A DNA stretch of 64,000 nucleotides from Podarcis bocagei (Eukaryota): assembly GCA_964188305.1 (NCBI GenBank), contig OZ076887.1; one strand, 5' to 3'. Both the position numbers and the translations under genes were made by a program. Positions 1 to 64,000 of this stretch are shown piece by piece (position 1 is the stretch's first letter; every line of letters begins with the position of its first letter). The notes under the pieces are model-generated. The model saw only the letters and a list, made by a program, of their open reading frames with translations, was not told the origin of the DNA and made no database searches.

Positions 1-717
1 AGAGTAAGAGGTATTTTTTTAATTTAAAAATGTAGACAATTTAAGGGGCCATAGAAAGAGAAAAGAGGTAGAATCTTAGAAACGAATATGGAAGAGTAGA
101 AATGATTCAGAACTGGCAAGAAGAGAAGCGAACTGAAGCAGAAGGGGAAAATAGAAATGACTGAAAAGTAAAAGAGCATAATATGAAATTAACAATAGGA
201 TAAAAATGTGGGAAGACAAAAAAAAAACATATCTCAAAACACACACACACGCACACACTTAAAGATATGAGCTATTACAGGCATGTCTAAGCATTCATTA
301 ATGTGTCAAACTCCAGGTAAGGTAGGGTATATCTTTATTGAATCAAATGAATTAAAGTCACAGAAGTCTTTCCAAATTATTCAAAATAAAATAATTCACA
401 TTCACAGTTGGAAGCTCTGATAGTGGCCTGAGGTGTCAACACATAGGTTGTGTTAGTTTTGTGGAAGGGACTGAAGCTTTGGAATCAAGCAATTGTTTCA
501 CCGTGCTCTGACTTAATTTTTGAAGACCAGCCCTTTTCAGAGCAAAGCAACACAGTTCCCAGTTGATTGTTTCAATAGGTTGTGTGATAATTGCCTTTAA
601 TATCTAATAAAGTAATCATAGCATTTTTTATTCTTATCATGTTCCAGAATCTTTTATGACTAAAGTAGAATGCACAGAAATTCTCATGTGTTAAAAGAGC
701 TGGGTGGAATATAGATA

Positions 718-947
718 AAGGGTTGCCATATTTCAAAAAGTAAAATTCCTGAAACCCAAATTCTTGAGCTGTCTGGGGGAAACCTAACCAAAAAATAATA
801 ATTTTCATCTTTTTGAGCTGTTTCCGCTGCTTTTTCCATCTGGGTTCCCCCTGACATTTTGCTGATTCAGCAAAATTCACCCCGGCGCCATTTTTACACC
901 CGAAAATCAGGACACGTAAGCAATTTTCCTGATGTATGGCAAGCCTA
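718..947. mobile_element. Old non-autonomous hAT-like DNA transposon (MITE)
   Basis: Terminal inverted repeats AAGGGTTGCCATA ... TATGGCAAGCCTA; flanking 8-mers (TATAGATA/TGTATACA) match at only 5/8, so the TSD is degraded. Confidence 0.6.
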
Positions 948-1471
948 TGTATACACTTTCAGAAGCGTTTATTTTATTTTATTTTAAAAAGAGGAAGATA
1001 GAGAGGGGTCCTGCTCACCTGTTACTTTCCAAGGCAAAACCTGCTAAGAATGTTGTGTTGACCTCCCTCCGCATCACAGCAGAAAAGTAGGCTGAAAACC
1101 CCCATTTTTGAAAACCATCAAAAAAAACCCACCATCCCCAGAACACAATGTGGTTGCTAGGCATATTTGGGGGATAAACACATTTATGTATTTTTAATTT
1201 ACTACATTTACACAGCACTTTCTCTGAGGAGCTTAGGTTGGCATATGTAAAGGTTATTGATTTTCCCTCTCAGTTGCCATAAGATTTAAGTAAAGCTGAT
1301 ACAGCACGATCGTAACCTCAGCTTCGCAGCTGAATAGAGCTGAATGGAGGTCTTCCCCGTCTTAGTTGCTACTCTGTCCAGTATACCACTTGAGCTTGGT
1401 TCTTTTTAAATATTGGCCTGGTTCCCATGTCACGGTAACCCAAACTGTGGCTTACTGGAAAAAATAAAAAT

Positions 1472-1554
1472 AAAATCCTTCCAGTAGCACCTTAAAGACC
1501 AACTAAGTTAGTTCTTGGTATGAGCTTTCGTGTGCATGCACACTTCTTCAGATA
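1472..1554 (-). mobile_element. Penelope-like element 3' terminal fragment
   Basis: ~83 bp identical to the start of the 57.4 kb copy, which is linked to a GIY-YIG C-terminus; carries the hammerhead core. Confidence 0.85.
1518..1554 (-). ncRNA. Minimal type-I hammerhead ribozyme (stem I shortened by truncation)
   Basis: Minus strand reads TAT-CTGAAGA-A-GTGTGCATGCACAC-GAAAGCTC-ATAC. Confidence 0.7.
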
Positions 1555-1959
1555 TTCTTCGTATTCATTAACATCTTGGGCTACAGATTTTGTTTAAGGG
1601 GGAAGAGAACTTAATTGTGACTGTGGATTCAGATGAGACACTAAGCCTAATTCTGTTTTAGCTGCCACGCTGAGGTAAATGAACCAGAGAAGAGCAAAGC
1701 AGCTGCGATGTCCCTGGAAGTCAGTGCATGTAGAGCAAGCCATGGTTTGCCTTACGGTTATGTGTACTCATCTTCATTGTAAATTATGTGTTCTTGCATA
1801 GTTCACTCATTGTTTTCTCTCCACAAGGAAGGCAAGGAGCAAGAGAGCCTCTTAGCAGACTAAAAGTCTACTCCAGAAAGTGTAACAAGGCCCAGAAAAG
1901 TCATTTCTGCAGCACTGACCAACAGCATTTATTATTAGCAACACTTTTCTCTCACCATT

Positions 1960-2115
1960 CTTCCAAGAAGCTTCCATATTTTATCGAGCCAACAACACTG
2001 TGAGACAGAGAAATGGTGAGTGACCTGAAGTCACCTTCCATTTGGAGCAGGGATTTGAACTCAGGTCTTCTAAATCCTAATCTGATTCTCCAACCCCTAT
2101 GCCATGCTGACTCTC
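1960..2115 (-). mobile_element. Old tRNA-derived CORE-type SINE fragment
   Basis: CAACAACACTGTGAG ... GGGATTTGAACTCAGGTC (antisense B-box) resembles the younger SINE copies at 26 kb and 49 kb. Confidence 0.55.
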
Positions 2116-4341
2116 AGCTAAAATCCTCACAATGCAATTGGAGGATCAAAATATCTGGTTTTCACATATGGGAAGACCTTCCTCTTTCTCTATTTAAACA
2201 CTTTGTTGCTTCAGTCTTGAATGCTGACACAATGGCTTAGTTCAAAATGCCTTGTTTTGTTAGAAGTTGGCATTTATGTGGTCATCTGGAATCAATATAG
2301 CTAAATGCCTTTCCACAATTTAATAGCTGCCTAGTCCGTTGAATTAAAGTCCCGTTGTTAATGAGCATTTGCATTTTGTTCCCCATCCCAAACCCAATGC
2401 AAAAATAGTCCGTCAGAAACCCTTTCCTTCTGCCTGGTTACTAAACCATTATGTGGTCATTTATTTAATGCACATGAATTTACAGAGTCAATGCAGTCTG
2501 TTTTGTTTAGCCTTCATATCAAAAATGAACAGCACTAACAGTTACATGAAGCAAACAGCATGTGGTGAATACAGAGAGTAATTTTTTTTTCTGTGGACAA
2601 GTGGTCTTTTGTTGCTATGACACAGATCCTGAATTGGTTGTCTCTGCTTCCCAAGTATAGGCTATACTCAGCATTATATCAAGTGATACGCAAACAAACA
2701 AAATCCCTGCTGTGATCTAATTATTTGGAGTTTTCCTCTGCCAAAATGTGTTGCATATATTGATATCCTAACTTAAGCTTCTTTAAAATTATGTATTTTA
2801 AGACCATACATTTCAAAATTGCAAACATACCTCTCTAGGCTTGAACTGAAATGTTTTGTACTGTAAATATAAGGAACTGATTTACCGGCAATAAGGGGGA
2901 ATATTATAATTTGATAAAGGGTAAAGAAGTGATTATAGAAATGTGAAGAATATGGAAAGGTATGTGGAAGTCAGAAAGAGGGAGGGAAGGAGGTTGATGC
3001 TCTTAAAGAGTAAAATACTAAGTTATAGAATTATGTAACAAAATGTGAATATGACTTAAGTGGAAAATCCAATAATTTTTTTTTTTTCCAAAAAGGCCAT
3101 ACATTTTTGTAGCTCTAGAGGGGTGAAATCTCATCAGGATAGAACACGCTGTGTGCTATAGAGAATATAGTAAAAAGGGAGCAGAATTAAATGGATGCTG
3201 TGAGCATCTTTGTTACTGTACAGTTTGGAAAACTTGCCTAAATCCTAGTAGTCTGTCAGAATCAGTGCGTGACGAGTATATTTTTTTATTGAAAAGTGGA
3301 CTATAAATGTCCCAAATAAATAAATAATGCAGTAGTACTTAATTCCACCTTCTAAAAATGCTCTGTACTTATTAAAATGATTGAGCTCATTCCCCAAAAT
3401 AATGTCTTAGCCACTCAACCAGCGAAATTAATTTTAGGAAAGAGAGTTACGGCCTTTTCTCATTACTGCCCTATATATTGTGTGGGCTACAGAGAACTGG
3501 TTGTAATTTCTTCCTCTTCAAAGCCCATTTTGATTTCCTTTGCTCCTATAAGCTGAGAACAGCAAAAGGTATAATTGGGTCACTAATTAAATGTCAGGCA
3601 TAGACTGTCTGGTGAAATTGGAAGTTAACCAGTTGTAAGATCATTTGTGACAGGGTAACAGTTAAGGCTGCAGGATGCCAGGCAGCTAGTCTGGTTTAAA
3701 AGAACATGCCATTTGCTGTCTATGAAATATACCACCACCCTTATTTCCAGGATTATTTTGAGGATGGCAGCAAAGATCCGTCATATTTTGCCTACCTGCA
3801 GAAGTCTGTTTTATAATCACTTTAGAAACCTCTGTTGCCCTAACAAACACCTGCAATTAAACCTCTGCCAATACCTTGAAAAATCATTAGTATTTTCAAA
3901 AAAGCAAAATGAAGGCAATATCTGAGACTCGGTTTGTGTATGTGGGTCCTGTTGCCACTATGTAGCACGTATCTGGTCTTGAGCTATCTCTCATTTCAAA
4001 AGAAACCCTTTTGGGGGGTTTCTAGATTGCTTTTATACTCTTTCCCCTTTTAAAAAGTCGAATGCGCCTGCGTTGGACTTGCTTGGCCGTTGCCTGCTTA
4101 CGTATATGTTGAATTTGATAGCACAGTGGCCATTGTTTCCAGTTGGTTCAACAGCACTTAAAGTTTCACAGTGCAAAGGCATCGTGGTTTTACATAAACA
4201 AATGTTCTGTGGTGCAATAGTTTGCACGACCCTTGCGCGATTTTTCATGGAAGCGAAAGTATGCAGTGAGAAAGTTAGAGCTGCAGTGCCTGCCAAAATA
4301 CTGCTAGGCACAATTCAGGTTCCTACTTTTAGCATTTAGAG

Positions 4342-4599
4342 CATGGGTAGGCAAACTATGGCCCGGGGGCCGGATCCAGCCCAATCGCCTTCTAAATCTG
4401 ACCCACGGACGGTCTGGGAATCAGCGTGTTTTTACGTGAGTAGAATGTGTCCTTTTATTTAAAATGCATCTCTGAGTTATTTGTGGGGCATAGGAATTTG
4501 TCCATTACCCCCCTCCCAAAAAAAATATATAGTCCGGCCCCCCACAAGGTCTGAGGGACAGTGGACCAGCCCCCTGCTGAAAAAGTTTGCTGACCCCTG
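4342..4599 (+). mobile_element. hAT (Charlie-like) MITE, family A
   Basis: TIRs CATGGGTAGGCAAAC / GTTTGCTGACCCCTG; perfect 8-bp TSD ATTTAGAG (4334-4341, 4600-4607). Confidence 0.92.
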
Positions 4600-5019
4600 A
4601 TTTAGAGCCCTGAACAATTTGGGACTGAGACCATATGCCTGCTCCACAACTGTACTCCTCAGGGTACTGCTGAGAATTCCATATGACCCAGAAGTGCAAT
4701 TAGCCGGTAATTGACTTTTAGTGTTACAGCTCCAGCCCTCTGGAATCAGTCATCAGCCAAAATCAGACAGGCACCTAGCGTGGTTATATTTTGGTGTCTA
4801 CAGAAGACATTTTTTGTTTAGGAAAGCTTTTCCTGAGGTGCAGACACAGGTAATGGAGCAAGAGCTTCCACAGCCGTTGCCCCCAATGAACCACCATGGG
4901 CAAACAGGTTCTATGCTTCTGATAATATTTTATTCTCTTGCTAATTGTGCTGTTTTAAAGGTGCATTGTATACGTGACTTCCTTCGGTAGTGTTTTCTTT
5001 TGAAATGTTTAAGGTAATT

Positions 5020-5051
<32 letters not shown>

Positions 5052-5052
5052 A
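5020..5052. repeat. (TTG)n microsatellite
   Basis: Read directly from the sequence. Confidence 0.95.
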
Positions 5053-5280
5053 GCTTTGCTGTGTTAAATCTGCATTCTGTGGTTGACCTCCTTTGCAATG
5101 TTTTATTCTGAAATCTTTAAGATAATATTTTCGTTTCCTATTAGTTATGCTGCTTTGAATGTATACTTGTTATTTGACTTTCTTCCGTAATGCTTTATTC
5201 TGGATTTTGTTTTATTTTATTTTTTAATGTGTTGTAAGTCACTTTGAGATTTTTTCTTAAAAATATAAAGTGGCGATGAA

Positions 5281-5314
5281 AATAATAATAGTAGCAGTAG
5301 CAGTAGCAGTAGCA

Positions 5315-5359
<45 letters not shown>
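5281..5359. repeat. Compound (AGCAGT)n(AAT)n microsatellite, probably an old LINE tail
   Basis: Read directly; preceded by a T-rich LINE-3'UTR-like tract. Confidence 0.85.
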
Positions 5360-6358
5360 GGATCACTATGTGAACTATTGTGCAAGCATTAGCAGAACAG
5401 AACTAGTAGATATTTTGCTTCCAGCCATGGTTCTTTGCATCAAGCTCATAGGAATAGTAGAGATTTCTGTTGCTTCTTTTCCTCTGAACAGAGCAAACTG
5501 GAATCCTCTGAACCTTGATTAAAAGTTTCACCTGGAGAGAACTACATTATTATCATTTTAAATGCATCTAGATAGTGGCGGAGAATATGCTATTTATGTG
5601 ATCAGTGGAACACTCTGTATAATATTGCAAAATGAATATTTTAACACAAATATACTTGCCCAGTGTAATAATACATCATAATAATCATAAACACGGTCCC
5701 TTTATTTGATGGATTCTTTACAGCATGCATCCTGTTTAACTCTCTAAATATTTTATTGTGAATATTTTACTATTTAAATATTTTAAATATTAAGTGTGCC
5801 TTAAATTACAGAGCAGCGTATTCTCTCTTTTTTAAAAAAAGGATGGTGAAATAAATAAAAGATGATATAATTTATTCAGTCGCCTCATATCACGTTTCCG
5901 ACATTATCCCTTTCATTCTTTGTTCCCTGTTTACCAACAGCATTCACACAACTATTTCAATGTAGATTATCCCATGAATCTCTTTTCCCATACTTCTCAA
6001 AGTTCAGTCATCAGAGAAAAGAATTAAAAGCAGTATCTAAGCAAGATAAGTTTTGGTCTGAAATGTCTGTTCCCCTTGTGCTCCATATTACGCCCACATG
6101 TTTCAGTCGCATTGCCCAAAGCCTTTGCCAAACATTCAAATCCTGTTGCCCGAACTCAACAATGCAAAGCAAATTATATCTCTCTGATCAACTTATTTTG
6201 GCACAGCTGAACATCTCATCCTCTCTAAAGCCTCTTGATAGGTGCCATTTCCCTCTTCACCTTGCAGGACCTCTTGCACCTTGCTTACTGTGAGATTTGT
6301 GAGGGTCACATACATTTGAAAGCATGCATTACTTGTAGGAAAATACAATAGTTCAACT

Positions 6359-6884
6359 CATAGCTGTCAACCGTCCCTTATTTGGTGGGAAAGTCCCTTA
6401 TCCTAGTGCCGTGTCCCGCTGCTGTCCCTTATTGATGATGTCCCTTAAATTTCCCGGGTTTCAAAGGAAGCAGCTCCTCTCCCTCCCTCCTTCCCTGCCG
6501 GCCAGGGAGGAGGGAGGCTCCAACTGTGTTGCTTGGCTGCGTTGCTCCCCCAATAAGGAGTCTAAGAACGACTGGGGGGTGGAGCTTGCATGCCTTGTGC
6601 TGAACAAATCGGCCGCGTTGCCTGGGGACTCACCTTTGCTCAGCGCTGCCCAGCAGAGAGGTGACGGTGGTTTTCCTTGCTGCATCCCCTTTGCCGGGTT
6701 GCTGCACTGTGGGAACCACCGCTTGAGGCTTTGTTTGGCTGCTGGCTGGGCTTTCTGCCATTGGCTCAGAGAGGCTCAGTAGTTGAACATACCTGCGCTC
6801 CGAAAATCCCTTATTTTGGCTGCTGATCCCTTATTTTCAAGGCTGCTGGTCCCTTATTTTCAAATCTGTAAGTTGACAGCTATG
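6359..6884. mobile_element. Non-autonomous hAT element with GC-rich interior
   Basis: 13-bp TIR CATAGCTGTCAAC / GTTGACAGCTATG; perfect 8-bp TSD GTTCAACT; seven subterminal TCCCTTA repeats. Confidence 0.93.
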
Positions 6885-7610
6885 GTTCAACTTCAGACAT
6901 TGCCTTGTTGTTTCTTCTGTGTAGTGAAGACTAGGCAAATGTTCAACTGGTCATGGGGTAGTGATGCAGTCTTGCAGTCTGTGCTTGCCCCATGTTCTTC
7001 AAAAGACACATTTGAGTGTACAGGCGAAGCAAAACTCACTCAGACTTCCAGAGCAGGTATCACAGAGCATTCTTTGAGACTGATGAAATCTGCAGCTTCT
7101 TGATCAGCTCAAGTAAGGTCAGTTTTATTTTTTTCTGTAACACAACCCCAGGATATTAATTTCCCTCTCATTAGTTTGCTCTTTGTGTTCAGTTCATTTG
7201 TATTATCCTCATTTGATCAAGCCAAAGTCTGTTTCATTTTTCTCTCGTAATATTAAGGCTGCTAAAAAGACATTCCTGCATAGCTGATTGATATATTAAC
7301 AGGAGGAAAATGAATGTATTTTTTTTTAAAATGTCACAAATAAGAGTTCTTCACACAAACAGAATGTACAGTATTCAATGCCATAAGAAGGTGCAAAAAA
7401 ATATAATTTTGTTATTTTGTTTTCAGTCAATTGCTTTATCAAATGTTTGAACATTTGTTGTTCATTCAGTATTCTTTAAAAGCCCTTAAGTCCATTTTCT
7501 TTGGAATTTCCCATTAACACGTGTTTGGCAAATAATATGGGACCAATTTTATGTGACTGGATATGTGACTGAATCCCATAGGAGGGGTTTTGGACAGGTA
7601 ACAGCAGATG

Positions 7611-7730
7611 TAGGGCTTTTTTCAGCCAGAACTCGCCAGAACTCAGTTCTGACACCATTGCTATTCTAGGAGAACAAGAGAGGCGTTCATGGCGAGTTCC
7701 AGCACCTCTTTCCCTAGAAAAATAGCACTG
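7611..7730. mobile_element. 120-bp hAT MITE
   Basis: TIRs TAGGGCTTTTTT / AAAAATAGCACTG; perfect 8-bp TSD AGCAGATG (7603-7610, 7731-7738). Confidence 0.88.
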
Positions 7731-8507
7731 AGCAGATGTCTAATTTTTACATGGTATCTATCATAGAGAAGAACACGTTAATAAACTAGCCAATATCTAG
7801 ATATGCTTTGCTTGTAGATGATGAAATTAATGTACTTATTACATAGATAATTTCATAATCTCTGGATCGATACAATATTTTAACCTTCATTTAATTGCAA
7901 CTATCAGCCATCAGCAATGTTTCATCAGGGTCCACTCCACCAGCTCTGCTGAGTGGCCATCAATAAATAAAATTGTGGCCATTATATGTCCACACACAAG
8001 CAGAACAGACTTCTGTTTACACAAGTAGACCTCAGCTTCCTCTCCCCTGCCTGTAACTCCCCGTCCTTTACAATCTGCTTTGGGAGACAATTATGAGTAC
8101 ATGAAATTAATAGCTTCTGAGTCATTTCTTAAATACTGGGAGGGATTGAAGAGATAAAATCTCAACTGAGAGAACATTGCATGAATTAAAAAGCAATCAA
8201 AGAAGCCCTGGAATGCAGCTGGTTCACACATACCATGCCATGGGCATTCCAGATGTGCATCTCTGGAGTGAGCCATGGTTTCTCAATGCCATGTGTGGTT
8301 TGGAAGATACTCCATGCTGCTACTCGTGGACTCAGAAGGTCCACATGCAGCTGACATTCCCAGCTCCTTCTTCTCCTGGAGATAAGACTTGGTGAACTGA
8401 AGAGCCTCGGAAAAGATTGAAGAGACCTATACACAAGTAATAAGCTCATACAATAAGGCCACTTCAGTGGGCACACAGTTACAATGATGGACTAGATTTC
8501 ATTTAGG

Positions 8508-8514
8508 GTGTGTG

Positions 8515-8562
<48 letters not shown>
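8508..8562. repeat. (GT)n microsatellite
   Basis: Read directly. Confidence 0.95.
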
Positions 8563-8564
<2 letters not shown>

Positions 8565-9801
8565 CAACTCCCCTTTCTTCCCATATGACTAATCTAATGG
8601 AAAAAAACAGTTAAACATTTTATGGAACAAATTGTATTATTTTCAAGCTTAGCCACCATCTGAAGAAGTTAGTGGAAATTAATCTTAAAGATTAAAGCAT
8701 AGCAAATGTGTGTTTATTATACCCTAAAAGACAAATTATCAGTATTTCCCAGAGAGTTTATAATTCAGATGAACAGTACACATTTTTGTGAGTCTTCTCC
8801 TGCTCTCTTTACTAGTTTTAGCAGCACAGAGAACGTACTTATTCTAGATTTAGTGTTTGTTACATGAAGCCTGTAGTTTAGAGTCAGGAACTGTCGTGTT
8901 TCAATTTTACTGACAATATATGCCACTGATTTTGCCTTAGCTTATACATTTATGTTAATGAATTCCTCTTATACTGGCAGACAAGTCCACTTAGGAACAA
9001 AGTTTGTTTTATCATGGATTGTTGTCATAATGAGAGATTTACTGCCAGCCATTTGTCTTTAAAATTGCTCACCTGAAACAGACAAATGCCTTCTTGCCAT
9101 GTGGAGGCCTTTTTATTTTGTGCGCATTATCAGCAAGGAGAATGGATTACAAGACTTGTTTATGCAAAGGCTCGTGGTCAAAAATTGAAGCATTTTTGTG
9201 TGAATACATGAAACATTGCAATGATATGTTTTTGTGAAATGTCACCAGAAAAGGAGATAGTAAAAATATAGACTTCCAGAAGGCTTTTTAAAGTGAAGGA
9301 TAGCCCATTACTAAAGATGTATTTTGACAGCTGCCTATCTTCTGATTTTGAATAAAACATTTGCTCATTTTTAATGTTTTTTTCAACACAGTTTATATAT
9401 ATATATATATATAATACAATACCGTACCTATGTCTTTAAAATGATAGTGGTTTGGGGGAAAGATGCATTAATCTTCCCTTTCACCTGTAAAATGTGAATA
9501 GAGATCAGCTTCCTGAAGCCAGTTAAATTGTCAGCTTTAAAGTTGACATGGTAAGGGATTCATGTTCAGATATTCTAGATGCAAGCTGCCCGGGATTTAG
9601 AGAGCCACCCAATTAGTTCCCCGTGCTTTGGGTGGGCTAGTGTACCTCAAACACCACATCCCATTTGTTGTATAATAAGCCTCCTTTGAATTCTGGGTCA
9701 GTTTGTGTGGGTTTTTTAATACCAAATGAAGGTTTGCAGTTAAGAACACAGAGAAGAGCCCCTTCTGGGTCAGATCAAAGACCCCATTTAGCCCAACATC
9801 C

Positions 9802-10607
9802 TGTTGTGATTCGAGGACCTGTCCCCCCGCTTGGGAATAATAAAGACACGTGGACACAGATTATTAGGTTAATGGGCTAGAAAAAGGCCACAACTTTATT
9901 GATTACAGCATGTGAGAGGTATTGGCCTAGGCATTGGACAACAGCAAATCTTGACTCCACCCACTCGGAGAGGGGTGAGTCTAACGAGGGTTAACCACCA
10001 GTAGGGGGAGCCTGTTGATGCAAATACAACTATAAGCTCTCCCCTGATGTCACCGGGGGTCGTGCCATGGCCCCCAGCCACGCAGGGCATCGGACAGGAT
10101 CCATGACCACCGAATTCCTTTAACGGAATGCCCATAAGTGAAGGGGTAGGCAATGGCCACACCCTGCCCTTCCATACACCAACAACACATTCCAATGCCT
10201 AACCGCCAATACCGAGAAAGTTGTGACGATTGCTATGAGGTAGGCGAAAAAACCAAGAGGCCGGTACCAGTTTGCCAATTGGGAAAAAATTCCTACCAAG
10301 CCCCCTGGGCAACCAAGGCGACCAACCGTGGGTTCATAGCAAGGTCAAGCGAGAAGTGATGCACTAAAGGGAGTGGTCGGTGGGTGACTCGCAGAAATCC
10401 GGCAGCGCAATGGAGGGGAGAGCTGCTGCGGCCGCATTTGAGCGGCTAAACCACGCCCTCGAGCTTCCCCCTGATTGGAAGCCAATCCGGGGGGCGTAGC
10501 ACGTCAGCGACAATGGGAAGCAGAGGCCGGAACGCTCCCTGCGCAGCACGGGAACCGGTTCCCAATCACAACCCCTTCCCTCTGAGAGGAGAGGCTTTCT
10601 CACAGCA
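9802..10607 (-). mobile_element. LTR-like element (probable solo LTR), copy 1
   Basis: Inverted-orientation homologue of 20649-21450; TG...CA termini (TGCTGTGA / TCACAACA on minus strand); AATAAA ~95 bp before the 3' end; no clear TSD. Confidence 0.75.
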
Positions 10608-10853
10608 GCCAACTAGATGCCAATGGGGAGGAAAACATGTACCACCTGAGTGCAACAGCACTCTTATTAAAAAGTGGAGTGGGGAGCAAAAAGCCATGAG
10701 ATGGGAACCTGCAGCCTAACGGCTACATTCAGCCTCTAGCCTGTTTCCATGTGGGTGGCAAGGATGGGAAAATGGGAGGAAAGGGGTGAAAGAAAGAAAA
10801 GAGGTGGCAGAAAGAGAGAAAAAACAGGTGCCTTGTCCAGTTTTGGCTTGGAC

Positions 10854-11321
10854 CCGGGGTAGGCAACCTAAGGCCCATGGGCCGAATGTGGCCCAATCGC
10901 CTTCTAAGTCCAGCCTGCGGATGGTCCGGGAATCAGCATGTTTTTACAAAAGTAGAATGTGTGCTTTTATTTAAAATGCATCTCTGGGTTATCTGTGGGG
11001 CCTGCCAGGTGTTTTTACACGAGTAGAATGTGTGCTTTTATTTAAAATGCATCTCTGGGTTATTTGTGGGGCCTGCCTGGTATTTTTACATGAGTGGAAT
11101 GTGTCCTTTTATTTAAAATGCATCTCTGGGTTATTTGTGGGGCCTGCCTGGTATTTTTACATGAGTAGAATGTGCTTTTATTTAAAATGTGTCTCTGGGT
11201 TATTTGTGGGGCATAGGAAGTCATTCATTCCCCCACCCCACCCCAAAAATATAATCCGACCCACCACATGGTCTGAGGGATGGTGGACCGGCCCACAGCT
11301 GTAAAAGGTTGCTGACCCCTG
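10854..11321 (+). mobile_element. hAT MITE, family A, with internal 71-bp tandem array
   Basis: Same termini as 4342-4599; 8-bp TSD GCTTGGAC; repeat units start at 10941, 11012, 11083 and 11154. Confidence 0.92.
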
Positions 11322-11383
11322 GCTTGGACCCTTCCTCCCTTTTGTCCCAGTTCCACTGGCTCCATCTCCTGCCTGCTGACAAC

Positions 11384-11533
11384 CAGTGGCGGACTTTAGG
11401 CTCTCAAATTTCAGTGGCACCGTTTGATGCTAAAATTCGGTGCCTCCCACCTCTCTTGTGCTCCATTCTACAGCATTTTTGGGGCACCCCCTGCAGTGCG
11501 TGACCCAGTTTCACTACCCTAAAACCACCTCTG
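11384..11533 (+). mobile_element. hAT (Tip100-like, CAGTGGCGG terminus) MITE, family B
   Basis: Termini CAGTGGCGG / CCACCTCTG; perfect 8-bp TSD CTGACAAC. Confidence 0.85.
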
Positions 11534-12229
11534 CTGACAACATGTGGCCCCTGACAGATTACCCCCAAGGGACTGTCACCCCATGGCACAGAGAAAGTTC
11601 CTAACTCCTGCTTTAGGCAGTCACAAGCTTTTTGACCATACCTCTTTGGATCTGGGCCAATGGATTTCACATCTTTCAAAGGCTGACTCTGTTTGTCAGA
11701 AATCTGCTCTTTCGTTTTTGACTCAAAAGATGCTTTCCTGACAAAGCTCTTTGTTGATGAAACAGGCTAGAATGCAGCCTTACACCTTTGATCATACAGA
11801 GTGCCATGGAACAAGTGGTCTTCTCCCTTTGGTCAGACTGCAGAATCCTTAAACAAAAGGGTCGCAAAAGCAAGGTAATAAAAGCATCTTGCCAGGATGA
11901 ATCATGATGCTTTCTGTGGCAAAATTGCTCATCCCTCCTAGTGGTCCTAATGTATCATTATCACAACAGGACAAAGAACAGGATCTCAGCAGGTTTACTT
12001 ATTGAATTTTGGTTTTCCCTGCCCTTGGGTCAATTATTCACTTATACCAAATCAGTCTTCTGACCTCAGGCTGTAATCCTGCTCCGCGTTTTGCCATTGA
12101 GGAGCAGGATATGCCTTAACTCTTCCTCAGATGAAAGATGTTAATAAATTTACTTGGAATATTATGTTGTGTGGACATTAGCGATACCAGCTCATAAAGA
12201 CCCCTTTAATTGATTAAGAACAACACCAT

Positions 12230-12435
12230 TGACCTTTTAGCATGGCGGCAGCTCCTGTCCTTTGGAACTCACTGCCTATTGATATTAGGCAAGCACCCTC
12301 ACTATGCTGTTTTGAAGGAAAACTTATTTTTTCAGCAAGCCAGCCGAGACATGTCATTTTTTTCTGGGTTTTTCTGGGTTTCATTGATTATTATTTTTTA
12401 TGTATAATGCTTAGTGTTCTGAGTAAGTGGTCTAC
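12230..12435 (+). mobile_element. Older L2 LINE 3' fragment
   Basis: Translates AAPVLWNSLPIDIRQAPSL, a typical L2 ORF2 C-terminus, followed by a T-rich 3'UTR. Confidence 0.7.
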
Positions 12436-12439
12436 TTAT

Positions 12440-14755
12440 TGGATGGATCCTGATAGATTCCGACAAGCCTTGCGGGACCCTGCTCCTCCTGGCGACTCAT
12501 TAGATGACCTTGTCGAGGACTGGAATAACTGGCTCTTGGCAGCCATTGATGAGATCGCGCCTAAGCGCCCTCTGCGACCCCGTCGAAACCGGGCCCCTTG
12601 GTTTACTGAGGAGCTCCGGAAAATGAAGCGGGATCTCAGACGGCTAGAGCGAGTATGGCGACGGACTCATGACGGAGCCTCAAGAACATCTTATAGGACG
12701 CTTATGAAAGCCTATGAAAGCTGCTAAGAAATCTTACTTTGCAGTTTCCATTGCATCCGCTAGCTCTCGCCCGGCACAACTTTTTAGAATAATTAGGTCA
12801 ATAACGTCCTTAGGTAGACAACCAAATTTAAGCACAAATTCGACCCACAGCTGTGAGGCATTCACGAGTTTTTTTGCGGAGAAAGTCCTGTTGCTCCGCC
12901 GTGATCTCCCTGCCAATTTAGATACAGTGACTGAACTGGAGGCCCCTCGACTGACTTCAGGTCCAGTGTTGGACCATTTCGATCGGATACTCCCTGCTGA
13001 TGTGGATAGATTCCTCCAAGTTGGTAGGTCCACCACCTGCCTCCTTGATCCGTGCCCATCTTGGCTGATTACGGAGTGTCCAGATGTTGCGCGGACCCCC
13101 CTGGTTGAAATTATCAATTAGTCCCTTGACACGGGGACATTCCCAGGGGAACTGAAGGAAGCAGTAGTGTGTCCACTCTTAAAGAAAACTTCATTAGATC
13201 CCTTAGACCTATCCAATTACCGCCCAGTTTCAAATCTTCCATATCTGGGTAAGGTAATTGAGAGAGCGGTTGCTGAACAGCTTGGTAGGTTTCTGGAGGA
13301 AACATCGGCTTTAGATCCATTTCAGTCCGGTTTCCGTCCTGGTTTTGGGACCGAGATGGCTCTGGTTGCCCTAACAGATGATCTCCGTAGACAGCAGGAT
13401 CGAGGTGGGTCAGGAATGCTGATCCTTTTAGATTTGTCAGCAGCCTTTGACATGGTCGATCATGACCTTCTGGACCACCGCCTCGCAGATGTGGGGATAC
13501 AGGGCATAGCCCGTAACTGGCTGTGCTCTTTTATCTCTGGTCGGGGACAGAGGGTGGCACTAGGGAGGGAAATGTCGTTGCGCCATTCCTTGGTGTGTGG
13601 AGTGCCGCAGGGCACAATTCTCTCCCCGATGCTTTTTAACATCTTTATGCGCCCCCTTGCCCAGATTATCCGGAGCTTTGGGCTGGGCTGTCACCAATAT
13701 GCTGATGACACTCAGCTCTATCTGCTGATGGATGGCCACACCAACTCGGCCCTGAGCACACTGACCAGATGCTTGGAAGCTGTGGCTGGATGGTTTCGTG
13801 GGAGCCGATTGAAACTAAATCCTTCGAAGACAGAGGTCCTATGGCTGGGTCGGGATGGCATGGGGATGAGGGACCAACTCCCTTCTCTTGCGGGGGCCCA
13901 ATTAGTGCCATTGCCTTCCGTTAAGAGTTTGGGTGTAATCCTTGATGCCTCCCTTTCCATGGAGGCGCAAGTTACAGCAACAGCCAAGGCGACATTTTTC
14001 CACCTTCGCCGCATCAAGCAGTTGGTCCCTTACCTTTCCCGCCACGACCTGGCCACAGTGATCCATGCGACGGTCATCTCCAGGCTTGACTACTGTAATT
14101 CGCTCTACGCAGGGCTGCCCTTGAAGCTGACCCAGAAACTCCAGAGGGTGCAGAATGCTGCAGCGAGGCTCCTCACGGGTTCTCTGCCGTGGGAGCATAT
14201 TCACCCAGTGCTTTTCAAACTGCACTGGCTCCCGGGGGAGTACAGGGTCAGATTTAAGGTGCTGCTTTTGACCTTTAAAGCCCTTCATGGCCTAGGACCC
14301 TCGTACCTACGGGACCGCCTCTCCCGGTATGCCCCACGGAGAGCCTCAAGGTCCATAAATAGCAACACCCTAGAGGTCGCGGGCCTTAAGGAAATTAGAT
14401 TGGCTTCAACCAGAGCCAGGGCCTTTTCAACTCTGGCTCCGGTCTGGTGGAACGCTCTGCCTCATGGGACCAGGGCCCTGCAGGATCTGATTTCTTTCCG
14501 CAGGGCTTGTAAGACAGAGTTGTTCCGCCTGGCCTTTGGCTTGGAGCCAATTTGATTTCCTCCCTCTCTTTTTTCCTTTTCTTCTCCTCCTGCGATGAGG
14601 CTACATTTTAATATTCTAATGTTTCAATATTTTAATGTTGTATTTTAATTTTGTTTTTAAGTTGTAATCATTCAACTTGTTTTTATTATTGCTTGTAAGC
14701 CGCTCTGAGCCCGGCCTTGGCTGGGGAAGGCGGGGTATAAATAAAAATTATTATT

Positions 14756-14794
<39 letters not shown>

Positions 14795-14795
14795 A
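12440..14795 (+). mobile_element. 5'-truncated young L2-clade LINE
   Basis: ORF2 tether, RT and C-terminus; 3'UTR ending GGGCGGGGTATAAATAAA plus (TTA)n(TTG)n tail. Confidence 0.95.
12443..14555 (+). pseudogene. L2 ORF2 reverse transcriptase (disrupted)
   Basis: Motifs NYRPVSNL, FQSGFR, LDLSAAFD, GVPQG, YADD and LNPSKTE; frameshift near 12715 and one in-frame TAG at 13119-13121; ORFs 12714-13121 and 13167-14555 share a frame. Confidence 0.93.
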
Positions 14796-16255
14796 CTAAA
14801 TAAATATATTTGGAATTTGATAAGTTCTCTGCCCCAAAGTGGACTCTCTCATTTACTGCCTGCTCAAGTTAATCATCTAGGTATTAGAAAGACACCCGTT
14901 TCTGGCCACAGTTTAGTCCTGTATGACTTTCAAGTCTACAAAACGTTTGCACATCCAAATCTTTGGTGTTGCATTTGAATTCTTTGAGGCAGCTCATGGA
15001 CCTACATTGCGGAGGGACTGGGGAAACGGATGCTTTTGCAGCAGCATAAATGATATGGGTAGAATCTACCTGATACAGAAATGTCACCTCCACAGTTTAT
15101 GAACCTCAGAAACCTCTGTTCCATTTCTTTTATGAAAAGTCTGGCATGAAATTTCAGGAGAATGAATACCACCACTATGGCATATTTGTGAAGCATTTAA
15201 AGGTTACTTAGTAAGTGCAAAATGCTTTAAATTGAAAGCAAACCTTAAAATGGGAAGCATTTCCGTGCTTAACTTTTAATAGGTTTTCTGATGAAAATGT
15301 ATTATTTGATGAATTCAGAAGTGGTTTAGGAAAGGCGCAGTCCTTATGTTTGCTTAGGACTAGTCATGACCTCTGTAATCTTGTCCAAAGACTGTGAGCA
15401 ATAATGCATTGCACTTGTGGGGGAAATGTACTGTGAATGATAATATTGGCATGCTTTAGCTGGGATTTCTATCTTCAGTCAGCAAAAAAAGGATTGAATC
15501 TGCTAAATGAATGCAACCAACTGAGCCAAGTAAAAGTATTACCGAAATGGATTTAGACATAGTCTGTTGGCTAAACAACCTTACTAGCAAGAATTTAGCA
15601 GAGATGGCATTAGGCCTCCCTGGTTTATGTGTAATTTAAAGAAGCTTCCTCTCCCATGCTAAGCAGTGAGTCTCTTTAAGGGATTTTGTCTCAAGTCATG
15701 AGAGTCTGCTTTTTCCGTGTCACTGCGAAATGTAGTTAAGAGTATCCCCAAAATTAGAGGGAAACAGGATGAAGGAGCCAAGCTCTTTGAAAATAGGGGT
15801 TACTTCCAAAGGGCAAAAAAGGAAATTGAAAATAAGATAGAGAGTTTGAGGGAAAGGAATGTAATGTAGCTGCATATTTACTTTCTACGTAGGAAGGCAA
15901 CAGCTGCCAATTGAAAAATTAAGAAGTGAAGTGTTGTGTATGGTGTCCTTAATCACAGGCTGCCGTATATAGATCGCTCGACAGAATCTAATCAGTTCAT
16001 TTGTGAGAGAAGCACCTGGAATGTAGATGGGCCCAATACTAGTTAAGGAGAGCCACGTTTTCCTGATGGTGTGTCAAAGTGGAAAGATGTAAAAAGCTAA
16101 AAACATCAGCTTGGATCCAAAGGTGTCCGGCATGAACAGACAGGCATTTCAGCTTGTATAAGGAGTTGGGGGGGCATGATTTTTGCCAGCCCCACCTCCA
16201 ACTGTAGCCCATGCACCATATTCCACACAAACAACACTCTGGATGGACTTGGGGG

Positions 16256-16745
16256 TGTTGTTGTTTAGTCGTTTAGTCGTGTCCAACTTTTCATGACCCC
16301 ATGGACCAGAGCACGCCAGGTACTCCTGTCTTCCACTGCCTCCCACAGTTTGGTCAAACTCATGTTGGTAGCTTTGAGAACACTGTCCAACCATCTCGTC
16401 CTCTGTCGTCCCCTTCTCCTTGTGCCCTCCATCTTTCCCAACATCAGGGTCTTTTCTAGGGTGTCTTCTCTTCTCATGAGGTGGCCAAAGTATTAGAGCC
16501 TCAGCTTCACGATCTGTCCTACCAGTGAGCACTCAGGGCTAATTTCCTTCAGGATGGAGAGGTTTGATCTTCTTGCAGTCCATGGGACTTTCAAGAGTCT
16601 CCTCCAGCACCATAATTCAAAAGCATCAATTCTTTGGTGATCAGCCTTCTTTATGGTCCAGCTCTCACTTCCATACATCACTACTGGGAAAACGATAGCT
16701 TTAACTATACGGACCTTTGTTGGCAAGGTGATGTCTCTGCTTTTT
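16256..16745 (-). mobile_element. Bov-B (RTE) LINE 3' fragment
   Basis: Translates LEKTLMLGKMEGTRRRGRQRTRWLD and IDAFELWCWRRLL; (CAA)n tail. Confidence 0.95.
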
Positions 16746-16796
16746 GGGGGGTAGTGGGGGCTTAAGTGGAGATGCAAAGGAGGGAAATAATAATAG

Positions 16797-16843
<47 letters not shown>

Positions 16844-17192
16844 CACTGCCCATCTGACTGGGTTGCCCCAGCTATTCTGGACTGCTTCCAACATAATAAA
16901 AACACATCAAGATATCAAACATTTAAAACTTACCGATACAGGGCTGCCTTCTTATGTCTTCAGAAAGTCATGTAGTTGTTTATCTGTTTAACATATGACG
17001 GGAGGTCATTCCACAAGGCGGGCACCACTACCAAGAAGGCCCTCTGCCTGGTTCCCTGTAATATCACTTCTCACAGTGTGGGAACCGCCAGAAGGCCCTC
17101 AGAGCTGGACCTCAGGGTTCGGGCTGAATGATGAGGGTGGAGATGCTCCTTCAGGTATACTGGGCCAAAGCCATTTAGAGCTTTAAAGGTCA
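16797..17192 (-). mobile_element. L2 LINE 3' fragment with (TAAG)n tail
   Basis: Homologous to 44888-45300 (...QGTRQRAF.VV.P.LWN...). Confidence 0.85.
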
Positions 17193-17703
17193 AGTTCCAC
17201 AAGTGAAGCGCCACTGACACTTCTTAGGATTCATCCTGTTATTTTCTAAGGTAAATGTGGGATTTTAGATAAGATGCATCACTATGTATCTCAGATATGT
17301 CTAGTTGTCTGCATCTGGAATAAAAAAGATTGCCGACTGAAATATATTTGTGCCATAATCATCGCTTTGATGCTTCCTTCCTCAGCCACACACTGCTATT
17401 CATGTTGTTTCTTACCCTTGTAATCCTGGGAATTAGCTAAATCAGTCAATTGCTGCAATTGCATGCTGATGACACAGGGTGTACGACGTTCCAGCAAACA
17501 AAAACACTACCGTATGAAGAGCAGTTTGGCAGCTGTTGAAAAAGCTTCCTCAATAACAGGGTGAGCCACTTTTTCTGTCACTGTAATGTTCATTATATTA
17601 ATTGAGCTTCAATGCCACTTACTTGTTTTTAGGCCAGGAGAGCAAAGAAAAACAAAACAAAACAAAAAACTACAACACTGTCCTGGCAAAAGTATCCTTT
17701 CAT

Positions 17704-17707
<4 letters not shown>

Positions 17708-17754
<47 letters not shown>
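17708..17754. repeat. (CA)n microsatellite
   Basis: Read directly. Confidence 0.95.
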
Positions 17755-17757
<3 letters not shown>

Positions 17758-18363
17758 TGTGTATGGCATGCTTCAGAAAGATTAATTCAGAATATTTTTA
17801 ACAACAATGTATGTCAAACTGTCAAAGGTTTAGTGACAAATGTTTAATGTTAGTCAGCCATATTCCCGTCCCCCCCCCCCCACTGCCACATTGCACTCCT
17901 CCATTTTCCTTATGGAAGTCATTGTACAGTCATTGTGGTTACTCCAGTGCACAGTAATGCCAAAATGCTACCATTGTTAGCTGTCACAGGGACATTTTTT
18001 TGTAAATCATCACTCCACTGTCCTCTCTTTTTCTCCCATCCCAAAGCAAGGTCTCTCAGTCCAGATGAAGAGATACAAGCCAGTGCTCTTATGCAGAATA
18101 AGAAAACCAGCTAGCCAATTTAGCACCTCCTCTATTGCCCCTTCGTAGATGGGTCTCCTGAATTCCTTTTTCCTTCACCATCATGCTTCATGGAGAATCA
18201 CATACATCTGTAGAAGAGATAATCTCCAAAACAAACAAACAAGACACAGAAGAAGTCAGTCACTCACTATACAGAAAGCAAATGATGTTTAATCATGCAA
18301 ATATGTCATGTATTTCAAATAACTACAAAACAACGACTGATGGGTTACAATTCAAAGAGTGTA

Positions 18364-18605
18364 CAGTGGTACCTCTGGTTAAGTACTTAATTCGTTTCGG
18401 AGGTCGGTACTTAACCTGAAACTGTTCTTAACCAGAAGTACCACTTTAGCTAATGGGGCCTCCTGCTGCCGCCGCACTGTCGCAGGACGATTTCTGTTCT
18501 TATCCTGAAGCAAAGTTCTTAACCTGAAGCACTATTTCTGGGTTAGCGGAGTCTGTAACCTGAAGCGTATGTAACCTGAAGTGTATGTAACCCGAGGTAC
18601 CACTG
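18364..18605. mobile_element. Tc1/mariner (Tigger-like) MITE
   Basis: TIR CAGTGGTACCTC / GAGGTACCACTG; TA TSD; internal AACCTGAA repeats; second copy at 63052. Confidence 0.92.
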
Positions 18606-18967
18606 TATGTGCATGTGAACAGGGATGGACACAGGCAAATATATGTAGTTTAAAATTATTCTATGAGACTGTCATGGTGAAGCTCCTCCTGACGTGTTTC
18701 ATGCATGCAGGCTTTCAGCAAACTCTATATACATACTGGGATAGTCAATACTGTGGTATATTATCAATGAAGCAGTTGATGAAAGCTTTTCCTAAGAATT
18801 TGTCATGATTATATCAAGCAATTGCAAAAGCAACTGCAATATCATCTTTCTTATAGTCAGGCACCCATTAAGGTCATTTTGTAAATTGTTAAGATCTTTG
18901 TGAAAGACGCCCTTATACTGGAATTTTGCAATTAGAAGATGAAGATGCATTTGACCACACTGGGATG

Positions 18968-18969
<2 letters not shown>

Positions 18970-19002
<33 letters not shown>
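18970..19002. repeat. (GT)n microsatellite
   Basis: Read directly. Confidence 0.95.
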
Positions 19003-19006
<4 letters not shown>

Positions 19007-19418
19007 TATTCAGGTTTTCAATAGCTTGGCATAGGATTTACTCCTTGCTAACAAGATTACAGAGCAAATTCATGTCAGTATTGATAGGGCTAAACTAGAA
19101 GCCTTTCCGTTTGTCTGGGTTCCAGAGTATTCTGCGGCTCTTTATAGGCCAGCATTACAGCCTGTAAAATGCAAACCTTAGTGTGTTGTGACATACAATT
19201 ATGTGGTTCAGAGTACAATAGTAACTCACCCAGAATTTAGGGGGTGAGTTGGGATTCGTATGGCTCTGTCGCAACAGAAGCCCCTAGCAGGCAGAAAGCT
19301 ACCATTGGTGGTTCTCCTGTCAGCAGAAAACCCCCCAAAGGGGTGTGTTGGGTGTAAGGTACCTGTAGTTTGGAGTCCACTGGATTCAAAGCCCCATAGA
19401 TTCTCAAGCCCCTCAGCT

Positions 19419-19501
19419 GTTGTTGTTGTTTAGTCATTTAGTCATTTAGTCGTTTAGTCGTTTAGTCGTGTCCGACTCTTCGTGACCCCATGGACCAGAG
19501 T
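19419..19501 (-). mobile_element. Very short Bov-B 3' end
   Basis: Bov-B terminus with (TTTAGTCR)x4; TSD CCCTCAGCT / CCCTCGGCT. Confidence 0.88.
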
Positions 19502-20648
19502 CCCTCGGCTACACGAGTCTAAAACTCTGTTAATGTCACCGTCCGAAGTGCTTACCATGTTCTGAATTATTCAAAATTCTTGCATAACTTTATTTGAACT
19601 AATAATACTGATTTTGTTGTTGGGTGTTTTTCTGTTTTGTTTTCTGTGTCTTTTACCTATTGGTTCTAACAGATTTTGTTCATTTAAAAAGCTTTTTTAA
19701 AAAATAACATGGAGGCCTCAGCACGGACTATCTTTCCCTTTTATTGAGCCCTATCCCATTATCAGGATTTGCACTTCTGTGAAATGTTCATGGTGGTGAC
19801 CTGAAGATAAGATAAGATGAAGTGATACAAGTAGCTTAATAAGTATGAAAAGTAATCTTGACAGAATCTGTATATGTGTAATGGTACACATCCATTATCC
19901 AGGCCAGTCAATTATTTATTTCATTGAAAAAGTAGACCTATTTTCCCAGTGAGCCACTCAGTGAATATTACTGCCACAGGCAACTGTATTTTGCAGTTTT
20001 TAAAGTGCATTTTAAAAGACCTGCTAATTAGCTGTTTAATTACACGTCCAGGCTTCGAGGGTGCATTTGCTTTTGTAAGCAGTTATTTATCAGAAAGCAC
20101 TCCTTTCCTAATGCTTTTGTTTCTGCTTTCTACAAATTAAATTACAGAGAGATTTAATTTTGAGCTAATTAGGCATGAATATCAGAGAAACTGTGCGAGG
20201 CAATTGGGAACAATGCATTCGGTCCTAGAAGTTATATTCCAGTGAGGACTACATTGCATTTGGTGTCATTACCTATATTAGTCATCTGAGTTAAGACAGT
20301 CAGATTGGGACAAAGTGTATACACCAGAGAGGCTGCCAAGGTCTGGAAAACAAATCAATTTAAATTGCATGTTCTGGTTTCATCAGTTATGAATCGTGAC
20401 CTAAAAATTCTAGGGGACACTCCAGATCTGCCATGCTTTCAGCCAGCTCACTTATAAGTCGTGCCCGAGGAGGGAAGGAAGTGCGAAGCGATGTGCAAGT
20501 TATATTATATGATGATTCCATCTATGCCTTGTAGCAAAATGAGCAAATGTGTGTAGTCATAACCACACATGGCTTTTACAGTTTTAGCTCAGCAGAACCT
20601 CCCTGTTTAAAAGGAGAAGCATTCTTCAGTTGGAATAAAATGCTGTCC

Positions 20649-21450
20649 TGTTTGAGAAGGCCTCTCTTCCTTCTGGAGGGGAGGTGTTGTGAGCGGGAGA
20701 CGATTCCCGCGTCACGCAGGGGCGTTATGGCCCCTGTCCCATTCACATGGCTGGCGCGCCACGCCCCCAGTTGAGCACCCAACCAGGTGGCTTGGTGGGG
20801 GCGTGGTTTGCTGCTCAAAATGCAGCCTCGCCAGCCATTCTGCCCATTCGCTCACCTTTTCGCTGCGAGTCACCCACCTACCACTCTCTTAGGGCTTAGG
20901 GCTTAGCTTTTCTCTTGACCTTGCTATGGGCCTATGGTAGGTTGCCCAGGGGGCCTGGTAGGAATTTTTCCCAACTGGCAAATTGGCTCCAGCCTTTTGG
21001 TTTTTTCCGCCTACCTCGTAGCAATCGCCACAACTTTCTTGGTATTTCGCGGTTAGGCATTGGAATGTGGTGTTGGTGTGTGGAAGGGCAAGGTGTGGCC
21101 ATCGCCTACCCCTTCAAATTTGGGTATTCCGTTAAAGGAATCCGGCAGTCGTGGATCCTGTCCGATGCCCTGTGTGGCGGGGGGCCATGGCATGACCCCC
21201 GGTGACATCAGGGGAGAGCTTATAGTTGTATTAGCATCAACAGGCTCCCCCTACTGGTGGTTAACCCCTATTCAGACTCACCCCTCTTCGAGTGGGTGGA
21301 GTAAAATCTTCTGTGGTCCAATGCCTAAGCCAATACCTTCTCACTTGCTGTAATCAATAAAGTTGTGGCCTTTTCTTGCCCATTAACCTTATACACTGTG
21401 TCCACGTGTCTTTATTCCTCCAAGCGGGGATCGGGTCCTCGAATCACAAC
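20649..21450 (+). mobile_element. LTR-like element (probable solo LTR), copy 2
   Basis: Homologous to 9802-10607; begins TG, ends TCACAAC; AATAAA at 21356. Confidence 0.75.
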
Positions 21451-21559
21451 TGAGATAGTGGTGGAAGGAAGCTGTTGTTCACGCAGGAAGTCTTAGCACA
21501 AACCAGATAAGGAGCAAGAGGGGCAGGACCCAGAAACCTGTCAGGACAACATGTTAGGT

Positions 21560-21645
21560 ATAGAATCATAGAAACACGGCATTGTAGAATTGGAAGGGAC
21601 CCTGAAGGTCATCCATTCCAATTCACTGCAATGCAGGAATCTCAA
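21560..21645 (-). mobile_element. CR1-type 3' terminus
   Basis: ATAGAATCATAGAA...GTAGAATTGGAAGGGACCC is the antisense of the CR1 3' stem and octamer tail. Confidence 0.7.
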
Positions 21646-22389
21646 CACTACTGGGAGATGCTGGGGATTGAACTGCTGAGCTGCTGTACCGCTGAGCTGT
21701 AGCCGCCTCCATAGCACCACATGGCTTCTTTAAAAGAAGAACGCCCAATATTATCATTATCAAATCCATCCTTCATAAAAAGCAGTAGTTTACTCATACG
21801 TGATGTTAAGTCCATGGCGTGCTTCCTTAGGCGACTGGATAACCAAATTCCTATCTTAAGGCATAAACATTCCCTGCTTTCACCTGCTCCAACTTACCTC
21901 ATTTGCAGTGTGAAAGTATTTCTGGCCATTTTATGTGCAGCTTTATGGTGTGTTTAAAATGTATTTCTCAGAGAAAAACAGCCTTTAGCTCCCCTCCCCT
22001 CCCCGCAGACTGTCTTACTGTGGGCAATATCAATTCAAATAGAGGCTATTCATGAAATGTTATTGCCCAATGGCAATGAGGTTGTGAGCAGGCACCGTAA
22101 GTGTTTTATGTCATCTTTATGGCAGGTTTCAAGCCAGCTCATTCGTACAGTTTGAGCTGGGGAACAAACTAAAGTTTTCGGCAACAAAAGCAGGTAGATA
22201 GGTTCCAATGAGGAAATAATTACATTTTCTTTTTCAACTTTCAATTCCCATCATCCCCAGCCGCCAGCATGAATAATAATCTTGCATGATGGTGTGTGAC
22301 TGCTTTTGAAGAGACTCTCTCTGGATTCAGAGCTTTATCGTATGTCAACAGGACACATTTTGGGAGGCAAGGTGATAGAGTAATGGTGG

Positions 22390-22481
22390 TTCAGCTGCAG
22401 ATACTGTTGGAGGAAACTGATTCTATTGACCCATTTCAGTCTGGATTCAGGGCCAGTTTCAGGACAGAATCAACCTTGGTC
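22390..22481 (+). mobile_element. L2 RT internal fragment
   Basis: QLQILLEETDSIDPFQSGFRASFRTESTLV matches the corresponding RT segment of the 13 kb LINE. Confidence 0.8.
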
Positions 22482-22647
22482 AGAGATGCCTAGAGAGGCC
22501 TTGAAGGTGACATTTCCTCCCCAGAATGGCTTCAGCCCTCCCCATCTTTCCCCAGAAATCAGGTGCAGGTGCAAGGAGGAACAGATGCATAAAACTGATG
22601 ATCAGGTGGGTAGAAATTGGGGGGGGGACCCTTTAATTAGTATACCT

Positions 22648-23088
22648 TGTTGGGAATCTGAATAGGTGCAGCTACTCACACAGAGTCAGTTAGGGTTTGG
22701 CAGACAGCCAAGGCAATGTGAAGGAGTAAGTCTGCCTGGTGATACAGAGGCACGGAGACAGCTCCATGATTGGTCATGCTCTCTCACGGGAATAATGATT
22801 AATGGCCTACTAACTGGAATGCGTGTTAGTACGAGTTCGAGTGTAGGAGTTGGAGGTTGAGAGTTGTGTGAGACAGCTAGCTAAAGATCCGTGTTCTGTT
22901 CTGTTCCTGTAAATAGTCCACTGTATATAATAAACAGCTAACTACAAGTTCCTGGTTCCTGCTTTGTTCCTCCTGTCTGCAGCCAAGTTGCCAATTGCTT
23001 TCGTGAACTCTGCGTTCACTCTGCTAGGTCTGGCTAAGGTCCTGCAACTAGTCAGAAAGTTGTGAAACACCAATAGGTTTTTCCAATA
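22648..23088 (+). mobile_element. Solo LTR (~440 bp) of an LTR retrotransposon
   Basis: Termini TGTTGGGAA...TTCCAATA (CA>TA); 5-bp TSD TACCT (22643-22647, 23089-23093); TGTAAATA...AATAAA at ~22908-22934. Confidence 0.8.
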
Positions 23089-25913
23089 TACCTTTCTTAT
23101 CTGGTGGGGTTCAGGAGGGAGGCACCCCATTTCATGATGTTAAGCGACCCTCTATACATAACATAGATTATACAGTTATATACTTCAATTGCTTTTTTTC
23201 CTCCAGGAACCTACAGCTTGTCTTAGCACATGGGCTCCTCAGAAAGGGTTAAAGAGGCTGAATCTGCAGGGGGGGTCTAAGGTGGAGGAAGGGTGACCAT
23301 TGCACAAGCCCCCCTTCTCCCCTTTTTGTCCTCCACCCCTCCAGCACTGGTGGTACTGAGAGAAGGAAGCCTGCATAGGACACAAAGGGAAGATAGCAAG
23401 GTCTTTCTCTTGAAGTTGGTGGTGACGAAAGGGGGGGGGGATGACACAAACCTGCTGGAGAGGTGAGCAGCAGGGCAAATTTGCCCCCTATGGCAACATT
23501 TGTAGATCTTGCACTGTATTGTACCTTTAAGAGCTTTGCAGTAAGATTGCCAGTCTCTGCCTATAATGAGTGACATTCCTTCTTCAGTACAGAAGCTGGC
23601 TTGAATCCAGCATGGGTTATCTGAGCAAACATTGCTTTTAAAACTTGTGCTGGTTGAAGGTTGCTTCAAACTGCTTTTTGTTGTCAGTATGTGAGGTACA
23701 GACACGTTAGAGATAACGTTCATTCACACTTTTTGCAAATAAAACAAAAAGGGGAGGGCGAGTGGCATGAGTAATGCCATTAGGTGGGAAGGGCATTTTT
23801 TAAACCACTGATGGGAAATGATGGAATACAGGTATAAGCTGTAAGTGCTACGGAAGTGCAAAAGGGCTCCCCTCTTTTTCTTTTTCCTTTGAAAACATCT
23901 CCAGCAGAAAAGAGCTTATTATAACCATCATTTTTATAAACAGAAAGGTAGCTAGCTACCTGTTTTCATAACTTATGCTCTCTAGCCAAGGCTGTAAAAG
24001 CAATGCTAGCATGCATTGGAGTGTGATGCACTGAATTTTAAAAGCTGCTAAGAAAGGATGTCCGGACTAGTGAAGTCATTCAACATGTCATTTTGCTTCC
24101 TTCACTTTTCACGAATTATTGAGCTCATCCCCCTTCATAACCCTTTCTCTTTCATCTGTAAAATTTCATCATTAGTCATGGAACCGTCCTTCTGTGTTTT
24201 GTAATATGAATTCTGGCCATGTAGCCAATACTTCTGAGAAATGCCCAAGATGGGGAATGGTGGATGCAACAGCTCACCCCTGTTTCTTGTCTCCTGAGAT
24301 TCAGGGTCTGCAGGAGGATTCTTACACTGACTATCCGTTGATACGGAAATTCCTATATTGTGAATTTGCAGGAGCCATTTTTAAAGCCACCTTGCTGGAG
24401 TTGCTTCCTCACGCTCCCCACTGCCCTCCCATAAGGGGGAAGAATCTAGTAATTATGGTTTTAATATTTCAGTAAAAAATAATAATCTTTCCCATCATCA
24501 TTTGAGTTCTTGAAGAACCCTCTTTGAGCTTTGGCAGCCACCAAAAGCGTGGTTTCTCTTGAAAGGGAAGGGGAAATCTTGAGAGGACACAGAGACACCC
24601 CCACACCCTATGATCTACTCTATGAATATTAATCAATGACATTAGGCAAATAGCTGGCATTTCCCAACATGCTCTACTGTTTTGATTTAAAACAGTCAAA
24701 TGCAAACAATTTCAATTAAGCATTTTGTGTAAATTTCATATACAAGGGATTGCAGTCCTGCAAATTCTCACGGAATCTCACTCACTGTGTGCTGACTTTG
24801 ATGACGACACGAAATAGCGAATTGCGTGAAAATTCATGAGCAATTTTGAAATACACAAACTTCTTGCGTATTTTTAGTCAGGACCGATGCAGTTTTTTTT
24901 TAAAAAAAACACCTCTTTGCTGTTTGAACTTTTCAAGGCTTTTTGACAGCAGCATTACAATTTAGCTATCAATATACGTGGAACATTTGGAAAATTGATT
25001 TAGTATATTGATATTTGACTTAAAAAACATGTAGGTGGATGTATAGGGTACTAAATGGCTCACCGGCTTCCTTGCTTGGCTATGTCAGAATTGCTAATAT
25101 CACACTCCTAAGCTGGGCTTGGCTGGCTGTGATATTAACACAACCATCCCAGCAACGGTGCAGTATTGTCATGTGTGTCACAGCTGGCACTTTGGCCGAT
25201 AAGATGCATTGCTGGCATGGCATAGCTTTCAGTCAAAGCAGAAGAGACAACTAATCAGCTCCCAGTGCATAGACATAGCTCTTGTTTGCCCCCATGTGTC
25301 TTTAATTTGCACACATCAGATGAGGGTGACATTTTAATTGGGAAAAATTGCTAGGTCTGTTCAACTCTTGACTTAAAGGAGCTCCTTTACCCTGTGGAAA
25401 AAGCAATCATTGCATTTTCTATAATCATGAACTTTAAGATCCTATTTGAGTAAACAGTGGTTTTCATTGATCTCTTTGGTATTTGTTCCTTGGCTAATAG
25501 GGTTGTAAGTTCCAACAATATAGACCTTTACCAGTCAAGAGCCGAGATACTGTTGGTCTGTTGACTCCAGTCAGATATGTATTGACATTTTATCGTTGCT
25601 AGAGTTGCTGGAACCATATTCTGCTTCAGTGAAGAAATATGTTATCAGAAATTACAGATGTTACATAATGGTTGCACCTGTTATTGTTATGATATGGTAA
25701 GACAGTAAAAATAATGATTCTGTAGGATGTACATAGAGAAAAAACAGGAATGGGGAAAAAATTCTGTTCATGCATGTGGAATCAACATGTGTTGGTAGTT
25801 TGGCTGGCAGACACAATTCCTCTCCATTTAAATATTTGTGAACTTGGTTTTTTATGCACAGGTTATGGGTTTTGACGCTAACCATAGTTGCAGGGCAGGC
25901 AGTAACTGCTCAA

Positions 25914-26053
25914 NNNNNNNNNNNNNNNNNNNNNNNNNNNNNNNNNNNNNNNNNNNNNNNNNNNNNNNNNNNNNNNNNNNNNNNNNNNNNNNNNNNNNNN
26001 NNNNNNNNNNNNNNNNNNNNNNNNNNNNNNNNNNNNNNNNNNNNNNNNNNNNN
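25914..26053. other. Assembly gap (140 N)
   Basis: Run of N abutting a SINE 3' end. Confidence 1.
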
Positions 26054-26272
26054 CGCCTTTCACCCCCTTTAAGGAGTCCCAAAGCGGCTAACATTCACCT
26101 TTCCCTTCCTCCCCCACAACAAACACTCTGTGAGGTGAGTGGGGCTGAGAGACTTCAAAGAAGTGTGACTGGCCCAAGGTCACCCAGCAGCTGCATGTGG
26201 AGGAGCGGAGACGCGAACCCGGTTCCCCAGATTACGAGACTACCGCTCTTAACCACTACACCACACTGGCTT
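26054..26272 (-). mobile_element. tRNA-derived squamate SINE with L2-type tail (Squam3/CORE-like)
   Basis: A box TGGTGTAGTGG and B box GGTTCGCGTCT on the minus strand; near-identical to 49306-49545. Confidence 0.88.
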
Positions 26273-29083
26273 TGCCCTCCTGATGCTAATTAATCTATGA
26301 TGTAGTGAGATCTTGAAGATTGTTCTGGTGCAGTTGTAAAGCAAGTCCTCATTAATATAAAAGTTACCATGAGAAGAAGGACTGCAGACAAACACAGAAT
26401 CAGTCTGCAACCTGAACAGTGAAGGAAGCTGGACATTGTAGACTGCCAAGAAGAGTTAGATTTCAGATCTGCTGTACTGCAAAATAAATTGGCTCATGAA
26501 GCATTCCTGTTCCCTGCTAACAGTGAACGAAACAAAACAAGGTCTTCCTGTGTGTGAAAAGCAAACTGAAGCTTTTCATTAGATGTCTTCCTTTATCAAA
26601 AAGGAGTGAGCTGGAGGTTTTGACACAAAGGTCTCTGGATCAGATTAAATTGTACCGTGTTTTATATTTTCGTTCGCCACCCCACTTTAAAATGGGGGTG
26701 GGGTGGAGGTGGTATTAAAAATTGAAACACAAAATTATATTCTGAACATGTGAACTAAATTAATTCTGGTATCTCAGTATTAGATGGACACTTTATGTAC
26801 AAGATGACAAACATACAAAGGAGATACTGGATTGACTGAAGGCCCCAAGTGGTTATTTGAATCATTACTTATGTGGTGATTCTGCAACAATATTTCCATT
26901 TTATATTCTGAAGCTTATTCTAGAAAATTAGAAATGCCCATTTTCATGTCGATTAATGGTCTAATGGCCTTTAAGGAGTAAAACTCTGTATAAGGAGGTC
27001 ATTTCTCCTTTTGGATATCACTGTTGCTTTCTTTTGCCATACTTCTTCCAGAAGACTGGCTTTGCTCACATATGGTTCAAGGCAAGAGATGCATTGTTTA
27101 CTTTGTCCATCCAGGGTATCAAAGTTTGCAGCAAGGAGCAACGTACACAGCTTTTTCATTTAAAAAAAACTGTAGGAAGAATATCCCTCTGAAGTAAATT
27201 ATATGTATGCCTCTGATGTATCTGCATAGAAAAGGGAATTGACAGTGTATAGTTGGACTGAAAGAAGGACTCAGCCAAAATGGCCCACCTGACTGCAGCC
27301 CAGGTGAAGAGCTTTGAAAGCTGATCTCCTTTTGGCAATGCTTCAAGGGAGCTCGTGAAGTGGTAAAAAATATTTGTCCATTATATAAGAGAAGGAGACT
27401 GCATCTCTGTGTTGCCTAGGCAGCATCTGTCTTACCTAGGTTGATGCGCTCTTCTGGCATATGCAGAATGGAAATCCTCCTCCATATTGCTTAGGGGATG
27501 TGTTCTAGTGCTGCAATGGTTTCCTTGCCCACAACTAAAGGGCCAGGAAAAGAGGGATCTTCAAAGTACTGCATAGCTAATCAGGCTATATAAGCATGCA
27601 AGATAACATCATACCGCTATGTGATCCCTCAAACTTTGGATCTGAGGAAGAGCAGAAATGGGAGACCCACGATCATAGTGGAGGTGGGTGGGAGGGTGAA
27701 CATAAAGAAAGGGTATGTTGGGAGCCATTTTTTTTCCAACTCCCAAGTCTATCTTTTCTCCTTTAGACATTTCATAGTTGATAATTCATCTCAGCTCTAA
27801 TAGAGTGAACTCTCAAATGACCCTATGACATCGTGTCACAAATAATTCAACATGTAAATGTGAATATCATTAGCAATTCAGCAGTCTACTGCTCTGCCTT
27901 TATTAATTTGGCAAGTTCATTCTCTATTAGTCTTTTATTTGGCTAGTATGTGTAATAACTGGTGTTATTCTGTGCTCTGGATTCCCACTAGTCTATCTTT
28001 CAAGTTCTTGTCTTTATACGTCTAGGGATTTGGCACATAAATAATAAGTATTCATTCTCTTTGTTCATTACTTCTGTGAATTCTGAATTACCCTTTTTAT
28101 GATTGAGACCTGCCACTTGAGTGATATAATTTTTCAGTTTTACCAGAATCATTTTAAATAGAGAATGATAGTATACCACAATATTAAAAATTATTGAACC
28201 TCTGTGAGTAAAATAACTATCCATTCCATTGGGTATGAAGTGAAGTGAATTTATGGCAGCCCTACTTTATCATCATTTCACTGCTGCTGCTGACACTTTT
28301 TCTGAGACACCAGTTTATTTCTGCTAGAGCTGCTTGGAAGTGAACACTTACCATTTTACTAAATAATGATTATCTTGTCAAAAATAAATGTTGTGTTTCT
28401 TGTAAAATGAGGGACCCATGACCCAAAATAAACAGTGTAAGCAATGTAATGTAAGCAATATGATGTGACACTGCTGCCACATTCTTTGATAAGAGTACAT
28501 GTATTGGGTATCTCCTGTAGGTATAATGCTGATCTGAAATTTTGTGGGCTTTTCTGCTTCTAGGCTTGTGGAAAAGAAGTGCAGATCACCAATTAGGTTG
28601 TTGTGTTTTTTTTTAAAAAAAGAAAGAAATAGAACTGGTATATGATGCATTGCATACAAATACTGTACCATGTATACAATTCCTTCAGTTTAATTGTCAT
28701 TCATATATATTCATTTTACTACTTTTGTTACCTTTTTTAAACATAATTTTATTAATCTGGATTTTTAAGATAGCCTACCAAATAGAACCATAAAGCAAAT
28801 ATAAAGCAGATCAAAAACATCAGAAACAAAAGCAATTATTGTAGCAACAGTAAAAATACAAAAAAGCAGTAGATATAAAATCTTTTGTTACTTAATTAAT
28901 TCCATATATGGATTGCTTCTCCTAAAATATTTCTAATGCGATTTCACAGTAAACACATCAACAATTGAAAACAATGACGTATGTAAAGAAAATTTCAGAT
29001 CTAACGCAAATTGGGATAAAGTTACCAGTAATTGTGCTATTACTATTTGTTTCAGTGGCTATTCTTATTTCTTAACGTGTAGT

Positions 29084-29595
29084 CAGGCAGGTTTAGGGTA
29101 GTGCGATTGGTGCAAGCATGCTGGACACTGTGCCACAACAATGCGGTAGATTGAAGCATGAGAGGTGTAAAGGTAAAGGGACCCCTGACCATTTGGTCCA
29201 GTCGTGACCGACTCTGGGGTTGCAGCGCTCATCTCGCTTTATTGGCTAAGGGAGCCGGCATACAGCTTCCGGGTCATGGGGCCAGCATGACTAAGCCGCT
29301 TCTAGCGAACCAGAGCAGTGCATGGAAATGCCGTTTACCTTCCCACCAGAGCGGTAACTATTTATCTACTTGCACTTTGACGTGCTTTCGAACTGCTAGG
29401 TGGGCAGGAGCAGGGACCGAGCAACGGGAGCTCACCCCATTGCAGGGATTCGAACCACCAACCTTCTGATTGGCAAGTCCTAGGCTCTGTGGTTTAACCC
29501 ACAGCGCCACCCGCATCCCATGAGAGGTGTAAGGGGTGCCAAATTTTAGCGTTGCACAGGGCAGCTAAAATTTGAGAGCTCAAAGTCCGCCACTG
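29084..29595 (-). mobile_element. hAT MITE, family B, interrupted by a Sauria SINE
   Basis: Ends match 11384-11533 (AAATTTGAGAG...AAAGTCCGCCACTG); flanked by GTGTAGT on both sides. Confidence 0.78.
29171..29518 (-). mobile_element. Sauria SINE
   Basis: tRNA-like head, CCTAGCAGTTCGAAAGCA core, (ACCTTT)n tail; 14-bp TSD CATGAGAGGTGTAA. Confidence 0.93.
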
Positions 29596-29874
29596 GTGTA
29601 GTTTACAGTTGGGGGTGAAACGAGTACACTAAATGCACAGGAACTCAAGAAAGGCTAACGTAAAGGCCAAGAGCGGCTTTACACATTCCAGCTTTGTCTT
29701 CCTGCAACTGGAGTCTGCGTTTATGCTCCTTTTGTGCGTAAGTTGCACAGGAAAGCAGCAGCAGAAGTCTGCTAGTATTCCCGCTTGCCCTCCACAAGTT
29801 GGAATATGCACAGGAGCCCCCACTTTCCAAGTTACATACAGGACAGAGGAGACCTGCCTCATTTTTTAATAGAG

Positions 29875-30003
29875 ACAGTGAATCTACAACCCTCCAGACG
29901 TTGATGGACTTACAGCTCCCACCTTTCCTGATCATTGGCCATACTGGGTTGGATGGGAACTGTAGTCCAACACATATGATAGGCCGCAGGATCCCCATCC
30001 CTG
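29875..30003. mobile_element. Old short palindromic hAT-type MITE
   Basis: GGACTTACAGCTCCCA ... TGGGAACTGTAGTCC internal inverted repeat; ends CCCTG followed by TTCTAGAA. Confidence 0.65.
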
Positions 30004-32399
30004 TTCTAGAACTTCTGAAATGTGTATGATATAACAGTTGCAATTGGAATTCTTCCAACCACTTGAAGTATCCGTTGTGTTGATCTATTTCAATTGCTTT
30101 TGTTTGATTTTCTCGTTTCAAACAGCTGAATTTTTATAATAAACCTGATTTGCAATGGGAGTTGAATGATTCCGATTGCAAATGTACATAATATGTTGGT
30201 GTTTTCATTTCTTTTTGTTTTTTGATATACCTTTGCAAGAAAAGCTAATTTCGTCTAGTCTGCATTATTCCACAGCTCTTAGTGGGAAGGTCTTTAATCT
30301 CTCTTTTTCCTGGCTACCACAGCTTCATGAGAATGTAGGTCAAGGGATGGTACCTTTTGTGATATAAAAAACCCAACTTTCCTCCACAGTCACTCTAACC
30401 TTTTGTGAGTAATTTCTTCTTCTTCTTCTCTAAACTGATGGAAGGAAGATAGAATAGGAGATTGAATATCTATGAGCAAAAATGTGCATAGGGAAAAATG
30501 CTGCTTCTGGTATATGATGGTGAGGTTAAGTGTCAGAAGATAATACAGTGCTCTGCAAAGGTGACTGTGCTTCACTCATATCTTCCCGCCCCCTTAATAT
30601 GATTATGGTCTATTCCTTCTCCATTGTATTTTAAACCTTTAGCTTTTCCCATGCTTGACAGTGCTGAGACTGTTCTTAGAACCTGAAATGCCATTATATC
30701 ATGGATCAGTTGCTGTAATATAGAACACTTTCCTTGGGTTCAGCAGTAGTTGGACTTATTGTGAAACTTGGCTCAGGCAGAAGTACCTTTTCTTTGTGGA
30801 AACCAAAGCTATTAACCAAGAGAGTGCTGCATAACTTCAGACTGCAGTATGGTGCGCACATAGTAGACTAGGAACAGGAGGTGCCTGGTCTCGCTGCTGC
30901 ATTTTGTATTCAGATGTTCTTTATAGGCTCCTTATGACCGCCCAAGAAACATTTGCCTGCATTAATGTTGTGTTTTTGCTTTTAAATTATCAAGCTGGTG
31001 GGGCAAAGGACCCCATAACATCACAAAACTGAATTTGCTGGTAGTTAATTAATTTATATTCCGCAACTCAGCATATCTAAGAGCTTCAGTGTCTGCTAAG
31101 AGCTATATCCCTTCGTACACTCTGAAAATCCAATGACAGCGTGCTCCTAACAGCACTGCCCATATATCACGTTAAGGAAAGCTAGTTTATACTGAGAAAT
31201 TGACTTCTCAGTGGCTATCTCATCCCTGGAGACTCACCAAAGCGTTGTTTGGAAACTATTAAAGTCCATATTGTTTCTCTTAGTTTAAGGCGTTGGACTG
31301 AGTTGATAGAAAGGTTTTTAAAAAGCACATTTGTTATAGTAGCTTGTGTAACCAGATTTTAAATCGATGCTTTATATTCATTGCTTAAAAAGTCAAACCC
31401 AGACCCAGAACTGGATCACACTTGCCTCATTGTTTATCATACTTTTATGAATAGCATCTAATTTTTACTCCAAAACCCACAGTTGGGCAATACTTTGGTT
31501 AGGTCCAACCAAAATGTGACAAAACTGTGGCAAAGTTTGAGTTCTCCAGAGCTTTTCATCACAACACAATGCGGAGGGGGCAGTGGAATTAAAACACATA
31601 CCAATAAGTGCAAAAATTAAGCTAGATGTCATTGCCATGTGGTCAGCTTGTAGTAGCTCAGTTCCAAGATGGAGACCGAAGACTGACTGTATCAATCCCA
31701 GATGCTAAAGGCATCGGGTTACACACTTAAGATTTTGGAATAAAGAAGCAATGACTACTCCCCATATCTGAGAAATTAAGGTCCGGCTTGTAACCCAGAT
31801 ATGTCTAGACGGAAGCAGAGGTGGCTTCTGGCAAGATCTCACAGAACTCTCATGAGATCTTGTGAGAGTTCTGCAAGATCTTGTGATATCTTGCAAGAAG
31901 CCACCACGGTGCAACCTCAGAAAGCTTCAGCAAAACGTGAGGGGCTGCCCCTGCAGCACATAGGAAACTACCCGAATGGATTAAAATAGTATTTACTTAG
32001 CCCTCTAATGCAGCTGTATTGAAAGTATGGGGCCCCAGGACAGTGGGTTGATGTATGTATGCACTGTGGGGTCTTGGGAAAGGGGAAGTGTTGATGTGCA
32101 GTGAATAGGGGAATCTACTCTTCACAAAGATGATTTATCAGCGAAGGCATGCTGTCTAGGGGTGATGCCATTCTGATTCAGGCTCTGGAAAATGCTCTCA
32201 ACATTTTTCTCTATTATTTTTGTCATCTCATGGGCAAATGTTTTAGAGTTACTGTGTTTTGAAATGACCTCATCCTTCATAACCTTGTGTGACATCAAAT
32301 TTGTACTTGGTGAATTTCCACTTGAAGGCATATTGCTCGGAATGCAATTGTTTCTGTGCTAGTGAAGCTTTGATGTAGTGGGTTTAAGTGGGAAGAACG

Positions 32400-32660
32400 T
32401 GAGTTATTGACAGCAATTATTATAAAGCGATATAATTATTGATTTTGTCGACATAGCAGAGTTAACAATTTGCCAGATATAATGAAGGAAAATATATGCA
32501 GTAACTGAATTAATATGGAGCGAACAAGTATATTTCTAAAAGAGACTTAATTTATTTTAATAGATATGCACTAATTACCCAGAAAGCAGTGTTATTTTCT
32601 ACACTATTAATGATTAATATTAACTGGCAGAACTATAATGTATAATTATTAGTGTTTAGA
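32400..32660. promoter_or_regulatory. Putative conserved non-coding element / enhancer
   Basis: Dense homeodomain sites (TTATTGACAG, TAATTA, ATTAAT); repeat-free. Confidence 0.45.
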
Positions 32661-33249
32661 ACAGTAGATACATAAAACCTTTGTGTTTACTAATCTGTGC
32701 TAGAACTGAACAGTCTGTGTTAGAATAATGTCAGTATTCCTGCCCTTTTTCTGTTGCACCATTTTAAATTTCTCAATATTGGGAAGCTCCTTTAAAAAAC
32801 AGACTGCAAAAATCTGTATGGAAGGGATATTCAATAAATTTTTCTTAGATAGAAAGCAGGGGAGAGTCTTCTGGGGCCTCAGCTTAAGGTATCCTAGATA
32901 TTTAAATCGTGATCCATAGACTGCTAAGCCTTCCCCTCTGGCAAAAACACCTCAACAGTAGGTCAGTAATTCAACAGCAACTCCCAGGGGCAAGATAAGG
33001 AAGAAGTCTTCAGCAGCATATGCAAACGGATGTGGATCAAAACTGTAAGACAAACTAGAAATGAAGTTTCTCTTACACTGAAAAACCTTGGCAGTAAATA
33101 CAGGAGCATGCTTGAACTATGTAAATTGTAGATGTGTTAGTTGTAGATCTAGCTTTTCCTTCGCATTGTGTTTATTATATAACCCATGAACCTTTTATTA
33201 TATAACTGGTGAAATGTTTGTTATAACAATGGATTGATATAAGGCGCAG

Positions 33250-33256
33250 GCGCGCG

Positions 33257-33287
<31 letters not shown>

Positions 33288-33288
33288 A
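33250..33288. repeat. (GC)n(AC)n alternating purine-pyrimidine microsatellite
   Basis: Read directly. Confidence 0.95.
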
Positions 33289-33336
33289 GTGTTTATGGAG
33301 AGGCCCAAGTACTGCAAGGACTCCTGAGTCTACCTT

Positions 33337-33680
33337 TTGTTGTTGTTTAGTCGTTTAGTCGTGTCCGACTCTTCATGACCCCCTGGACCAGAGCACGCCA
33401 GGCACTCCTGTCTTCCACTGCCTCCTGCAGTTTGGTCAAACTCATGCTGGTAGCTTTGAGAACACTACCCAACCATCTCTTCCTCTGTCATCCCCTTCTC
33501 CTTGTGCCCTCCATCTTTCCCAGCATCAGGGTCTTTTCCAGGGAGTCTTTTCTTCTCATGAGGTGGCCAAAGTATTGGAGCCTCAGCTTCACGAACTGTC
33601 CTTCCAGTGAGCACTCAGGGCTGATTTCCTTCAGAATGGAGAGGTTTGATCTTCTTGCAGTCCATGGGACTCTCAAGAGT
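33337..33680 (-). mobile_element. Bov-B 3' fragment
   Basis: RVPWTARRSNLSILKEISPECSLEG...; 11-bp TSD GAGTCTACCTT. Confidence 0.95.
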
Positions 33681-35321
33681 CTACCTTAGTGGATACAAAT
33701 GTCAAAACAGGTGGGAAGATTTTTCCCAGCCTCATTGCTCCCCATGGTGGTATATACTTTTCTTCATAGGAGCAAATGTGAGCTGTTCATTTATCAGGGG
33801 CCAAGTAAAAGAGTGTATTCAAGGACATTTTTACAGTAGGGGCTGAATCAGTCCATATCTGCAATGTAGGGGGTCATGGTAGCGAACTAACTGACAACTT
33901 CGTAGTTTGGGTTTCAACAAAATGATGTATGTGAAACACTTTGAACATTTGAAAGCACTTTCTAAATGCTTTTTATGTAAGAAACAAGAGTTGATCATTA
34001 GAGTGTTTGAGATGGTAAAAAAAAAATATGGCCGTGTTGTTTGGTTGCTGAGCAAACTAACTAGAAAGCATGAAGTATGAGCTCATAGGCTCTGTTTGCC
34101 CAGATCAAAAGAAATAAGTAAAAAGAAGAAGAAGAATAGTGAAGAAATGCTTTATTGTCTCTCAGAAAAGCTGAAAGTGCATTAAGAACCACCATTAAAA
34201 GTTTACTTACTACTTGGTTACCTTCATCTTAAAAGGCAGAGAAACTAGGGGCAGGGATGTGGGGAAAGAGGAAACTGGAATCCTGTCCCTTCTTACAGTT
34301 ATTTTGTTACCTCTTTGATATCGTAGGTGTATTTTTAAATGTGAATGCTACAGCTTTTGCCACATAAAGCTCCAAACTTTTGTCTTCTATGTACAGAGGG
34401 AAACATTTGTCAGGTGGTGGAAGAGAGTGACAGCCATTAACTTAAAGGAACACCATTTGAGTACTTTTCAATGAAAAGAAAGCCTAGCCATAGCCATTGA
34501 GCACCAAACAAAATTTCCTTTCCTTTTTCTGATACAAACTGCTAAGTTCTTCAAGGATCATAATTATTGCTTTTGGTCATAGCCATAGGGTCTTTGACCA
34601 TTCCCAGAATCTGGCCCTTTACAGCTTACCCTCCCATTCAATTAAATAGGTTTTAGAAAGTTAAGTCTGCCTGTGCGAAGATAAAAGGAAACCTCTGGTC
34701 TTTATCCTTTACTTGTTCTGCAGCCCACTCAACCAAATCCAGTTTATTAAATGCCTCAGGCAAGGGCAGTTTCTTTGGTCTTGCTGTGCCATTAAACCCC
34801 AAGAAGATCTCACCTACTGGCAACAGTGAGATCACATTTCATAGAAGGAGAGGCCCTCTGTCTTCCATACACTGCAAAGAACATAGTCAACCAACCTCAC
34901 AAACCTTGCAACATTCAGAGTCCATATTCCTAGCATAGGGTAGTTTTGTTTGGTATTGACTCAGAAACTGCTCTCAGGGAAGTGGTGCCAGTGTTCTAGA
35001 TTCCTTACTGAGCAGCCCTGGATAGAGAAAGGTGGGAGGGAAACAGAATTTCCTAGAGAAAATGACATATCTGGAACTGTAAGTAGAAAGCTGGGCTATT
35101 TCCAGTTAAAACAGGATGACTGGGAGGGTGTACATTTTGTAGCCATTAATAATGCTTTGTTACCAATAAACTCAGCTGAGCTAGAATTCTGCACATGCCC
35201 CAGAACTGCATGTGTGGTTTGTCCTTACTCTGAGCAATTAGTGTGTTATTTGTTACTTGAAGGAAGGGTGAGATACAAATCATTAATACACCACCATCAC
35301 AGTTTGTGACATTTTGTAGAA

Positions 35322-35711
35322 AAGTAAGGTAAAGGTACGTAAAGGACCCCTGGATGGTTAAGTCCAGTCAAAGGCAACTATGGGGTTGCGGCGCTCATCT
35401 AGCTTTCAGGCCAGGGGAGCTGGCGTTTGTCCACAGACAGCTTTCTGGGTCATATAGCCAACATGACTAAACCACTTCTGGCGCAACAGGACACTGTGAC
35501 GGAAACCAGAGCGCACGGAAACACTGTTTATCTTCCTGCTGCAGTGGTACCTATTTATCTACTTGCACTGGTGTGCTTTCGAACTGCTAGGTTCGCAGGA
35601 GCTGAGACAGAGCAATGGGAGCTCACCCCATCACGGGGATTTGAACTGACGACCTTCTGATTGGCAAGCCCAAGAGGCTCAGTGGTTTAGACCACAGCGT
35701 CACTTGCGTCC
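35322..35711 (-). mobile_element. Sauria SINE
   Basis: Full length; TSD CATTTTGTAGAA / CATTCTGTAGAA. Confidence 0.93.
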
Positions 35712-36343
35712 CATTCTGTAGAACCAAGCAGGCAAAAAAGGGACCAAATCTAGTTATGGTCAGAGGGGGAGCCAAAGGGTGCAAAGATTATGCATCATAA
35801 ATGCAACTCTATGAACTGGAACTCACTGTGTGTGTCTGTGTGGTTTGGTATTATCTTGTGTTATGTGCCAACCTATTCAGAGTCCACAGACTTCAGAGGG
35901 GAAATATTAGAAGTATGCTGTAAGGTGCACTGAAATGCAGGACTTGACATTCTCTTTGCAGGGAAGGGGTTCTCTTTACATTTCAGTAAATGTCAAGCCT
36001 TTATCATTTTAATATGATTGGAATCTTAATAGTGGCTTTACCTTTTCAACTTCAGCAGTGGAGTCCGACATATGTGTACAGTTTGCTTTAAAAGTAAGCT
36101 GCCTGGGGCAGGGGGTCTTGGTTCCATTTTCTTTTGTCAAACACAATATGCATGAATAGTACTGGAATCCTCCAGATAATTTGGACTACAAATCTCATCA
36201 GTCTTGCTGGTTGGGGCTGATGGAAGTTATAAACAAAACAAAAAAAACTGTGTTGGGTTTGGGAAGGCTGAAATATATAAATAGTAAAGTAGCACATACA
36301 TGGCTCTTTTAAGTAACACACTGGAATAATTTGGGGGAATGAG

Positions 36344-36346
<3 letters not shown>

Positions 36347-36391
<45 letters not shown>
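36347..36391. repeat. (AC)n microsatellite
   Basis: Read directly. Confidence 0.95.
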
Positions 36392-36395
<4 letters not shown>

Positions 36396-37299
36396 TATAT
36401 ATATAAAAACTTGGAAAGAAAGTAATTCCACTAATGAGCAATCAAATATACACTTTTTTGAACAAGAGACGATCTGAAGTGTGCTTTAAAATAAAGCCTG
36501 CCTTTATTGGAGTGACATATCTCCTTTCTGTTTTGACATTGAACTGCATTAGTGTACCCTTGTTAAACTTGTATGTCTAAATTCCATTTGTCAGACACTC
36601 ACTATCTTCACGCACTTTCACCCAGAGCTCAAGTTGCACCACTTTCCAACCACTTAACACGTTTCAAGTGTTTGAGTGCTAACAAACACATCCTTACTTT
36701 ATAGACTTCTCTGCCATTAAACAAGAGGACCTTTTTTCTTTTCTTTTTACAACACAGGGGAAAAAGTATTTTAATATTAATTGGGAAAGGGAAAGGGAAA
36801 CAAAAGCGGGTTTCAGGTGTGCCTAATGCCACAAAGTTCATTTTTTGTAATTAAAATGTTACAGGGCACGTAAGTACACTCTCTATTGCTACAGGTTAGG
36901 AGAGGGTTGAGTAACATAAAAGTCCATCATGGTCTGCATCACCTTTATTTCCTCCTCAATCAATGTGGATCCTCAGCTGGAATACTGCCTTTGGCTTACA
37001 AAAGCAGTAACAGATTCCCTAACCCAGTGTCCGTTTAGTTGGTGTTATAGTAACTGAGTTACTATAACACCAACTGAGTGTGAAAAGTGCTCTGTCTGAC
37101 ATCACTCAAGCATGCTGGTACTAGTTCACAAGTTCTGCTTTGGCACTGAGAAATGGTTTGGGAGCTAAGTCCTGGCTTAAGGCAAAACTATCTGATTAAA
37201 TGCGTTGCTTATTCCAACTCAAAAAACAACACTGTGATTGGGCTGCCAGCAAAGGATGTCTTTTTCTCCCAGCCTTTCTCTCTGAAGAAAAGCACTGCA

Positions 37300-37360
37300 G
37301 GGGATTGGAATAGATGATGTCCATGCTCCCTTCCAACTCTACAACGCTATGATTCTATGA
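37300..37360 (+). mobile_element. CR1-type 3' terminus
   Basis: TAGATGATG...CCCTTCCAACTCTAC...ATGATTCTATGA. Confidence 0.75.
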
Positions 37361-37501
37361 AAAGAATTAAAATGGGGTGTGTTTTAAGTTGCATGGAGAG
37401 AAAAAAAAGGTTTAAGTTTATCATTTCCCTCACAAATATCTCTTTTTTAAAAATAAAAAGTGGGAGAGAAGAATAAAGGAAGGCAATTGGGACTCAAGTA
37501 C

Positions 37502-37610
37502 CTCCCGGAAGCCTCTCCCAATTCTTCTTGATAGAAGGCGATTTGCTAAGCGCCTGCTTAGGAGAGCCCTCTGCAGTGTCACTCGCATTCTTCAGGACTA
37601 AAACCTGGAA
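37502..37610 (-). CDS. Candidate internal coding exon (unidentified host gene)
   Basis: Acceptor ...TGTTCTTCATCTATTTTCAG|, donor GAG|GTACTT; a single open frame FQVLVLKNASDTAEGSPKQALSKSPSIKKNWERLPG; no protein recognised. Confidence 0.25.
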
Positions 37611-37621
37611 CTGAAAATAGA

Positions 37622-37772
37622 TGAAGAACACAAAAATAGCCCTGCTGATCAGACCAAAAGCCTGCCTAATCCAGCCTCCTGTTTTCCACAGTGTGGAACC
37701 AAATGCCCCAAAGGAAGCCCCCGAGCAATAGCCCTGCCCCACTGTTGTTCCTCAGCAGTTGGCATTCAGAGC
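37622..37772 (-). mobile_element. Old CR1-like LINE 3'UTR (continues ~38020-38100)
   Basis: AAGAAC..AA.A.AGCCCTGCTG.ATCAGACCAAA.GCC....TA.TCCAGC pattern; similar piece at ~39230-39330. Confidence 0.65.
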
Positions 37773-38111
37773 AGCCTGGGGCAGAAATGCTCTCCTAACA
37801 CCAGTGTTTCTGCAGTTTACCTGGATATGGATGGGGCAGGACATGGAGGCAGTGAGCTTGGGGCTGTGTAGAAATGCCAGCAGGAGTGCCAGAGGTCTCT
37901 ACTGGTGCCTTTCCTCAGTCCCAACATCCGCCCACTCTACCTCAAACTTGTCCTAGTAAGCTACAGCAATGCTGGTGACAGGAGGATAGCTCAACTGCAA
38001 TGCATGGGCTCCCAGTGTCTGGAGGTAGCACATAACCATCACGACTAGCCTTATCTCCCATTAGTTTATCTAAACCCTCTTTAGATAGATTTTAATTAGG
38101 GACTACCAATA

Positions 38112-39138
38112 TATCACCTCCTGGCAAATAGAAGGGGAAGAAATGGAGGCAGTGAGAGATTTTACTTTATTGGGCTCCATGATCACTGCAGATCGTGACA
38201 GCAGTCACGAAATTAAAAGACGCCTGCTTCTTGGGAGAAAAGCAATGACAAACCTAGACAGCATCTTAAATAGCAGAGACATCACCTGCCAACAAAGGTC
38301 CATATAGTTAAAGCTATGTTTTTCCCAGTAGTGATGTATGGAAGTAAGAGCTGGACCCAGGGACGCGGACTTAGAAAAAATATTGGGGGGCCCCGGGAAA
38401 GCTCATGAATAATAAATAAGCTCATGAATATGCAAATAAAGTGGCTCCGGCCCTAAATAGGGCAAGCCACGCCCCCCAGCCAGCCGATTGGCTGGCTGGG
38501 AGGTGTGGCCAGTCGGGATTCCCCTGTTCTCGCGGGATTTCCGGCCGGGGCTCTCCGATTAGGGCGCGCGGCTGGCTGGCTGGCGAAGGAGCAGGTGGGG
38601 AGGAGGCGGGGGACGGCGGCGGCGCTCTGCTGGAAGGGCGCCCGCCCGAGATTATTGGGGGGGCTGAGCCCCCCCCAAAATTTTTTTGAGGGGGCTCGAG
38701 CCCCCTCAAGCCCCATGGAGTCGGCGCCTATGGCTGGACCATAAAGAAGGCTGATCGCCGAAGAATTGATGCTTTTGAATTATGGTGCTGGAGGAGACTC
38801 TTGAGAGTCCCATGGACTGCAAAAAGATCAAACCGATCCATTCTTAAGGAAATCAGCCCTGAGTGCTCACTGGAAGGACAGATCGTGAAGCTGAGGCTCC
38901 AATACTTTGGCCACCTCATGAGAAGAGAAGACTCCCAGGAAAAGACCCTGATGTTGGGAAAGATGGAGGGCGCAAGGAGAAGGGGATGACAGAGGACAAG
39001 ATGGCTGGACAGTGTTCTCGAAGCTACCAGCATGAGTTTGACCAAACTGCGGGAGGCAGTGGAAGACAGGAGTGCCTGGCGTGCTCTGGTCCATGGGGTC
39101 ACGAAGAGTTGGACACGACTAAATGACTAAACAACAAC
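38112..39138 (+). mobile_element. Bov-B LINE 3' part, interrupted by a hAT element
   Basis: DFTLLGSMITAD..SSHEIKRRLLLGRKAM through LEKTLMLGKMEG-type C-terminus; TSD ACCAATATATC / ACCAATACATC. Confidence 0.95.
38358..38732. mobile_element. Young GC-rich non-autonomous hAT element nested in Bov-B
   Basis: Perfect 8-bp TSD GCTGGACC duplicating Bov-B sequence; imperfect TIR CAGGGACGCGGACT / AGTCGGCGCCTATG. Confidence 0.9.
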
Positions 39139-40446
39139 CAATACATCCTCTGGTACATAATTAGTTTAACTACGCTTCTCGGGGGGGACGGGACTGATAA
39201 GCCCTCACACAACCCCAAAGCCACTCAAACCTAAGAAGACCCCCCTCTGGATCAGGCCCATCTAGTCCAGCATTCTGTTCTCACAATTGCCAGTCAGTTT
39301 TGTATGGGAAGCCCACCAATAGGACCCAATTGCATCCCTGAACAGAATGTGATGTGGAGGACAAGGGAACATTTATTTTTCACCAGGAGTGGAAGCAAGT
39401 TTTGAGTTACTACCCACTAATGTTCACATAGCTACTACGAGGTTTGAGGAGTTAAGCGTTAACCTCTTACTACAGAATGAATTCCAGGATGAGGAAACAT
39501 TTGGAGCACTTTAGGAAAGGCTACCTTTACTGATTTTATGGTTGCTACTTTTGCAATTTTGCATTGTTCCTTCACTGAGTTTCTTCTGCATTTGTTTTTA
39601 TTGTGAATTGTACACCACCCTGGGAGTTTGGTACTGCGAAGGGCAATTTATAAAAATTGTTTTTCCTGAGGTACATATAAATGTAAAAAGATGCAGAATA
39701 GACTGGAAAAAACCTGTAGTTGCAAAACTTGTATATCCCCTTAAGTGTGCTGAACATGCCCTGCATTTATTTTCCAAGTCAAAAATATCCATGGAAATAA
39801 AGGTTTCACACCTCTTCCAAATATGAAATTGATCCAGGTTGCTTTTCCTATCGGAACATAGCAGTTTTGTTCCTACTCCCACAGCCATAACCCAGGACGT
39901 CAGTTCTTAAAACCAACCAATGCATGTTGCAAAATCATAGTGATTTAGGACACTGGCAATATTGTTATTGTCATGATTCCCACAGTGCAGTCAGGATCAG
40001 ACTTGACTTGGCAGGCCCCAACACAAGAGGAGGAGAAATATGGAGAAGCTGATTGTTGGGGATGGGAGCTTGAAGGAGTGTTATCTCCCATCTGCTTTGA
40101 TTTCAGCCACTTATATGCAGGCCTGTCATTTCAATCTCTGTATTTTGTTTGAATGTAATGGATTTCATTTTATATTATTGCCAGTTGATGGAGAATTATC
40201 ACTGAAACAGGTCATTATCCTGGAAGAACTGTTCTGTCTGCTGCTGTGCTCGGAGCACCCTTTTGTGACATTTGGAGCACCTACCATCTCACTTCTCTGT
40301 TGCTGTTTTTATAGCTCCACCATGCTCCAGCTCACTCTCGACAACATTTTGGATTTTGATATTTACTGTGCAAAGGCACTCAGCCTCAATTTCAGTGATT
40401 CTTTAAAGTGACATACCATTCTAGTCATTCTGCTTATGGAATAGTT

Positions 40447-40740
40447 TGTTGTTGTTGTGTAGTCATCTTAGTCGTGTTCGACTCTCCGTGACCCCATGAA
40501 CCAAAGCATGCCATGGAAACACTCACTTTCTTCTCAAAGCTTCTCCTTTTTTTATGTCCATGGAGTTGTCTTGGCAAAATACTGGAGTGGTTTGCCAGTT
40601 CCTTCTCCAGGTGGATCATATTTAGTCTACACTCTTGGCTATGACCTGTCCGTCTTGGGTGGCCCTGCACGGCATAGCTCATCGCTCCTTGGAGCTATTC
40701 AAGCCCCTTCGCCACAACAAGGCAGTGATCCATGAAGGGG
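40447..40740 (-). mobile_element. Internally deleted Bov-B derivative (5'UTR fused to 3' end)
   Basis: Bov-B 5'UTR (GCCGTGCAGGGCCACCCAAGACGGAC...CTGGAGAAGGAACTGGCAAACCACTCCAGTATT) joined to the Bov-B 3' end and (CAA)n; 11-bp TSD ATGGAATAGTT. Confidence 0.85.
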
Positions 40741-40985
40741 ATGGAATAGTTACTTGACTCTTATTAGTTTGTGACTCCCAGAACATATTACATGTCTTCT
40801 GTTTATGAATTTTGAAACACCTTGGAAGGAGCAGCAGGGATGCTGGCTCTTCCCCCGACCTCCTCAGAGAGGAATCTCAGTGCAGGCTAAGGGGTGCTTT
40901 GGGCAGACAAGGCAACTCAGGAGGCAGCAGCAACTGATTAGGAGCCTGAACAGCTTTGTTCTGCCTCTTCAGATGGGAGCAGACC

Positions 40986-41140
40986 CACTGGCGGAGGAAG
41001 AGGTGTGCGGGGGGAGCGCACTGCCGCCAGCAGCGCGATCCCAGCGCCACGCCCCCGGAACGTACACCACGCCCCTACGGGTGGCGCGACATGCCCCCTG
41101 GACACGCGCCAGCCCCGCCCCCACCTGCTCTCCACCACTG
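40986..41140. mobile_element. GC-rich hAT MITE
   Basis: TIR CACTGGCGGAG / CTCCACCACTG; perfect 8-bp TSD AGCAGACC. Confidence 0.88.
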
Positions 41141-41674
41141 AGCAGACCCACATGCCCCTGAAGACCACACACTTCCAAGCCCAACATTCTTGCAAAGTGA
41201 GCGAATCTCACAAATGAGCGCATCACAACTCATCTTTGAAAGCTTGGGAGGTGCGGCGTGGAAATTATTGGGACATCTTTGTTGCTTCTGTCCTGTTGTG
41301 AACATCTTGCCTCATTCCTGAGCTCCTGAATTGTGCCTGCACGTGTTGGGTGGGAGGCAGGATGGTTAATGAAACTTTGTTAAGAATTCTAAACACCTGA
41401 ACTTAGGAGCCTTAAGGCCAGCTGGGTGATATTTTGACTACTTCCCCAACAATTTGTACTTATTGCTGCAGGGATTTCATGTTCGTCTTCAGATTTTGTG
41501 ATTCATCTTGTCAGTATGACAACTAAGGGACTTGTTTTCAGTGAGGAAAACAGGTCAGACATTCAATGTGAGAGAGCAAGATATAAAATTTTCCCCATTA
41601 TTTATAGATACAGTGTTCATGGGACCTAAGCAGCCATGCCACTTTAGAGAGCGGGAGCCGGGGAAGGAGGGAGA

Positions 41675-41890
41675 GAGAGATTTATATGTATGACCTGATT
41701 CATTAATCTTTCAGCACTTCTGAATATATTTATCCCAGAGGTGCTGACTAGAGTTTTATTTTATTTCGTTTTACAATATTATGTTTATTATGTGTGGTGC
41801 GCGCCTGCGAGAGGATAAATTGCTGTCAATAAATTAATGACACATATCAATTATTTATAAACGATGGCTTTTGAGTCAGCATGGCATGTG
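41675..41890. promoter_or_regulatory. Putative conserved non-coding element / developmental enhancer
   Basis: Repeat-free and AT-rich, with dense TAAT, TTTAT and TGACAG sites and retained CpGs; conservation not verifiable here. Confidence 0.5.
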
Positions 41891-42373
41891 CCCAGCTTTG
41901 CTATAGTGGCCTGCCATTGAATGTAATGGTGCTTCCGTAGTGGTGTATACATTCGGAAATTGGTTTCCCCCTCTGCAATTCAGTCTGAAGTGATGAGAAA
42001 TGGAGAGCAATTTACTTTATGGAAAATGGTGGGTGCTGCTGCTGTTAACTGAACCAGTTGTGGGAGATAGCAGTCTTGTTCATGGGGCCAGACGAGGGCA
42101 AAACAAGGCATGGAAAGACACACACGTTTAAATTTTCATTTATCTGCCATGTTCACATACAAAGCAGAGGTAGGGGGCTTCCTGTTAAAACATGAAAATG
42201 AATGCAGGTGAGAAGTGCCAAATTGTGCCCTTTTCTGCTTTACGGCCCTCAGGCTAAGCACTTTAAAGGGCCACTGGACCATAATTCAAACAAGAAATGC
42301 TTATATTTCACCTTGCATACAATGTCAACTAATATTGCAAGTTCAAATGGCCCTAGTAGCAAGGGTTGGGTGC

Positions 42374-42863
42374 AGAACAGAACAGAATGAAACTTTATTT
42401 GCGTCAGCCATCGGCCATAGCAACAAACAAACATTGTGATGTACACAGAACAAAAAAACAAAAAAAAAAGTTGATTATATAAAACACAATTTAGGGTCCT
42501 GAATGAGCAATCAAATAGTGGACCTTACTTACAGGATCTGTACCAGCAATCATGCAAGGGTGTATCCCAGCCCCAGCACTGTTCAAGTTATACATAAATG
42601 ACATTGTCCAGTGCCTAACATCTCCAGAGTATCATGCCCCTAAACTGGCCACAAAACCCATCTCGATTCTACTATATGCAGATGACGTGGTTCTCCTATC
42701 TCAAACAAAAGTAGGCCTAAAAAGATTGATCAAAGCATTTGCAGGGTATTGCCAGAGAGAACAGCTGGCCGTGAATTACAAGAAAACGAAAGTCATGGTT
42801 TTCTCAATAAACTTTAGAGCCTATAAATGGCATATGGACAACCAGCCAATCGAACAGGTCAAC
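42374..42863 (-). mobile_element. 5'-inverted RTE-X-like LINE insertion
   Basis: Minus-strand 3' end with AATAAA and (TTCTG)n tail at left; plus-strand RT fragment (QGC.PAP.LF.LYIND...LLYADD...NYKKTKVM) at right; 10-bp TSD GGTTGGGTGC. Confidence 0.82.
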
Positions 42864-42964
42864 GGTTGGGTGCTTTCTGCCTCCAGTCATACATTTTGAT
42901 CTTACTGTTGTGACTCACTGCTACATGTTAAAGATGGTAACATTACTGTAACATTTTATTCGTA

Positions 42965-43147
42965 CAGTCATACCTCAGGTTGAAGTAGCTTCGGGTTGAG
43001 CGTTTTTGGGTTGCACTCTACTCAAAATGACGTCACGCACATGCGCAGAAGCAGTGAGTCGTGGCACGCGCAGACACGGGTTGCATTCACTTCAGGATGC
43101 GAACGGGGCTCCGGAACGGATCCCTTTCGCCTCCAGAGGTACCACTG
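42965..43147. mobile_element. Tc1/mariner (Tigger-like) MITE
   Basis: CAGTCATACCTC ... GAGGTACCACTG with TA TSD. Confidence 0.85.
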
Positions 43148-44887
43148 TATTTTGAATTGATGACTTAGCAGAAGGCTGGCCCTACCATTAGACAAAACGA
43201 GGCAACTGAATTTGGGTGTCAAAAACAGTCTGCAAACTGATAGCTATAGAACTTATTATAATTGTATTTTATGTTGCAAACTGCCCTGTAATCTTTGCAT
43301 GAAGGGTGGTTTATCAATTTAATAAAAATTTATAATAATGTTTTGGATGGAGAGAGATGTTTGTGCAACACCATATTTTGATATTTGATCTTTATTGTGA
43401 GGTGCTTTGGGCGTTGTGGGGTGGGCGAACCAGAATATAAAAAACTCAACTAACTTTCATGGACATTTCTGTTATTTCTACTCACAGAATACTATCAGCA
43501 CATGACAGAAGAGCATAAACAGAAGTATTAAAGGCGTTAGATCCTTGTAGGGAAAGGAAAGAGTTTGTTGTAGAGAATAAATATCTACAGATGCCAGACG
43601 GAAAGTTGCCTTTTGCGCTAGGCTTTTTCAGACACTGAGGGATGCCTCTTGTAAATCCACCTTGTGGCCATCGAGCTGAGTAATACACATGGCTAACTTT
43701 CTGACAGAACTTTGAACTTCAATTCTCTGGAAAAGCTCTGTTGCTCATAGATGTATTGCCAGTATCATTCATTCAGGCAGGTTTTTGTGTGTGTATATGT
43801 AGACATGGAAGTGGGTTGCTAGAGTTATTCTGTTTCAGGGGGAAAATGTAATGTGAGTAGCAGCCTGGAGATGAATGGCCTCTGACTGTGGCAGGCAAGA
43901 GTGCCTCCGTTCAAATTGTGAAGATTATTTCCACAATATGTAAGGTCTATAAAAAGAGGTGCTCTTAGGAGGAGTTATGATGAAAAGGCAAGTGTGATTC
44001 GGAACAGCAGTCTCCATTTGTAATCAGTGAGCCTTGTCTTAGAAAAATCTTTTATCCAGGAAAGACATGCATGGTGTTTAATAAAATTGTATTGATTTAT
44101 CACAGTTTGAAACTTCATGGTTCGGTTCTAAATATCCATTTATTTTCTAGGCCTATGCATAGAACAGATGGCAAAATAATAGTTGTCTCTTATTATCTGA
44201 AGGCCAGCGCAGTAATGTTCTTCTGCTCTGTTTTGAGGGCCGAAAGCTGTCTTGTGAAGGCAAGTGACACAAATAATGAATGAGACTCCTGCTCTCTGGG
44301 CACCACATATAGCAGAATTCATGTGTTTACTTCAGGCTGTGTAAATGGGTCTTCAAATCTGTTTCTCATTTATTCCTATGTAAAGGCAAATGCAACAAAG
44401 TGAAAGCAAAAAATCATGCATTAATAAAATCTCTTTATGATCCCAGCTGGCATCGGAAGTAACAATTGTGCTTCAGTGAAAATGTGTTTGGGCTAGCATT
44501 TTTGATGTAATTTGAATCTCTGTTTTTATCTATGAAGCCATCACTCATGTATCTTACTCTTATCGTTGCTTTATGGAAGCTTTGCTTTATCAGATGGGGA
44601 AACAACAAGAGAAACATTTATTTATCTTTTGTGATATGCAATGAAGTTCTAGTCGGGTATTTATGGCCATGTATAAATATTCATAAATAGCAATGAACAA
44701 AGTAATTAGAAAATAACTATGTTAAAAAAGTGTTGGGATTAATTTATTTTTTAAATCTTTTTCTAGACATCAAAAAGCATGAAGCTTTGGGGAAATTAAA
44801 GGTAATTTTACAACCCAGTGCTAGACAATTCTGTGCTGGTAAAGCTGTGCACCTCAAATAATAGAGGGCTGCATTTATTTTACATAT

Positions 44888-45300
44888 CAATAATAATAAT
44901 AATATAATAATAATTTATTATTTATACTCCGCCCATCCGGCTGGGCCTCCCCAGCCACTCTGGGCGGCTTCCAAAAGAATACATCAAACATTAAAAGCAT
45001 CCCTAAACAGGGCTGCCTTCAGATGTCTTCTAAAAGTCTGGTAGTTGTTGTTCTCTTTGACATCTGGTGGGAGGGCATTCCACAGGGAGGGCGCCACTAC
45101 CGAGAAGGCCCTCTGCCTGGTTCCCTGTAACTTGGCTTCTCGCAGTGAGGGAACCGCCAGAAGGCCCTCGGTGCTGGACCTCAGTGTCCGGGTAGAACGA
45201 TGGGGGTGGAGACGCTCTTTCAGGTATACTGGACCAAGGCCATTTAGGGCTTTAAAGGTCAGCACCAACACTTTGAATTGTGCTCGGAAACGTACTGGGA
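44888..45300 (-). mobile_element. L2 LINE 3' fragment
   Basis: VLTFKALNGLGPVYLKERL...RAFSVVAPSLWNALP...LFRDAF; (TTA)n tail. Confidence 0.92.
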
Positions 45301-48300
45301 AACGTACAATATAAAGCAGGGCACCGAAGGGGGGCTTTGGAGCTTTATAAAGCCTGACAGGTCAATGCCTCATCACACCTGCCTCTGGTATTGGAGAAAA
45401 AAGTTCACTTTCAGGAAGACCTGACCTGCTTATTTGGTGCATTATATACAAGCTAGTATGAACCCAAGCAAAACCTAGAGCTTATCCACTCCACCTTCTT
45501 TTCCTCTGCAGCTAGGAGAAATACTTCACTAGTGTTTAGTGAAGGTTATTCCAACCTGAAACTGGGGTTTAAAACAAGCCAGATTCATAGTTTGAGGCTG
45601 TCTTGTTGATAAACTGCCCGGAAAGTTATCACTGTCTTTCCAAAAGCACAGATTAATTTGGCCAAGTGTCTGTGTGTAGTAGCTATTTGGACTTAACAAC
45701 AGATCATGGTTTATCATGACGAGAAAGGGCTTGCACACTTCCTACTCCCTTTCCTATCCCCTCCTTCTTATTGGTTTGTTTATTTTAGTAATGTATATAT
45801 GATTTAACACTGCTGTTTCTCAGCTCTGTGCCATAAGGATACAGCAGACATAATTAAATGATTAAATTAACTAAAATTCTTTCATGAAATTCTTTCATGG
45901 AAGTTTTTGCTTCTAATTCACAGTGAGGCATAACTTGTCATTTTTACTGATTATGACAAACAGTGATTTGGGCGAACCATCATTTGCAGCCAAACCAGAT
46001 CCCAGCTGTGGTCAAACGGTTGTATATTATCCTAGTTTTGACTGTAAACATCACACACTATGGAAGGGGCAACTGGGGGTGACCCCAAGTGAGACCACAA
46101 CTTGTTCCGGCTCATTCTTATACCAATGAACCATCATTTACTGTTCCAGATGAAGACAGGGTTGGGATTATTCTAATTTGCACATCCTTGTGATATATCT
46201 GCAAACTTTATTTCATCTTTGAGGCGGATAATACAGTGATAATTGTGGAAATGAGGGAAGAGGAGAATGCATGCATTGTTGGGTAATAATTTCCAGATCA
46301 CCCGTTTTTAATATTTAAGAGCCAAGGGCCATCAATGTTTAGGTTTCTTCTGTCTTTCTGACATGGAGAAATTAAATTGATCTACAACTAATATGGATGC
46401 ATAAAGGTCAGTTTGCATATGGATGAATAAATAATTCATGGACCCTTAAGCCCTTAATATCCTCCTGTGTTTGCCTTGAGCAAACTATAATGATATAACG
46501 TGTGAGGTTCTTTCCTTACTAAATGCCAGCGTCTACCACTCAGAACTACCATTCTTGTTCTTTTCTCACACTCTCTCTTTTTTTTAATTGTATGGAAACA
46601 TTAAAGAGGAAGCTTCTGCTAACGGGTATTCAAATTCCAAAGCTTTGCATATCTCGAGGGAACACTGTTACTCCAAGAAAGCTGCTTTTGGTGGATAATT
46701 ATACACTATATTTAATGCTCATTCCACACAGATGTTGCTTTGGGTCCCCCCCCCTTGTTCCGTCAGACAGAGCAGGGATTGCACATGGTGGATGAGAGGA
46801 GTGGATCAAAAGAAGGATAGCTTGCAAATGTTTCAGCTGAAGCTATCAGGGGAAAGTGCAACTAGAAGCGAAGAGAGTTGAGTAGCATGTTGGGAGTTGA
46901 AGCCATTTATTGAACAAAAGCAGTATTTCACTGCTGTATCCCCTTAGGAGAAAATGTTTTTCACTATTGCATTTTTTAAAAAAACCAAACAAACCTTCTG
47001 CCATAGAACTAAATATGAATATAATCTGTTCTTGAGGTTTATTTTACAAAAATATAGACTATAGAAATAACTAAATTGCAAGTTCTTTAAGGTGGAGCAC
47101 TTTGAATGTGGATCAGGGATTGGATGTCTTCTGGTTGAACTAAGTCATGCACACTGAACCAACCAAGTTCTATTCATTTCTCAAAATAGTAACTAAAAAG
47201 GGGGGGAGGGACCAAGCACAAGGTACATTACTAATTTTAGGGGTAACCTCTTACTTCTATTTGTATTTACTTACAGACATTTCTAATTTCTGTATTTCTA
47301 ATTATCTGAAATGATTGATTTTTTTTAAATTTTTGGTTATACTTATTATTGTTCATTTGATAAGTTGTGAACCACTTTGGACATCTTATGGGAAAGTGGC
47401 ATGGAAATAAACCGATGGTGGTATTTATTTAATTAACTGTCAAGAATTAAATTATCCCCAAGAATGTACAATATACAAAGTATATTGTTGTCAGCTTGTT
47501 GGGTCACCCTCTCCTAGCAAGGTGCCTCAGTGGCACAGGGGATTCCGAACTTGGCTCCCAGCACCTTTCCGAAGTGGCTAATGGCCTCACAAAACGTTGG
47601 CATATATAAATAAATATAAATATAAAGTTTGAAGTTAGGCTGCTGACATGGTTACACTGAGAGGAAGCTACAAAATGGATCCATGTAGCTGAAGTTTGGA
47701 AAATAGACCCTCTACTGTTTGTTTGATTGAGAGAGCTAGTACATAACACACACAAAAAGTTTAGTTCTACAGTTCTATCCTGCCTTCTACAGAGTTTAGT
47801 TTAGTTCTATCCTGCCTTCTACAGAGGCAGGATATCTATGGTTTCTGACTATCCTTCAAAAGTGCCAATCATAGGTAATGGGAGGAGGCATAGGAAATAA
47901 ATTTACAACTGCTATGAAAATTCAGTGTTTGTCTCTGAGGGTGCAGTATATTAAAACAACTTTATTCATTTTCATTCTGATGCTGCAAGTGGATATAATT
48001 GTGTAGCTGGTCGAGCTGTTGACTGTTCCTCATTAACATGGCCCATATCCAACAGACAGAATGTACATTATATTTGTGAAATGAATATTGTATGTGGTAG
48101 GAGATTAATTAACTTTTTATGGAACTTTCTGCAAGTGGCACATCCCTCACTTTCACATATGGACTCAGGGCAACTTCTTTCTTTTTTTACTTTTTTGTGC
48201 TGAAGGCCCCCAAGTCTATTCACAACCACTCACCATTTTTACGTGTAACTCGGGAACAAAAAGAGATGTTAATTTATGCACTTCAGGTGTTCAGAAGTGT

Positions 48301-49305
48301 TGTTGGGAAACTGGTTTGTATTTGTAAAACACTTTTGAATTGCCTATAAGCAATTTAAAATAGAATAAAAATATCTCCTGACTCAAGATTAAAATCACCC
48401 AATTTGATGGGCTTGTGGGTTTTCAAACTTGGCGATTTTCCTAATTTGTCTTTAAAACAGATCCTGCATAAATTTCACCCAAGCTCTATGCAATCTGCAC
48501 TGTGAAGCTTTCTTTTCTGATACGTCCCTAAGTGCAAGAATGATTGCACTTCAGGCATCCCAAGAAGCTTCCCTATCAAGCTGAAAGCTCATCCCAGCGT
48601 GATACTATCTGTGACTTCATGTGTCACCAGAAGTGCTCTTTGAATAGGAGATGATTGCATCTCCATATTGCGTCTTTCTCTGAACCGCCTTCATTTCTTG
48701 AATGGAACTTGAATTATTCACTCATGCATTTATAATTTAATTTATCTCCCTTAAAATGAAGTGCTGAACAGGGCTATTATGCAAAAGCGATATCAGTTCC
48801 TGAGAAGTTGCGTAATGCTCTTCATTTTGTTTTTTTACGTGTGCCCCTCAGAAAAAAATGTCTCGTGTTTTCGTTTTGACAGATATGTGCTACTTCTGGC
48901 CTCCATAATGGAAACCGAATATTGTTTTTAGCTTGAGTGAATTTCTACAATAATGCTTCAGATGCAAGTTTAGGCATTTGTATCTCTGTACCATCCCCAA
49001 TGTGCATAGGCCTTCTGACAGAAATGGGTTTGACATGTAATGCCTATCTTTAAGTAATAATTTGTAATGCAATTTTCTGTCATTTGGAGCTCAAACATAG
49101 TGTTTGAAGTAGTAGAGTTGGGTACTTTGGCACCCTCTGCAAGGCCAAAATTTTGTGGGTGGGGCCCCAGCCCTTACGCTGCCTTCCCAAAGGTGGGTAA
49201 GGAGGCACCCAGCGTTGCAAAAGAGGCATGAGGGCTCTGGCAGTGTCCTAGAGCCCTCCCATCTGCTTAGCACTAACTAAGCTTTGGAAAGGACATATGA
49301 GGACT

Positions 49306-49582
49306 GAGAGCCAGTGTGGTGTAGTGGTTAAGAGTGGTAGACTCGTAATCTGGTGAACCAGGTTCGCATCTCCGCTCCTCCACATGCAGCTGCTGGGTGA
49401 CCTTGGGCTAGTCACACTTCTCTGAAGTCTCTCAGCCTCACTCACCTCACAGAGTGTTTGTTGTGGGGGAGGAAGGGAAAAGAGAAAATTAGCCGCTTTG
49501 AGACTCCTACAGGTAGTGATAAAGCAGGGTATCAAATCCAAACTCCTCCTCCTCCTCCTCCTCTTCTTTTTCTTCTTCCTCC
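49306..49582 (+). mobile_element. tRNA-derived squamate SINE (Squam3/CORE-like) with (CTC/CTT)n tail
   Basis: A and B boxes; homologous to 26054-26272. Confidence 0.88.
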
Positions 49583-50601
49583 TATGAACTGTAGTCAAGA
49601 ACAAACCTTAGCTTGGCATGCTGTATTGAGTGAACCAGGCCATTATCATGAGAAGTGAAGGAGCTAATATTCGACTTCACATTTGTTCATTTTAAGCTAA
49701 AATGTGTAGCTGCTAGCAAAGTAAAACTCTTTAGCTTCTTTTCATAGTATGTAATCACACCTATGAGTAATTAATGGTTCTGTTTGCCAAATGTCATTTC
49801 CCCCCCAGAGGGCTAATTGGAGTTGCATGGGCTTTTGTATTGATCCTTGCCTGTGGGAAGACCACTGCATTGATTTATTGCAAATTGTTATCAGCAGCTC
49901 AGCTGCTTTTTTTATACTTTATTTAGCTGATAATGTTCCTGGTAAGTGCTGAATTGTTGATCTATAAAGCATCATGGGTGTTCTTTAAAAGGCTTGCTTC
50001 CACCTGTTTAAATCAAATCTGGTTGTCACTTCGCAAATGGGGGAAAAATGGTTCATTTTAAGTGGCAAATAAGCATGAATGGCATGTGGAATAGGAATGA
50101 GCGCTCTAACTAATGCTCCAGCTAATATTGTTACAAAGCAATGTTTTTGGACTGACAGATTCAGACTAGAAAATACAGATGTAAAAAACATAGCTTATTT
50201 GCATTTCAAAGAGACTTGCCAGGACCTGCGCTATGCTATGATGGTGTATTGTCAAGATGTTGCAGATTGGCCCAATAATGTACTCCCCTGAGGTTGTATT
50301 GAGTAAACAACTGCTGAAAAAACCCACCAGGAAGACATTTGAATGTGGTTGGTTTTGAAGTTTATTTTGCAAAATCCAGAGTACACATCCCCACCCATGC
50401 TGCTTCTTGTTTTACCATGTGTTCGCTGCAGGATTACTGAACATTCATGGCCACTGTTGGTACAGGGGGGCATGCATTGGGCTAATTTGATGAAATCTTA
50501 CTAGAAGAAGAAACAAAAGATCACTCTCACCATGATTTAAAACATTCCTTATAGAAAGCAGTACAACAAATGAACATTTGGGGTGCTTATACAATGAATG
50601 T

Positions 50602-50976
50602 GGAGACACAGGTGGCGCTGTGGTCTAAACCACTGAGCCTCGTGGGCTTGCCAATCAGAAGGTCAGCAGTTCGAATCCCTGCAATGGGGTGAGCTCCCGT
50701 TGCTCTGTCCCAGCTTCTGCCAACCTAGCAGTTTGAAAGCATGCTGGTGCGAGTAGATAAATAGGTACTGCTGTGGCAGGAATATAAACGGCATTTCCGT
50801 GCCCTCTGGTTTCTTTCACGGTGTTCCGTTGTGCCAGAAGCGGTTTAGTCATGACCCGGAAAGCTGTCTGTGGACAAACGCCGGCTCCCTCAGCCTGAAA
50901 GTGAGATAAGCGCCGCAACCCCATAGTCGCCTTTGACTGGACTTAACCATCCAGTGGTCCTTTACCTTTTTAACCT
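50602..50976 (+). mobile_element. Sauria SINE
   Basis: 12-bp TSD TACAATGAATGT; same subfamily as the 35.3 kb and 60.2 kb copies. Confidence 0.93.
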
Positions 50977-51395
50977 TACAATGAATGTATATGTCAGAAT
51001 GCCAGGATAAAAGAGAAAGGGAAGAGAGCCATGTATACCACCTCCAGGTGCTCAGAGGAAAAGGTGAGATAAAAATGAAATAATCAATATAATAAATCTC
51101 CCTAGAATCTGATCAATTGCCAAGGGAATTTTTTGACAACTTACATGACAGTTCCTCTAATTTCTCAAAACTCTTAGCAGTCAGCAATGCTTGTCTTAAT
51201 CCTGTATAGTACGTCAAATTATCTGCATACTGCAAATAGGAGGCCAAGGCAGAGAAAAAGTAGCCTAACCAATGCTGCCTAATGTGTTTATGACAGAGGT
51301 GAGATAAAAGTTTAAACCAAGGACTTTCTGGCAAACGAAAATAGAAATTAAGAATGGCAGTTTGAGTTCTTATTCTGAAAATCATATAACTAGTA

Positions 51396-51575
51396 CATGG
51401 GTAGGCAAACTGTTTTTACATGAGTAGAATGTGTGCTTTTATTTAAAATGCATCTCTGGGTTATTTGTGGGGCATCGGAATTTGTTCATTTTTTTTTTCC
51501 AAATATAGTCCGGCCCCCCACAAGGTCTGAGGGACAGTGGACCAGCCCCCTGCTGAAAAAGTTTGCTGACCCCTG
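51396..51575 (+). mobile_element. hAT MITE, family A (internal deletion)
   Basis: Family A TIRs; perfect TSD AACTAGTA. Confidence 0.92.
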
Positions 51576-51705
51576 AACTAGTATAAGCTTATTTATAGAC
51601 AGATCATGTTGTGTTCTGAGTGAATTAGTGGGTTATGTGGGCTTATGGAAAAAAAAAACCCACTCCCTACATTTGAAAATAAAAAAAAAATCATTCTAAT
51701 AGCTA

Positions 51706-52040
51706 CCGTACTTTCCTGTGTATAAGATGAGGTACCCCCCCCCAAAAAAAAAGTAATGTTTAAAAGTGGTCAGTGCTTTTTGGCGATGTGTGATTTGTTG
51801 CTTCCACTAGCCTGAGATTGCCAGGGGTGTCATTCATTGGTGGCTGCAAGAAGGGCTGGTGTTGATTTTCTGTCGCTGCGGCTTCTGGCGGGTTTAGCAG
51901 CACATGCTACAACTCTGGGGGCAATCCTCCGCAAAAAAAGCTCAACAACTCTGGGCAATCTCCCCTCATTTTCTTAAGTTTGAGTCCCCCAAAATAAGGG
52001 GGCATCTTATACTTAGGGGCGTGTTATACATGGAAAATAT
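51706..52040. mobile_element. Tc1/mariner (pogo/Tc2-like) non-autonomous element
   Basis: TA-CCGTACTTTCCTGTGTATAAGA ... GTTATACATGGAAAATA imperfect TIR; right terminus eroded. Confidence 0.7.
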
Positions 52041-52077
52041 TTCATGCATTTCTCACAAATCAATTTATCTTTTAGCT

Positions 52078-52325
52078 CAGGGGTCAGCAACCTTTTTCAG
52101 CCTTGGGCCGGTCCACTGTCCCTCAGACCATGTGGTGGGCCAGACTATTTTTTTTGGGGGGGGGGCGAATTCCTATGCCCCACAAATAACCCAGAGATGC
52201 ATTTTAAATAAAATGACACATTCTACTCATGTAAAAACCATGCTGATTCCTGGACTGTCTGTGGGCCGGACTGAGAAGGTGATTGGGCCACAGCCGGCCC
52301 CCAGGCCTTAGTTTGCCTACCCCTC
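52078..52325 (-). mobile_element. hAT MITE, family A
   Basis: Reverse complement of 4342-4599; TSD TTTTAGCT / TTTTAACT. Confidence 0.9.
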
Positions 52326-55300
52326 TTTTAACTATTTGGAAAGTGGAAATCTTTTAACTTAACTCCGTTTTAAAAGTGCAGACTTTTAACTCTAACAAGT
52401 TTTTATTAATTTGTCCCATGCTTGCTTACTCGGGATAGTAGAAGCAGAGAGTATAAGGAATCTGATGCATAGTTTCTAAGCTGTCTCCTCCAACACCCCT
52501 GACCTTGAATATAAAAATGCAATTATCATCAGAGTATTGTATAATTTTAGCTACCAATATGTTTACCTCCCCTCGCCCCCCGAACCTTCAAGTTTTCCTC
52601 TGTAGTATAGACGGCTTTGGGTTATTTATATTCATGTTTCCACTTCATTGCATAGATTCAGGAGTACATCCCCGCCTGATCACAGAATATTTTAACTCAT
52701 CCATCAATGAAAAAAGATGTTGTGTATATCTAGATTATATAAAAAGAACTTATATTTTTGTGTGGATAGACCATTTTAACATTTGTGTGTTCCAGCGAAA
52801 TGAAAGCTTATTGTCTTGAGGGAGGAAAAAAGCTATGGGAGGAAAAAAACAGCACCCCATAATTCAAAGGACAATGATCATCAGTGTAAGGCTATATCTC
52901 TCAGAAGAAAGCACCAACATATTCCTCATTGTGTTCCAACAAAGCTTAATTAATTATGTGAAGCATTTATCATGCTAATGAGCTGTTTAAGGAGCTAAAT
53001 AAATAACAAGGTGTGTGTAATTAAATCACTGTTTTACATTAACTGTACTGCATTAGCTTGCAGGGACCTTAAGCCATCTATTATATTCTGGGTGAAAATG
53101 TGCTCAGTAAAATACAATAGTGTTGCCCAAAGTGTTCGTATGTAGCTATGCTCTACCTAACGTTATCATTGTTGAGATTAAAGAGGCCTAGTTCAGCCAT
53201 TCACACACCTCAATCCTATGCAAACCTGCCTGGAAATATCCTCCCTCCTACCAACTTCAGTGGGATCTGCTCACAATGTGGTTTGCATAGCATTCCAGCC
53301 TTAAGCATGCATACTGCATAATGCTTGCACCACAGATCTTTGGCATGCAAACATCAGCACTCATGTGGAAAAGCACAGGGGGGAACTGTCCTTTAAATGA
53401 GGCCACAACTGTGTGGAGTCTCTGTATTGAGAAGTTCTTTTCATGCAGCTAATTTAAATGAGATCATGCACACTTACTGTTGCAATTTGTATTTTGAGAA
53501 GAGCTATTGTCATAGGTGTGCACAGAGGGTGTGCCAAGGGCCGGCACACCCTAATTTATATATATTTAATGGGGATTGTGGCAAGGAGGAGAGAGGATGG
53601 AATGGGAGGATGGAAGCAGACACAGAGAGATGCAGGCAGAATTAAAAGGCTGGGATGAATCTGCAGCTTCTGCCTTCATCTGTCTCTGGGGTAATTGTCT
53701 CCAGCAGCGACAATAAAGGAGGATGTCCCTCTTTCTCCTTTACTGCTGCCTCTGGAGCCAGTCACACCACTACCACTTCCAGATCCATTTCAGCCATTTT
53801 CTTTCTGCCTATGTCTGTCTCTGTCTCATGCCTCTATTTCCATCTGAGCTCCTCTCACTGCCTTTTGTAGAGGCTGGATATAACTATAGCAAAAAAACAA
53901 ACCAACAGTATTTTGTATCTCATTTTTTGGTTCGTATCTTTTTAGTAAAGTTTAGTTTTTAATTTAAAAGTTTAGTTAATTTTTCTAGTCTGGTCGATGA
54001 AGAAAAATATTCAAAATGAGTATGTATTCAATAAATGTTTACCATAAAAAAAATTCCCTGGGTGCATACCCTAATTAAATGTGCTGTTCCTACGTGTGTG
54101 TGTGTGTGTGTTTTGGAAGGAAGGTAGTAAAAATAGTAGCAGCAGCATTTATGTAGAGACTGCAAAGTGTGCTACATACATTATCTTGATATACTACTCT
54201 CAACAGCCCTTAACTCTTATTAGGTGATGCTAAGAGGGTTATCTTCCCTGAGTCCACTTAGTCTGGATGAGTGCATGGACAAGATTCAAAGTGGACAGTA
54301 CCTGATTTGTAGCTACACATTAAACTCTTAGCCACTGTGTTTTACAAGCTCAGTAACAAATAAATATTTATTGGTTAAAGTACTAATCTTTAGTTTCTTC
54401 ATTTCTAATTCACTAGTGAAAGTTGGTGATGTATTTGATGTTAATGTATCTTGTATTTGATGTTAATCTTTCTTTTCACCCCTTCTGCAAAGAATCTGTG
54501 ACACTGGCCATAAAGAATCTATGGAGAAATGTTTCACCGCAAAAGTTGGGCCAAAACCTCATTAACCAAATGGTTAATAAAGTGTTTTGGGACCAAAGTT
54601 TAAAGTCCCGAATACTTCAAAAGTATTATGAGATGGTTGTCACAAGAAAGGTCTTAAAATAATCATATATATAAAATCTTCTTAGTGTGTCAACCAGATA
54701 GTTGCTGGATTTTGAATTCCCACAAATATCGGTGTCAAACCTGTTACTCATTCTGGAATATAAGATTCCTTATAGCTGTCATATGTGACCCAGAGTGTAA
54801 GCTGGCAGGCAAAGCCTAGGTTTAAATTGTTGTACAGAGCTTAGCAATTTTAGATGCTTAGAAAATAAGTAATAACTTGGTGTGTGTATTTGTTCAGCCC
54901 ACAGTCTGAGGATAACAGAAGCAGCTATGGGTTTGAAACATAGCTTATGTCTGCACAAGTATTCTGTCAAAAGCTCCAAATAGTCTAAAGTAATCTACGT
55001 AATTTAGAGGTTACAAACACATTGATGACAAATGTCAGGCTGTAACTGTCTTACCAACCAAAATTGGTCAAAGGCACTCCTAGCCACCAAAGTCCTCTGG
55101 GCCTCTAATAACAGAAATAGATTCAAAAGCACCCCTAGACAGAAAATCACACCCTTGTCCCACCTGATCATACCCCCTTGGCAAGTTTTGAAGTAACATG
55201 ATTGACTGTATTGTCACAAGCGCCCTGTCCGTGCCATCATCCTTCATCAGCTGAAACTGTTTATGTAGTGTTGCAGGAGATGGTGCACAGAACACCTCAC

Positions 55301-55396
55301 TGAATACTGCAGTGAATGTGGATTGCTATGGAGGCAAGCGGCTTTCCCCTCTAAATACCTTGTTTCCAAAGGGTCTAAAACTCCATTGCCTGGAGT

Positions 55397-55782
55397 CTTC
55401 TTCGTTGGCGATCAGTCGTAGCCGAGTAAGATTGTCTTCCATGAACATGGTTTTAACAGTGAGTCCGTAAATGACTGTGGGAGGCCAATTCTGGATCCAC
55501 ACGCCCTTCCACAGTGGGGGCATAAATTTCCGGGCAGGAGTTGATTCTGGTGGGGGTTTGCCAGTCGTCCCTTCCTCTTAGCGTATTTCTCCCTTTCGTC
55601 CTGAGTTCCAGCGTCTTCAAAACCCACAATACCTTTGGTAAAGACTGTTCTCCAGTTGGAGTGCTTGCAGGCCAGTGTTTCCCAGGTGTCGGTGTTTATA
55701 CAAATTTTTATTAGTTGCCTTCAGAGAGTCTTTGAACCTCTTTTGTTGACCACCAGCATTACGCTTACCATTTTTAAGTTTG
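55397..55782 (-). mobile_element. RTE-clade LINE 3' fragment (non-Bov-B family)
   Basis: C-terminal zinc-finger CPHCGRACGSRIGL; (GAA)n tail; 10-bp TSD TGCCTGGAGT. Confidence 0.85.
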
Positions 55783-57380
55783 GACATTTACTCTGCCTGG
55801 AGTAAATGTCAACAGACCCTGGGCAATATAAAACAGCTCTGTTGAGGATGCAGTGGACACAGAGAAGTTGGCTGCCCTGTTTAGGATCCTGTAACTACTA
55901 CAAACATACATGGCTTTATTACTGAATCCTTAATTTTGGTGGCAGGAAAGTTCTAAAAGATTGCCGTCATTAAATGTAGGCACCTGCTAAGGTGTGGGTA
56001 TTTCATTTAATCATAACCTGTGCATGTATTTATGTGTTTGTGTGAGTTAATAAAGCATAACTTTTAAAAATGTTTTTACAGAAAAGTGTCAAACCCATTT
56101 TTTCATGTTTGCATTGATTTTTACACCTGCAAGCAAACTGCTGAATCAGAATATGTTGCAGTAATAATAGTTTATTGCTCTAAGGCACTAACATCTCTTA
56201 TAAATATATTCACGATTGCCTCATAAATCTGCTAAATTTTAGAATGGCTGTTTCTATGTTTTATTTAGTAACAGCATGATTAAGGAATTTAGTCAATATT
56301 AACAAACCTTTAAAAAATGTACCTTGTAAAACATCCACGATTTGGAGGTGGGAGTCAAAGCTTAGTTGCATTTTGAACAGGAAACACTAGGGCCATGCAA
56401 ATATTCTCTGCTCCCAAGGGAGCTTTAGGCTCATGCTTATTCAGTAGCAGCCTCCACTGCCACATATTACAAAGGAAAGATCATTCAAAAGTAGTTTGCA
56501 TGGTCTGAGTGTATTGTTGAAAGAATTTTGTTTCATTTTTTTAAGAACTCACCATTGAGCATGCTAGGCTGTCCCTAAATCATCTATTTGGATCTAGGTA
56601 CATTTTTTATATAATTCTATGGAACATACAATATAAACATAGTAAAGTATACTGTGCTTTTTGCCATTCAGATGGCACTGAGATGATCTATTGCTAACTG
56701 AAGAAAAATATATTGCAGTGATGTATCCTTTCCTTTCCCCCTAGCTTGTAGATTCTGCTCTGTTTTTCTGGCAGATTTTTATGATAGGCAGCTCCTAACT
56801 TTTTAGGAGCATTTGGTTGTGGGTGATTGGCTATCTGTCGGCTATCTTCTTTTTTAGTTATAATCTGCCCTTGATCATATTTGCGGATGTTTTGATGTTG
56901 TTTTGTTTTTAATTGATAATAGCCACTTTGGGTATCTCCAAAGCAAGGGTGCAAACATGAACATTGGTTTTGCATCAGTGGAGAGAAGTTTACTAAACGA
57001 TCTTCCAATTTCAATACTATGCTTATAGTGAACTACCTCCTAAAGGATCCCTTCAAGAGCTTGCTGCTGTTGTTCAATGCTTGCCTCTAGTTCTCATATC
57101 ATCCATTACCCCTTTGTGCTAGTTAATCTCCAGTACTTGTGCATCACACCCAGGTGACCTGTGCTGCTGAGTTCCCTCCCAGAACTACTATCATTTCCAG
57201 AAGCTGCCAGTTTATGGCCAGTGGGCGAAAAATGTGGTTTGTGTGTGTCCCATCAAATCACTCCAAAACCATCCAATTTTTGATCTGATACTGGATTACC
57301 AATGGTGGGGCAGCCACAGGGTGAGAAAGCTTCATAGCTTTTCAGTGAGAATCTTCAGTAGTGGAACTCTATTTCTGCAT

Positions 57381-57770
57381 AATAAAAAAAATCCTTCCAG
57401 TAGCACCTTAAAGACCAACTAAGTTAGTTCTTGGTATGAGCTTTCGTGTGCATGCACACTTCTTCAGATACACTGAAACAGAAGTTGCCAGATCCTTCTA
57501 TATAGTGAGAAGGTGGGGAGGGGTATTACTCAGAAGGGTGGTGGGAGTGGGTGATTGGCAGATAGGTGTGGTAAACCTGTTGACGACTGTTAACGACTGT
57601 AATAGGTCTTACAGGAAAAGGCAAGGGGTGAGAAGGTGAGAAATGGCTTAGTCATGTATAATGAGATAAGAATCCAATGTCTTTGTTCAGACCAGGTCTC
57701 TCCATGGTTTTAAGTTTGGTAATGAGTTGCAATTCAGCAGCTTCTCTTTCCAGTCTATTTCTGAAATTCC
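57381..57770 (-). mobile_element. Penelope-like element 3' fragment with GIY-YIG endonuclease C-terminus
   Basis: Minus-strand translation NFRNRLEREAAELQLITKLKTMERPGLNKDIGFLSHYT* (stop 57652-57654); 14-bp flanking duplication ACTCTATTTCTGCA. Confidence 0.9.
57434..57471 (-). ncRNA. Minimal type-I hammerhead ribozyme
   Basis: GUAU-CUGAAGA-A-GUGUG(CAUG)CACAC-GAAAGCUC^AUAC: conserved core, stems I and II, palindromic AGCU in place of stem III. Confidence 0.82.
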
Positions 57771-58896
57771 TGCAGAGTTTATTTCTGCACTCTATTTCTG
57801 CAGAGTGGGAAGTTTGCAATATTTGCAATAGCCCCTTGGACTACAGGACTGGGTCTTCAGTCTGGTTATAAATCTGTGCCTGGGCTCTGCAAGTTCAGGT
57901 GGAAGGTCTGGGGGAGGTTTCACAGTTTTAAAAGCTCCCTGATGCATTCAGGGATCATTCCCCAATGGCAAGGAGTGGGGAGTTTATGTACAGCAGGTTA
58001 CGTTCTTCAGAACTTCCAAGAGATGGAGCAAGGGATACAGTGATGAGAGTGGGAGAAACAACTTTGGTCCTGCTCTGTCCCTAACACAATGCTAATCGTG
58101 CAATATAATAATGCCTGAATAGTGTTAGAGTTTGCCCATTAGTCTGAGCATTTCATTTTGAGCATGATGATTCTGCTTGCATTCCTGCTTCTGTTTCCAC
58201 ACTGCTGCCTCAGATCTTGCATAACATTGACTACTGTGCGCCTGCCTCTAGCCCCTCTGTTTTGTGTGGCAGACTATATATTTTCTCATGTTGCAAATCT
58301 ACCCCCAACACAAACACTTAAAGCTTTCCGACTTTTCTGAAAATAAAGATGCTTCTGAAGATTATCAATATCCTTTATGAACTTACATTTTTTTGCATAT
58401 AAAATCTCCCAAATAATGTCCCTCCAGAAGCAATTTTTCCTTCCAGATCATAAAAGGGAATTTGAAAAATGCATCCATACATGACTTGTGAATCTTCATT
58501 CCAACAATAAGCAGCATATGACTCCTATTCAAAGCTTGTTTCATGCACAGAAGAGCCAGAATTCTTGATAAAGTCTTGTTACATGGATGTAAGTTTCAGT
58601 AACATTAGCAAGTTCTAGTACTAATGAGCTGCTAAAGGAATAATAAGTTCGGTAAGCTGTGTTTGTTGCAGCTAATGAGGGTAGAGAGGTCTGACTTTTG
58701 AGGGAAGTTGCAGTAATTGACTTAAAAATAGTAGAATTGTCCCTGTGGTTAGTTTGACAGAGGCAAAAGTTCCTTCCTATTTCTATCATTTTAAAAAATG
58801 TTTGTACTTTATTATGTGCATGATCTGACTCTTTCTGAAGTTATGGGTTCTTAGTTGCATTAGGAGATTTTGATTGGGAGTAATGGTACCAGGAAT

Positions 58897-59257
58897 GGGA
58901 CGTGGGTGGCGCTGTGGGTAAAATCTCAGTGCCTAGGGCTTGCCGATCGCATGGTCGGCGGTTCGAATCCCCGCGGCAGGGTGAGCTCCCGTCTTTCGGT
59001 CCCAGCTCCTGCCCACCTAGCAGTTCGAAAGCACCCTTAAGTGCAAGTAGATAAATAGGTACCGCTTTATAGCAGGAAGGTAAACGGTGTTTCTGTGTGC
59101 TGCGCTGGTGCTGGCTTGCCAGAGCAGCTTCGTCACGCTGGCCACGTGACCCGGAAGTGTCTCCGGACAACACTGGCCCCCGGCCTCTTAAGTGAGATGG
59201 GCGCACAACCCTAGAGTCGGACACGACTGGCCCGTACGGGCAGGGGTACCTTTACCT
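58897..59257 (+). mobile_element. Young Sauria SINE (CpG-rich)
   Basis: 14-bp TSD TAATGGTACCAGGA; ACCTTT tail. Confidence 0.94.
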
Positions 59258-59357
59258 TAATGGTACCAGGAGTTACAGATGTTGGAGGGAGTTTGTAATT
59301 GAACATTCCCCTTCTTGAATGGAGGTGCAACTTAGGATCCATGCCTGTCTGTTTGTG

Positions 59358-59367
59358 TCTGTCTATC

Positions 59368-59406
<39 letters not shown>

Positions 59407-59418
59407 CATCCATCCATC
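59358..59418. repeat. (TCTA)n(TCCA)n microsatellite
   Basis: Read directly. Confidence 0.95.
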
Positions 59419-60170
59419 GTGATGTTCAAAGTTCTTACTCAGGAGAAGCCAGCTGGAAAACCCACAGAAGTTACTATGTTTTTAGAAACTTGTGAAACCA
59501 TGATACTTCTGTTTGAAGAGAGAGCTGTAAAGTTGCCAAGAGTCTTGTAATTCAGCTTGCATGTTTCCAATCACAGAAAGACTAACATTTCTTTTTCCTT
59601 TGCCTTATGTCAATCAGTCATTTGGGATAAATTTTAGAGGCATTATGCAGGAGGTACAAACACATACCCTCTTGTCTCTTAACCAAATTTAAGTGCATAC
59701 CTCCCAAGAATCACTTTGAAATATTACTCTCAATTTAGCTCGTTGCTGCAGGTGTCAAGCAACAAATTTCAGATCCCGCTTGTGCTGACATTTGCTCTCG
59801 GGGAGAAGGAAATTAGATTTCTACTAGTCTGAAACCAGAAACAAATGTTAGAACTGAGAGCAGTTTGTTTGAGCTTCAAGTTATAAGATTAAAAAAATAA
59901 TAATGAAGGCAATTTTAGAAGCCTTTACCTTTGCATGCAGGGAAAGTGAAACCAATTATTTCATTTCGAAACTAGCTGGTTAATAAAAGTAAGTGTATTT
60001 CAAACAATAGGCTTAAGATTCGTGGAAGAAACCCAGTTTCTGCTTAACCTATTAGCATATTTACAGTAGGGAAAATGGACAGGAGATTGGATGTGTGCCC
60101 AATAATGCATACAAAATAAATAACGATAATGAGTCATTTGTAAAATCTAAGCTTTCATAAATGACTAGTG

Positions 60171-60600
60171 AAAAAAGTAAAGGACCCCTGGATGGTTAAG
60201 TACAGTCAAAGGCGATTTTGGGGTTCCGGTGCTCATCTTGCTTTCAGGCCAAGGGAGCCGGTGTTTGTCCACAGACAGCTTTCCAGGTCATGTGGCCAGC
60301 ATGACTAAACTGCTTCTGGCGCAACGGAACACCGTGACGGAAACAAGAGCACATGGAAACACTGTTTGCCTTCCTGATGCAGCGGTACCTATTTATCTGC
60401 TTGCACTGGCATGCTTTCGAACTGCTAGGTTGGCAGGAGCTGGAACAGAGCAACAGGAGCTTACCCCGTCACGGGGATTCAAACTGCCGACCTTCTGATC
60501 GGCAAGCCCAAGAGGCTTAGAGACCACAGAGTCCCATTTTGTAGAACCAAGCAGGGAAAAAAAGGGACCAAATCTACCTACTACAGCGCCACCCACTCCC
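60171..60600 (-). mobile_element. Sauria SINE with rearranged 5' end
   Basis: Same subfamily as 35322-35711; foreign 46-bp segment at 60531-60576. Confidence 0.9.
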
Positions 60601-60730
60601 CTCCGAACTAGTATTTGCAGTATATCCATGTATGACTAGCATATGCAGCTATCAATAACACAGTTGTAATCAGACACTTGTAATCAGAAAGTGTGCCACT
60701 TGTGATCTCTGTGGATGGAAGACAGCTATG

Positions 60731-61186
60731 CAGCGGCGTAGCGTGAGTTGTCAGCACCTGGGGCAACGCAAGTAATTTGCGCCCCCTAACCCGGGGCAAG
60801 GCAAGTAATTTGCGCCCCCCCTAACCCCTAACCTGCGAGTTGCCGCTGGCGCTGCCACCCAAACGACGCCGCTTGCCCGGAGGAGGAGGGGGGCAGAGAG
60901 GCGAGGAAAATGCAACGGCCCAGCAGCTGCAGCAGCAGCAGCGGCGGAGGCGGGGCTGTGAGGAGGGGCTGCCTGGTGCGTCCTCCGCGGCGAGCGCTGA
61001 GAGCCGCTGCCTGCCGGGCGCCTTCAGCCCGGACGCGCGCACAGCTCGTCGGTTCCGCGAGACATGCGGCTCCGCTACAGCTTGCGCCCGAGGCTCTTCG
61101 GCGACTCCGGAGGCAGCGAGCGCGCCCCCCCAGATGTTGTGCCCGGTGCGGCCGGCACCCCTGGCACCCCCCACGCTACGCCACTG
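60731..61186. mobile_element. Young GC-rich non-autonomous hAT element
   Basis: 15-bp TIR CAGCGGCGTAGCGTG / CACGCTACGCCACTG (1 mismatch); perfect 8-bp TSD CAGCTATG. Confidence 0.93.
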
Positions 61187-63051
61187 CAGCTATGTGTTTC
61201 TGTGGTTCTCTGTGGCTTGGTTTTTGGAGATGTAGCATGCCTAAGTGTGTGTGTGTGTGTTTGTGTGTGTGCAAGACTGAAAAATATTCAGTGGAATAAA
61301 GAGCCTGCCCTGCCATCCTCTCCTTGCCCATCTGCACAGGCAGCTGAGATCATTAGCACGGTATAGATGCTTTGGGAATTATTCTGTTCTCCTGAGGCTA
61401 TTAGTGACTGCTGTATGCTAGTCATTTCTAAAGCCTCAGCCTCATCTTAAAAGGTTTGCTTTAGTATGCATAATATTCTGCTTGCAATCCACTGCCCTTT
61501 CTTTCTGCAGTGCTCTTGGTCTCACACCATGCTTGGCCCTGTATAGATAAATAGTACCGTCCTCCTCCTGCAAGTGCAAGGATTTAAATGTTGCCTCTTA
61601 TCCCTGCAGCAGTCTGCCTAGGTAGAAAATTCAGTAGAATGCACTGCATAATATAGGCATTGTTTTTCCTGCAGAAGTTGTAATTAGTCCCCAGCCACAG
61701 TCAGGGTGCAGACATTTACAAAGAACATGAATAACAAATCTTTCAACAGTCTTTAACTGTCAGAAGAAGACTTGCCTGTACTTTTCGGACAAATGTTTTA
61801 TGTCTGGTGCCAGACAATAAACAGGATTTGCTGGCCCTCACACCAGAAAAGTAACTATAGATGCCTCCTTAGGGACTCTGCAATAAAGGAGGCTATGGCA
61901 AGCAAGTACATTTTCTGTTTCTGTCCACAAGGTTTTACTGCAGAGCCCTAATTGGAGCAGAAATTGGCCTTAAATAACAGAGGTATGAGAAATGCTGACC
62001 TTTCCCCATTTATCTATGAGCTTGGCTTATGCTTTCCCTAGCTTTCAGGGATATTGTATTTGCTGCTGGCAAACCGTGTTTTGCATCCGTGTTATTTCTG
62101 TATCTGACATCGTATTGATATCCATGCTCCATAGGTTAGCCATTTATATATCTGTATGAGAATATATCTTGGGTAATGTAACCTTGGGCTTGGCAATGTC
62201 TGATTTACCTGCTCAAATATTAGCTATGAGAAACTTTGACATCCCCTATGGGTAAAACATATCACCTCGTGTATGGTTGAATTCTGTGAAATGGCTGGGC
62301 AAGGGACCTCTTCTTGTCACCTGCATGACACTTCCTGCATGGAGAAGCAACATGCCATAAGCACAGAGCAGTGGTAACTCCCCGACCACAGTACCTGCAG
62401 TCTCCAGGTGCAGCTTCTCTTTGTAGCACACTGCCATCTCACCTTGGTTTTTTGAAAAGTTGAAACACTGAATTACATGAGCCCTCACGGGAGAAGGTGC
62501 AACATTTAACTTTCCTGTGGCTGCAATCAGCACAGTAGGTCAAAGAATGTAGTGGAGGGTGTGCAAATTTGGACCTAGCTGGTTCAAGTTAGGCTCAGTG
62601 TTCAGAGAAGCTCTCTGGCTAACTTTGAAGAAAAATCCAACTTTGAATCAAACTTGAGGCACAAGATACACTGATAAATGTAGTAGAATATTCACAACAC
62701 ACTTGTACATTGAATAGAGAAGACAACTTCAGCAGCAAACAATGCTTACTGTGACATCAGTCATTTCCTACAAAGAAGTTCTTCCCTTGACTTCCTGTAC
62801 CTGCCCCACAGAAATTCAGTGCCAGGGCCCCCAGTCTCGATCCTATTATGTGGGCAGGCAGGGGGTGCTTTACTCCTTTACCATAGGTAAAGTGGTAAGT
62901 GTAGGTCAGATTCAATTTTTTACTTAACTGTCAAGATCTTTCTGAGCAGTCTGGGTCCAGTTGCTCTCAGACCAAAGCTGCTTGCTCTCAGACCAAAGCA
63001 GCCGAGGCACAAGCACACCACATAGACCCCTGTGCCCTTCACACAAATATA

Positions 63052-63277
63052 CAGTGGTACCTCAGGTTAAGTACTTAATTCGTTCCGGAGGTCCATTCTT
63101 AACCTGAAACTGTTCTTAACCTGAAGCACCACTTTAGCTAATGGGGCCTCCTGCAGCTGCCGCGCCGCTGGAGCCCGATTTCTGTTCTCATCCTGAAGCA
63201 AAGTTCTTAACCTGAAGCACTATTTCTGGGTTAGCGGAGTCTGTAACCTGAAGCATATGTAACCTGAGGTACCACTA
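63052..63277. mobile_element. Tc1/mariner (Tigger-like) MITE
   Basis: Homologous to 18364-18605; TA TSD. Confidence 0.92.
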
Positions 63278-64000
63278 TAGAAGCAAAGACCATCTGGGGG
63301 TTCTCTTCTGCTTTAGCACTAACCCGCCCTCCTAGTTTAATAACACTGGTGTGAATTTTCTGTAATCATTACAACAAACCAGTAGGTAGGGAAGTATTCT
63401 TGTACTGGAGGTGAGGGGTTGAGAGAAAAAGCTGTTTGCCTAAAACCATCGCTGAGAAGAGATTTGAGGCAGGACTTCACAGGTAGCAGAGAAGGATTGG
63501 CCTTTTGGTTACACACCCATTGGATGCAACCCATTGGAGAGAAATGTGAAGTCTGCTTTACATCTAGGGCTGAGCCAAAAATTGTGGGGCTAAGAGGCTA
63601 AAAGTAAAAGCAAAAACCATTCTTTTTCATGAGGTAAGAACAACCTTCTTCCAAACTGGGACAGGGCTTCCTGGGGGTAAGTGGTGGAAACTCTCCCCCT
63701 TTCCTTGTTAAAAAATATGTGCCCCCATCTCTCTAATTCTGTCTCTCTCATCCAACAACGCCTCTGGAATGAGGGTGTGTTAGGTTGTAGCATTATTTGA
63801 AATGAGTTATCATAGGAGAACATGGTGGGCCAGTGGTCCATTGAGAAATGGCCTGCCATGTCTAATAGCAGCAAAACTGCACTTTTAATCAGAAAAGGAG
63901 ATAAAGCCACCTACTCTCCATTCCAGACAATGCATATAATTTATCCCACTTACCTCTAAAAATAAGAGAATATGCCATCTCACTTTCTCAGCCAACAAAT

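Follow-up and report, generated by a model that had tools for sequence, protein, structure and literature searches.

The SINE copies of the window

The window, by which we mean the whole 64,000-nucleotide stretch of DNA that was analysed (its 140 N left unaltered), contains five copies of one repeat of ~390 nt:

29167-29521, minus strand: repeat copy s29
35322-35711, minus strand: s35, a full-length Sauria-type SINE and the donor of the patch (alignments, family read depth, tail type)
50605-50979, plus strand: repeat copy s50
58893-59186, plus strand: repeat copy s59
60170-60606, minus strand: s60, the whole repeat copy including the patch and 5 extra nt

What kind of element is this? Read in the sense orientation, the copies have a G-rich head with an A-box-like and a B-box-like motif, visible in their consensus as TGGCGCTGTGG and GTTCGAATCC, respectively, and they end in CCTTTAC-type units. 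ARAGORN found no tRNA and Rfam no match over the window, and it is the visible box motifs that point to a tRNA-like head. The 3' ends of s35, s50 and s29 on the sense strand are CCTTTAC-type repeats; that of s60 is CCTTTAC followed by a run of T, without the extra tail units that s35 has. The target-site duplications (TSDs) measure 12 nt for s35, 9 nt for s50, ~11 nt for s29 and 6 nt for s60. Sauria SINEs have an (ACCTTT)n terminus and depend on Bov-B for their mobilisation; they occur in great abundance in lacertids such as Podarcis muralis, and very high copy numbers have been reported for Podarcis and other lizards (PMC13295347). A very high copy number of the SINE body is evident in the four public runs aligned to the locus and, having an (ACCTTT)n-type tail and TSDs as well, the window copies appear to fit the Sauria SINE. 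In their family length, tail and TSDs, s35 and s60 resemble the products of Sauria SINE / Bov-B LINE retrotransposition. Unlike the family, however, s60 holds in its head a patch of ~56 nt that is foreign to it and unique in the genome, and unlike a typical Sauria SINE it has a short TSD (6 nt) and 5 extra nt at its 5' junction.

The first-pass annotation had assigned the 35 kb and 60 kb SINEs to one subfamily in one orientation. The alignment bears this out: both lie on the minus strand, and s35 is the closest relative of s60 within the window (86.5% identity, vs 81.6% to s50). The raw reads of run X23 offer a separate observation on the family. Hundreds of them join ~60319-60321 to ~60410-60412, skipping ~90 nt (e.g., 659 + 657 reads for 60321 to 60412). 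These reads come from other family copies, and an abundant Sauria SINE subfamily in the X23 organism lacks or replaces the central segment.

On the window s35 lies with its tail to the left and its head to the right, and is framed by the following features:

35310-35321: tail-side (3') TSD copy of s35, cattttgtagaa, the unmutated state (sequence; 12/12 match to 60535-60546)
35712-35723: head-side (5') TSD copy of s35, cattctgtagaa, with C at 35716 (sequence)
35724-35752: unique upstream flank of s35 copied to 60 kb, 29 nt (alignment; low read depth)

The first base of the 35712-35723 TSD copy is ambiguous with the SINE head. The head itself carries private mutations, among them G-to-A changes at 35690-35711 in the A-box-like motif (TGACGC vs TGGCGC in other copies); given these changes, transcription of s35 by Pol III today seems unlikely.

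Anatomy of the 60 kb SINE

The 60 kb locus is made up as follows:

60164-60169: TSD ACTAGT of s60, tail side (sequence)
60170-60530, minus strand: tail, body and inner head remnant of s60 (sequence, alignment to s35)
60531-60576, minus strand: tract copied from s35, namely 5 bases of its head, its TSD and 29-30 nt of its unique flank (alignment, two-copy depth, spanning contig)
60577-60582: 6-nt filler, cctact, at a non-homologous junction (sequence)
60583-60601, minus strand: outer, original 19-nt 5' head of s60 (matches the heads of other copies)
60602-60606: 5 extra nt, tccga, between the outer head and the TSD (sequence)
60607-60612: TSD ACTAGT of s60, head side; outer head, patch and body are enclosed as one unit (sequence)

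The order in the SINE sense can be read off directly: TSD, 5 nt, 19-nt head, 6-nt filler, copied flank, inner head with two deletions, body, tail and TSD. Central to this arrangement is the match of 60531-60576 to 35708-35752, which the first-pass annotation had described with 2 substitutions and 1 indel and which blastn-short over the 64-kb window returns in just that form (43/46 identities, 93.5%, E 4e-12 within this window). The single indel sits in a homopolymer, a run of G/A. A third copy of the 46-mer is absent from the 64-kb window, the other blastn-short matches to either query being chance 10-12-mers. The tract had been called the last bases of the 35.3 kb SINE plus flank. The coordinates are right, but s35 is on the minus strand, which makes these bases its 5' head and the flank its upstream flank. 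The copied piece thus comes from the 5' side of s35 and runs from the first 5 bases of the head through the 12-nt TSD into 29 nt of unique flank upstream, in the same orientation as in s35 and in register with the alignment of the two SINEs. Within it the TSD copy at 60535-60546 reads cattttgtagaa, like the left copy of s35 at 35310-35321 (12/12 identity). Homology between the two loci ends at 35752.

How is the rest of the head arranged around this tract? A single base, 60530, separates it from the inner head, which resumes from 60529 downwards at CTGTGGTCT. Beyond the filler lies a second SINE 5' end, as had been claimed: 60583-60601 is the reverse complement of the 19-nt SINE head and has matching counterparts in the copies at about 58902, 29501 and 50611. 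In the SINE sense this outer head ends in CTGT, and by those 4 nt it overlaps the inner head. The two small deletions described beside the copy are also there. One, of 6 nt (AAACCA in s35), lies near 60521/60522 and is flanked by CT microhomology; the other, of 8-9 nt, lies at 60529/60530, where the s35 head has a GACGC direct repeat on either side. Apart from the patch and these two deletions, the whole s35/s60 alignment is free of indels; all three fall within ~30 nt of each other, whereas the body from 60517 to ~60183 has 41 mismatches and 0 gaps in 335 columns. A template was sought for the filler cctact and none was found, the 6 nt being too short to place. The patch at 60531-60582 has no TSD or tail of its own and is flanked only by the 4-nt CTGT overlap; the sole TSD pair of the locus encloses the whole SINE.

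A longer TSD (60156-60168 vs 60627-60639, 11/13) was considered and rejected, since the similarity does not stop at the SINE but resumes beyond it, which means that the target already held a ~28-bp tandem duplication with the SINE in its first unit. This pre-existing duplication (60156-60169 with 60607-60654; ~18/22 by eye over its first 22 columns) mimics the longer TSD. Further to the right, word depth jumps to 1e4-4e5 from 60724 on, where a high-copy repeat starts that extends to about 61186. At 60757-60825 there are two tandem copies of a ~35-nt unit (ggggcaa.gcaagtaatttgcgccccc.taacc), just upstream of a stretch of 71% G+C at 60800-61199.

The patch in public reads

Is the tract part of a repeat, and is the junction real? 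Four public runs were aligned to 60100-60800 at 90% likeness. One of them, X13 (organism E), has zero coverage over the patch and is uninformative; the other three gave the following depths (contig word depth for X1 and X14):

X1 (organism A): SINE body 1e5-1e6; 60532-60579, 19.4 and 18.2 (contigs 9.86 + 10); single-copy flank 9.86-13.9
X14 (organism F): SINE body 1e5-1e6 or more; 60532-60579, 121.5 and 98.7 (contigs 60.5 + 60.9); flank 57.7-60.5
X23 (raw reads): SINE body, thousands of reads; 60532-60579, about 2 reads; flank, 1-2 reads

The depth of two contigs places the tract at about two copies, outside any SINE subfamily or other repeat. Since the 46-nt tract is approximately two-copy in three organisms, the donor is specifically the 35 kb locus. 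In each of the two contig runs the second contig stops near 60571-60576, where homology to the 35 kb locus ends, and this contig is most likely the 35 kb locus cross-mapping. The idea that the 45-mer might be a common repeat or part of a SINE consensus, put forward with the original description as a way in which it could fail, is refuted, as far as the low coverage allows, by a count of about two copies per genome.

The junction is likewise directly observed. Record 8 of X1, a contig of 1251 nt from organism A, spans 60493-60730 with 2 mismatches and 1 gap, including 38 letters to the left of the junction, so the junction recurs in a separate sample that bears a different organism label, and an assembly chimera at 60.5 kb, the other failure that had been envisaged, is refuted as well. 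Over the 200 columns of 60531-60730, record 24 of X14 (organism F) has 17 differences from the window. The presence of the patch in this contig means that it predates a split of ~8.5% divergence, and hence is old. In organisms A and F the G/A run differs by one base each from the window version, which suggests that the original copy may have been closer to s35 than 43/46. An allele of the 60 kb SINE from before the patch was not seen: the patch is in organisms A and F, and no joint among those listed skips 60531-60582. Both contigs cease to match the window at 60730, yet by their record coordinates run on for another 1014 (X1 record 8) and 67 letters (X14 record 24); the element from 60731 onward may be absent or different here in organisms A and F.

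Origin of the patch

Which way did the sequence travel? The TSD partner on the far side of s35, at 35310, makes the flank native to 35 kb, so that copying ran from 35 kb to 60 kb, and rules out the reverse direction. No alternative TSD that could serve was found beyond 35752. The copy starts with gtccc, which fits the filled 35 kb site at 5/5 positions vs 3/5 for the reconstructed empty site (gtgac), and it begins exactly at the s35 head/flank boundary; together these indicate that the filled site was the template and that SINE homology guided the event. As the first reading of the locus had it, the TSD states are cattttgtagaa on the left of s35, cattctgtagaa on its right and cattttgtagaa at 60 kb. 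Because the T at 60539 agrees with the left TSD, the simplest reading is that the mutation to C at 35716 arose only after the copying. Two other routes were rejected. A nested insertion into an older SINE would leave a remainder of that SINE, and there is none beyond the tail, while the TSD encloses the outer head. Segmental duplication does not apply either, as similarity ends at the SINE tail and at 35752/60576.

The explanation that we favour, with a probability of roughly 0.65, is that the 60 kb patch arose by aborted synthesis-dependent strand annealing (SDSA) finished by end joining (SDSA+EJ): a break in the head of s60 invaded s35, repair copied into the unique flank, and the break was sealed by end joining. 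Such an outcome is also called a templated insertion, an overshooting ectopic gene conversion or an aborted SDSA closed by end joining. In this scheme a normal full-length Sauria SINE would have inserted at 60 kb with the TSD ACTAGT, and a later break would have opened its 5' head after about position 19 (SINE sense). The body-side 3' end (window plus strand) would then pair with the same-subfamily SINE 25 kb away and be extended through the s35 head, the TSD and ~29 nt of unique upstream flank (41 nt beyond the head), with two slips at short direct repeats during synthesis giving the 9- and 6-nt deletions. Finally, the strand would leave its template and be joined without homology, by 6 filler bases, to the end bearing the original 19-nt head. 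The break, and the order of SINE first and patch later, are what we infer; the anatomy speaks for them in several ways. One in-register homologous junction together with one non-homologous junction with filler is the signature of SDSA+EJ. The original head kept outside the patch, the CTGT overlap and the TSD around everything fit an intact SINE that was later broken. The microhomology-flanked deletions clustered at the junction are explained as well, if repair synthesis is slippage-prone. The proposal of repair by invasion of the 35 kb SINE is therefore the better supported of the two readings first offered. One detail of it has to be given up: the strand was said to return after copying, but a return by homology is not seen, the retained head being joined at the far side through 6 nt of filler and without homology. 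Against repair, the two deletions are not required by SDSA and could be later, unrelated mutations, and the 12% divergence of s35 and s60 today would hamper Rad51-type pairing unless the two were much closer then.

Could the flank instead have travelled to 60 kb in an RNA? By 5' transduction, an RNA of the s35 locus started at least 40 nt upstream would have been reverse-transcribed by the Bov-B machinery and, with a template jump, inserted at 60 kb; the reverse transcriptase would add a few bases and then switch to a different SINE RNA, of which it would copy the first 19 nt. We consider this unlikely, if less so than the other alternatives. It has in its favour that the flank adjoins the SINE just as it does at the 35 kb source, that one TSD pair encloses the composite and that s35 is the closest relative of s60 in the window. 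However, the flank is internal, with the 6-nt filler, the 19-nt head and 5 nt between it and the TSD, so that the internal template jump is required as a second rare event; and the tails differ, s60 being without the extra units of s35. The transcript would also have to initiate upstream of a Pol III element. Transcripts of Pol III SINEs normally start at the head.

Does sequence divergence separate the two readings? Against 2-3 differences in 45 columns for the flank copy stands a body divergence of 12.2% overall (9.7% outside CpG). The difference is not significant (Fisher p 0.14-0.78), which agrees with transduction, although the test has no power to tell a whole-element copy from a patch. 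A high-identity conversion tract beside the junction was sought in the s60 body and none was found, with 4-9 mismatches per 50 columns throughout. Flat body identity is expected under SDSA, in which synthesis starts at the break, and equally under retrotransposition; the missing tract is thus neutral for SDSA and lends it no positive support. Derived states (outgroups s29 and s59) are common to s35 and s60 at 4 positions, vs 2 for s60 and s50 and 1 for s35 and s50, as transduction would have it; but CpG decay accounts for three of these, and the remaining one is in the copied head. Of the differences between s60 and the family majority, moreover, the 19 best supported include only 3 at which s35 has the s60 state; each of these varies within the family (11-40%) and is a subfamily marker also present in s50.

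The distance between the loci bears on the choice too. Ectopic repair favours nearby donors, so a donor 25 kb away in cis would favour repair over a random retrotransposed landing. With approximately random integration, a daughter copy would land within 25 kb of its source at a rate of ~4e-5 per event. This argument is weakened by ascertainment, as such pairs are noticeable only inside one 64-kb window; taken as relative numbers of detectable events, proximity would still put repair ahead by orders of magnitude, provided that such chimeric transductions are not very common. The first-pass annotation had held that either of its readings records cis contact between the repeats, which is wrong for retrotransposition, as it requires none. 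Taken in full, as a Bov-B retrocopy of an upstream-initiated s35 transcript that jumped onto a second SINE RNA and landed near its source, hinting at local reinsertion, the transduction account seems quite improbable. If true, the composite would be a 5' transduction with a template jump by a Pol III Sauria SINE, and not a repair scar.

Two further mechanisms were weighed. A FoSTeS/MMBIR-type event, in which a stalled or collapsed fork in the s60 head switched to s35, copied ~60 nt and switched back with no two-ended break, predicts an anatomy identical to that of SDSA+EJ and expects cis proximity equally. The short microhomologies CT, GACGC and CTGT at the deletions and head overlap suit it, but the return junction has a 6-nt filler and not microhomology. 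On sequence alone the event is inseparable from SDSA+EJ; we regard it as quite improbable. Capture of RNA or cDNA, whereby a break in the s60 head was patched with a reverse-transcribed local transcript crossing the 5' junction of s35, would agree with a short patch (about 56 nt) and one non-homologous junction, and the literature describes insertions templated by RNA. DNA pairing accounts more simply for the in-register homologous junction, however, and this capture is very unlikely. An artefact (an assembly chimera at 60.5 kb) or a common repeat is scarcely credible in view of the spanning contig of X1, the contig from the ~8.5% diverged organism F over 60531-60730, and depths at 60532-60579 of 19 (X1) and 121 (X14) against 1e5-1e6 on the body, or of ~2 against thousands in X23.

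How does the favoured explanation, repair templated by s35, relate to known systems? Short templated insertions at the joints of aborted SDSA finished by end joining are well documented (PMC2895639). Long-tract conversion is documented too, as is the copying of sequence without homology from an ectopic donor (Nassif 1994 and Richardson 1998, as cited in PMC4888836). As in P-element gap repair in Drosophila and long-tract gene conversion in mammalian cells, an ectopic homologous template would have been invaded, synthesis continued beyond the homology and the product end-joined; in those systems the sealing is by non-homologous or alternative end joining and often leaves short insertions. Unlike SDSA+EJ at induced breaks with an engineered donor, this is a natural, fixed, multi-species germline event whose break is deduced, and the repeats are dispersed SINEs, 12% diverged and 25 kb apart. 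The nearest parallels on the retrotransposition side differ in other respects. Upstream transduction by L1 and SVA and U6-L1-type template-switch chimeras are known forms of 5' transduction and chimeric retrocopy. They resemble the 60 kb locus in that the source's upstream flank is joined to a copy of the element elsewhere. In s60, in contrast, the flank is internal and not terminal, the element is a Pol III SINE and the source is only 25 kb away.

The s60 patch is most likely a clean, naturally occurring example of a repair outcome already known, and the kind of system is not new. Being one case, it exemplifies a familiar mechanism and leaves our understanding unchanged. Ectopic repair between dispersed repeats usually leaves no visible trace, since a converted stretch resembles any other copy of the repeat; the overshoot into unique flank makes donor, acceptor, polarity and junction types readable at one locus. 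A genome-wide search for patches of flank within repeats could measure the use of SINEs as repair templates and its decay with donor distance.
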